From: Octopus vulgaris
Taxonomy: Eukaryota
Assembly: GCA_951406725.2 (NCBI GenBank)
Contig: OX597828.1
Span: 15,004,001 to 15,068,000, forward strand
DNA length: 64,000 nt
Direction: 5' to 3'
Below are positions 1 to 64,000 of this stretch, piece by piece (the first letter of the stretch is position 1; every line of letters starts with the position of its first letter). The notes beneath the pieces were generated by a model. The model was not told where the DNA came from, made no database searches, and saw only the letters and a program-made list of their open reading frames with translations. Made by a program: the position numbers and the translations under genes.

Positions 1-325
1 GGGCAAGTGTCTTCTACTATAGCCTCAGGCCGACCAAATCCTGAGTGGATTTGGTAGACGGAAACTGAAAGAAGCCCATCGTATATATGTGTGTGTGTGT
101 ATATATATGTATATGTGTGTGTATATGTTTGTGTGTCAGTGTTTGTCCCCCCAATATCACTTGACAACCGATGCTGGTTTGTTTACGTCCCCGTAACTTA
201 GCGGTTCAGCAAAAGAGACCGATAGAATAAGTACTGGGCTTACAAAGAATAAGTCCAGGGGTCGATTTGCTCGACTAAAGGCGGTGCTCCAGCATGGCCA
301 CAGTCAAATGACTGAAACAAGTAAA
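1..325 (+). mobile_element. tRNA-derived SINE family A (5' end cut by the window edge)
   Basis: Shares the body gggcaagtgtcttctactatagcc...(TA/TG)n...gactgaaacaagtaaa with more than 10 other copies in the window. Confidence 0.9.
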
Positions 326-422
326 CTAGGTTATTATTTTAATAATCATGCTTGTGTATAACAAAATTAAGACTAACATATTTTTTCAAGACTCCCAGGA
401 ATTAATACGGATTTCTAATGCC

Positions 423-654
423 TTGGCCTATTAGTATTCTGATTATTCTGTCAAATATAAAGCTTCTGTATTCACACCACTTTAAACTAATCGATTAATT
501 ATTATTTAATGTTTTGAGATTTCAATGATGTGATTTTGATTTTTAAAATGATACACTGTAAGGTAGCTATGAAAGACCATACCTGACTCGGTTGAAGATA
601 AAGCAGGTAGAATATTTTGGTTGGATATAGCTGGTATAAACACTAAAGGGTTAA
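423..654. mobile_element. piggyBac-type MITE, degenerate copy
   Basis: Right end ...ctaaaggg|TTAA; internally similar to 15138-15344 and 39912-40139. Confidence 0.6.
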
Positions 655-999
655 ATTGTATTTTTAAAATGTGTAATGCACTTAGATACCCCTTGCAACA
701 CACTGGTGTTCTTCAGTGCACTGTTTGAAAACCCCTGGTGAGAATTCTTATTTCATATGGTGTAGATATCCTTAGATTATTTTCTCCCCAAACAATACTT
801 AGCCAACCACTTAGTCAACCTTGCATGATATATTAAAAGCATTGTCATAGCTTTCCTTTCTGTTATTTCTAGTTTCTGTTGTATTATATTTTCAATATCT
901 TTTAACATCCTTCATAAAATAACAGCCACTTGTAGAAGGTGTAAAAAGTAAATAAATGCTGATATTCTGGGAGGAGGGAGTTTATTGAGGGTTTGCTAT

Positions 1000-1510
1000 T
1001 AGTGGTTATCAATAAAACTGGAACAGCTGTAGTTAAAGTAAAATAGGGCAACTGCCATTGTTGTGTAGTAGTGCAACTGGAGTACTGAAAGGGCAGTTGA
1101 TATTGGGGTAAGATTGGGCAACTGATATTGGTATAAGGTAGGACAACTGGCATTGCATTGTGGTAGGGTAATGGTACAAGAGTATGGTGGAATCACTAAT
1201 GCTGGAGTAAGGTCAGTCATCTCTGGACAAGAATTAGAAGGAGCATTTGTCAGTAGTAAGGTGAATCAGGTTTCTATGAAATACTTAAAGCAGCTGTTGT
1301 TGGGGTAAAGCAGAACAACTGATGTCAAAGTGAAGTAGTAAAGCTCTGGGTTGATTTTTATGAGGAGCAGCTTGGATTAAATAAGGTGGGGCATGTTTCA
1401 AGAAAAGTAAGGTAGCCAGCATTGAAGTAAAGTGGGGAAGATGAGATCAAAGTGATGTAGAGCAGTGGGTCTTTGGAGTTATCTGAGGCTATTGGCATTG
1501 CAGAAAAGGT
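1000..1510. repeat. Degenerate ~25-bp minisatellite
   Basis: Units such as gggcagttgatattggggtaagatt / gggcaactgatattggtataaggta / ggacaactggcattgcattgtggta; purine/G-biased on +. Confidence 0.6.
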
Positions 1511-1784
1511 GAATGCAAAGTTATTAATGTAAGGTTGTTTGGGGGGGGGTGTCTGTTCACATCCCTTCCCATATCCATTTACTTTTGATAGCCTGAATTT
1601 AATCTAAAATTCTCAGGTAAGAGGGGCATCAGCCGTAAAAAAGCAATTTTTCTAACAAATAAATTTTCCAACCTGACAAATGTATGGGTAAAATGAATGT
1701 AGAACAGTAATGAAGAAAGTGTTTTAAGAAATGAAATTCGTAAAAGTTTTGGACATAACTGTAAATTTTCATTCAAGAGACACT

Positions 1785-1936
1785 AAGTCATTTTTAATGA
1801 TGGAACTCCTAATCGCTAAAGCTATAGCATGTAGAATATTGGCTTAAAGCCCTATCATTATAGAGCTTTAAGCCAATATTCTACATGCTATTATTAGGGC
1901 TTTAGCTACTTTGAGTTCCATTGTAAAAAGTGATTT
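1785..1936. repeat. Long palindrome (hairpin / palindromic MITE)
   Basis: Perfect 27-bp arms at 1824-1850 and 1865-1891, with imperfect outer arms at 1785-1822 and 1899-1936. Confidence 0.9.
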
Positions 1937-2048
1937 ACTTCATACCTGTAAGTATAAATAAGAGTTTGAAATATTAACTTTTCAGTTGGTTCTTCAAATC
2001 TGCCTTCTTCTCATATTTATATTATTGTTGTTTGTTTTATTGTTGCAG

Positions 2049-2117
2049 TAAGTTCCCCTAAACAGTTCAACAAATTAAAGAAGTCTACAGCTTTGAAAAC
2101 ATTAGATTCAAAACCAG
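2049..2117 (+). CDS. DENND6: DENND6 (FAM116) internal coding exon (first visible; upstream exons are outside the window)
   Basis: ttgcag|TA...CCAG|gtaaaa, 69 nt, phase 1/1. Encodes SSPKQFNKLKKSTALKTLDSKP(G), matching the recalled DENND6 motif TLD(S/T)KPG. Confidence 0.88.
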
Positions 2118-4015
2118 GTAAAACTTTTCTTTTTTTTTGTTATGTATTTGTATTTTGGGTTGGTGATTGGACTTGGCTTCCTGCCTTGGTTTTACGCTCA
2201 GAAAGTATGAAACTGTAACTAATTATATATCTTCATCATCTCTTAACATGTCTCCTTCATGCTAACTTAAGTTGGATGACTTGTCAGGATCTGAAAAATG
2301 TTCCAACGTCTGTTCTGGCATGGTTTCTATGGCAAGATTCCCTTCTAAACACTAACCACTTTACACAATATACTGGGTGCTTTTTACATGATGCTATCAC
2401 ACCAGCATGATGCCTTCATACACACACACACACACATATACATATACCATAATAACACATGTAATTTATGCACATTTTTCGCAAACAAAAATAAACTTTA
2501 GGCAGTGCGTAAATTACATGAGTAGATCATTTCCAGAAAATTTTTTGCTGAAAAATGATGTACAAATGTAAATATTCATACAAGAAATTGACTCATATTA
2601 TGTCAGAATAAGTTTTTACAGAACAAATAAGATGAAGTTGACTTTTATTTATGCTGGACAGTATAATGCTTACTTTTTTTTTCTGTATAAATATACTAAA
2701 ACCATTAAATGGTTAACTACTTTTTGAAGTTTGATGTTCATACCGGTAATCACGGTCTGGGCCATATTTTACATTGCTTGGAGTTTCTACCTATCACAAG
2801 GGAGCCCAGCAATTTCCTTAAATAGATCAGTTTTTCTCTGCTTAAGAAGTCTTGCTTGCATTTGCTTCCAGGAAGCTATTGCTTGCTTTCTCCGTGTTAA
2901 GACAATGAAATTAATTACCACAGACATCATCAACATCATAATCCATCCTTGCACGTGTACACTCACTAAGTGAATATGCCTTAGCATTCTTACAGAAACC
3001 TTTATTTACCTTATACGATGTTTAATGTCGTTTCACATTGATGTTGAATTATGCAGCAATCTTATGCTCTCTTCATAGAACAATTGTAATGTACGAATTA
3101 CCAGTTCTTTTGGTATAATAGATTTTTGCTATCCTTTTTTATGTCCCCACACAGACGTGTATATCCTAACAAGTTGCTTCTTAAATTTCGCACCTCTCTT
3201 GTTCAGTAAACACTGAGTTAAACCTGCAAAGCTGTTTATTTTCTCCTTTCGATTTTTAATGTCTATTTTAGCGGGTTACCAAACTATCAGTTTGGTCTCC
3301 CAGCTAAAATGGTAAAGACAAATTTTTAAGTTTGCTTGATATTTTATAATATTGATAAAGCACCTTTATAATGATTTGTTAATATAATCACATCTACTGT
3401 TGTAATCATGTTAATATTTTTCGGAGATAAAATTCAAATCATGTTGTGGATTAACTTTGTCTTTCATTTCTCTGAAATCAATTAAATAACATCTAGACAG
3501 GCAGTAATTTAAGGATTGAAATTCTTGAATGAAGAGTTTAGTGTGCAATTGTGTCTGTGCCATGCGAAATGCAATCATGCCAGAGCCATGTAAAAGCACC
3601 CAGTATACTCTGTAAAGTGGTTGGTGTTAAGAAGGGCATCCAGCCATAGAACCCATGCCAAAACAGACAATTGGAGCATGGACAACTCTCCAGCTGGCCA
3701 GCTCTTATCAAATCATCCAACCCTTGCCAGCATGGAAAACAGACATTAAATGATGATAATGATTAAGCATTTGATGTAATGTGTTCCCCTGATGAACTAT
3801 TAATCACAACGGTGAAACAGGCATAGGGAACAGATGATATAAACTGCATCCTATGTTTATAGTTTCTCTGACATCTGCTCTGTGTATCAGAATCATTTAT
3901 ACTGCTAAGTACAATATATTTACATTAATATGTTTATATCTAATAATCAGAAAAGAATAAATTCTTATTGTTACCTTTGTATTTACCTCTCTCTTTTTTT
4001 TTCTCTCTATTTTAG

Positions 4016-4080
4016 GTGTTTATACAAGATACAAAACATTTTTAAATAAAGACAAAGTTATTTTAAAGCGAGTTATAAAG
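4016..4080 (+). CDS. DENND6: DENND6 coding exon
   Basis: Long pyrimidine tract tttag|GT...AAG|gtaaga, 65 nt. Encodes GVYTRYKTFLNKDKVILKRVIK (cf. [20 protein letters not shown]). Confidence 0.93.
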
Positions 4081-5977
4081 GTAAGATTAATTTTCAGTCA
4101 GTAAGATTATAATTTGGAGAAAAGATTTTTGACTTCATTACTAGAAATAATTTAACACCTATACTTTGTTTCCGTTAGTTTCATCTCCAATATTTACAAA
4201 TATAGTATATAGACTATATTTTCATTAATCTGAGCTCCAGTTATCATCTAGTATCTTATTCCTCAATGTGTACATCCAGTAATAGGATACTGGATTCTAA
4301 CTCTGAAACTTTATTTTTTAATGAAGAGTAAAACCAGTGACATAATGTGGGTTGTGAGGTGCATGCAGTTTACCACACTTTATACATGTGTGTGTTTGCC
4401 GTTGTCAAAGGCACGTTATGTTTAAAGAAGTGGGTGGACAATTTGGCTGCTACACAGCGTAACCAAAACCTACACTACACCTCTGATGCATGTACATAGT
4501 GGATTAGTGTGTAATTATATTTAGTTTAGAAATAAAAGTACCTAGTTCAAATCCAATTCATTACTGTGTTCACATTCTGGGCTAAGGCTGTTTTTCTAAT
4601 TACAGACTTCAGTCATTAGACTGTATCTATACTAGGGTACTGCCTTCTTCTGAGGTTTTTAGTTAATCATAGTGATCTTCAGGAGTTTTCTTGATCTATA
4701 TTTTATTGATTGGTTAAGTTACCATTTTGAAATAACACAGGGTTTTCCTCTGTTTCAACTAGCCATATTATTTCAAATACAAACATGGGCACACAAATAC
4801 GATGAGCTTTTGCAGTTTCCATCTAACAAATTCCACTCACAAAGTGGTCAGCTGGAAGTTGTAAAAGACCCATGCCCAATGCCTACTCAGAGATTAAAAC
4901 CATTGAAACAGTATTATTTGGTAAAAACAACAAGTGTACAGTGAAACTGCCCTGGGAAGTCCTTCTTCAGAGTTGCAACCAGTTTCTCAAACAGTGGCTG
5001 TAAAACTCTGCTGTCTTTCTTTTATTTTCCTTCTGTCATCTTTACCCAGAAGAATGACTCTTTCTGAAATATCACATACTCCAATCCACACAGCAACATC
5101 TCTGTGCTTATTAATTATGATGCCTTTTTTTCCCATATAATACAAGTCTTGATGATGCAGACCACCACCAGTCTCCTTGGATTCTATTTTATCTAAAACA
5201 TAGTATAGATGAAAATATTTTTCTAAGATTTATAATCTTAATAATTCATTTCAAACATTTACACATTTAATTTACAGTCATCAACTTCATTGCAATTCGT
5301 GTAGCTTGGGAAAGTTATTAAATATTTTGTTCAAAATATCTTTTTTTTTTTAAATGTCTTTTGGATGGTAGTTATTTTGAGATATCTTATCTAGGAGGCT
5401 TTCATTTAGCTGCTGTGTAGAATTCAAAAACTTATACAGCTACATTTCTGAGAGAAGTTATTGTAATAATTAATAACTTTGATTCCTCAGAATATTAACC
5501 TCATCTTTTATATGCAGTTTTGCAATTTTTTCAGTTACCCTATTTCCACATTTACACACATTGACACCTTTATATTTATATATGTGTGTGCTTGTGTGTT
5601 TACTATGTGTATTTCTGTTTTAACTTAAATATGCCGTTTCCTTGTGTGTTGTAGAAGACAGTCAAAAGGTTTCATGTCAGGAAGGACATCTAACCATAAA
5701 AAAAAGTATGGAAAAGACTTGTGGGATATGCAAGGCTAACCCCTACTTTTAGCCAGGGGAAAATAGCCTTAAAACGTTTGTTGTTCTGATATATATGTTG
5801 CTATGTATATAGGAATACAGCACTGCTATTTGTTTCATTGTTCAGTATTTTGGGTCTACACTTTGAGAAAATCCCAGTTTTCTTTTTCTACCAAGTAAAC
5901 TATAATACTTTGTGTTGTTTAACTCATCAGTAAAAAGTAATGTTCTGTAAATTCCATCTTTGAACATTTCTAAATAG

Positions 5978-6067
5978 GGAGCACAAACTAAAAGACCTGT
6001 TGAAGTTCAGAATGCAATGTTACGCCGATATTTCCTAGAACTCACGCAAAGTTTCATGATTCCTTTA
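5978..6067 (+). CDS. DENND6: DENND6 coding exon
   Basis: aatag|GGA...TTA|gtaagt, 90 nt. Encodes [30 protein letters not shown], the hallmark [16 protein letters not shown] motif. Confidence 0.96.
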
Positions 6068-6414
6068 GTAAGTTATATGTTTTTAGTACTTTTTGCTCTT
6101 TTATAAAGTTGTTTTGCTTTTTCTTGGTGTTTTTTTTTTAATGACATATGTCTTCGTGCTATTGAACTCATTTTTCACACACACACACACACTGTGTGTG
6201 TAGTCTTCTACCTGGCCAGCTCCTGTCAAACCATCCTACTCATGCCAGCATGGGAAGTGGACGTTAAATGAGGATATATATATGGTCCAACCCATGCCAG
6301 CACAGAAAACATTAATTGATGATGATGGTGTCTCTCTCTTTCCCAATATATATATAGATATATATATATACACACACACAGACACACATACATTTTTATT
6401 TATATATATATATA

Positions 6415-6603
6415 CGTGCAGGTGGCACGTAAAAAGCACCCACTACACTCACGGAGTGGTTGGCGTTAGGAAGGGCATCCAGCTGTAGAAACATTGCCAG
6501 ATAAGACTGGAGCCTGGTGCAGCCTTCTGGCTTCCCAGATCCCCGGTCGAACCATCCAACCCATGCTAGCATGGAGAACGGACGTTAAACGATGATGATG
6601 ATG
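6415..6603 (+). mobile_element. RTE-LINE 3'UTR-derived repeat ending in (GAT)n
   Basis: gcacgtaaaaagcacc...ggaagggcatccagctgtagaaac...gatgatgatg; same sequence as the tail of the RTE fragment at 61998-62676. Confidence 0.8.
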
Positions 6604-7129
6604 ACATATATATATATATAAAATACAAAATGGGACAAGAACGCAAAACATCCGGACAGCCAGGTGATACAGAAAGGGACAACAAAACATCCAGATAGAC
6701 AATACAAAGAAAACAAGTATGGGTCATTCAAAGCCCTCTATCCTCAGTCAAGCACCAGATTATATATATTGCTACAAGTACATAGGTGTATAGTTAAGAC
6801 ACTGTTATCTAAAGTATGCTATATCTGAAAAAAGATTGGATGATCAAGGCTGGAATACCTTTGAACATAAGCTTACTCATTCAGGATTGACCTGAGGCTA
6901 CAAAAAAGTACAAGATGCCTCACTTCTTTCACTTAGATTACTTGCCACTTCTTTTTTTAACTAAATTAACCTCATTCAGTTTAACTCCACGACTTGCAAT
7001 TTGGGACAACCCTACCAGAAAAAAGTAAAATACAAATGTATCGCCTTATTTGCACCTTCTCTTTGTCAAACTAACTAATGAAAAAAAGAAAAGAATTTTA
7101 AATGTTTTTCATTGTTCCTTTATTTCCAG

Positions 7130-7183
7130 GAACGACACATGGCCAGTTTGATGCCACTCCAAAGGAATATTTCTCCTCACAAG
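7130..7183 (+). CDS. DENND6: DENND6 coding exon
   Basis: ttccag|GAA...AAG|gtaaga, 54 nt. Encodes ERHMASLMPLQRNISPHK (cf. ERYVASLMPLQKSISPWK). Confidence 0.95.
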
Positions 7184-8506
7184 GTAAGAGTTTGTGGAAT
7201 TTGGAGTTATATCATCTTTAGCAAATAATTCTCTGATATTTTATGACAGTATTTTCGGTTTTTGTTGTATTTCAGGTGGGACATTATGCCAATTCTTTTA
7301 ATATGATTAGTCAACTAAGGTAGCAAGGTACCAGAATCGTCAGTACATCAGACAAAATGCTTAGCAGCATTTTATCCACTTTCACATTCTGAGTTCAAAT
7401 TCTGCCAAAGTCGACTTTACTTTTCATCCTTAACGATTAAGCAAACAATCGATTAGTTCATTGATTGAATGATTGAGTAATTGAATAATAACAAAAGAAA
7501 ATAAATACAACCAGTGTGTGTGTCTTTATTATTGGCATAATGACCCATCCCAGAATCTTGCAAACCAAATACAGACGAAATATATTCAGCGTTTCTTTGT
7601 TTTGTTTTTTTTTGTTTTTTTACATTCTAAATTGTGGCCCGAGTTGTACGCGTTTGAAGTTGGTTTAGTCAACTTTACTAATTCTGATTGATGTTAGTTT
7701 TCATGTTAGTATATTTTGATAAGATATAACTGAGAAGTGTCAAACGTAGACACGAACTAGATGCTGGTTAATAAAATAAAGAAATACAACTCTTGTTGAA
7801 AATTGGGGACATATTTTGTTGTGTCATTAATGAACTCGTTAACTGTATTACGTGGCTGAGTAGTTATGGTACTGCAACTACTGACCACAGGTCAATTTTC
7901 AAACTGCTCCGTACAGCAGTTTTGGTACTCATAACCAAGGGACATAACTCTGTTTGCTCTAGTTTGCCTGACTTACAAAAAACAGACTTCACTCCCTTGT
8001 TTAAATTGCGAGCTTTTGTGAATTGCTTCAATAAGAAGCATTCTCCGTTTGGTCATAAGCTAAAAATTGTAAAACGTATATAGAAATAGTGCCTTAATGT
8101 GTTTGTTTAATCGCATATCATCTTTTTTTGAGCAAGCTATATAGTCAAAGACATACTTGCTATAGCCATCCCATCTTTGAAATGCTTTCGATTTTCATTA
8201 TCTAATACATTGTACCTTGTTTAAGGCGGATTTAATTGCTATTTTTAGCAATTTAAAAGTTTTCATTTTAATATACAATAGTTTAACCCCAGGTCAGCTC
8301 TGATTAAGCAGTCCTATAATCAAGAGGTTCCGTCCTGTCTTTTTTTCTTTCTTTCTTTTTCCGTACACTGTATATCTAGAACTATTTTCAATGCAGCCTT
8401 AATTTTTGAAGAAAGTAGGGTGAGATGAGAATGATTTGGCTGCTGTTTCAAGCAGTTCAAGTGACCATGTAGAGGTTAATCACTGGCTCAAAGAAAAGGC
8501 TCACTC

Positions 8507-8545
<39 letters not shown>

Positions 8546-9211
8546 GTGCATGCACACACATATTCATATTGGTCCCTTCTAAGAATGAGTAGAAATATGG
8601 AAGCAGATGAGATACCGTGATGCCTTATTCTACATGACATTCAGATGGAGAATAGGTACAGAGGTTCTTGATGAGGGAAAGAGGCAATCTATGGCGTCTT
8701 ATGAAGATGAATAAGCAAGCAGACAGAACAGGCAGGCAGGTGCTCTTGATCACATAAGGTGAAGAAATTAACTACTTATCACTTGACTGCAATGAAAGTT
8801 TGTTATTATTTGGTCTTTAGAAAAGTGTTTCGTTGGTATTTTGGAGAGAAAAAAATATTGGGATTGGCTGTTGGTGTTGTATCTAGAAAGATAGACACAA
8901 GATTAGGGAAATAGGAGAAGTGAGGGGAGGTAACAAGACCAGTCATTCCAAGGACCAGAAGCACTGTAGAAAAGTACAGTCATGTAGATGAGAGAACTAA
9001 ATGTAGTAACATCTACGATTTTCTCAAGAGCTAAAGGTACTTGTCGTTAAGATATCAGTTCACTGGGAAGCTTATATTTTTATCTACATCAATCAGCACT
9101 GTATATCTGCATATGTGTGTTTGCCAGTAATTAAACTTGATTTGTCTATCTTATAATTCAGTTGTCTAATATGCAAATATTATTTCTCAACTCCTGCCTT
9201 CAACTTAGCAG

Positions 9212-9321
9212 GCTCCACCCAGGTTACGGCCATTTGATGCCAATGAGTTTTTGAAAACGGTGGAACAGTCTGGTCCACAACTAACTTCAGGTATCAAAGG
9301 AGATTGGGAAGGTTTATACAA
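9212..9321 (+). CDS. DENND6: DENND6 coding exon
   Basis: ttagcag|GCT...TACAA|gtaagt, 110 nt. Encodes [36 protein letters not shown] (GPQLTS.IKGDW.GLY motif). Confidence 0.96.
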
Positions 9322-10764
9322 GTAAGTATTATTTTTTTTATCTATTAGACAATAAATTCTGCTAAAATAAAATGAACAGACTTAGAGATTTAAAAAGTCA
9401 TCAAATTCAAACTCAGAATCCTAAACTTAAAAACTATTTATCATTTCTCCCTCCTGATTGCTATTTTTTCATAATAAAAACATCAGCACACTGTTTTTGG
9501 CCAGATTTCTTATATATTCGTTTTTTCCTTCATTACCAAAGTCAGTTTTACCTTCCATCCTTTTGGTGAAAGATTTTGATCATTTTAAAACAGAAAGTAG
9601 AGATTATAGAAGCAGGAACAATTTTAATTGAGCTGATGTCAAAAGGATTAATACTGCATGCTTATTTATCCCTTGTAAGTTTAAGTGCAATCATAACACC
9701 TACTTGTGCCTTGGTGGAGTCAGCTGTTAAAATTTAGATGTCTTGGATATGAACACAATATAGTATAGGTGTTTGGATATGAACTGCTTATCTCTTGGCT
9801 TATCCATGGAGGCTTTCAGTAGGTGCAATGTTGTTAAATGTGGTTTCAGTTGAACTATATTACACATAAAGAAAATATCGTTTTTCTTGTTATTGTTTAT
9901 CCCCAGGTCAGCCCTGATTCAGCTGGCCTGTGTATCAAGGTGGTAAGTGGGCAGAGACATAAGAGCCATCTAATAGAATGCCTTGTGGTATTTATTCTAG
10001 TTGTTGGTGCTTTTAGTTCAAGTCCCACTGAGCTCAACTTTTCCTTCCATACTTTCAGGGTTGATAGTTGATAAAGTACCAGTTAAATACTGAGATCAAA
10101 ATCTCTTTCTATCTCTCTCTCTCCTTCTCTTCTGTTGAAGTATGGACCTTGTCAAGTTTAAAATGTCTAAGACCCAAGACATACTGCATGTCACAACAGA
10201 GGTCCCTTCAGCTCCCATCAGGAGTTGAAAGCAAAAACAAAAACAAGGGATAGTGTACCAAGGATTAAATTACCTAATGTGTACTTCCCTTTTTAAAAAT
10301 GAACAGGTGTAATTTAAAGGAGATGTAGTCAGTGTTTCTAGTAAATTAAACAATCCCAGAGAAATTCCCACACTGGTTAGTCATTGTTTACTTTCATGGA
10401 AGTGGTGGATTGGATGTAGACAGAAATATATGCAGTCCTGTTAAGATATAATATAATAAACCTTTATATCTTGGAATGGTCATTATGTCAATAATAAACA
10501 AATGCACTTTGTTTTATTTCACTTTATTTTCTTTGTCAATTGGTTAACCAGTTGACAAATAATCAACTGTTTGGTTTAATCATTTAGTCAGTTATTTAGC
10601 TAAGTTTGTCAAAATCCTTTCATTGCTATTCAAGGACACACTTTCTCTACTTCAGGTCTGTTTATTATTGGCATAATGACTCTCCCAAGGTACAACAAAA
10701 TATATTTCAACTCACAAGTTCACATCAAGAATCTTGCAAAACCAAATATAAAAAGGGAATAATA

Positions 10765-11170
10765 TAATCATCATCAAAATCACTTAACTGATACAGCCAG
10801 TCTTTAGGGTTCCACTTTAGATGTTTCCATAGTCAGCCGTTGCCACTGGTCTCTGTTCTCTGTGTTGTGACCTGTCTAGACCCTGATGTTGTCAAACCAG
10901 GATTTTCTCTGCCTCTCTTTAACCCTCTCTCAACTGTGCCCTGAAGTATGATTTTAGATAGGGTATTGTGCTCTGTATATCGGATGTGTAATAGCCTTCT
11001 GAAGTGTTTGTTCTCAAATGCCTCAATTCTTTGCTCCATGTCAGCTGTAAGAGTCCAGTTCTCGCACCCATACAGAAGGATCGAAGTCACCCAGGTCTTG
11101 TACGAAAACAAATGGAATTGCTGGATCAAATTGACTTTCTTCCCCGTGTCCCTTTCTCTATTCCTACCCT
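10765..11170 (-). mobile_element. RTE-clade LINE 3' fragment (degraded RT C-terminus)
   Basis: ORF 10833-11195 contains SILLYGCENWTLT...IEAFE...RRLLHI and IILQGTVE.G.KRGR, typical RTE motifs. Confidence 0.85.
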
Positions 11171-11229
11171 TACTTAACAATGATTTCTTGTGCAATAAAT
11201 AAAGAAATTGCTATTTTCTCCTTCCCTAG

Positions 11230-11332
11230 ACGATTTTTCCAATCTGCCAACTTTGAGGGCTGGTATCGGCACCGGCAACATGAAGTCAATCAGAAACTGC
11301 AAGTTTTACATATGGAGGCCTTAAGTAATGTG
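11230..11332 (+). CDS. DENND6: DENND6 coding exon
   Basis: ccctag|A CGA...GTG|gtaagt, 103 nt, completes the phase-2 codon. Encodes RFFQSANFEGWYRHRQHEVNQKLQVLHMEALSNV. Confidence 0.95.
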
Positions 11333-11547
11333 GTAAGTAGTTATTATTGTTACTATTATCAAGGCATTGAGCTAGTAAATTGTTGGTATATCAGATAAAA
11401 TGCTTAGTGGCCTTTCTTCCAGTTCTTTACATTCTGAGTTCAAATACTGTTGAGGTCAACTTTGCCTTTCATCTTTGGGGAGTCAATAAAATAAGTACTC
11501 AAATACTGGGGTCAATGATGATTTTGTGCCAAAATTTGAAACAATGT

Positions 11548-12081
11548 ATTGTTGTTATTGTAGTTGGCATTAGGAAGGGCATCCAGCTGCAGAAACCATG
11601 CCAAATCAGATTGGTACCTGGTGCAGCTCACCAATTTACCAGTTTTCAATCAAACTGTCCAACCCATGCTAGCATGGAAAATGGATATTAAATGTTAAGG
11701 ATGATGAGGGTAAGCTGGCAGAATTGTTAGCATGTGGAGCAGAAAGCTTAGCACCATTTCATCCATCTTTACATTCTGACTTCAAATTCCACTGAGGTCA
11801 ACTTTGTCTTTCACCCCTTCCAGATCAATAAAATAAGTACCAGTTGAACTTATAACAATAATATACAATAGCAATATATAATATATATTATATATTGTTA
11901 TTGCATATTATATTGTTACTCTCATCATCCTTGCCATTTAATATCCATTTTCCATGCTAGCATGGGTTGGACAGTTTGATTGAAAACTGGTAAATTGGTG
12001 AGCTGCACCAGGTTCCAATCAGATTTGGCATGGTTTCTACAGCTGGATGCCCTTCCTAATGCCAACTACAATAACAACAAT
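11548..12081. repeat. 161-bp near-perfect inverted repeat pair (11548-11708 / 11921-12081)
   Basis: Direct comparison gives about 5 mismatches in 161 bp; the arms derive from the RTE-tail repeat. Confidence 0.92.
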
Positions 12082-13182
12082 AAGTACCAGGTTAGTGTAA
12101 TTGACTTACCCCTTCTCCTGAACTTGCTGGTTGTGTGCCAAAATCTGAAGCCATTATTGCTATTATGTGCCTAGGCTCATCATATTTGTAGTATAGTATG
12201 AGCAAAGTGTAAGCACAGAGGCAACATGAAATAACAGTGGGTAGGGTGGGAGTTTGCATGAACATGCAGATGACTCCCACAAAGCTACAAAGCTACTCTG
12301 TAGCCACATACTCCATGGGTGAGGAGAAAAGAAAGCAATTAGACTAGTAGTGCAGAGCAAAAAGCCTGGTTGCTATACATATGTGCCACTTGAGTGAAAC
12401 TGCAAAAGTGGAGGATAAAACTGTTTTGAGCATCATCGGAGGCAGCAATATCTACAACAGCAGGTGACAGAAACTTTTGTTTCTAGAGCAATGCCAATCA
12501 CAACCCCAAAGTTTGTTCAAAATTCATTTTGTGCTCTACGTCAGGATTTGATGACCAGGAAGCTGAGAGGTAAAGTGTTGATTGTATGAACTACATCCCT
12601 TAACCTACGAGCTATGATTTGAGGGGATTTGGCTGCTATTTGTAACAGGTCAAGTGATTATGTACCAATTCCTCATTTGCTGAAGCTGTTAGACGTTGAT
12701 ATGTGTGTATGATTCAAAATTGTACAAAAACTGAAGACAGAAAGGTAGGTGAGTGAGCAACAAACAAGGTGTATTAGTTTGGTGCTCAGAAAAAATGGCA
12801 GAGTTTTTCACATTTTGAACCTACAGAAAATACTGAGGAAAGAAGACAAAGGAGAGAGAAAAATCCATGTCTGGAGTAATTGTTTCACTTGCAAAATTAT
12901 ACACACACATAGCATGGTTGTGTGGTTAAGAAGTTTACTTCCCAACCACATTGGTTCAAGTTCAGTCCTCTTGTGTAGTACCTTGTGCTAGTATCTTCTA
13001 CTCTAGCCCTGAGCCAACCAAAGCCTTCTGGGTAGATTTGGTTGACAGAAACTGAAAGAACCCCATCATATGTATATGTGTTTGTATGCATGGATGTATG
13101 TTTGAGAATATTTATTATTAATGAACAAAACTTTTTTCTTATTTTTTATGTATCCAATTATCATCTTGTTAATTATTTCTAG

Positions 13183-13257
13183 GATATCCAAGATTGGATA
13201 CGAGATAAAGAAGAAGTTGAAATAGTCGATTTAATTCTGAGATTAAGAGAAAAACTG
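13183..13257 (+). CDS. DENND6: DENND6 coding exon
   Basis: ttctag|GAT...CTG|gtaagt, 75 nt. Encodes DIQDWIRDKEEVEIVDLILRLREKL (EVE.VDL.L motif). Confidence 0.94.
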
Positions 13258-14502
13258 GTAAGTTCGTTTTCTTCCTTTATTTCTACAGTACGATGTTTTG
13301 TTGAGACACCTTTTCTTGACCACATCATATATTTATATATAACATTCATGGCTACCACTCCAAACTCATCACCACCAAACAACCGTTTTTTCCTTTTTAT
13401 CAAGACTCACATATTTTCACCTACTGAAATTTTATAAGATTATAGTTTTTCTCAGATTATTGACTTCTCACCTCTAGAGATAAAGCATTTATGAAAACAC
13501 TTCATCACCATTATCTCTTGCAACTCCTTCCGTTCATTTTCTCTTTCTCTCCCCTTTCTTTACTAAATGAGTATCCATACAAATCCTCTACAAGAACCTG
13601 CACTGCCCATTCCCCTCTCCATAGTTCAATCCCACAACCACTAGCATGAAGCTGACACCACCACCACCCCAGGGCTTGTAGTTTCTGTGAGCTGCATGGC
13701 AACCTCAATAGTGCAGGAGGCACAAAAAAAACACCCTATCTATGTGGCTTTAGGAATGGTATCTGGCCATAGGAACCATGTCAAAACAGACAGTGTAAAA
13801 CAATGCAGTCTTTGGACACATCAGATCCTGCTAAACTGTTCAACACATGCCAGCATGGAACACAGGCGTTAAATGATGATGCCGATGGTTATGGTGATGA
13901 CATCTAAGCTATGCTTTCATCAGTTTGATCTCTGACTGCCTTCAAGTTTTGCTTTTTCTTTTATCCCTAGATATGACTGGATTCAAACATGGAACTTTCA
14001 TTTTTAAGCTAACATTCTGAAACACACATATGCATCAATTGCCCCATTGATAATAATGTTCTGACCCTTAATTTAGAAACAAGAGTACCTATTCATATCC
14101 AGTGTGATAGTGTACATACAGGAATAAGATGTGATGATGGCTAACAACACATTTATAATTATACATTTCTTACCCACTATTTTTTAATGATTTTATATTT
14201 AAATACTGTCTTGAATACATTTTCCTACATTTACATGAGTGGACTGGTTTATATAAGTTTCTGACATCATACATATTTTTTAAATGATTGCTTTTTCCAA
14301 CTGACTAAGCCCTTCTATTGCTATCCAGTCAGCTGGAAGTAAGAGAAGTCTATTAACAATATTGAGTAACGGCCAGCAGAGAAACAGATCACGTGCCTTG
14401 CTCTGTTGCATTACATAATGGCTATAGTGAGACTGTAGTGAAGCTTGAATTACGACATTGATCAATATTTAAACATCTTTACTTCAAACATATCTTCAAT
14501 AG

Positions 14503-14660
14503 GCATAGGAGTGGCTGTGTGGTAAGTAGCTTGCTTACGAACCACATGTTTCCAGGTTCAGTCCCACTGTGTGGCACCTTGGGCAATTGTTTTCTACTAT
14601 AGCCTTGCACCAACCAAAGCCTTGTGAGTGGATTTGGTAGACGGAAACTGAAAGAAGCTC

Positions 14661-14697
<37 letters not shown>

Positions 14698-14857
14698 GTG
14701 TCTGTGTTTATCTCCCCGTAACTTAGTGGTTTGGCAAAAGAGACCGATAGAATAAGTACTAAGCTTACAAAGAAAACGTCTTGGGGTCGATTTGCTCAAC
14801 TAAAGGCAGTGCTCCAGCATGGCCGCAGTCAAATGACTGAAACGAGTAAAAGAGTAA
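14503..14857 (+). mobile_element. SINE family A
   Basis: Head ggagtggctgtgtggtaag (A-box-like) and ggttcagtcc (B-box-like), central (TA)n, tail agtaaaagagta. Confidence 0.9.
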
Positions 14858-15137
14858 TATGTCTTTCGTAATTGTTTCATTACTATAATTCTGTGGACAA
14901 AGATGGGATCTTTGTTGTATTGGATTTGACTTTAATGAAATAGCTTATCCTGCTGATGATCCATTTATTCTGTGGAGATATATGGCTAAAATTGTAGAAA
15001 GTAACATTTATATAATACCCAGTGTGTGAAGATGGTTCATGGTCCATGTCCAAACCTGGCGTTCTTTTGCATCTAAAATTGGTGCTTATATTTATATTGA
15101 AATCTTATTTAATTCATAATATAAAAAAAAATACATG

Positions 15138-15344
15138 CTAACTCTTTAGCATTCAAATTACTTAGTTGAATGTAATGCTTGTTTTATTCACATTGTTTTG
15201 AACTAAATATACATTATCTTGTAGCTTCAAGATTTTAATGATTTTTAGAATGTTATTGTAGTGCAGCTTCAAGTGGCCAGTTTAAGCATAAAGTAGATGA
15301 AATATTTGGGCTGGATATAGCTGGCTTAAATGCTAAAGCGTTAA
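15138..15344. mobile_element. piggyBac-type MITE
   Basis: Ends cTAA-ctctttagcatt...aatgctaaagcg-TTAA: terminal inverted repeats with a TTAA-type target. Confidence 0.7.
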
Positions 15345-15704
15345 ATAATGCAACAAATAAAGTTTAATTTGTTTTACATTGTGGTTCCTGACTCAAGGAA
15401 GCTTAGCTTCTTTTTCACAAGTCCTCATTACTCTGCTTCATAACTTTGACAACATCTGTTTCATTATATTTTAAAACTGGATATCATTTTTATTTTTCCA
15501 TAAGTTTTATAAAGCTAAATGATATTCTGTTTGACTGTCCAAAATGCACTAATTTGGCCGTCTATGAAGAAGTTGGATTCAAGCTTAGATGGCTGTGGGA
15601 ATAAGCTCTTTGTTTCACAATCACCTGGTGTGAATCCACTACATTTTCTATTGGAATACTTTACCTTTCTTTCAATTAATTTTGAAAATAATGCAAAATG
15701 TGAA

Positions 15705-15946
15705 ATAATTGTTATTTCTTTATTGCCCACAAGGGGCTAAACATAGAGGGGACAAACAAGGACAGACAAAGGGATTAAGTCGATTATATCGATCCCAGTG
15801 TGTAACTGGTACTTATTTAATCGACCCTGAAAGGATGGAAGGCAAAGTCAACCTCGGTGGAATTTGAACTCAGAACATAACAGCAGACAAAATACCACTT
15901 AGCATTTAGCCCGGTATGCTAACGTTTCTGCCAGCTCACCGCCTTA
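15705..15946 (-). mobile_element. tRNA-derived SINE family B
   Basis: Minus-strand head aaggcggtgagctggcagaa...gagttcaaattcc (B box); many copies in the window. Confidence 0.85.
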
Positions 15947-16932
15947 AAATGTAAAATAACTGTACCATCATTAAGCTGGTGTTAAAGACATAAATTAATA
16001 TGGAATTTTGATGAAGTTTAAAATGGTGTCAAAAGTTTTAAGCAAGGGCCTTTTTCTACAGGCTTTGTGAATGAAATATTGGACCCTGTTGGAGGACTGG
16101 TTCTGTTCTTAGGTTGTAGACATAGTGTTGCCCTGTTTAACACCACCATCTGGTACTTGGATGCTTTTAACAGAATCTCACTGTTTGAAGCACTTTAACA
16201 GATTTATGATATGAGTATAACCCAAGATCTGAAAGGATCTCCTCTCTATCCTCTGTCAGGATTGGAGACACTGCAATAAGGTCATGGATGCTACCCTGCT
16301 TCTCTTGAGTTAAGCTGTAAAAAAACAAACAATAAAAAAAATATAAAGTCATGGGTTCCCAGTGTTCTTTCATGAATATTGCATATTTCTGACATGATAG
16401 TAATTTGCAATGAACCTGATGTTGGAAGACCTGTGTTAATAATGGTTTCAAATTTTTTGGCACAAGGCCAGCAATTTGTGGCAGGGCGTAAGTTAATTAC
16501 ATCAACCCTAGTGCTCATTTTATTGACCTTCCCCACAAAAAAATGAAAGGCAAAATCAACCTCAGCTGAATTCAGAACATAAAGACGGACAAAATGTTGC
16601 TAAGTATTTTCCCCAGCTTGGCCAGTGTTAATAATATAAAATGGGTTCTGAGTTAGATACAAGGGCAGTAATTTTGAGGGAATGGAATTAGTTGATCACA
16701 TTGGCCCCTGTATTTGACTGGTACTTCATTTTATCAACTCCAGAAGGATGTAAAGCAAAGTTGACTATGACAGGATTTGAACTCGGAATGTAAAAAGCTG
16801 GAATAAATATTGCTCAGTATTTTTCCCCAAAGCTCTAATGATTCTGCCAGTTCACCCAACATAACAAAAAATATCATTATCAAAAGATCTATTGTTTTAT
16901 TTAATTTTTTTTTTCCTCCCTCTCTCTTCTAG

Positions 16933-17052
16933 ACATTTGCTGCCAACAATCAATCAGCCGTTGACCGGAACTGTGTTGTGAAACTTCACCAACATGTCGA
17001 CACTATCATCTGCTCTTTACCAGCTGATCTACAAGTTGTGCTGAAAACATGA
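16933..17052 (+). CDS. DENND6: DENND6 terminal coding exon with stop codon
   Basis: Long pyrimidine tract ttctag|ACA... Encodes TFAANNQSAVDRNCVVKLHQHVDTIICSLPADLQVVLKT* (cf. HIDAIILALPEDLQGIL); TGA at 17050-17052. Confidence 0.93.
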   Translation, partial: TFAANNQSAVDRNCVVKLHQHVDTIICSLPADLQVVLKT

Positions 17053-17183
17053 CGTTATACCAGCCACCTGTCTCCTCTACCAGTTCTTTGACAAGTATTC
17101 ATTTCAGTTAAACTTGCAAAATCCCAAATCTTGCAGAAATGAGCTGTCGACTTAAAAACTACTTTAAAAATATTAACATCAAC

Positions 17184-17272
17184 ACCACCATCACTACTAT
17201 CATCACCACCACTACTATTACTACTACTACTACTACTTCTGCTATTATTATAATTATTACTACTACAACTTC
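17184..17272. repeat. (CAC/CTA/TTA)n trinucleotide low-complexity tract in the DENND6 3'UTR
   Basis: Seen directly in the sequence. Confidence 0.8.
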
Positions 17273-17798
17273 TGCAGTTCACCTGACAGCTAACATATGA
17301 TTATTACTGCTGATGTTGTTGATGTTGGAGGATTGCTCTCAAAAACCTGGTTTCACTACTGCTTCTAACGAACTGAGATCACTTCTACTTCAACAACAAC
17401 ATTTTATTTCATCTAAAATATCTCATCCAGAAAAATAAGAAAGCCACACACCATAACCTTTTTTTTTTTTTTGTCTTTATCTCCTAGCACCACCTGCACT
17501 GTATCAAATCATTATTTGTTTTTGTTTTTTGTAGGGTTTTTTTTTTTCCTTTCTTTTTGTCATTACTTCTCTACAACCTGTTTTGAAGTCAGAATTCAAA
17601 TCCATAGTGATTGTGAAGTCTTTCAGAAAAAAAATGATAATTTTAGAATCTGGAAGGATATTGAGGTAATCCCAATTAATCAGTCACTTGGATTATCAGC
17701 TATGGGCACCCTCTGTCAAGATGCAGGCCACATGAGACATGGTGGACCACACTACTTAAAATTTTTAATACATGTTATTTTCCTTGTAAAATTAGGTG

Positions 17799-17865
17799 TG
17801 CCCCTCAGAAAGCTGTGTGATCCACAGTCTGCCCCTCAGAAAGCTGTGTGATCCACAGTCTGCCC
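17799..17865. repeat. Exact 31-bp tandem duplication
   Basis: tgcccctcagaaagctgtgtgatccacagtc x2 plus tgccc. Confidence 0.95.
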
Positions 17866-20800
17866 ATGGCTGAGCTTATACCATTCTGGGGGTGGTTGTT
17901 GTCGTTTAGCACCTAAGTCAGCCGTGATCAAGTAGACCTATAACCAAAGGCATTCCAGTGGCCATGACCATCCTGACTTTTTGCCTAAAATTTTTTTTTT
18001 TATGGCAGGATTTGATTTGAGGTGGGTGTTGGTTGCTGTTTCTTGCAGGTCAAGTGACCGCTGATATTAAAAAGAAGACTGCTATAACTTCTACATTCTT
18101 ATATATACACACACAAAGATGTTTGTATGTATATATATATACATATATATATATATATTGTATGAAAGATATTGGGTGATTTTATTTATATAAGTAAATT
18201 CCCTAACAATATTTTGCAATAAAAAAGGGCCATTTTAACTGCATTTGTTCTTAAAATTTAAAATCTTTTACTTCAAATCTTCTCGTAATTAACTATATTT
18301 TATTTTTCTTCATTAACAAATTTTATCAGTTGAAGAAGAGAAATAATTTTCTGTTTTTTTTTTTTTATAATATGTATACAAATGAATAAATCAGTCTTTT
18401 GTAAATCATCACTATTTGAGTTACATACTTATGTAGACACGAATTAACTCTCACAGCTTTAATTTCATCTATTCACTATAGATTAATTGCCTTTTATTCT
18501 AAGCTAGCAATATTATTTACCAAGTAGAAATCTTCATAGGCACCATAGTTTAGGTTTACTTTTAGACTAGCTCTGTTTGTTTTAGATACTTCAAAGTCTC
18601 TAAGTTTTCCTTGCCTGTGGTGCCTTGCTATTTAAATCACTAAAATGGTTACAAAACTAACCCTCGCCTCACCCCTCTGAGACAAAGACTAAATTCAAAT
18701 TATAACATAAGTGTGTTTCAGTTCACATGTCTTTTAACTTCTACAAATGTCAAAAACAAACAAAAAAGAAATCCTGCTACATCCTGTCAAAGACACTAAT
18801 GCTTGTGGCAAAATACATCCATTAAATTACTGAATCAACTGTGATTTTTCAGACAATGAAGAAACACTTACTATGATCTCTGAATCTCATTGCAACATCA
18901 TAGCATGATTTTCTTTTTTCCTCTTTCTTTCTCTCTCTCTTTTTTTTTTCGTTTTCTATAGATTTTCCAAAAAATTCAAATTTTATCATTTTTTGTTCCT
19001 TTTTTATAATTTCCTTTGGTTTTTTTGTGGGGTTTCCCTCCCCACTCTCCCCAAAAATTTTATTTTTCTCTTGATTTCTGAATATTTTTGTTAATTTGCT
19101 TTCATTTTTCTTTCTTTTTTTTTGCTCCAATAATTTCTATAAAACTTCAAAAAGCAAAGAGAAAAAAAAATCCCAAAGAAAATAATGTTTTTACGCTTTC
19201 TAAATATATTTATGCATAAAATATTACAAAGAGTTATATATTTCAGGAATTGAAGTCATAATAAGTAAAGATGATAATGATGTTGAAGATGACAATGATG
19301 GCCATTTCTACTTCTTTCTTTTGCTGATCAACTTTGCCACATTCAGCAAAAACTTCATCAAATATAATTTGTTCTAGTTATAGATGCTAACTCATCCAAA
19401 ATGATTCATCTGCTCCAATATATTCTATACTTCAGGTCACAGTATGGCTTTTCTAACTCCAAATTATTATTTGTCTGCCCTCAATGAGGGTTTTTTTTTT
19501 TTTAATTGTTATTTTAAAACTATATTTTTAACTTCATTTTTCATGCAATTTACCTCATTTCAAAAGTTTGTGATTTTTGTTTTTGTGTCTCTTACTATTG
19601 TTGCTGTTTTTTTTGTTTTTTAGATCCATGGTCAGCTCTGATCAAGCAGACCTATTATCAAAGGCATTTCCATCCTTCACTGTCCCCCTACCTTTTTTAG
19701 AGGTAGTTCTTGGAAGGATTACATTATCTAATATGTCCTGCCTGCCTTTTTATTTTCCCCCATGATGGTGGGGTTGCGATTTCTAACCACTTGAGTCTCT
19801 CTCTATGTAGAAGTTTTGTTTCTATTTTTGTTTATTTTAATAGTTGTTTTGATGGTGATGATGGTGGTATTTTTAAAAGAATCCTTTAGCAAGTGCCATG
19901 GCATAAGTCATAAACTCTCAGTAAATCAAGTCCACAACCTAGATTCAGCTCTTCACAGATATTTCACTTAATCCAACAAAATACCTCTTGAGAAATGCAT
20001 GAATGTCACCCCTCAACACAGATACAAAGCCAATAGGGACAGTCACCAGACGACATGTATCTTTGGTCACTAAAAAGTCAAATAAATGATTTTAATCTAT
20101 CATCACATTCGTGTCTTGCATAAATAAATAATATATATTGATCACTAGCTGATGACTGTAGCATGGATTTATTGATTTTGTATAGTAATTAGTCGATGTG
20201 GATGGTAAGGGTTAGTGCCCGTAAACTGTATAGCAGTTTAGATACAGAAGAAATCATGAAAGGTCATCTTGTATGTCACAACCATGATTTAGAGCCAAGT
20301 TGTTCATCTTTGTCATTAAGCTAAAAGAAACTGCAAATTAGCAAAGTTATGACACCTTGACAGGGAGCTATTATAGCCACAGGTAGACCATGATAGACCA
20401 AAAGTACATCATGTGTATGTGTGTTTGACTCAACATATTTGCATTGGCACCATTTGTACAGCAGTAATGTTTAGTTATATACTGCAGCCCAGATGTCTGA
20501 TATATGAGATCAGCGAAATAAAGTACTTCATTTGAAAACAAGTAAATTTCATATTCTAGAACACCATTGCTCAGTCATATAGGGAATTATTATTGGTCCA
20601 AACATATCCAGGTGTTTACAAATCTGGTTATTTGTTTGTTCATTAGACTTAGAGATTATTATCTCGCTTGGAAACAAGTGGGTGGGTAGCAACAGAACAA
20701 CATCCAGCCACAAAAAACTCTGTCCCTACATACTCTTGTCTGATCTGTGCAAGCATGGAAAATAGACATTAAAATGATGAGGAGACCACAGGAAACAACA

Positions 20801-22819
20801 ATACTCTAGGTGGAGACTGTGTGAAGGTAGACAACTGAAAGATGATGACATCTGAATCTCCAACCTTGAATGTTGTGACAACCCCAGAGCTCATCCTCCA
20901 AGTCATATCAACTTTGTGGTATGGAAACTCCTTCTGAGACTGTTTTCAACAATTACTCCTTAGTCTCTGTGAGAGGTTTCTTTTGAGAGAAAAGAGTATG
21001 ATTGTGTAAGGACATCCTCTATTCCAAAGTTGGTAAACTCCAATTTTATTTCAGTAGCTGCATATTGTTTTGAATAACATTAACACCAGTCAGGAATTTA
21101 TCAAGGCTCTCTGGTGAGTAGTGTTGTATTTTCTTTCATCGCTGCTATGATGCCTGGTGTCCCAAAAGTCGTTAGGGATTATGTAGCAGCATGTTTTCAT
21201 TCATCCTGCATAAGTCAGCTTCAGTAGGAATCACCAAAGACAGAGCAATATTGATTGTTTCTGTAATATCTCTTCCTATTTCTTTAGCATCATTGAATAA
21301 AATACTGTTTTCTTTGATCAGTGAGCCAATTTGTGAAACAACAGCCCCGTATTTTTCTGTTAATTTCTGCAATTCTTTCAGTGATTTTACCTTCCTCTGC
21401 AGCCCTTTCTATCATGTTCGAGAAATACTTTTTAGAATTTGAGTTTTGTTATTAATATTAGTTGTAGGTGTTACTGCTGGTGGTATATTAGTTTATTTCT
21501 TTTGTTTAATCTTTTGATTTTCCAAATGAGAGTTCTTTGGTTTGGGTTTGGTTTTGTTTGGTTCTTTTATTTTCTCTTGGGATCCCATTTCTGTTCATGT
21601 CCTCAAGTAGTGTTAGGGTATTTGGTATTGGTAACAATACACTGAAACATCTGCCATGTCATATTTTGATGTTTGTAGAAATGTATGTGTAAGACCAGTC
21701 AACAAGCAATAGGGCAGGTTTAATTGTTTCCCAGTTTGTGCAAATCCATATTGCCAAACGGGTTCGTTGAAATAAATATGCTTGGTTTAGGCATGGAATG
21801 ATGGTAACTAAGATTACAGTGTGCCAGTTAAATATTGGGTTTCTTTGTAGAAATCTTTGATGGCATACTTTTTATAACAGATGGGTTTTGACTCTTGAGA
21901 AGTTGTCAGTGAGAGGACTAGAGAGTCCTTCCTACCCTGTGAGAGTCATTTTATTCCTGCATGGACAACAGATGTTAAATGATGATGATGTTTATTATTA
22001 TTACTGTTCTCTGGGGATGTAGCGTCCATGCCTATTCTTTTCATTCATTCATTATTTTTTCTTTGCATAGGTTTTACTAATGGCTGCTGTTCATGTCAAC
22101 ACTCACTTTACAGCACGAGCTAGATGCATTTTATCATGCTATTGATACTAGAGAAGTTTGTCCATATATATGATGGGATTCTACATAGTTTCCATCTACC
22201 AATATTTATTAGTAGAAAGAAAATTTGCATTCCAATTGAATCATTCTACTGCTTGATATCTTGATAATAAAATCACACACATTCATATTTACTCCTATTT
22301 GTGTACATTATATTTATTGTACATCCTTTTTCCATGCTGGCATGGGTTGGATAGATCATCATAGTCCAAGACCTTTTGTATTGGAGTCACTGGATGTCCT
22401 TCCAATCACTAACCACTTTACTGAGTGCAGTTGGTGCATTTTCTGGTGGCACCATATTAGAGAGATCAAATAGTCCTCAGCAAACCAGAACTAATGGATG
22501 CTTTGATCATTTTTCCAATCACTTTACGGTAGGTGCATTTTTCATGACACCAACGCTAGGGAGCTTCTCTTGCTCACCAATTACTATAGAAGGAGCACAG
22601 CATGTATGGGATTTTGTTGTGGCACCAACAGAAGAGTAGTGCAGGTGCCTTGTACACATTTACATACAAATTTTAAATAGTAAAAGTGAAACTAGTTAGG
22701 ACAGTTATAAGAAAAATATCTAAATTTTTGGATTGATTGTTAGTTTTAAAATATGACATATTACACCACTTTATTATATTTCAGAATAACTTTTACAATA
22801 TGTAAAGTTTTATCTTCAT

Positions 22820-23192
22820 ACTCTTTTATTTGTTTCAGTCATTTGACTGGGGCCATGCTGGAGCACCGCCTTTAGCCAAGCAAATCGACCCCAGGACTTA
22901 TTCTTTGTAAGCCTAGTACTTATTCTATCGGTCTCTTTTGCCGAACTGCTAAGTTACTGGGACGCAAACACACCAGCATCGGTTGTCAAACGGTGAGGGG
23001 ACAAACACAGACACACACACATATATATATATATGACAGGCTTCTTTCAGTTTCCATCTAACAAATCCACTCACAAGGCTTTGGTCGGCCCTGAGGCTAT
23101 AGTAGAAGACACTTGCCTAAGGTGCCACGCAGTGGGATTAAACCCGGAACCATGTGGTTGGTAAGCAAGCTACATACCACACAGCCACTACT
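22820..23192 (-). mobile_element. SINE family A
   Basis: Reverse-complement copy of family A. Confidence 0.9.
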
Positions 23193-23339
23193 GTTCAATT
23201 ATAATCGCTTACTCATGGACAACAACACACATGTAGAAATTATGTTACTGCATAAATCTCAGTATTGTCTTGCCACCAGCCTTTTCTGTCACCAACAGCT
23301 GTAGGATTAATAATAATGATAAAAATAAATTTTTAAAAA

Positions 23340-24130
23340 ATACATTAGGAGATAGGAAGTGACGGGGGTAAAAATGAAATTGATTGTCCATCTCTGAAGG
23401 AAGTGACAGTTGAAGAAGTTATGCACAGTAGCAATGTTGCCTTCAACAACAGTCACCAAATAGTATTACTAGTTAACCTGCAGACAAAGTATCCACAATT
23501 TTGTATACTTTTAAGATGATGATGATGATGCAAACTATACAAATGGAAGATAAGCCATAACATTTGTAATTTGCTCACTGGCTCCTTTGACAATCAAAAA
23601 CTATCGCTAATATTCACTGGTCTGATAAATCCTCCTTCCTGTTTGATGAGGTCATCAGTTGATTACATTCACCAAAACTGTGTGTTCATGGCAGTTTTGT
23701 TTCAATACAGTCACCTAACGCTATTCTTTAATGATACTGATAACAGCAACAATTATCTAGAATTGCTGCAATTATGTTTTGCCCCTCAAGTGGCAGCAAA
23801 ATAAAGCACCAGTGCAACACTTTGCTACAAATGCCAAACAGATCCTCACCACAGCATGCACAGAGGACAAAATCATCAACAGAAGTTGCCTTCATGTTTG
23901 CCCTCCCTCCCCACAACCAAATTCTTGGTTTGCCAAAAGTCTTAAGTTTCACCATGACAAGCCAATAGCATAGAACCATCTCAAAGACAAGATAATCCTC
24001 ATTTGTGATGCAATCACACCTGGAGAATTTCCTCAAGCCGTATCAATTATTCAGTTACAATGAGGATTGTCATTGAACAAAATGAAAATCTGATCGAATA
24101 TTATCATAACAACAAACTTCTCTGAAAAAT
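23340..24130 (+). mobile_element. Highly decayed Tc1/mariner-superfamily transposase remnant
   Basis: Fragments CPPSP (WPPxSPD-like) and HLKDKIILICDAITP...IVIEQN.NLIEY resemble a Tc1/maT transposase C-terminus; many stops and frameshifts. Confidence 0.45.
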
Positions 24131-27100
24131 ACTAAAATATGCCTGTTTTTATATTCTATTAGCTATGATAGATTATTGTTTTAACATCATTCATTTGTTT
24201 TACATCCATTTTTCCATACCAGCATGGATTAGATGAATATGTTGTTGAGGCATTGTTTTACAACCGAATGCCCTTCTTGACACCAACTCTTCTTGTTCTT
24301 AAAAAATAAGAAATTTCTTATTCTACATGGCTTTGGAGGTACAAGGCAAGTCAGCAAATCTTATAATTTGAGAATATTTTTCTTTAGATAGTAAACCTCT
24401 CTGCCTAGTTTGATAAAATGTTTCACTTTTAAATTTGTTGTTCATTTAGCTTGTCTGGTGTTTTAAGAATTACCTATTTGTCTGGACACACTACACATAA
24501 TGTTTTGAGTGTACCTTCATTTAAACTGAGGATTTAATTGCTATATTTTATGGTTTGCAGTCTTTCAGGTGACTAATTCACTTATTCAGATATTTGCATG
24601 TTTATATATATACCTATAAATTTTCATTAGTCAGCCTCCTTTGATTGGTCAAGCTGTGTTGATAATTGGTTATATAGATAACATTGCTGCTGTCTTGTCA
24701 TTGCTATGTCATCCTTTTACTTAATCATCCTCTCTGTAACATCAACCAATTTTTCAATAGGAATCAATTTTGGTGTCTGCACTGGGATATGATCTCATTT
24801 AACCAATCGATAATGGTAATGATATTGTATTTCTCTGTAATGCATACTGGGTACTTCCTAAAACCAGTGAAATTGGGTGTCACACTTTTATTTAAAACGA
24901 TGAATGAGGCAATAAAAATTACATCCAGTCCAAAAATTTACAGACATCTTTGAATTTATTTCTTACAAATAGTTTGGCTGGTGTATGAAGAATTGTATGC
25001 CCTTTTACATATATTCATACACACACATTCATTTAAAACTGATGATTTGTCTGCTGCTCAAGTCAGGAGACTAATTCAGATATCGAAATAGTTACAGTCT
25101 TGTATGTGCCTATCATTCACACTGGTCAGCCTGTTTTTATTAGTCAGTCTATTTTAGTAGTTGACTGTAATCTATTGAGTGGATACATATTGTGTTCTGC
25201 TACCTTGTCACTACTACATAAATAGTATGTTTTCCCTCTCTGCAACTCCAACAGATTTTTTTGTCAATATGAATTGATTTTGATATCTGCCCCGAGAAAC
25301 AATATCATTTCTCCCACTGGTATTGATGATTATATTGTGTATTTTTCTGTTGGGCATCCTGGGTACTTCTCAGAACTATGCACATAAGAAGTGGTACAGT
25401 TATTTTTAAAAACTGGCAAGAGGGAAATGCCCAGAGATGTATGCTGCATGAGATATGTTTTGAAAGTTACAGTTTTAATGATATAATAAAACAGTCATCC
25501 AAACCACCAATTCTGCTTGGAAATGAATAATTTAAATAATTACAAAAGGAGTAATTTTGGTGGGTATTACATCAAGTATTTTAATACCCACTTTACTATA
25601 ATCTATTATTGTGAAGTTTATATGTTAATATTTTTCTGCTTTGGGTTTCAATTGTGCATAACAAAGATAGTGCATTCTTTTCATATACATTGCAAGATGA
25701 GGGTATATGCTGAGTATTTCTAACTTAAAAGTTCTACACATTACCCTGATGTAGTTTTCATTGATAAGTACATCTTGCACATAAAAAAAAGCACCTTTCG
25801 AGCATTGGGCCTCATGGATGCAAAGACAAATGACTGAGACCTTTGGCAATATGCTGTGCTTGAGAAGAAGACCCATCGTGCTAAGTGAAATCATAGTTGT
25901 AGTAGATATTGGATGCACACAACTGGCACCCATGCTGATAGCATGCAAAAGCACCCATTACACTGTTGGAGTGGTTAATGTTAGGAAGGACATCCAGCTG
26001 TAGAAACCATGCCAAATCAGACTGGAGTCTGGTGCAGCCTCTGGTCAAACCGTCAAACCCATGCCAGCATGGACAACAGACGTTAAATGATGATATATAT
26101 ATATATACACACACCAAGTATGTTACTGATCTGTTTCTGTTGTATCTCTTTTCAGTCATGAGCTGTGGGTTACTAGCTATTTGGTTCTCATTCTAAATGG
26201 CATGCTATTTGTTCTATATGTAAGTGCAGCTAACTTTTCTCATCTTCATACTAAAGAACTTATACTACTTATGGTGAGCTGGAAAATGTTTCATAAGATT
26301 TTACATTACATTTAGGCTGAAGGGTAGGTTAAATGACAGAGGTTTTGATTTGTTTTACATTAGGCATATAACTTATTGTTTCTGTTTTATGCATTTATTA
26401 CAGAATTATGGATCTTAGTAATTCTTTGTTAAGTTTTCTATAGGCATAGAGCTTTCCTGTGTTTAAGTTCTGAGGTTGAATTTCTTGAGTCTTTCCTTAA
26501 CTTAAAAATTCTTGCTTATTCGCACATTAGGAAACTGATAGGCCATCATCTCTGAGTAACCTCATCACAAAATGGTTGAATATACTTATATAGCAATCCC
26601 AGTAAGTGAAGTCCCATTAGTTCACATAATTTGGCTCCGTAATAGTTCTAACTACTTACATCCAAAAGCTCTTCATTAACTTATTTCACTGGGGGAATTT
26701 CATAGAAAAGTTACTGTTTATTGATTGTTGATGGTAGGGGTCTTTTCATAAATTCTAGTTTTTATCAGAAATTTTCCAATTGACAGGTAAAAATCTATTT
26801 TGTCAACGTGGGTAAAATATCTGTAACTCTGTCCTTTGTTCAGTTGAACCAGTTAATAACAGATGTGCTATAGACCCATTCCTTTTAACTTAGGCTTTTG
26901 TTTGATTTGGAAGTTGATCTCTTCTAAAATGTTTTAGATTTTTTTTCTTATATGAGCATCAAGGGAGCCTCTGTCTACATGGTCATTTGACCTGTAGAAA
27001 TAGTATTCAAATTATGTCCTACAGTCTTGAAACCAGAAGGTCATATTTGAGAGAGTGGTAAGGCAGTCATGGCTGGAAGTTCTTTAATGAGAGATTTATG

Positions 27101-29314
27101 AAGTTAGTGTTAATTTGGTGCTAAACAACACTTGAAAATAAGTGTTGCCACTGCTTATTGTTTAAATTTACATCATTATTCTATCTATCTACAACTAGGT
27201 TGACAATGAACCAACAAGAGTTAATTGTCATCTCAATGAGAAGTGCAATAATCAACATCATAGTCCCAACATGATCCATTCACTTAATGATCCCATCACC
27301 ACATCTCTATCTCTCTCTCTCTCTAATTATATAAATACTTCTTAGACATACTAACAAGTACAATATATCAATTAGCTCACAGTTTTGAGGGTAGGATTTA
27401 AAATTTGAAAATTCTAAATTGAATAATTCACAATTACCTGGACTCAAATTTGGCAGGATTTAATATCTCTCTAAGCATGTTAATATGATAATTAAAATAA
27501 TTTGATTTACAAATTAATTTGAGAATGATTTAATATTAATGACATTAAGAACACCAAATAAACATAAAATTGAAAAACTTAAAATAAAGGGCTTGAATTT
27601 GAACAGATGTTGAAAAGTTTGGGATTATCTCTAAATATATTCCTGAATGATTATGTCATCAAATCAAAAGAATTAATTCTATTAATGAAATAATTTAATG
27701 AAATTCAGCTTCTAACAGCAATCTCATTTTTTCATATGTTTGAGTTGGCCTGCTTTGATCAAGCAACAAATCTTGAATGAAAGGCATTCTAGCTATGATC
27801 CACTTAGCTTTCAATTATCCATCCATTTTTCTTGCTGTCCCACTATTCATTGGGAGAATTATGAGGGGAGAGTCTTCAGGCACCCCTTCCATTAGGGTGC
27901 TATCATTAAACTTCCCTGCTGGATTCCAAAGCATGACCAACTAAGGGACTATGGATATTATCTAATCATGTTGTTCAAGGTCTACTCCCAAGTCTCTTGC
28001 TGGTTGACTTGGCTTGAAGAATTTTTATTGCAATTCTTTCCTGTGGCAGTCTAACCACATATCTATAGGGCCAGAGCTGTGACTTCTCAATGCAGAGAGT
28101 TAGAGGCTTGATCTGGAAAAACTCCCTAGTCTCTGAGCTTTTATTTTTTTCCCCCCGCATGAGAGACACTTGTATGCTATTTTTTGCAAATCAAGCTACT
28201 GCAGAGAGACTCACAAGATTAACTTGTGTACATGAAACCAAAGGTTATGTATTCTATCAACAGGTATCCAGTGCAATAGCAAATATGCCACATATTCTCA
28301 TTAATTATAGAACTTGTGACAATGTTCTTTCATTATGTCTTTCAAAACTAATACCTGGTGCAGAGTCACTGCCAACAGGAATACTGTAAAAATATCCTTT
28401 TGGTGTTCACAGCTGTAGCATCCTGCTTGAGAAACTTGGGAGACACCAATATTAGTCTATTAAATCAACCTCAGGATGTAACTGTTAGCGTATTTAATCA
28501 ACCTCTGAAAGGATGGAAAACAAGGTTGATTTTGGTGGAATGGAACTGAGCATAGAGTCATTAGTCCTTTGTGGTGCTTGTTCCATCTCTCTCTGTATTC
28601 TAAGTTCACATCCTGCCACGGTCAACTTAGCCTTTTATTCTTTCAAAGTTGATAGAAAAAGAATCAATCCATGAGGTTGGATTAGCAGAACTGTTAAACA
28701 GTCAGACCAGATTCTAGTGGTATTTGTCCTAGTTCTTTGCATTTTGCAATCACATCCCCCTACAAAAGCCTACTCAGTCACCCAGTTTTACACCACCACC
28801 TGACATTTTCAATGTCTTTAGTAGAATCCCTTCTGTTGCAAGCATTCAGAACAGGTTTCAAATTTAAGGATACTTTCCTCACCTGACTAAAGTATTTTAT
28901 CTAAAGTCTTAATGATTTTGCCAATCAACTATATTGGTCAAACCAATCTATTTATGCGTTTGTTAAAATATTAATACTGCTGAAAGATTTTAGCTCTTTA
29001 GCCTAAGGTGTTTATAAAATAAGCCTAAGAGTTGTTCAGGCACATAAATTCAGTAAACCACACCAAATTTTAAATATTTACTGTAAGTTTTTTTTTAAGT
29101 ATAGGGATTAAAGCAAAAATATTTATGCATTTTATTCTTGCATATTCTGATAATTTAGGTAATTAATATTTTAAAATTAAATTGCTTATAATGCAATCAA
29201 ATCAGAATTTGAATTTTGACGTAATTAGGGCACATGGCACTTGCTTTTTTAGTTTTCCTTAATTTTTGTTCTTTTTCTCTTGCATTTTTACCTTTTATTA
29301 CAAATCATGTATAT

Positions 29315-29347
<33 letters not shown>

Positions 29348-30321
29348 AACAAAGATTGGATAATAAAATTATCAACTGATAAGCATTCCTTGAAACAATA
29401 CCTCAAAATCTTTCACTCACTACTCATTCATGCTATTTTTTAAGAACATATTTCTTTAAATCATAACCATTAACAGAAAATTTGTCTTGATAGTTTTCTC
29501 AACAAAATATGAGTATATGGGCCTTTCGTTGTTTTTTTCCTCCAGTAAACATTTACCTCATAGAGAAATATTTAAAGTATCATTAGGTTCAGGTTGTTTT
29601 GTTTGTTTTTTATGTGCGTGAATTCAGTTGCTCTCTGGGAATTTTTAAGGTTTTGTTTAATCTAGTCATTTGTTTTTACACAAGTCTAAAGTTGACATCC
29701 ACCCCGAGTAAGTTAGGCTCTTATATAAATTAATTGGAGATATGTGGATAGTGGTTTAATATAAGTACTAAATTCACTAGAACCAGTCTTATTTTCACAG
29801 CCGAGAGATGGTTGTCTCCTATGCAACGATTATCATAAAAATAATATAATTTGAAAAAAGAAAAGAGAAAATAGCATTTTCAAATTTTCAATCTAAGCCC
29901 ACTCAGCCAATGTCATACTGAAACACTTTACAAAACAAAATATTAATAGTTTATAACTTCTTATAAACTATTAAATTTTTTCCCTCATATTAATATTTTT
30001 AATTATGTGAACATTTACTAATTGCATTTGTAATGTCATGCCAAAACAAATTTTTTTTCTCAAATGTAAGGCAAATATATCATTTCTTTTTTTTTTTTTT
30101 TTGAAAACTTTTTTTTTTGTTTCCTCATCAAAATCACTATCATGTATATCATTTAATGTGTGATGCTGTCAACTTATTCAAACTCAAAAGATAACTATTT
30201 TTTTTTCCTTTTTTTAAAGAATATATGAAGAATTTGAAATATGATCCCAATAACATGTGAATAAAAATACCCAGTTCCCTTTGTTATCTTTGTGTTTTCA
30301 TTGTTTATTATCATTATTACT

Positions 30322-30543
30322 AAGGCAATGAGCTGGCAGAATCATTAGCATGCGAGGCAAAACGCTTAGTGGCATTTTGTCTGCATTTACATTCTGAGTT
30401 CAAATTCCACTGAAGCCAACTTTGCCTTTCATACTTTTAGGGGTCAATAAAATAAGTACCAGTTGAGCACTGGGGTTGATGTAATCGACTTCTCCTCTCC
30501 ACAAAAATTGCTGGCCTTGTGCCAACATTTGAAATTATTATTA
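30322..30543 (+). mobile_element. SINE family B
   Basis: Full head-to-tail copy ending ttgaaattattatta. Confidence 0.85.
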
Positions 30544-30916
30544 CCACAGAATGCAAAAAGGCAAGGAGCTAGCTCAATTGCTATAACATCAGAAAAAAAT
30601 GCCTCGCAATATTTCTTCTGGCTCTTCATGTACTAAATTCAAATCTTACCATGGTCAATTTTTCCTCACAAACTTTTGGGCTTGAGAAAATAAAGTGCTA
30701 GTTAAGTACCAGAGTCTATGTAATCTCCTCAGAATTGCTGGTCTTTTGTTAAGTCAAAAACCATCACTGTGAAGAGCAGTGTCTTGACAGAATCATTAGA
30801 GCTTAAAACAAAATGTTTAGTGACATTTCTGCCAGCTCTTTACTTTCTGAGTTCAAATGCAAAGTCAATTTTGTGTTTTACCCTTCCAAGGTTGATAAAA
30901 TAAAGTACCACTCAAG

Positions 30917-31270
30917 TACTCTTTTATTTGTTTCAGTCATTTGACTGCAGCCATGGTGGAGCACCGCCTTTAGTCAAGCAAATCGACCCCAGGACTTATT
31001 CTTTGTAAGCCTGGTACTTATTCTATCAGTCTCTTTTGCCGAACCGCTATGTTACGGGGAAGTAAACACACCAGCATCGGTTGTCAAGCGATATTGGGGT
31101 GACAGACACACAAGCATACACACACATATATATAATTATATACATATATACGACGGGCTTCTTTCAGTTTCTGTCTACCAAATCCACTCACAAGGCTTTG
31201 GTCGGCCCAAGACTATAATAGAAGACACTATGTGGTTGGTAAGCAAGCTACTTACCACACACAGCCTATA
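30917..31270 (-). mobile_element. SINE family A nested in a family-B copy
   Basis: Interrupts family B after ...aagtaccactcaagt; family B resumes near 31270. Confidence 0.85.
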
Positions 31271-32424
31271 CTGGGAAAATTTAATTAACTATTCTTCTCC
31301 AAATTTCAGATCTTGTGCCTATATTAGAAACAATTACGGATGCTGGACAGGCAGAATTGTTAGAGCAAAAGACAAAATGCCAAGTAGTGTTTAGTTACAA
31401 GCTTTTACATTCTGAATTCAACACCACCTGAACTGACCAAAGTGGATTTGGTAGACAGAAACTGAAAGAAGCACATCACATAAGACTAATCACAAAATGC
31501 TGAGCCTTACGAAAATAGCAAAGAACCAAGATTGTTGTACTCAAGAAGACCTGTACTCTACTATAGAATTAATATCCTAAAACCACAGTGCCATGTAAAA
31601 GGCACCCGGTACACTTTGTAAAGTGGTTGGCATAAGGAAGGGAAACCAAGCCAAAACAACTCTGGAATCTCGTGTGGCCCCCTAGCCATACTAGTTCCAG
31701 TCAAGTTGTCCAACCCATGCCAGCATGGAAAACTGACAATAAATGATGATGATGTGTGTGCCCTTATCTTGTAACGGTCATAAACTGTCATACAAGTGGT
31801 GTTTGTTTCCATTCTTCCATGAAAAACATCTGGTCATGGGGAAAATAATATCTTGTTTGAAAAGGGATGGCAATAGGAAGGGCATCTAGCTGTTGAAAAT
31901 CTGTCTCAACAAATTCCACCTGAACCCCTACAAGCATTGAAAAGAGGATATTAAATGATGATGATGATAAAAAAAATGTGTAGCAAATTGAGAAGAGAAT
32001 AACTTCTCTTAAGTGCTGGTTCAATGATAAAATGAGCCAAGGACATGCTCAAAATTATAGTAGGTATTAAGAGAAACAGCTAGCAAAGGAGACCATATAA
32101 AAATGGAACATGAAAGCATCTAGCTAATAAATCTTGCTCAAACATTGTTTGCACTTACAGTTTCTGCTTGATCAGAGTATCCATGTGACCTGAACTGATA
32201 AATGGTAGACCAAATATTCTCTTCTTTCTGACTCTATACATCTGAAGAAGTGGAGGAGTTCCATGCCCACAAACCTTTAATTAATTTGGAGCATAGTCAA
32301 GCTCTTGTTAATTACTTACAACTCCAAATGAATGTGCTGAGTGCTGCTCACTTTAATTTGTTCACCTATTCCTATATTCATTCATTTTTACATCCATGTT
32401 TCCCTGCTAGAATAAGCAAGATAA

Positions 32425-32671
32425 TAAATAAATGCTCCCTTTTTAAAGCCTAGCCAGGATCATGGGCCCAGTTTCTATAGCATATGTGTTCCCCAGTTGG
32501 ACGGGACACCAGTCCATCGCAGCATTATTCATTTTTGCCAGCTGAGTGAACTGGAGCAACATGAAATGAAGTGTTTTGCTCAAGAACACAACGCATCGCC
32601 CAGTCCAGGAATCGAAACCAATCTTACGATCATGATGCAGACACCCTAACCACTAAGCCACGCACCTCCAC
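32425..32671 (-). mobile_element. tRNA-derived SINE, third family
   Basis: Minus strand gtggcttagtggttagg (A box), gtttcgattcc (B box), then gttgtgttcttgagcaaaacactt, with a (TTA)-rich tail. Confidence 0.8.
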
Positions 32672-32920
32672 AGGCAAGATGAATATTGAAGCATTACTTT
32701 AATACCAGATGCCCTTCCTGTGGCGAACTCTAATCTGTTTGTTTTTTAAGTAAGGTATTCCTTATTTCACACAGCTTTGAAGTTGTGAAGCAAGTAGACA
32801 ATTTATTGATAGCTGAAGTGAAAGCAACACAAATGTAAACAACTACAAAGACACACATATGCTATGCAGAGAAATATTTAAGTTTTTACAAAAAATATTT
32901 GATACAGCCACAAAATAGTT

Positions 32921-33268
32921 TACTCTTACTTGTTTCAGCCATTTGACTGTGGCCATGCGGGAGCGCTGCCTTTAGTCGAGTAAATCGACCCCAGGACTTA
33001 TTCTTTGAAAGCCTAGTACTTATTCTATCGGTCTCTTTTGCCATTCCGCTAGGTTACAGGGACGTAAACACACCAGCATCAGTTGTCAAGCGATGTTGGG
33101 GGGGACATACATACACATATAGTTTCCATCTACCAAATCCACTCACAAGGCTTTGGTCGACCTGAGGCTATAGCAGAAGACACTTGCCCAAGGTGCCACG
33201 CAGTGGGACTGAACCTGGAACCATGTGGTTTGTAAGCAAGCTACTTAACACAAAGCCACTCCTATGCC
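32921..33268 (-). mobile_element. SINE family A
   Basis: Reverse-complement copy. Confidence 0.88.
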
Positions 33269-33504
33269 TTTAAAAAGAGATTTTCTTTATATATATATAC
33301 ATACACACAATGGACTCCTTTAGATTTCCATCTAACAAATTCACTGACAAGGATTGGTTGGCTCTGAGCTATAGTAGATGCTCAAAATGCTGCACAGTGG
33401 GAATGAATCTGAAACCACATGCGCGAATGCAAATTTCATAACTAAACACCCATGCCTGTATTTATCTAGGTGTGTGTGTGTATGTGTGTATATATATATA
33501 TATA

Positions 33505-35688
33505 CTAGCTGAAGGTGACCCACTCTACACGCAGGTAAGAGTGTGGTTGTTACTTTCTGTTGCTTCCTTTCAGCACGTAAAAAGCACCATCCGAATGTGG
33601 TGGATTGCAGTGCCGCCTTGACTGGCTTCTGTGCTGGTGGCACGTAAAAAGCACCAACCGATCGTGACTGCTGCCAGCACCCCTGGCACCTGAAAGAGTG
33701 ATTGGCGTTAGGAAGGGCATCCACCTGTAGAAACACTGCCAGATCAGACTGGAGCCTGGTGCAGCCTCCTGGCTTCACAGACCCCTGTCAAACTGTCCAA
33801 CCCGTGCTAGCACGGAACAATGATGATGATGATTCTCCCTCTTTGTTTCTCTCACTTCCCCATTCTCTTACTCTTCCTTTCTCTCGGACTCTCCCTCGCT
33901 TTCTCTTACTCTCTATCTTTATCTAACTCTCTCCCATTTATAAACAACAAAAGATCTTGAGTAAGTTGAGAAATAAAATATTTAGAAAGATCAATCATAA
34001 ATATCAGGCAGTAACAACAGAAAGGTCTGCTTCAAGGCAGACAGCAAAACACTAACATTTAAAAGGGACAGACGAACTTGCGAGCTGAATAAAAATAATA
34101 AAATATTGGAAACCAAAGTTTGAAGGGATAGAATTTGAGGATAGTAGAGTCACCATGGCTGGCATTTCTTAACGACGGACAGCAACGTATTGACAGTTCA
34201 ACGGCTGGCGTAAAATTTTGAACTTGATGTAAAAGAAAATCCCTAAAAACCAAGTTTTGAATTGATTCTTTCTCACGACAGTAGACTCACGATGGCAAGC
34301 ATTCAAAACTTCACCATGGACGGCAACACATTGACGATTAAAAGGCTGGCACAAATTTTTTAGCTTGATGTAACAGAGAATTGCTAAACACCCGCTCCTT
34401 TAAATTTTAATCCCCTTCCAGCCCCATTTAGACCCCTTTTCACATTTTGGTTAATATAACCCGATTTCATTTGGGTCTACTGGGGCCACATTTTATAAGA
34501 TGAGGACTCAACCAAGTTTCCCGAGTTCTGGTCATAAACCAAGTTCTGGTCATTTGCAGAATAAATAGAGACGGCGGAGGTGGCAGACGTCGTTGCAATG
34601 TAAACATGATTTGTTTTAAGAGAAAGATTGTCCAGATTGTGTGTTGGTGGTGGTGGTTGCGATGATAATTATCTTTAAGAATGGAGATAAAGAGAAATTG
34701 AATGGGAGTTAGAGGTAGAAAGAGAAGGTGTAAATTTTGGAGTGAATCCGACGGGATGTAGTGGGCTTTAACACCGGCAAAAAAAATAATATCTGTTGCG
34801 TTTCTGAAAGAGGTGAAGTAGGAATATTGAAACTTTTGCGGCTGTCATTGATAGACTCGTTGTAGAATAAATAGAGATGGCGAAAAAAGAGAGAGCTCGA
34901 GAAAGAAAAGGTGATATATGAAAGAGAGGATGGGAAAATGAAATATTTTGCAATGTAAACATGATTTGTTTTAAGAGAAAGATTGTCATGATTGTGTGTT
35001 GGTGGTGGCGATGATAATTATCATTAGGAAAAAGAGTGAGTGAGTGAGGAAGACATACATAAGTTGTGGCGATGATAATTGTAGACCCCTTTTCACATTT
35101 TGATGAAGAGAACCCGATTTCATTCGGGTGTACTGGGGCCACATATAGTTGTGTGTGTGCATGCTGTAGAAATTAAATTAGAGATAAAACCACTAATAGG
35201 GAAATGAAACAGTAAAAAAACAAAAACATAAAAATAAAAATATAATATTAGATATATGTATATGTGTGTGTGTGTGTGTGTGTTGACAGGTAGACAATAG
35301 AATGCGATGTCGATGTAATATTTGTTTCTGTCTATGAACGCTGATAGATACACGAGTAAAATGTATGGGAAGCTAAGAGATAGAGTGAGTGAAAATGTTC
35401 TTGGAAGAGAGGAAATAGCGAGAGAGTGATTTGAGGAAGACTTTACATTAAATAACGGTAGTGGACTTGTGAAATGAAGAGGAGTGAGAGGGTACTGGAG
35501 GAAATAGGGTGAGTGAGGAAGATGGCCCCTAGCAACCACACCTTTTAAGATAGGGATTTCTAAGGTAGCCCACGCGCATCGTCACCTCATTCTACATGTC
35601 CCTGTAAATTTTGGAGCGAATCAGACGGGATGTAGTGGCATTGAAAGCGAACCAAGCGGTAAAAACGCATTTCAGTTTTATATATAGA
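33505..35688 (-). mobile_element. Non-autonomous Helitron (rolling-circle element) with internal duplications and a nested RTE-tail repeat
   Basis: Minus strand starts A|TCTATATATAAAACTG at 35688 and ends with the imperfect hairpin acctgcgtgtagagtgggt, then caccttcag and CTAG|T at 33505. It sits in a (TA)n tract and is CpG-richer than its flanks. Confidence 0.75.
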
Positions 35689-35957
35689 TATATATATATA
35701 TATCATTACTAGTAATGGATGCAGTATCAATTCAGAATAGCTTTCTGTATATTATAACATGGAAATTTTTTAAGAAAACCAGAAGTGCGGTATTCACCTT
35801 GAAAAAGCATTACAAATGTATAGTGCTAAAAAGCACAGAAGTGTCCAGCAGTGGTAGTTCAATTGCTATACAACTATACAAGTCTTTCTCAAGATGAATA
35901 CTACAGTGTTGTGGCTTTCTTATAGTATATCCACATTAATATATACAGAATGATATA

Positions 35958-36320
35958 TATCATCATCGTTTAACGGCTGTTTTCCATGCTAGCATGGTTT
36001 GGACAGTTCGACCGGGTCTGGGAAGCCAGGAGGCTGCACCAGGCTCCAGTTTGATCTAGCAGTGTTTCTATAGCTAGATGCCCTTCCTAACGCCAACCAC
36101 TCCGTGAGTGTAGTGGGTGCTCTTTTACGTGCCACCGGCACAGGGACCAGAGGAGGCTGGCAAACGGCCACGATCAGTTGGTGCTTTTTACGTGTCACCG
36201 ACACAGATGCCAGTCAGGCAGAGCTGGCATCAGCCACGTTCGGATGGTGCTTTTTACATGCCACCGGCACGGGTATCTTAACTACAATTTCCATTTGAAT
36301 TTTATTTTGATGTTGGTGTT
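35958..36320 (-). mobile_element. RTE 3'UTR-derived repeat
   Basis: (CAT)n start on +, three ggtgctttttacgtgccaccggcac subrepeats. Confidence 0.85.
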
Positions 36321-38569
36321 GACTATGTATATAATCAAATCAAATAAACAAATATTAAAAATAACAATAAGAGGACATGCACACGGAATGTATTAGTTTG
36401 ATGATCAATAAAAAGTGAGAGTTTTAGACACACTCACAGAACAATCTGTGTGTGTGTGTTTGTAATAGGGCTACATGATTAAGAATTTTACTTGCAACCA
36501 CTTAATTTTGGGTTTAATCCCAGCTTGGGCAAGTGTCTTCTATTATAGCCTTAGGTTGACCAATGCCTTGTAAGTTAAATTTCATAGATACAAACTGTAC
36601 AGAAGCCAGTCAGTCATTACTCACACTCGTAATAATAATATATAATAATAATAATAATTGTGTACAGTGCTCAGGTGCACTACAACTCATCTAAAGTGTA
36701 TATATAATCAGGTGTAGTTTCAGCGGATTTCGGAAAGCATATGTATACATATGTACACGAGTGTTTGTCCCTGCGTGACTTCATAATGATACCACTTGGG
36801 CAACAACGGTTTGTTTATATACTGGATGAACAAAAAGTCTCGTAGCTTAGAGAATTAAGACTGAGAAAATGTGGAATAAAGTACCTGACCTGTAAACAAG
36901 GAGATTGGCATAAAAAAAAGAGCTGTACTACCTCAACATGCATTAACCATCCTATTCTGGCATGGAAAAAGAGAGGTAAAAACGTCAATGACGGTATTCA
37001 TATATATAGATGGACAGATGGAAAGAGAGAAAATCAATTACAAAATACAAAAATGCAAAAACCAGAAGTCCAAGAAACATTCACAATTGATATTATTAGT
37101 TTGATGGTCAAAGAAGGAAAAAAGTTATGAAGTGAAAGTTGTAAAAATGAAATTAGAAAGAAAGCTAGGATTTTTGAGTAATTCATGTGTTTAATATCCG
37201 TGTGTGTGTGTGTGTGTGTAGGAGCTTGGGTGTGGCTGTGTGGTAAGAAGTTTACTTCCCAACCATATGGCTCTAGGTTCATTCCTGCTGCATGGCACCT
37301 TGAACAAGTGTCTCCTACTATAGCCCTGGGTTAACCAAAATCCTGTGAGTGAATTTTGTAGACGCAAACTGAACGAAGCCCATTGTATATGTGTGTCTGT
37401 GTTTGTTTGTCCCTCACCACTGTTTGACAACTGGTATTGGTGTGTTTACATCCCTATAACTTAGCAGTTCAGTAAGAGTCATAAAAATTTTCAAAGCATT
37501 GCCCCAGCATTACTATAGTCTAATAAATGAAACAAGTAAAAAAAATAAAATACTGTATATATATATATATATAGTCTTTTACACACACATACTCCTACCA
37601 ATATGTAATCCCACCACTATTTATAGGATGATAGACAATGAAATGGTAAACTCACAATGTGCTACAAAGGAAAAAATATGTTGCGTTCACAAACAACAAT
37701 CAGCTTACTCCTATCTTCCTCACTATTTGAGAAAAATCATTGAAATTTTTTATGATGTCACGAAAACCCAGCACCGAAGAATAAAACCCTAATTTTACTG
37801 CACCATAAACAATCACCTAGATACACTTACATTTGTCTCTTATTCAATGCTATTTCACACACACACACTGCTATTGTTATTTAAATTTTTAGGTCACAAA
37901 AACCCAGCACTGAAGAACAAAGCTCTAATCTTGAATTCTCCCTGATTAATTCCGAAATAAACTAACTCAATCCTCTTATATTTGTCATCCATTCATTACC
38001 ATTCCCTGCCACCACAGACTTTGCACAGATGAAAGTCTGTATCAACTGCAACAACAGTGACAGACTTCTCTACAGCACTTACTCCAATAGAATTACCTTA
38101 GACTTAGCTATCTTTTTTCCTTTTCTATCAAGCTTAAATTTCCATTTATTGATCATGACAATAATTCTTCTCCAAAAAAAGCTTTTTTCCTTACTTTTTA
38201 CTTATTTCAGTCATTGGACAACAGCCATGCCAGGTATATATTCTATCATTCTCTTTTGTCAAGCAGCTAAATTATGGGGATGTAATCAAATCAACACTGA
38301 CAAGTGGTGGGGGTGGGACAAATACACACACACACAACATGCACACAGCTTCCTTCGGTTGCTTTCTACCAAATCTACTCACAAGGCTTTGGTTGACCCA
38401 GAACTATAGTATAGCTCGCCCAAAGTACTTCGAAGTGAGATTGATCCCAAGACCACATGGTTGGGAAGCAAGCTTCTCAATCACACAGCCATGGTTATTT
38501 TTTAGTTATATTTTGCTTTACAACTTTAGTTAGATCCCTAAATGGCACTTTTAGTTACCATATAACTAA

Positions 38570-39000
38570 ATGTGGACAACAATACAGACCCTGATATATA
38601 AAATGATGGGCCAGTCACAACTGGAATATCTTTGGTTATAAGAATGGCTGATGCAAGACTAAGCATCAGTTCATAGTAGGCAATATGGACAAATGTCTTC
38701 TACAATGCTATAACAATCATCCTCATAAATGACAAGATCTGAAGAGCCCTATTAGACAATATTATTCCTGACATACAAAATGATGGGGTGGTTATGGTTA
38801 GAATGTCTTTAATCATATGTTTGGTCAATCAGGAGCTAAACAGTTTACAGGAGGTGACAATATGGATAGATGTCTTACCATCTAACAACAATCACTTTCA
38901 TAGATGACAACGTGGAGTAATCTAATTGGCCCTGATATACAAAATGATGGTCACTATTGGTCACTATTGGGGTGTCTTTGAGCACATATCTAAATGGCCT
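38570..39000. repeat. Degenerate tandem triplication (~180-bp period) of a dispersed repeat
   Basis: cctgatatataaaatgatgg / cctgacatacaaaatgatgg / cctgatatacaaaatgatgg at about 38590, 38767 and 38931, with shared caatatgga.a.atgtctt..aacaatca downstream. Confidence 0.65.
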
Positions 39001-39911
39001 TATTTGGTTTAACCATATAACAACAGTTCAGCAATGAACACAAAATAAATTTCCCATTAAAGTATGCTGATTAATAATTCATTAAGAAAGCAGAGAAACT
39101 GACTGAAACAGTAGAGTCCTGTACTAAATGATATGCAGAATGTCCAGTCCTCTGCCTTTATGTTCTGAATTCAAATCTCAATGGTTTTAACATCACATTT
39201 CACCTCTCTTCTCTGCAGAGCCAAGAAATTTACTGGAGTCAGCACTGTCTACTGTCATAGCTCTAAAAATCAACATTATGCTAAGTCGAATGAAATCACA
39301 ATTTTAATAGTTTTACAGTTGCTTCCTGCTATTGACCATAGGTACATGGGTTAAATGGGTACAGGCAATGGCTGTGAGGTTAACAAGTTTACTATAAAAC
39401 TATATGATTCCAGGTTCAATCCCATTATGCAGTTACATCAACAAGTGTCTTTTACTATAGCCTTAAGTTGACCAAAGCCTTGAGTTAAATTTGACAGATG
39501 AATACAGTACAGATGTCTGTCAAAAGGATTGTTTTGAGGTTGGTAGATTTAATCCATAATCCAGTTTAAAACTATCACATAGATTTAGGGTGACTTTAGT
39601 GGAATCCACTCATTTTCCTCAAGGATTTGGGCCAGATCTCCAGTCTCACAGTAATTTTCAGAGGATAATCCTTTACATGGTTTCCAAAATTCACTGTTTT
39701 TCTTCTAAATCATAAAAATCCTATAAAGCTGATAGCCCACAGGTCAACGTTGATCAAGCAGACATATAACTGAAAACTATCTTACCATGATCAGCCTACT
39801 ATATTTCTATGTTCAAAAGTTTCAGGTTCACATCATCCATTGTGTCCCTTTCTAAGACAGAAGAGTTTGGGATAAAAGAGTATGGTTGTTTTTGGTTTTT
39901 TTATACAAGGC

Positions 39912-40139
39912 TTAACCTTATAGTGTTCGCATTATTCTACCAAAATTAATGCTTTTTTATCCAAATTGTTTTGAACTAATCATGCATTATCTTGTAGCTA
40001 TGAGATTTTGATGAGGTAGCAGTTAATTTTTAAAATGATATTGTAGGGTTGGTGTGAGAGACCAGATCTGGCCAGTTTGACCATAAAACAGGCAGAATAC
40101 TTTGGCCAGATATGGCCGGTTTAAATGCTAAAGGGTTAA
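39912..40139. mobile_element. piggyBac-type MITE
   Basis: TTAA-ccttatagtgtt...aatgctaaaggg-TTAA. Confidence 0.72.
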
Positions 40140-40403
40140 TAACTCTTTACTACTGTGATCCCAACTTTTAAATATAATTTAATCATATGTAAGGGTTTAA
40201 TATCTTTAACATAGTGAATTGCAAAACTTCAATCAAATGAGATTATCCAAGCAATTAGTAGAAAAAAACACTTCCTCCTAGCACTGTTTAGAATCTAAAA
40301 ACAAGAATAGAAATGACATCAACAGATACAATGGACATGCTTCAATCTTATTAGGACCTCTTCAGCAAAGCATACTCTACTCAGCTTGCAAGAATAAATA
40401 ATC

Positions 40404-40414
40404 TCTCTCTCTCT

Positions 40415-40478
<64 letters not shown>
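40404..40478. repeat. Compound microsatellite (CT)n(TA)n(GA)n
   Basis: Seen directly in the sequence. Confidence 0.95.
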
Positions 40479-40480
<2 letters not shown>

Positions 40481-41616
40481 TATTTCATTGTTGATAGGAT
40501 CAACACAAAAAGTACTCCATCCAGTGAGGGATAAATATCATTTAATAAACACAGAATTTATAAGAGCTTACTTTAGGTTTCATGCTCTTTTTGAGCATGA
40601 ACAATTGCATAATGGAGTGTAGCATGCTATACAAACACAGCTGATTATTGTACAATCTGAGCAAGAAACTTATAGTTGCTCTCATATAAATCCTGTGTCG
40701 ATTAAATGAAATATATATCATCATCAACATGCATTTTTCCATGCTTGCTTGTGTCAGACAAAACTTGTTAAAAGTTTTTCTATAGCCAGAAGCTTTCTTA
40801 TTGTCAACCTTCATTTGTTTCCAAGCCAGATAATATTTTCCCAAATTCTTCAACCAACAAACAACTCAATGGCCAAACAGGTTTCCATAGGAGACAACAT
40901 CCTTTGTATGAATGGTTGCTTTGTTTTCAATCAGTGTACAAATATCAAGACAAGAATCCACAAACACTTTCTCATGTCTGCATGCACATATATTCACAGA
41001 TTCATGATGGATTTCTTATAGTTTCTGTCAACAATTTCCCTTGCATTGGTCAACCTGCACCTATAGCAGAAGACACCAGCTGACAGTACCCAGACAGTGG
41101 GAGAGAAACCCTAAACCATATGTTCCAAAGCAAACTTCTTATCCAAACAACCATGCCTGAACATATATCATCATTCTTTGTTAACTTTCTATGCTGCTAT
41201 GGCTTGGACAGGTCATCACAGTCCAAATCATTTCTTATTAGGAGTCACTGCTCTCAGACTAGTGCTTATAAATAACAATTTGGTTTAGTTTCTAAGGCTG
41301 GATACCCTTCCTGTTGCCAACCACTTTACAGAGTGAACTGGATGCATTTGCTTGTGGCAGACACCAAGACTACAGAGGTTGAATAGCTCTTGGGAAGACA
41401 GAACTAAAGGGACTGCAGAGCTCTACACTTTCATGGGCATTCGTCAACCACTTTACAGTATGTACTCAGAGCATTTTCATGTACTAGCACTAAAGATATT
41501 GCCTTACACACCAACAAATGTAGAGGGAATACAGTGAAGAGAGTAGTGTCTGTTGTGGCACAAACACAAACGTTGGGGAACCTGTGTAAAGTGTTCAGCA
41601 AACTAAAACATGCAGA

Positions 41617-41838
41617 TCAAGGCGTGGAACAGGAGGGAGCATAATGACAGCAGAAAAGCAAGAAAGGGGTGAGTGAAGGAGACAAGAATTTAATTGTAGG
41701 AAGTACTTGGTATCCTAGGATATGTACATTTGCATAAAATATTCTCTTTGTCAACAGAAATGAGTAAACAATCTCTGATAAGAGTTTAATGGAATTTGAA
41801 ATTAGATTAATCATATTTTCAGCCACAGAGAGGAAACC
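41617..41838 (-). other. Candidate minus-strand exon with a 73-codon hydrophobic open frame
   Basis: Acceptor ttaacttctctcag|GGT TTC. Reads GFLSVAENMINLISNSIKLLSEIVYSFLL...* in apparently non-repeat DNA. Confidence 0.22.
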
Positions 41839-42872
41839 CTGAGAGAAGTTAAATAACATATTTACTGAAAACACATGTTAGTAATGTTTAACTTGCATTT
41901 TAAATTATCCTAAACAATAAATAAATAAATAATATAAAAAATAAAACAAATGAAAATATTTTTAAAATCCACTCTATACTGTTTCTGTTAATATAAGTAA
42001 TCCTGGACTTAGAAAGTTTCATATGTGTTGACACAATCTTCAGTAGGAGAGAAAACTGAAAGGAATGAAGGGATGCAGATCATCATCATCATCATCATTT
42101 AATGTCCATGTTCCATACTGGCTTGAATGGATATCTGAATATTCAATGTACTTCCATCACATGGTAAACTCTGCTTATCACATTGATAGTATAAATTCAA
42201 ACAAACAATACAAAAAAAAAACTTTTACCTTTCACAACTTATAAAAGGTGTAATGTATTAAAATATATCAAGTGGTCTGACTGTCCCCTTAGTTATACAC
42301 CATGCCATACATTCCCCTCCCCTCTTGACATGGGGACATGTTAAGTGTAGGGATATTTCTAGGCTTTTTTTATTGCCTTTATTTCTTTACATGCCAAAAG
42401 GAACCCCACACATCATTCACCCACCTTGTCTTTCTGTTGAAACACATGTGATTCAGAGTCCTCCTTCTTTAAATGTCTTCCTTTTTTGTTTCTGGTAGCA
42501 CAAGCAGGTCAGATTCCACTAAGCAGTGTCTATGTTTCTTATTTCTTTACTGCCCACAAGGGGCTACACACAGAGGGGACAAACAAGGACAGACAAATGG
42601 AATAAGTTGATTATATCGACTCCAGTTAATCCACCCCAAAAGGATGAAAGACAAAGTCAATCTTGGTGGAATTTGAACTCAGAACGTAGTGGCAGACAAA
42701 ATACCGCTAAGCATTTCGCCCGGTGTACTAACGATTCTGCCAGCTCGCCACCTATGTTCTGTCAGACCTCTGTCTCTATGTCGGTTGAAATAGTAGTGAT
42801 AAATGTTTTTGTTAATCGAAGGATAAACATAGACAAGTGATGACAGCAAGCTGTTTACCCTTTACATGGTAC

Positions 42873-43570
42873 TAGTTAGTTAGTTAGTTAATTTGGCTCA
42901 AAAGCAAATAGCAAGGCCATGTAGGGGGACATGGAGTTAAGTACAGGGTGGTGTTCATGTAAAGAGTTCAGGCCACTTGAGGTCCAGGGAGGCTTTGAAC
43001 AAAGCGGTCGTCGGCATCTTCACCATCTCATCTGGCAGCTTGTTCCACGGATCCACAACCCGGACGGAGAAAGCTCCTCTCCTTCGATTGAGATGAAATC
43101 GTCGCAGGTAGAGCTTTTCGGAATGACCCCGCAGCCGACGCTCCGGAGCAGGAGTGAAGAACAGCTCTTTCGAGAGGTTACACTTCCGCTTATGATGTTG
43201 TGGGCGAGAATGAGATCACCACGGCGGCGGCGTTTTTCAAGAGAATAAAGGTCGAGCGTCCTCAGCCTTTCTTCGTAGGACAAATTTTTGAGACCATGAA
43301 CCAGGCGGGTAGCCAGCCTCTGGACTCTTTCGAGGTGCTGTATGTCTTTGAGGAGATAAGGAGAAGAGGCTTGAATCCCATACTCCAATATGGGTCTCAC
43401 CAGCGTGACATAGAGTGGCAGGAATATGGCTGCTGTGAGCACTCCGAATGACCGTCGAATCAAAAACAGAATTCCGCGCGCTTTGTTGGCAGCATGGACG
43501 CACTGGGCCGAAGGCGAAAAGGAGGAATCCACCAAGATACCCAGGTCCTTTACCTGATCGGTCCTCTCCA
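42873..43570 (-). mobile_element. CR1-type LINE, 5'-truncated, relatively young
   Basis: ORF 43020-43535 contains LYVTLVRPILEY...HLERVQRLATRLV.GL..LSYEERL..L.LYSLE.RR.RGDLI; 3' tail (TAAC)n; GC-rich. Confidence 0.92.
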
Positions 43571-43919
43571 GCAGCAGACGACCCGGCTCAGAAATGTTGT
43601 TGCTGCTCTTGGAATGATGGTGGAAATGGTGTTGTCATTGCTACTGTATTTACTTTAAGGAAAGATTTCGAGTGACAACTGCCACCATCCACCATTCTTT
43701 TGTTGGCTGCCTGGTGAAATCACTAACATATATTATGCTTTTAAAAACAACTTTAGCCAAGTGGGGTGACAAAAAAACAAACCAGCCACTTGGATCATGG
43801 TTCACTTCACAATAAAAGGAACAACAAAAATTTTTAAGACAAAATAGCAAACTATATAAAATGTAAGGAGCAATGGAAAATGTGTGACATGCAACTGGAA
43901 GCCAACAAGAACAATAATA

Positions 43920-46600
43920 ATAATCTTTTCTACTGGAAGCACAAGGTCTCAAACTTTGGGCAAGGGATTAAGTCAATTACATCGACTCTAGTACATAACT
44001 GAAAGGATGAAAAGCAGAGTCAACCTCAGTGGAATTTGAACTCAGAACATAGTCACAAAATACTGCTAAGCATTTCGCCCGGCATGCTAATGATTCTGCC
44101 AGCTCACCACCTTCAAGAACAATAATAATAGTGGTTTCAAATTTTGGCACAAGCCCAGCAAATCTGGGGGAGGTGGAGAGGTCAATTACATCATCCCCAG
44201 TGCTGAACAGGCATTTATTTTATTGACCCCACAAAAATGAAAGGTGAAGTTGACCCCACTAAGCATTTTGCCTGGCATGCTAACAATTCTGCCAGCTTGC
44301 CACCTTAATAATCCTTTCTACTAAAGGCACGGGGCCTGAAATTTTGGGGGAGAGGGTCGAGTTGATCACATCGACCCCAGTGTTTCACTGATGCTCAATT
44401 TATCAACCCCAAAAGGATAAAAGGCAAAGTCGACCTTGGCAGAATTTGAACTCAGAATGTGAAGATAGATGACATGCCACTAAGCATTTTGCCCAATGAG
44501 CTAACAATTCTGCCAGCTCACCACCTGAATAATGATAATAATAATAGATTTTGATTTTGTTATTAATCTTTTCTTTAACTTTTGTTTTATTTTCTATAAA
44601 ATTACGCTTTTTTTTTCACTCTTTTACTTGTTTCAGTCAGTTGACTGGGCCATGCTGGAGCACCACCTTTAGTTGAGCAAATCGAGCCCAGGACTTATTC
44701 TTTGGATGCCTAGTACTTATTCTATCGGTCTCTTTTGCCGAACCGCTAAGTTATGGGGACATAAACACACCAGCATTGGTTGTCAAGCAATGTTGGGGGG
44801 ACAAACACAGACACACAAACATACACATATATATACATATATACGACAGGCTTCTTTCAGTTTCTGTCTACCAAATCCACTCACAAGACTTTGGTCGGCC
44901 CGAGGCTATAGTAGAAGATACTGGCCCAAGGTGCTATGCAGTGGGACTGAACCCAGAACCATATGGTTTGTAAGCAAGCTACTTACCACACAGCCACTCC
45001 TTCACCTATAATAATAATGGCTTCTAATTTTGTCACAAGGTGAGCAATTTTGAGGAGAGAGTTAGTTGGTACCATCAACCCTAGTACTTGACAGTTACTT
45101 TATTTTATTAACTCTGGAGGGATGAAAGGTAAAGCTGACTTCAGTTATTTGAACTTGGGACATGAAGATGCTAGAACAAATGCCACGAAATATTTTTCTC
45201 AACACTAACAATTCTGCCAATCCTAAAAAAAAATGCCAGCTGTTCTTAATAATAATAATGATGATAATAATAATTCTTTCAAATTTTGGCACATGGCCAG
45301 TAATTTTGAGGGAAGGGGGATAGTTGATTACACCAACCCCAGTGTTCAATTGGTACTTATTTTATCAACCTTGAGATGATGAAAGGCAAAGTCTGCTTCA
45401 ACAACATTTGAACTCAGAATGTGAAGCTGAAAGAAATGCTACTAATTATTTTGTCTAGCATGCAAACAATTCACCCAGCTTGCTGCCATAATAATAATAA
45501 TAATAATCCTTCCTAATATAGGCACAAGGCCTGAAATTTGGGGCGAGGAGACTTAGTCAATTACATCTTACCCAGTACTCAACTGGTACTTATTTTATAA
45601 ACCCCAAAAGGATGGAAGACAAAGTTGACCCTGGCAGCATTTGAACTCAGAATGTAACAACAGACAAAACATTGCTAAGCATCTTGCCCGGCGTGCTAAT
45701 GATTTTGCCAGCTCTCCGCCTTAATAATAATAATAATAATAGGTGCTTGGTGCCAAAATACACAGGAAAAGGTAATGGACAAAAAGAGGAAGGCAAAAAT
45801 CCTCTAGGACTTTGACTTCCAGACGGACATGGTGTTAGAGCACTGAATGCCAGATATAGGAGGGACAAACAAGAGTGCCTAATAATTGACATGGCAGTGC
45901 CAGGAGATCAACATTTTCATCATGAAAGAAAGAGAAAGGGTTGATAAATATGGAGACCTGAGAATTGAGATTCTTTTCTACTCTAGGCACAAGGCCCAAA
46001 ATTTTGGGGGAGGGGATCAGTCAATTAGATCGACCTCAGTATGCAACTGGTACTTAATTTATCGACCCCCAAAAGGATGAAAGACAGGCAGCTACAAGAG
46101 TCAAACATAAAGGTTATCCCTATTGTTATTAGAGCATTGGGTTCAATACCACCCAATCTAAAAAAGCATCTGAAAATCTTAGAAATACCCTACAGTCAAG
46201 ATATATTGCAAAAGTTAGCATCACTTGGAACTGCATGCATATTACATAAGGTACTGTCTGTCTGAGGTCCTTGTTATGACTTGACAACCAGTACAAACCT
46301 CTAGTAGACACAATATCTTCAATCAACAACCTCACAATATTGTATGCTGTGCGACATTTATAATGGAAATAATAATAGTAATAATTCTTTCTACTAAAGA
46401 CACAAAGCCTGAATTTTGCGGGGAGGGGATGAGTCGATTACATTGACCCCAGTGTTTCACTGGTACTTATTTTATTGACTTCAAAACGACGAAAGGCAAA
46501 GTCAACCTCGGTGGAATTTGAACTCAGAACATAAAAACAGACAGAATGCTGCTAAGCATTTAGCCTGGTATCATAACAATTAGGTCAATTTACTGCCTTG
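43920..46600 (-). mobile_element. Head-to-tail cluster of SINE family B copies separated by (TAA)n, with nested SINE A (44618-45002) and a LINE
   Basis: About 8 copies or fragments ending gccagctcacc(g/a)cctt followed by aataataat. Confidence 0.85.
45740..46380 (+). mobile_element. R4/Dong-like non-LTR retrotransposon 3' fragment (restriction-like endonuclease region)
   Basis: CLIIDMAVP...KVDKYGDLRIE and IKVIPIVIRALGSIP..LKKHL..L...LQKLASLGTACILHKVLSV*; flanked by (TAA)n; interrupted by a SINE at about 45970-46085. Confidence 0.75.
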
Positions 46601-46639
46601 AAGAGAAGTCAATATTAATCATAGAATCTTCTATAGTGA

Positions 46640-48320
46640 CACATTATCTTCTTTGTTATTCTGTTTATCCCTGTTTCTCCGAAGAAAAATCTTGAATGAA
46701 ACAAATTACAGATACAAGGTGCATGAAAAAAAAAACATCAAATATTTTCCTATAAGGAAGACATAAAATTTTTTATGAAAAATGATCAACTTCAGATGCT
46801 CCTTCACATAGTCAAGCAATTTAGTGATGACATCAAAGCTACATTTGTCTCAGGAAATCTTTGAAACATGCATTATCACTCTAGATAGATACCAAGAAAA
46901 AAGAATTGGAACCTGCAAACAGTTATAAGTATATAAGTATTTGTGAAGGAGATGGAATTAAGTACTCGCTAATGAGAGTAAGAATAAGATATACAATAGT
47001 AGAGTAAGAGCTATTCTGCAAAGCAAGAAGAATGGTAGAAACAAAATCAAGGTTATAAACACATTAGCCATGCCTATAATCACATACAGTTTCAAAACAG
47101 ATCTAGTTAGAGTATACCTTCCAAAAAAAAGATGGTGGTCAAGCATTAATACAACTCTCATTGAAAATTGTAACTATGGAACTTCGTGTCTGCAATGAGC
47201 AAATGACTAGATATTAAGGCTGTTTCTGAAACATGAAGATACCAAACAATTGCAGACACTGACAAAAAAGTTGCAATAATATATCTTTGTGAAATGCAGC
47301 TAGGTGAACCAGTACTCAAAAAAAATGTGTCCTCAACTGACAAGGCAAATCAAATAAAAAAAAAATATAGCCAAATAAACCAGCCTCCAATACAGTAAGG
47401 GAAAATGGATACAAATAATCTGAACCAGGGACCATGATGCAGATCAAACTCTTACTTGGATGCTCTGCTCTCAAGCTAGAAACTGCTACTCAGGATCAGT
47501 TCCTTCCAACCTGGAATTACCAGCGTAATGTTCTGAAATATGAAAGCAGCCCATTGTGCTGTGTTTGTGGAGAATATCCAGAGACAATCAGCCACATAGT
47601 TTTTAGATGCAGCCAAGCAGCACCTATAGAGTACTTGCAATGGCATGACATGGCATCTCAGTACATACATGTTTCAATCTGCTGCACACACAACTTCCTT
47701 CATAAAGAGAACTGATAGGAACATAAACCACCACAAGTTGTCCAGAATGTTGAAGGTGCCATCATTTGGAGTTTCAATCTTTTAAAGACTGATCAAGAAA
47801 TTCAAGATAACTGACCAGATATCATTGTGAAAAACTTTGAAAAGACATGTTTTGATGGATGTTGCTGCTCCAACTGACAGAAACATCTCCGAAAATGTTT
47901 GAGAGACTGAGCAAATATAAGGACTTGGAGACAGAAATCAGAAGTATGTGGTATCTCAAAGCAACATTATCTATTGTCACTGAGATGCTTTGAATGATAT
48001 GAAAAGGAGCAAACAAATACACACAACCAAATTCCTGGCAGCCCCAAAATAAGTGAATTGTAAAAGATCAGGCTTATGGGTACCTCACATATTTTACATA
48101 AATTTCTCTCCGCATAAATACAATCTTATTCATTCAGTCTTATTTTGAATTTTATAAAGAGAGTTTTTTTTATATATAAGATACATCAGTTTTTTCCAAC
48201 CGCATGACACCTCACCTATTTGCATCATTTGATGCAAAAGTCTGTTGTCCATTGCAACCTCTAGTTGAGACTTGGATACAGCTTGTGTAAATTAATGCAA
48301 AATCAAATAATAACAATAAT
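46640..48320 (+). mobile_element. Older decayed R4/Dong-like LINE fragment
   Basis: NKIKVINTLAMPIITYSF, zinc knuckle CCVCGEYPETISHIVFRC, PDII-like endonuclease motif; ends in taataacaataat. Confidence 0.72.
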
Positions 48321-48827
48321 AAAGTTTTCAAATTTTGGCACAAGACCAGCAATTTTTTTTTAGTGGGGGGAGTAAGTCAATTACATCAACCCTTAGAGTT
48401 CAACTGGTACTTCTGCCAGTTCACCGCCTTAATAATGATGATGATGATGAGGAGGAGGATGATAATTTCTTTTATTGGCAACAAGGGCCCATATTCAGAA
48501 GTGGAGAATAAGTTTCAAATTTTGGCACAAGGCTACCAGGTTCAGAGAAGGGATTAAGCTGATACATTGACCCCAGGGCTCAACTGGTACTTATTTTATC
48601 AGCCCAAAAGGGATGAAAAACAAAGTCGACCATGATGGAATTTGAACTCAGAATCAGACGGACAAAATGCCGCTAAGCATTTTGCTCAACATGTTAATGG
48701 TTCTGCTAGCTTTCTACCCTAATAATAATACATTGTAATAACATAAGTAAAATTGTTTTTCAAAAGAACAATTTACAAATCATCTATATTATAATTCTTT
48801 TTCATTCACACATTACACTTTAGTTAG

Positions 48828-49232
48828 CGAGAGAGAAGGGAAAATGGAGAGAGAGAGGGAGGTGGAATGAGAGAGAGAGGGAAAGAGAAATAGAGAAGAA
48901 AGAAGTAGAGAAAAATGTGCACATAAGTATGCATGTATATATCAATATGCTAAGGAAAAATACGTGATGCTGCGGTTAGTTGAAAGGAGAGAGAGAGGAG
49001 ATAGAGAGAGAGAGAGAAAGAGAGAGAGAGAGGAAATAGAAAGGAGAGAAAGAGTGAAAGGTGGTCAGCAGTGAGAGCTAGGAGGAAAGGATTACTATTA
49101 TGGAATATGGTTAAATAGTTGAAGGAAGAGGTAGAGAGAAAGAAAGAAGGGTAAGAGAATATTTAATGCAGGAGAGATGTAGCATAGTTGAAAGAAGTAA
49201 AAGGAGAAAATGAGGAGAGAGAGAGAGAGAAA
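48828..49232. repeat. GA-rich polypurine low-complexity tract
   Basis: Seen directly in the sequence. Confidence 0.85.
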
Positions 49233-49803
49233 GTGTTTACTGAAGGGAACAGCAAAAAATGTTAGTTTTTATGCTTTGTTTTTAATTTTCATATCACCCA
49301 TTAGTTAATAGATGTGCTCAGTCAAAGCTTATAAAATACGGCCAACAACACATGGCATAAAACTAACAAGACACAGAATGATAAAGTTTTTTTTCCAAAT
49401 AACTGTATTAACATTTGTTAAAACTGTACCAATGTAGTAAAGCAGAATAATATGATAGATAATGTTTTTGATTTTGCTCTATAATTAATACTGTTTACTT
49501 TTTAACATAAAGTAAAAAATAACAGACAACTCACAAATTAGAAGACATAAGGATATAAAATCTTTCAGATGTTTCTTGAGATTGCACCTTTAATATTACT
49601 TATATGGTCTTTTACGTCATCTCAAGGTTCCAATGGTTCAGAAAATTATACGATTCCATCTTACCATTTTCAAAATAACCATGGAATTTCCACAAGGTGC
49701 TACTCGTATAATAATTATTTGAAATAAATATTCTTGTTGTTGGTTAAAGAAATTTAGACAAAACGAAAACAAAAAGAAAAACAAAAGCTTCTGTCACATT
49801 AAA

Positions 49804-51264
49804 TCAATCCAACTCTGTTGTCAAATTAGCCAAATGTTGAAGTTTAAGGTCTTCTTGTAGTTCTTGGATCTGAACAGAATATCTGTCATTTGGTTTGAAG
49901 AATATCTCATTCTGAACATCAGTGGCAGTACTTTGACTACTATTATCTTTGTCACATTCTTTAAATTTCAGATCTTCCTTTCTTGGCCTCTCTGGATCTT
50001 CCGTGCTTAGTTTCTCTGGCACTTCCTTTTGCAACTTCATTAGATTTTCCAATTTTATCTTCTCTGGATCTTCTGTTTCCAAACTTTTCTGATCATTCTT
50101 TTTCAATTTCCATTTCCTAATCCGATTCTTAAAAGAGATTTTCCGAATATAACAAGTTTTCTTTACAGTTTCTCTTGGAAATTCTTTCAGATTCTCTTTT
50201 AACCAGATTTGTTTCTTTTTAGCAGGATACTGAGACTGGTTTTTCCATAAGTAAGTTCCAGTAATCTGATTTATTGAGCGGTATTTCAGAGAACAACATG
50301 TTAAATATTTTATTACAACTGTCTTAATTTTTAAGCAGCTCTTAATCTTTTGTGCTCGGTCAAAAGCAGAAAAATTATATTCTGTGTATTTGCAGAACTG
50401 TGAAGAATATTCTTCAGATAATTTGCACCGATTGATTAATAAGGTAAAATATTGCAAAGAGTTGCTCTCTTTTGTCTTAGCAGCATTTTGCTGCAATTGT
50501 ATTTTTAACAAGTAATTTTGGTTATTATTAAATACTGACCCACTTAATGAATTAAAATGAGCAACTGAGTGTAATTTAAGAGCTGGTTTTAAATTATTTT
50601 CATTGTGGCTATGTAGAAATAATGTATTGTAATTTTCAGTGCCATTTCCAGAGAACAGTGCCATTTTAAGAGCTGTTGAGTTATTTTGAAAATTCAGATG
50701 AGCTAAATGTTCTCCTGAGTGGCTTAAGAAATGTTCTTTGAATGCAGCATCAATTCCACTAGTAATCAAATGAATCTTCTTTCTCAAATTCGTATTCCTA
50801 AGATCTGCCAGAGGACCTTTGTTACAGAAATATCTGTTTGAAGAGGAAGGAGAGCAGGTGGGGGGCAAGGGAAATTTCTGTTTCATTTTACAATTACTAA
50901 TGTCATTAACAGTCATATAATTAATATCCATTGAATGATTAGAATAAATGGATAACTTAATGTAAAATTTACATTTCAGCTTCTTCCCGTTTGAATAAAA
51001 ATTTATCATCTGAGTAATTTTCCAAAACTTAAATGAAATATTAATCAAATAATTTAAGGTAAGAATCTTACTTGGCACTTGTGCATCTGTCAGAAATAAA
51101 TTTAATATAGCACGAATAACTTCTTCAATTTCACTGCTGTTTTCAATTCTGGCTTCAACATTTGTCAAGGGATTAGTATCTTTATACATTAATTTGATTT
51201 TATACAAATGCTTATCATATTTTACTAAGCAACTTTGGTTATAAACTCCAGAAAACATTTTCAT
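49804..51264 (-). CDS. MAJIN: MAJIN-like protein (MAJIN domain plus long basic/low-complexity C-terminus), 486 aa, uninterrupted ORF
   Basis: A 1.5-kb open frame in very AT-rich DNA, first ATG at 51264. The N-terminus MKMF..YKIKLMY..EIEEVIRAIL..TLNYLI..W..INF..L..LSIY aligns by eye with recalled mammalian MAJIN LKPF..YKFKIRY..ELEDSVRVVL..TEHFIV..W..LKF..L..FTLY at near-identical spacing. A candidate acceptor ttattttttcag-like tract ends at 51456. Confidence 0.68.
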   Translation of the reverse strand: MKMFSGVYNQSCLVKYDKHLYKIKLMYKDTNPLTNVEARIENSSEIEEVIRAILNLFLTDAQVPSKILTLNYLINISFKFWKITQMINFYSNGKKLKCKFYIKLSIYSNHSMDINYMTVNDISNCKMKQKFPLPPTCSPSSSNRYFCNKGPLADLRNTNLRKKIHLITSGIDAAFKEHFLSHSGEHLAHLNFQNNSTALKMALFSGNGTENYNTLFLHSHNENNLKPALKLHSVAHFNSLSGSVFNNNQNYLLKIQLQQNAAKTKESNSLQYFTLLINRCKLSEEYSSQFCKYTEYNFSAFDRAQKIKSCLKIKTVVIKYLTCCSLKYRSINQITGTYLWKNQSQYPAKKKQIWLKENLKEFPRETVKKTCYIRKISFKNRIRKWKLKKNDQKSLETEDPEKIKLENLMKLQKEVPEKLSTEDPERPRKEDLKFKECDKDNSSQSTATDVQNEIFFKPNDRYSVQIQELQEDLKLQHLANLTTELD

Positions 51265-51847
51265 AAATTGATTTGAAGGAAAATAATGTAAATTAAATGC
51301 AATCACTTCCTAATATACTTAATGAATTCAATTTGGAATACAAAATTTGATTTTATAGAAAAATTGAACAAATGAAAGAAAATATAAGACCTTAATATAT
51401 ACTCTAGTGACTGTTTCCAGACGCGATAGCTTATTCCATGAATGTTCAAAATTATCTGAAAAATAATGAATAACATATAAAAATAAAAAGTATCATATAA
51501 CAACCAGCTTTATATACTTGAGAAATAACACAAGTTTATACAAAATTGGTAAAAACAGCAATTAATTGGCAATTATTTGGAACCAAGTTTTGATAATTTT
51601 TTAGGAATCTTCTGTTCTTTGAAAATTTAGTCAAATTTGTATCAGGTCAAAATATTTGCGTAAAAAAATTTAGAGTATAATAGTTTTATTTTGACCATCT
51701 TAAAATACATCTTACAGCAACAATGTACATAAAGGTTGTCACTAATGAAAGGGTGGATTAAAATTGTGTGCTGCTGCTTAGGTTTAAAACCTTGTCCCAG
51801 TCAAAACAAATCTCAGTTTCATGGTTGGAGAAATGTCTATATTTATA

Positions 51848-52215
51848 TCATCATCATCGTTTAGCGTCCATTTTCCATGCTAGCATGGGTTGGATGGTCC
51901 GACCGAAGTCTGGAAAGCCAGGAGGCTGGCTGCACCAGGCTCCAGTCTGATCTGGCAGTGTTTCTACAGCTGGATGCCTTTCCTAACACCAACCACTCCA
52001 TGAATGTAGTGGGTGCTATTTACGTGCCACTGGCACAGGGGACAGGGGAGGCTGGCAACATCCACGATCGGTTGGTGCTTTTTATGTGCCACAGGCATGG
52101 AAGCCAATCAAGGCGGCGCTGGCATCAGCCACGTTTGGATGGTGCTTTTTACATGCCACCAGTATGGGTATCACAACTACAATTTCCATTTGATTTTTAT
52201 TTTGAGTTTGATTTT
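51848..52215 (-). mobile_element. RTE 3'UTR-derived repeat
   Basis: Same family as 35958-36320. Confidence 0.85.
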
Positions 52216-52219
52216 TATT

Positions 52220-52860
52220 TCCAGTAGTTGGAAATAAGGAAAAGGATGAGCCGTCCAAGAAAATAACATTCTTCCACTGCTCTAGGGACCAATTCTGTAG
52301 GTTTTTACTCCACTCTAAACACTTTGCAACGTTTGTTTTGAAAGTAGTGGTTTTCTGATTGCAGCCCTTCTGTGATATCCAACTTTGTGCAGCTCCCAGC
52401 GAACAGTTTTTATGGAAACTGGATTCTCAAGGTGGTCATTAAGCTCTGCAGTAATTTTGGGAGCTGTAATTTTTGTGATCCTTTCCAACAATTTGCATAA
52501 GAGTCCTGCAGTCCCTATCTAAAAGTTTTGGTTTTCTTCCTGAGCTTTGTTTTGACAAGGAGGTTTTTCCCTCTTTCTCAAAGGCTGTCAATACATTTAA
52601 GACAGTACTTCTTGATACACCAAACATTTCGGCTGTTTTCGTTACACTAGCACCTGCCATACAAGCACCAACAATTTGACCTCTTTGAAAGTTCAATAAA
52701 TCTGTCATTTTAACTCATTTTAATTACTTTTATTCTGATGATATCTGAAAAGAAACAGCAATTTTAGCAAAACATTAAGTGACACTAATAGTAAATCAAA
52801 AAACATAAAAATAAACAAGCTTTTGATGATTTTTATAGATATTATTTTGTCCAACCCCTG
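52220..52860 (-). mobile_element. Tc1-like DNA transposon, 5' half (pseudogenised transposase)
   Basis: TA|CAGGGGTTGGACAAAATAAT terminus; ORF 52439-52708 has an HTH (FQRGQIVGA...TAEMFGVSRSTV) and GRKPKL; downstream WKNVIFLDGSSF resembles WxxVxFSDES. Confidence 0.88.
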
Positions 52861-53194
52861 TATATATTCTTTTTTCATTTTGTGAACAACAGTGTTGTTG
52901 ATTACAGGTTTAACAGGCCAATCACTGATTCACAACATTGCTGATACTGAGAGTTACAAAGGAACATTATTATTACAAACATCACATAAAGGATTTTAGT
53001 TTGAAAGCATTAGTCAATTGGATTTATTGTGAATATTTACATCTTTCTAAGGCAGCAAGCTGGCAGAATCATTAGCATGCTGAACAAAATGCTTAGCAGC
53101 ATTTCGTCTGCCTTTCTGATGCTGATGGATGGTAGTATTCTTTTACCTTTTACTTCTTTCAATCATTGACTGCAGCCATGCAGGGGTACTGCCA

Positions 53195-53560
53195 GCTTGC
53201 TTATCAACCACATGGTTCCGGGTTCAATCCCACAGCATGGCACCATGGGCAAGTGTCTTCTACTATGGCCACGGGCCGACCAAAGCCTTGTGAGTGGATT
53301 TGGTGGATCGAAATTGAAAGAAGCCCATCGTATATATATATGTGTATATATATGCATGTGTGTGTGTGTTTGTGTGTCTGTGTTTGCTCCCCAAGATCAC
53401 TTGACAACCGATGGTCCTCGTAACTTGGTAGTTCAGCAAAAGAGACTGATAGAATAAGTACTAGGCTTACAAAGAATAAGTCCTGGAGTCGAATTGCTTG
53501 ACTAAAGGCGGTGCTCCAGCATGGCCACAGTCAAGTGACTGAAACAAATAAAAGAGTAAA
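53195..53560 (+). mobile_element. SINE family A
   Basis: Family A body and tail. Confidence 0.85.
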
Positions 53561-54847
53561 AGAGAAAAAGAGACAGTCAAACAAATCAACCCCAATACTT
53601 ATTTTTAAGTTTGGTACTTATTCTGTTGGTCTCTTGCCAAGCTATTAAGTTATAAGGATATAAACAAACCAACAATGGTTGTAAAGCAGTATTAGGGAAC
53701 AAACACAAACACAAGGCATTGACTGGCCCAGATCTATAGCAGAAGACACGAGCCCAAGGTGCCTAGCAGTGGAACTGAACCCAAAACCACGTGGATGTGA
53801 TGCAAGCTTCTTAACCACACAGCCATATTTGCCTATCAAATTAATTTCATTCCTTTTTTTTTTTTTGTATAGGTTATCTTATTCAACTGCAGGTCAGCTA
53901 TGATTTAGCAAAAGCATGATCAAAAATATACCAGCCATGACCATCCAGTCTAATTTATGTCAATGATTATATTTTTCACTGTAATTCTTCCTATTTCTTT
54001 TGTTTTTAATGAGATGATTGAGTTGTGAGTTGATGGAGATATATGTCTACTACTTGTAGCAAATCAAGCAACAATATGAAATCTACCATCAGTTTTATTT
54101 TTCATTTAATTTGTTTTTTTGATGGTTCTTGAAGCCATATATAACCTTTCAACAGGAAGCAACACAAATTCCTCTCTTTTCGGAAAATGACAAATATTTA
54201 TTAACATCTTTTAGTGGCAGCTATCAAAATTAAAACAGATAATGATCTTGCACTAATTACATTAAAAGGAAAAAAAAAAAGATACAAAATACTTAATAAA
54301 AAAGAAGTTTACACAAAAATATTTTATAAAAAGAAATTTGAAAAAGTAAAAAAAAAAAGAGCAATAAAAAATAAAAAATTGAAGGAAATAACAAGGAATG
54401 GAAACAAAGCGTGCACTTTTCAAGTTTAAAGTTTCAGGGAGAAAATAAAATAAAATATAAACACTGATAAAACATTGATTTCTACATCAATGTTTTTGGC
54501 TTCTATTTTTTAATCAAGAATTTCACAGATGTTTAATTTAATTTACTTTTTGCTCGGGTGGTGGGGAGGTGGAGGGGAATGTGTGACATAGCACTCTGAG
54601 TTCTTTGTATTGTTGATGTCACAATACACGCGAGCAGCGTAGTAACAATAAAGTATGTCACTTCTATTTTGGGGAAAATGAATCTACATCCATACACACT
54701 GTGTGTGTGTATGTGTGTGTGTGTGTATAAACACGCACACATTTATATAAATACATGCACACACATATAGTTTACATGAAGTATTACCTGATAAATGTTT
54801 TTCCTTTTTTTTTAAAAAAAGACAAATCAATGCAGGTAATTAGAAAC

Positions 54848-55030
54848 AATATACGTTGATGGTTTGTACTTTTACCTTGTATTTCAATATTTTGGAATCA
54901 GGATCCAGACACTACAGAACAGAGAAGTCAGCTCACAAAATCATATCTCCAAAGATTTCCTTAAGGATGGGGGTCCTAAACCCCAAACTTTTGAAATACA
55001 AGGTAAAACCACAAATCAATAACTCGTATT
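54848..55030. mobile_element. MITE-like element with ~50-bp terminal inverted repeats
   Basis: Perfect 18-bp core ttttaccttgtatttcaa (54870-54887) / ttgaaatacaaggtaaaa (54991-55008), extending imperfectly both ways. Confidence 0.75.
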
Positions 55031-55386
55031 ATTTCTTAAAACTCACATTGCTTTCACTTAAAAATAAAATTTTAAAAATTTACATGTGTGTATATATGTG
55101 TATATATGTCAATAAAATAAAACTGGAATAAGATTTTGTGTGTGTGTATATGTGTATGTATATATACACGTATGTGTATATATGTGTTTGTCTGTGTGTC
55201 TATATACATACATATACATACATGTGTCTATATACATACATATACACACACATACACACTTGTACTTTGTATTATAATACGCTTCAATTGATAAGTTAAG
55301 ACAAGTTTAAAGCTATACTCCAGGCAATTTCTTTATTACTCTGGGCAAATATAATTTATTTAACACTCTACACGAGTCAAATTCAC

Positions 55387-55429
55387 CTTGCTGTTGGGTA
55401 GGAATAGTTATCTGATCTACAGAAATCTT
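55387..55429 (-). other. Candidate 43-nt exon (possibly a 5' exon of the MAJIN-like gene or part of another minus-strand transcript)
   Basis: Minus strand reads gtttcttctttctttttacag|AAG...CAAG|gtgaat: strong acceptor and plausible donor, no recognised protein similarity. Confidence 0.3.
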
Positions 55430-56234
55430 CTGTAAAAAGAAAGAAGAAACCACTGCAATGTATTTTCTCTCTAAGAAAAAAAAAAGAAAAGGAAAGAAAA
55501 AGAAAACAAGAGATGCTTGGTTTTATCTATAGTATTGGTTTCCAGTCTTTTACCATCACGATCCATTATTTTGGCAAATCAATAATCTCTCACGACTTAC
55601 TTTTTTTTTTTTCAATAGTTAGATAAAAAAAAAAAACAATGGGGTGCACTTAACATTTGATACTTTTCTTGGGGAAATATTTCTCAGTTTTTGTTTGCAG
55701 TAAATGTTGTGTTGTAGCTTATTGTATTAACATACTCATGAACATTTTATTTTTTATCAAATATTTGTACAACAAAAGATTCTAAGTTTGCAACCACTTT
55801 TCTGAATTCTACCAAGTGTATTCCAGTGTTAAAGTAACGTGTTGTAATAGCTGACTAACAGAGCTGGCGACAGGAGGGGGGCATCCAGTTGCAAAACTCT
55901 GCTTCAGAAAAACCATCCAATCTGTGTGTATGTTTGCTTTGGCGGTACATATACAGTAATTATACAGAAAAGATGATAATGATGAACAATTCCTTCCATA
56001 AGCAAACCACTGCAACCAATAGGTACAAAAGCATTTGTCACTTTCAGTTCTTTGTCATAATGGGTGTGTGGAGGTTTCTATGATTTTACATGTGAAAACA
56101 AATTGCAGAGAAACAAATATGAGTTATAAGGGTATTTATATTTTACTAATCCTTTCATGCTTGACTGGCTAGAACTGAGAGCCAAATTTTCCTCATAATC
56201 ACATCCTAATATCTTTAAATAATAATAATATAAT

Positions 56235-56710
56235 GATGATAATGAGCTTATTGTATATAAAGCTTAGATGCACTACAGCTTGTCAGAAAGCTTAAAAGAG
56301 GGGACAGAAAGTAGACATATAAATAAGATAACAATGAAATCTTAAAATGCATGCACAGTACACAGAATAAAGCACCAAAAAAGTGAGCATTAAATGAGTC
56401 ACAAAGAATAAGGGTGCATAGATGTGCACCTCAAGAGTAATTAGCAAATTTCAGAAAGTAAGGATTTTTTGAAAGATAAGGTGTTCTGAGTGAACTATGA
56501 ACACAGTTTATTCCAAGCTTCAACACTTCTGAAAGTGAAAAGTATGCTTCCAATAGTGTTGAGTTGTGTTTTGATTTTATAAACATGTCCACAAATGGGA
56601 GAGATATCGAATTTAAAAAGATGGCTGAAGTTGTAGGAAAGATGGTGGATAATCTAGTGGCCTTCTACCAAGTCAGCTGCTAGACATCAACACTTTAGTA
56701 GTTGATGTAC
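56235..56710 (-). mobile_element. Decayed CR1/L2-like LINE 3' end
   Basis: Tail similar to 36650-36740; the minus-strand KHTF.FRSVEAWNKL-like segment resembles a CR1 C-terminus. Confidence 0.45.
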
Positions 56711-57409
56711 AGGACACCTTGGATAATATTGTTCTAGGTGTACAGTGCTTGGAAGAGAATGATTGGGCATGGTTGGAGTGTCTTTAACTACAGACCAGCC
56801 TAATCAAGGCAAACCTAGTTTTTAACTGATAACAACTGCTACAATAAAATTATGGGTTGCATGGTATGGTCGCCATGTAGCAGTTCCTTTGCTGTTTCAT
56901 TTGCATTTACTTGAGTAAGTTGCAATTCTCCCAGCCTTCTTTTGTTCCAAACATCCAGGATTATTTTTGATTTTATTATAAACTCAATTTTCAGTCTAAT
57001 TAAATTTATAACTTATCAATCCCATATACATATTTCATCTGATGCAAACTAAAGACCCACTGCACAGTTACTCAACCTTCTGATGACAGCAGGTGAATAT
57101 ACCTCAAATGGCATCATGCAATCTTAAAAAGAAAAACAAAATAAATAAGAAGACTGGACAGTGTAGTCCAAGATAAACAAAAATACAAGATGGTCATGGT
57201 TGGCATGCCTTTGATCATAGGTTTCTGCTTGTGTAGGAGCTATACAACAAGCCCATAGCTTTGTTTCTTTGTTTTACGATCGGGTAGAGGTCATAAATCC
57301 ACTATTCAAGAATGTCACACCCATTTTGGATAACATCTATCAAGATACCAGTAGGACATTCTTGTAGGGATATAAAGGGCAAGTTATGGTAAAGTAGACA
57401 AAAATATGG

Positions 57410-57840
57410 GCACAGGCATCGCTGTGTAGTGAAGAAGCTCACTTTGCAACCACAAGTTTCCAAGTTCCATCTCACTGCATGGTACCTAAGGCAAGTGTTT
57501 CTACTTACAGCCCTAGGCCAACCAATGCCTTGTGAGTGAATTTAGTAGACAGAAATTGTGTGTGTGTGTGTGTGTGTGTGTGCATGTGCGTGTATGTATG
57601 TATGTATGTATGTATGTATGTATGTATGTATATGTCTGTGTCTTTGCATTTGTGTTTGTATCCCCCACCATCACTTCACAACCGGTGTTGATTGTTTATA
57701 TTCACATAACTTAGTAGTTCAGCAAAAGAGACTGATAGAATAAGTATACTGAGGTTGATCTATTTGGTTATAAAAAAACCTTTCAAGTCAGTGCTCCAGC
57801 ATGGCTGCAGTCAGTAGCTCAAAGAAATAAAAAATAAAAG
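57410..57840 (+). mobile_element. SINE family A, older copy with expanded (TG)n(TATG)n
   Basis: Diverged head and tail; microsatellite at 57556-57632. Confidence 0.8.
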
Positions 57841-59060
57841 AAGAAATGGGGATTCCAGTTGTTTAATCAACAAAACTACATACTTAGTAAATCAAAGTGT
57901 AAATGTGATAGAGTATTCCACAAACACTTCAGGGAAATTTCGTTGCTATTTCTAGGAAGTTGAGCATCTGCATAGAGGCTCCCTCTGTGCTTCACATACA
58001 TGCAATTTTGTTGATTGGAAAGTCATCGAGCTATGCCACCATGCAATATCACAACTGTATGTCTTTTACTGTATAATATCTATCACATCATCGTGCTGTT
58101 CACCAAGTGATTTTGTCTGTGTATTCATCTATTTATTATGCTGTACGTGCAAAACCATGATAAATGTATCAGCTTACTATCACCATAGGGGAAAAAATAT
58201 GAAGCATACACTGACAAATATTCCAACACACATACACACACACACAGAGTCATTTAAATGAATATGTGTATGTGCATGTGAATGTGTATGTATGCACAAA
58301 CACACACATATACATACATGTATACACACATATTTATACATACACACACACACACATATATATATATATAGGCAGAACAGGGCGAACTGTCTGAGTATGG
58401 AAGATAGTCCATCTAGCCAGACTAAAACTATAAATATTAATCATTAAATACAAAAAGAAAATGATCTCCAATATTAAAATGCTAATTTTATAGCATGAAA
58501 TTAATTCTTTGAAAACCTGCCACCTTTCAAGTTAAATGTATACACTAACTATACTACTATTCTAGTAGTTGATAATAATACTGCTATGCTAATCATTGGG
58601 TATTCCATTTTCCTGCACTACCTGATTAACTATGTGAGAAACTAGCATGTGTCCTACTTCAATGGAGCATCTCAGAGCCTATCTCTGATGATCTAGCTGC
58701 TTTTTCTGCTATCATATCCTCTCATGCATTTCCAGTATATAATTGATAAACTTCAATAGCTGGACCTTGTGTTAGTTCCAGTTGGTAACCTCTCATAAAA
58801 AAACATTTTCATGCCTCTTTCTTTTCAGTGTTAATGAGGGCTACTGTGTTACTATCATTCACTACACATTTTCTCCATCAACATCTTGATACATACATTT
58901 TTGCACATGTAAAATGTACATACATGCCCTACACCACAATGTGGGCAAATGTCTTCTATTATAGATCCAGGCCAGCCAAAACATTGAAGCATGGGAAAGT
59001 AGATGTTATAACAATGATAAAGATATTGTATATATATATATATATATAAATAAATATAGT

Positions 59061-59450
59061 AGGTGTAGGAGTGGCTGTGTGGTAAGTAGCTTGCTTATGA
59101 ACCACATGGTTCCCCTGTGTGGCACCTTGGACAAGTGTCTTCTACTATAGCCTCGGGCTGACCAAAGCCTTGTCAGTGGATTTGGTAGACGGAAACTGAA
59201 AGAAGCCTGTCATATATATGTATATATGTGTGTGTTTGTGTGTTTATGTTTGTCCCCCCAACATTGCTTGACAACCGATGCTGGTGTGTTTACGTACCCC
59301 ATAACTTAGCGATTCGGCAAAAAGAGACCGATAGAATAAGTACTAGGCTTACAAAGAATAAGTCTTGGGGTCGATTTGCTCAACTTAAGGTGGTGCTCCA
59401 GCATGGCCGCAGTCAAATGACTGAAACAAGTAAAAGAGTAAAGAGAGTAA
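59061..59450 (+). mobile_element. SINE family A
   Basis: Near full-length copy. Confidence 0.9.
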
Positions 59451-59464
59451 TTTTCTAAGTGTCA

Positions 59465-59700
59465 TAGCATGTAACGAAATGTGGATGTATGGTTAAAATG
59501 TCAAAACAAAAAGGTAGCCGTCACTATGAGTTGGATTGCTGTTGCTAAAACAGTGATGTCAATCATTTTCTTCAACTTGAAGGGTGTCATTCATCACGAA
59601 GTTGTTCGACAAGATCAGATGACCAATAAATATTTTTATTTATATGTCCTGAGGTATGTGAGCGAAGCAGTACAATAGAAGAGACCTACCATAACGACAA
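59465..59700 (+). mobile_element. mariner transposase fragment
   Basis: KTVMSIIFFNLKGVIHHEVVRQDQMTNKYFYLYVLRYVSEAVQ*KRP resembles the mariner motif KVMxxVFFDxKGVxHxE...TVNxxYYxxVLxxLREA..KRP. Confidence 0.8.
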
Positions 59701-59790
59701 ACATAATCTTTTAGTGTCTTCTGCTATAGACCTGAGTCATCTACAGCTTTGTGAGTGACTTTGGAACACAGAAACTGAAAGAAGCTTGTT

Positions 59791-59845
<55 letters not shown>

Positions 59846-59849
59846 CCCG

Positions 59850-61455
59850 CGTGCGTACACATGTTCATAACTCCTTGCTTCAAGATTGTGCATTAGTTGT
59901 AAGCAAATGTCATTGTCGTTCATTTGCAGTCTTCCATGAATTTGCAGCTTGGCTAACGTCTGTGCTAAGCACGCATGCACGGAATTGACTCCTTTGTTCC
60001 CCAGACAAGATGAGTATAAAAAGAAAGAATTATTCCATGGAGTACAAGAAAGGAATCGTGGAAGAGTCACATAACAAGAATCTCACGGCATTCTGTAAGG
60101 AGAAGATGTTGGATCTCCGAATGGCTCGGAAATGGCGAGCAGAGTACGATTATCTCAGCAGACAGGTGGATGAGGAGAGTGCTAAGAAGTGCAAGTGTGG
60201 ATCAGGTCAACAGCCATTATTTATGGAGCTGGATGGCTGACTGAAGAACAAAGACTATGATTGTACGCAGGGCTGATCTTCAAGAATTTGCTTTTGCAAT
60301 GGCAACACAGTTGGATCTATTCCCAGAGATATTCAAAGTATCAATTCATTGGTTGGATAACTTCCTTTGGCGATATGAGCTCTCTCTAAGAAGATCGACA
60401 ACACTGTTCAAGCTGGAGGATGCTGAAGTGATTCAACGTGCACTTGCATTCAAGTCCTTCATTGATGGTATCGACTTTTCTAAATACAATCTCTCCAATA
60501 TAATTGCTATGGATGAGACTGCAGTATTTATGGGCCAAGGATCTAAAATGACAATTGAACAGACAGGTACCTCATCAATCTACATAGCTTCAACAGGTTA
60601 TGAAAGTACAAGAGTTACTTGTATTTTAGCAATTCATCTTAATGAAACAAAAGTCTCACTGCTTACCATCACTAAGGGCAAAACAAAAAAGAGAAAATGG
60701 AATGAGATTCAGGCGTTTATGTCCCTGAAACGGAGAATGGCTTGGTGCACACAAGTTGTTATAAAGAAAATGGGTTGATTTAACTATACCACTTGTTTTA
60801 CATGGTTCTCAAAGAGATTTTTTTAGTCTGGGATTTGGCCAGTACTCATCGTGCAAAAGATATGGAAACCTTCCTTTCTGAAAGAAGAATTGACCACATA
60901 ATGATTCCCGCGGGAATGACTTCAGATCGACAAAGATTATTTGCAGATAGAAGTGAATTGAACATAGTATGGAGAGAAATCAGTGTGGAAGCTTTGTCAA
61001 ACCCAACCTCCAAGAAGTTGTGAATTGGGTGAAGAATTCATGGAATAAAATTACAGACAGCTGCATTGCCAATGCACTACAGGGAGGGTACTTGGACAAA
61101 AAGTGTCCATTTAAGGAAAGTTATAATGCCAAACATCAGAGATTGGGGTCCATGGTTCTACAGGAAATGGATTTGCAAGAAATTCAGTCTGAAGTGCGGG
61201 GTTTGATGATTTATGATGATGTTCCAAAAGAGTACTTGACTAAAAACCATAAGCAAATAAATAAACTTTTGATAACTAAAAACACAGGTTTCCTTTTTAT
61301 AATTTTTCCCTTTTACCTGAGGACATGAGACTTTTATGTCTTTCTTGGATTTTTTTCTGCAAAAATATAAGATATCCCCTGAAAATAAGCCCTAGTGTGT
61401 TTTTTGGATGCAAAATTAATATAAGACTGGGCCTTATTTTCAGGGTAACACAGTA
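59850..61455 (+). mobile_element. pogo/Tigger-type DNA transposon with frameshifted transposase
   Basis: ORFs 60010-61328 encode a CENP-B-like HTH (RKNYSMEYK..IV), AMDETAV, LVWDLASTH and IPAGMTS; right end ttattttcagggtaacacag|TA. Confidence 0.9.
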
Positions 61456-61997
61456 GGAGAAATATTACCTTACTTGGAAACAGGTGAAGTTTTGTGACAT
61501 GAAGGGCATAAAAAAATCTGCCACATTGAATTTTGTCTGACCCATGCAAGTATGGAAACATGGATGTTAAATAATGATTTTATATATATACATATATATG
61601 ATGTATATATACATATATATGATTGATATATATACAAACACAAATTGGTGCATCATTTGATTGAACCTGAATTCTCATAAAACATAAGAGATGTAATGTA
61701 TTCTGAACTAAAATGTACAACACACACAAACAAGACCATCTTAATCATTTAATGTTTGCTTTCCATGCTGGCATGGGTTGGATGGGTGATTTGACAGGAG
61801 CTGGTGAGCCAGAAGACTATACCAAGCACTATTTTCTGCTTTGGCATGGTTTCTATGCCAACCACTTTACAGAAGTACTGAGTGCTTTTTATATGACATA
61901 TATATATATATAAATATATCTTTCATCTTTTGCTTGCTTCAGTCATTAGACTGTAACCATGTTGGATTTTAGTCAAATGAATTAACTGTCATATATA

Positions 61998-62672
61998 TCA
62001 TCATCATCATTTAGCGTCCGCTTTCCATGCTAGCATGGGTTGGACGGTTCAACTGGGGTCTGGGAAGCCAGAAGGCTGCACCAGGCCCAGTCTGATCTGG
62101 CAATGTTTCTACGGCTGGATGCCCTTCCTGACGCCAACCACTCCGTGAGTATAGTGGGTGCTTTTTACGTGCCACTAGCACGGGGGCCAGGCGAGGCTGG
62201 CAGCGGCCACGATCAGATGGTGCTTTTTATGTGCCACTGGCACGGATGCCCGCCGGAGCGGCGCTGGCAATGGCGACGTTCGGATGGTTTGCTTACGTGT
62301 CACCGGCACTGGTATCACAGCTACAATTTCCATTGATGTTGATAGATTTCGATTTTGATTCTGATTCTCACTTGCCTCAACAGGTCTTCACAAGTAGAGT
62401 TTTGTGTCCCAAGAAGGAAAGGTTGCATAAGTGGACTGGCTACATCCCAGGTAGAGGCCATGGGTTATGGTCTCACTTGTCCTGCCGGGTCTTCTCACGC
62501 ACAGCATACTTCCATAGGTCTCGGTCTCTAGTCATTTCCTCGGTGAGACCTAAAGTTTGAAGGTCATGCTTCACCACCTCGTCCTAGGTTTTCCTGGGTC
62601 TACCTCTTCTACAAGTTCCCTCAACCGCTAGGGTGTGACATTTTTTCACACAACTATCTTCATCAATTCTCG

Positions 62673-62676
<4 letters not shown>
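61998..62676 (-). mobile_element. RTE-clade LINE 3' end with complete 3'UTR and (GAT)n tail
   Basis: Minus-strand translation VEGTCRRGRPRKT*DEVVKHDLQTLGLTEEMTRDRDLWKYAV, contiguous with the abundant dispersed repeat. Confidence 0.88.
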
Positions 62677-62719
<43 letters not shown>

Positions 62720-62843
62720 TGCAACAAGCTTCTTTCAGTTTCTATGAATCAAATCTTCTCACAAGGCTTTGGTCAGTCTGAGGTTATAGTAGAAGACACT
62801 TGCCCAAGCAAACTTCATATCATACAGCCAGTGCTTGTCTACC

Positions 62844-62874
<31 letters not shown>

Positions 62875-63360
62875 TTGGATAGACAGACACATACACACAT
62901 ACAGTCTCACATATACATACACATATAATCTTAGCAATATGTTCCAATTTAGAACACTGTGTATAGAAACTCCCACACTAAGATAGGTAATTTGTAATTG
63001 TCAAACTTCTTGTCACTTGTCACTTGTTAAGTAAGCATCTGCAAATTATAAATTGGATGAAAGTAGTTGACTTGTCATTAAACAATGTCTGGTGATTCTC
63101 TATTTAATATCATTTACAATATATTGAATAAGTACATTATTTCAGATTTATATATTTTCAATAAGGTAACCATTAGTAGCCATAGTTACTATATTAGTTT
63201 CTTAATCTACATGGAGTATGTATGTAAACATACATATATATTGTTATATTTTAGGATGGTCATTTTTTCTTTTCTTTTCTTTTTTTTTTTTGCAAATGAA
63301 CACACATACTATACATTTGTTCTCCACTTCAGAATTATTTTATTATTGCTCTTATTTTAT

Positions 63361-63508
63361 GTAGGCGCAGGAGTAGCTTGCTTCCCAACCACATGGTTCT
63401 GGGTTCAGTCCCACTGCATGGCCTTGGGCAAGTGTCGTCTGCTATAGCCTCGGGCCGACCAAAGCCTTGTCAGTGGATTTGGTAGACGGAAACTGAAAGA
63501 AGCCTGTC

Positions 63509-63539
<31 letters not shown>

Positions 63540-63690
63540 TCCCTCCAACATCGCTTGACAACCAATGCTGGTGTGTTTACATTCTCGTAACCTAGCGGTT
63601 CGGCAAAAGAGACTGATAGAATAAGTACTAGGCTTATTTGTTTCAAAACATGATTTCACCTCAGGAATCTTACAAAACAAATAAATAAAC

Positions 63691-63739
<49 letters not shown>

Positions 63740-63800
63740 GACTAAAGGCAGTGCTTCAGCAGAGCCATAGTCAAATGACTGAAATAAGTAAAAGAATAAA
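63361..63800 (+). mobile_element. SINE family A with internal insertion and (TA)n
   Basis: Family A head and body; the tail resumes after (TA)n at 63694-63738. Confidence 0.85.
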
Positions 63801-64000
63801 AGAAAGAATAAGAATATATATATTCTTAAACAAGAATATTAATGACTGAATTTTTGACCAGCTAAGCCATCGTTGGACTGCAATGCATTGAAGTTAATCT
63901 TGGTTTTATATAGTTTCTGTTGAGTTAAAATCTTTCTTGGGTTTGTGCATTTGTTTCTCCAAAACAATTCTCTATCACAACTCACCCTACAGTCCAATTT

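Follow-up and report, generated by a model that had tools for sequence, protein, structure and literature searches.

An open reading frame of 486 codons on the minus strand of the window, by which is meant the whole 64,000-nucleotide stretch of Octopus vulgaris DNA analysed here, is supported as the octopus orthologue of MAJIN, with which it forms a reciprocal best match; it has no introns, and it is the only copy detected. The preferred reading, to which a probability of about 0.8 is given, is that this orthologue would serve as a tailless telomere-envelope adaptor, reaching TERB2 via its beta-grasp domain, telomeric DNA via basic surfaces, and the nuclear envelope via a protein partner. The observations from which this reading starts are the frame itself, its homology, the single detected copy, the exons of TERB2 and the missing tail. 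The features of the locus are as follows.

49804..51264, minus strand: coding sequence of the proposed octopus MAJIN orthologue, uninterrupted, 486 codons, its frame kept in other octopods
50941..51264, minus strand: residues 1-108, predicted MAJIN beta-grasp core, the TERB2-binding domain in human (AF2 and Foldseek)
50254..50523, minus strand: residues ~248-337, conserved among octopods, unalignable to other relatives, possibly helical (residue identity counts)
49915..50244, minus strand: residues 341-450, lysine-rich and least conserved linker (30 K+R and 20 D+E in 110 residues)
49837..49887, minus strand: residues 460-476, DR-x(11)-KLQ motif common to mollusc MAJINs (19 of 21 proteins)
49744..49803, minus strand: 19 hydrophobic in-frame codons after the TGA, then TAA, a candidate read-through tail (hydropathy)
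49476..51420, minus strand: span without splicing in contigs of public runs whose type is not on record, a probable single-exon transcript

The frame runs from an ATG at 51264 to a TGA at 49804 and is the longest of the 11 ATG-started ORFs of at least 100 aa in the window, the runner-up having 173 aa; the chance expectation for a frame of this length, given the base composition, is about 4e-12. The first-pass annotation had described an uninterrupted 486-codon ORF in AT-rich DNA free of transposon motifs, and this description holds: the strand is minus, the GC content is ~31%, and Pfam detects neither a transposon nor any other family within it. The frame is conserved in relatives: an Octopus bimaculoides record of 493 aa is 88% identical to it, another octopod record of 486 aa 81%, and a whole-length search gave three proteins from 6331 candidates (O. 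sinensis at 99%, O. bimaculoides at 82%, and one further). In two other octopods, 104 and 93 of residues 1-108 are identical, as are 34 and 33 of the last 36 residues, 84 and 77 of the 90 residues 251-340, and 82 and 74 of the 110 linker residues 341-450. Conservation is thus highest at the two ends of the protein, in the N-terminal domain and over the final 36 residues, which fits the expectation for a gene under selection. The linker may be equivalent to the DNA-binding basic patches of MAJIN. For the octopod segment at ~248-337, a counterpart elsewhere was not detected, an Atlas search with residues 240-360 returned nothing usable, and helices appear only in a model with a pLDDT of 30. At 49895 and 50273 the window departs from all four public runs, and at 50167 from three of them, which may reflect polymorphism, a related species or the assembly. 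The X10 and X11 contigs are also nine bases longer than the window across the gene.

Among the 113 ORFs of the window, the 77 that were scanned yielded no exons of a host gene or a neighbour, only transposon fragments. These include a zf-RVT fragment at 47419-47715 on the plus strand (E 4e-5), likely a LINE relic; a helix-turn-helix fragment at 52439-52714 on the minus strand (HTH_28, E 6e-8), probably the remains of a transposase; and a Tc5-type transposase DNA-binding fragment with short frames at 60245-61328 on the plus strand (E 1.5e-4), likely a broken DNA transposon.

The octopus protein is not recognized directly by the profile of its family. Pfam returned no match for the ORF, whether whole or as residues 1-120, the 27-bit cut-off of PF15077 not being reached; a PDB sequence search with the ORF gave no match; PF15077 did not find the MAJIN locus in the octopus genome; and when shorter homologues were sought with residues 1-125, neither of the two candidates scored. 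A profile of two octopod N-termini, run against 1.84 billion protein representatives, gave six matches at E<=0.001. Of these, three score above the cut-off of the Pfam family (27.9-28.7 bits), a fourth matches below it, and two have no MAJIN match. A second round retrieved 14 proteins from 8000 candidates scored, and when the 11 full-length ones were scanned with Pfam, two were over the cut-off and three matched below it. The 27 bits are reached by five of 18 scanned relatives (P0008, P0009, P0010, P0028 and P0030), and P0002 and P0027 have no PF15077 match. The profile check proposed in the first-pass annotation has a divided outcome, in that a direct Pfam match is absent while the mollusc relatives retrieved with the octopod sequence pass the MAJIN cut-off. 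With a nine-sequence profile, the three human MAJIN chains were recovered at E 5e-8 to 3e-7, the next match lying at 0.4. A five-sequence profile without the Pfam-positive relatives (three octopods and the two closest relatives) places MAJIN first of 177,635, at an E of only 0.09, and its positions 2-55 align without a gap to human residues 4-57, which bears out the gapless alignment of the first 54 residues that had been made by eye. The T-x11-W-x7-F spacing claimed at the same time (T69, W81, F89) is invariant in all 16 aligned relatives, and it aligns to the human chain.

The fold is a prediction and points to the same family. The AF2 model of the N-terminal domain (pLDDT 87.6, pTM 0.80, from a 16-sequence alignment) leans on the relatives, since 13 of the 16 alignment rows are non-octopod; it shows the beta2-alpha-beta3 order described for MAJIN in PMC6297230. 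Foldseek gave seven matches at E<=0.001, all of them MAJIN-TERB2 entries, with 6J08 as the best (E 2.2e-7, TM 0.76/0.81), and an exhaustive structure search placed 6GNX at Z 13.4, with an rmsd of 1.8 Å over 97 residues. The predicted core, homologous to residues 1-112 of human MAJIN, thus superposes on the human structures (6GNX, 6J08), the structural comparison that had been suggested as a check. A full-length AF2 model from four sequences had no confident fold (pLDDT 29.8). Atlas leads of FAR1/FLYWCH type for the N-terminus (best 0.84, all below 0.9) were dropped after the fold match. Within the core, the human dimer-interface residues P64, F73 and Y75 align to octopus K66, N75 and S77, and the loss of these residues is common to most mollusc relatives. 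At the level of sequence, the human 2:2 dimer interface is not conserved in octopus MAJIN; as this interface is lost, the octopus core probably forms a 1:1 complex or dimerises in another way. Two of the six human basic-surface residues are kept (K24 and K26), and the core is still basic, with 16 K+R and 8 D+E.

Orthologue and retrocopy are two origins of the ORF that the first-pass annotation had left side by side. The N-terminus of a Pfam-positive limpet MAJIN had the ORF as its sole match in the 2.8 Gb genome (E 7e-8). Six genome searches, with the two halves of the ORF, the N-termini of two relatives, the C-terminus of a relative and PF15077, gave no second locus, and seven weak matches seen on the way (L002-L005 and L038-L040) were set aside as chance, with at most 9.9 bits on the 16-sequence profile, where the ORF has 135. 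A spliced parent with short exons, which searches that score only the best candidates can miss, is unlikely. As no second or spliced copy was found, the ORF is better regarded as the orthologue than as a spare retrocopy, and the intron-containing paralogue that had been proposed as a search target did not appear. It is very unlikely that the ORF is a retrocopy or a derived paralogue, decaying or with a new role, while a conventional spliced MAJIN lies elsewhere in the genome. Such an origin would agree with the long octopod branch (1.33 changes per column), with the lost tail and changed interface residues, and with the absence of introns from the octopus gene, Hydra MAJIN having exon junctions according to PMC7227075; it is opposed by the empty genome searches, by the low scores of the side matches, and by the conservation among octopods, which peaks at both ends of the protein, in the N-terminal domain and across the closing 36 residues. 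The orthologue half of the earlier alternative is therefore retained, on profiles, fold and reciprocal search, and the half that implied a surviving spliced parent is not. The protein is, as had been claimed, about twice the mammalian length (486 versus 254 aa), but this is nothing special, since its mollusc relatives have 402-938 aa.

Contigs assembled from public runs make it probable that the gene is read as one exon. One X11 contig of 1947 nt aligns whole to 49483-51420, two X10 contigs cover 49476-51420, and X2 covers 49554-51382, the last two runs likewise unspliced. Depth over the ORF bins is 22-52 in X10, X11 and X2, compared with 0-5.3 in two bins at 46775-47642, and the assemblies of these runs total 51-87 Mb versus a 2.8-Gb genome. 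This contrast in depth and the small totals are a hint, though no proof, of RNA runs, and transcription of octopus MAJIN is probable. Vertebrate MAJIN is multi-exon. For the introns of other mollusc MAJINs, two metagenome scans gave no true locus, and one locus that did emerge (L035) is an unrelated, bacterial-looking stretch. ENA contigs of 45-868 kb carry the full-length relatives, a hint that these too are intronless, if their genes were called without introns.

A partner for this protein is encoded in the same genome. Two TERB2 exons, collinear with each other, were picked up with PF15101 on the contig that carries MAJIN, ~12 Mb away, and the exons recognized are as follows.

G000:C15 ~2988168-2988282, minus strand: first coding exon of TERB2, L016 (exon search)
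G000:C15 2987447-2987532, minus strand: TERB2 exon, L007 (collinear)
G000:C15 2979057-2979197, minus strand: TERB2 exon, L009 (collinear)
G000:C15 2961976-2962070, minus strand: last exon of TERB2, L018 (MAJIN-binding segment by homology)

Three of the exons match PF15101 at positions 22-47, 49-94 and 177-204 (E 4.5e-5, 5.9e-5 and 0.003), each of them singly below the Pfam cut-off, and the exons are collinear, on one strand and bordered by AG/GT. The last exon, 17 kb downstream, was the top match of a residue-class pattern across 190 kb; a phmmer search with it failed to recover the TERB2 peptide of the PDB, and no exon for the linker came to light. Two open frames of 271 and 409 residues within or close to the TERB2 locus, near G000:C15 2984384 and 2928669 on the minus strand (L016/L022), may be mariner transposase-like and Penelope-like. 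A TERB2 with its C-terminal MAJIN-binding segment is present in the same genome as the MAJIN ORF. Octopus TERB2 ends 13 residues past the phenylalanine of its F-x-P and has no C-terminal basic patch, which human TERB2 needs for DNA binding (PMC6297230). In the human structure, as given in the same source, R14 of MAJIN pairs with D191 of TERB2, and F192, P194 and Y199 of TERB2 form a wedge. In the octopus peptide F-x-P is kept, D191 is replaced by Leu and Y199 by Cys, in a register inferred from F192/P194, and human R14 aligns to octopus C12, in a column with Arg in 12 of the 16 rows and Cys in the three octopods and one other. A joint loss of the two halves of the salt bridge is suggested by this alignment, as a single case. 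For the third member of the complex, a cephalopod TERB1 candidate without the MYB domain is mentioned in PMC7227075.

The C-terminus provides both additional support for the family assignment and the principal departure from it. The DR-x(11)-KLQ motif occurs in 19 of 21 proteins; as P0031 and P0037 lack it, not every mollusc protein has this end. When a profile was built from the final 75 residues of ten more distant proteins, with the octopods and the two relatives nearest to them left out, the ORF scored E 1.2e-8 per sequence, and the motif is independent support in that it was not used in finding the relatives. No mention of it was met in the accessible portion of the MAJIN literature. In all five octopod records (three clusters) the protein ends 10 residues past the motif, whereas the 14 other motif-bearing records all continue for 29-52 residues, with a basic cluster and an amphipathic stretch. 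Most of the non-octopod tails have TP, SP or QP ahead of the last basic stretch. Octopus MAJIN ends LANLTTELD, and its best 19-residue hydropathy is 1.07, inside the core; by this measure a C-terminal transmembrane helix is absent. The amphipathic tail of the other molluscs also lacks a classic hydrophobic helix, and a transmembrane domain outside mouse remains to be identified according to PMC7227075. What is new here is the loss of the C-terminal tail in octopods, as read from the predicted proteins.

Such a tail might be hidden behind the stop codon. It is distinctly improbable that MAJIN is still membrane-anchored through read-through, or A-to-I editing of UGA to Trp, into the 19 hydrophobic codons that follow, and it is more doubtful still that octopods have shifted the anchor behind the stop so that one or the other process switches between a soluble and a tail-anchored adaptor in meiosis. 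Coleoid cephalopods do practise extensive A-to-I recoding; the post-stop frame has a 13-residue hydropathy of 2.56, and the extended C-terminus would end about where those of the closest relatives end. A frame as long and hydrophobic occurs in only 1.5-2.8% of shuffled 3' regions, and at only 1.9% of 7548 post-stop-triplet positions in the window. However, TERB2, the one control gene, has a longer and more hydrophobic post-stop frame (22 codons, 2.71; L018, minus strand, below 1976). It follows that T-rich 3' regions readily yield such frames, and that read-through of MAJIN is only a lead. The long contigs of X10 and X11 show four differences, all of them away from the stop, so that the majority sequence is unedited there, contigs being prone to drop rare variants, and the post-stop frame has no basic cluster like that of the relatives' tails. 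A by-product of the T-rich 3' region is the more likely explanation of this frame.

It is hardly credible that the domain belongs instead to another member of the MAJIN/SLX4IP beta-grasp group, for instance a DNA-repair adaptor akin to SLX4IP: SLX4IP comes second among the structural matches (Foldseek E 1.3e-3; exhaustive search Z 8.8, the next at 3.8), is regarded in PMC12804970 as homologous to MAJIN in structure, and gave no clear octopus locus in a PF15744 genome search, but MAJIN fits far better (Z 13.4; rmsd 1.8 versus 3.2 Å), relatives match the MAJIN profile and none match PF15744, and sequence profiles retrieve MAJIN chains.

For the reading preferred here, that of a tailless MAJIN orthologue, the steps of its action are drawn from work in mouse, human and Hydra. 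Octopus MAJIN would be expressed in the germ line and act in meiotic prophase as an adaptor between telomere and nuclear envelope, within a TERB1-TERB2-MAJIN chain. Its predicted beta-grasp domain likely binds the C-terminal peptide of TERB2, as in other animals, and its basic surfaces would bind telomeric DNA. In view of the missing membrane segment, it is proposed that the envelope is reached through a protein partner, most likely a SUN-domain protein; this choice is favoured because mouse MAJIN and the N-terminal part of SUN1 co-precipitate (PMC7509418). The candidate site of contact is either the DR…KLQ motif or the octopod segment 248-337. If octopus MAJIN still tethers telomeres, lipid anchoring by MAJIN would be dispensable and contact with the LINC complex enough, the DR…KLQ motif of the mollusc MAJINs being a candidate site for it.

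The gene has been poorly served by public annotation. Both named first-found octopod models (286 and 336 aa) are truncated at the N-terminus, one 461-aa octopod record begins at residue 26, and a newer O. bimaculoides model (493 aa) is complete yet labelled 'uncharacterized'. The suspicion that automated pipelines would leave the gene uncharacterised was right, as the named records carry that label and the MAJIN domain is partly or wholly missing from three models. A putative meiosis gene of the octopus, so far without annotation, can now be named together with its TERB2 partner, and the domain that defines it is clipped in several public models. MAJIN in molluscs had already been reported (PMC7227075). 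No octopus or tailless MAJIN was found in the literature covered, which leaves aside most subscription papers and the supplement of PMC7227075, where an Octopus MAJIN may be listed.

Compared with known systems, the octopus protein shares with human and mouse MAJIN (PF15077; 6GNX, 6GNY, 6J08) the ~110-residue beta-grasp core, as predicted and at 16-18% identity, equivalents of K24 and K26, a long basic linker, and a TERB2 with the F-x-P wedge in the genome. It differs from them in its 486 rather than 254 aa, in lacking a C-terminal hydrophobic helix and introns, in the replacement of P64/F73/Y75 by K/N/S and of R14 by Cys, and in four changed basic-surface residues out of six. The SLX4IP N-terminal domain (9QED/9QEE) belongs to the same beta2-alpha-beta3 grasp subgroup, but with 9% identity, no sequence-profile link, and a DNA-repair role with XPF. 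Another comparison is with the mollusc MAJINs (Patella caerulea KAK6177680.1, Patella vulgata XP_050412116.2, P0005-P0007, P0009, P0010, P0029, P0030, P0032-P0036, and P0008 and P0028, which also have the DR-x(11)-KLQ motif just before the tail). They have in common with it the N-terminal domain (24-38% identity), a long variable middle, DR…KLQ near the C-terminus and mostly non-aromatic equivalents of F73 and Y75, and they differ in the 29-52 residues past the motif, versus 10 in octopods, and in having no alignable counterpart of the octopod segment. Octopus MAJIN is thus a divergent orthologue of the kind that the known distribution leads one to expect; its one real departure is the loss of the tail, and it offers an example from nature of a MAJIN devoid of the very part after which the family is named.
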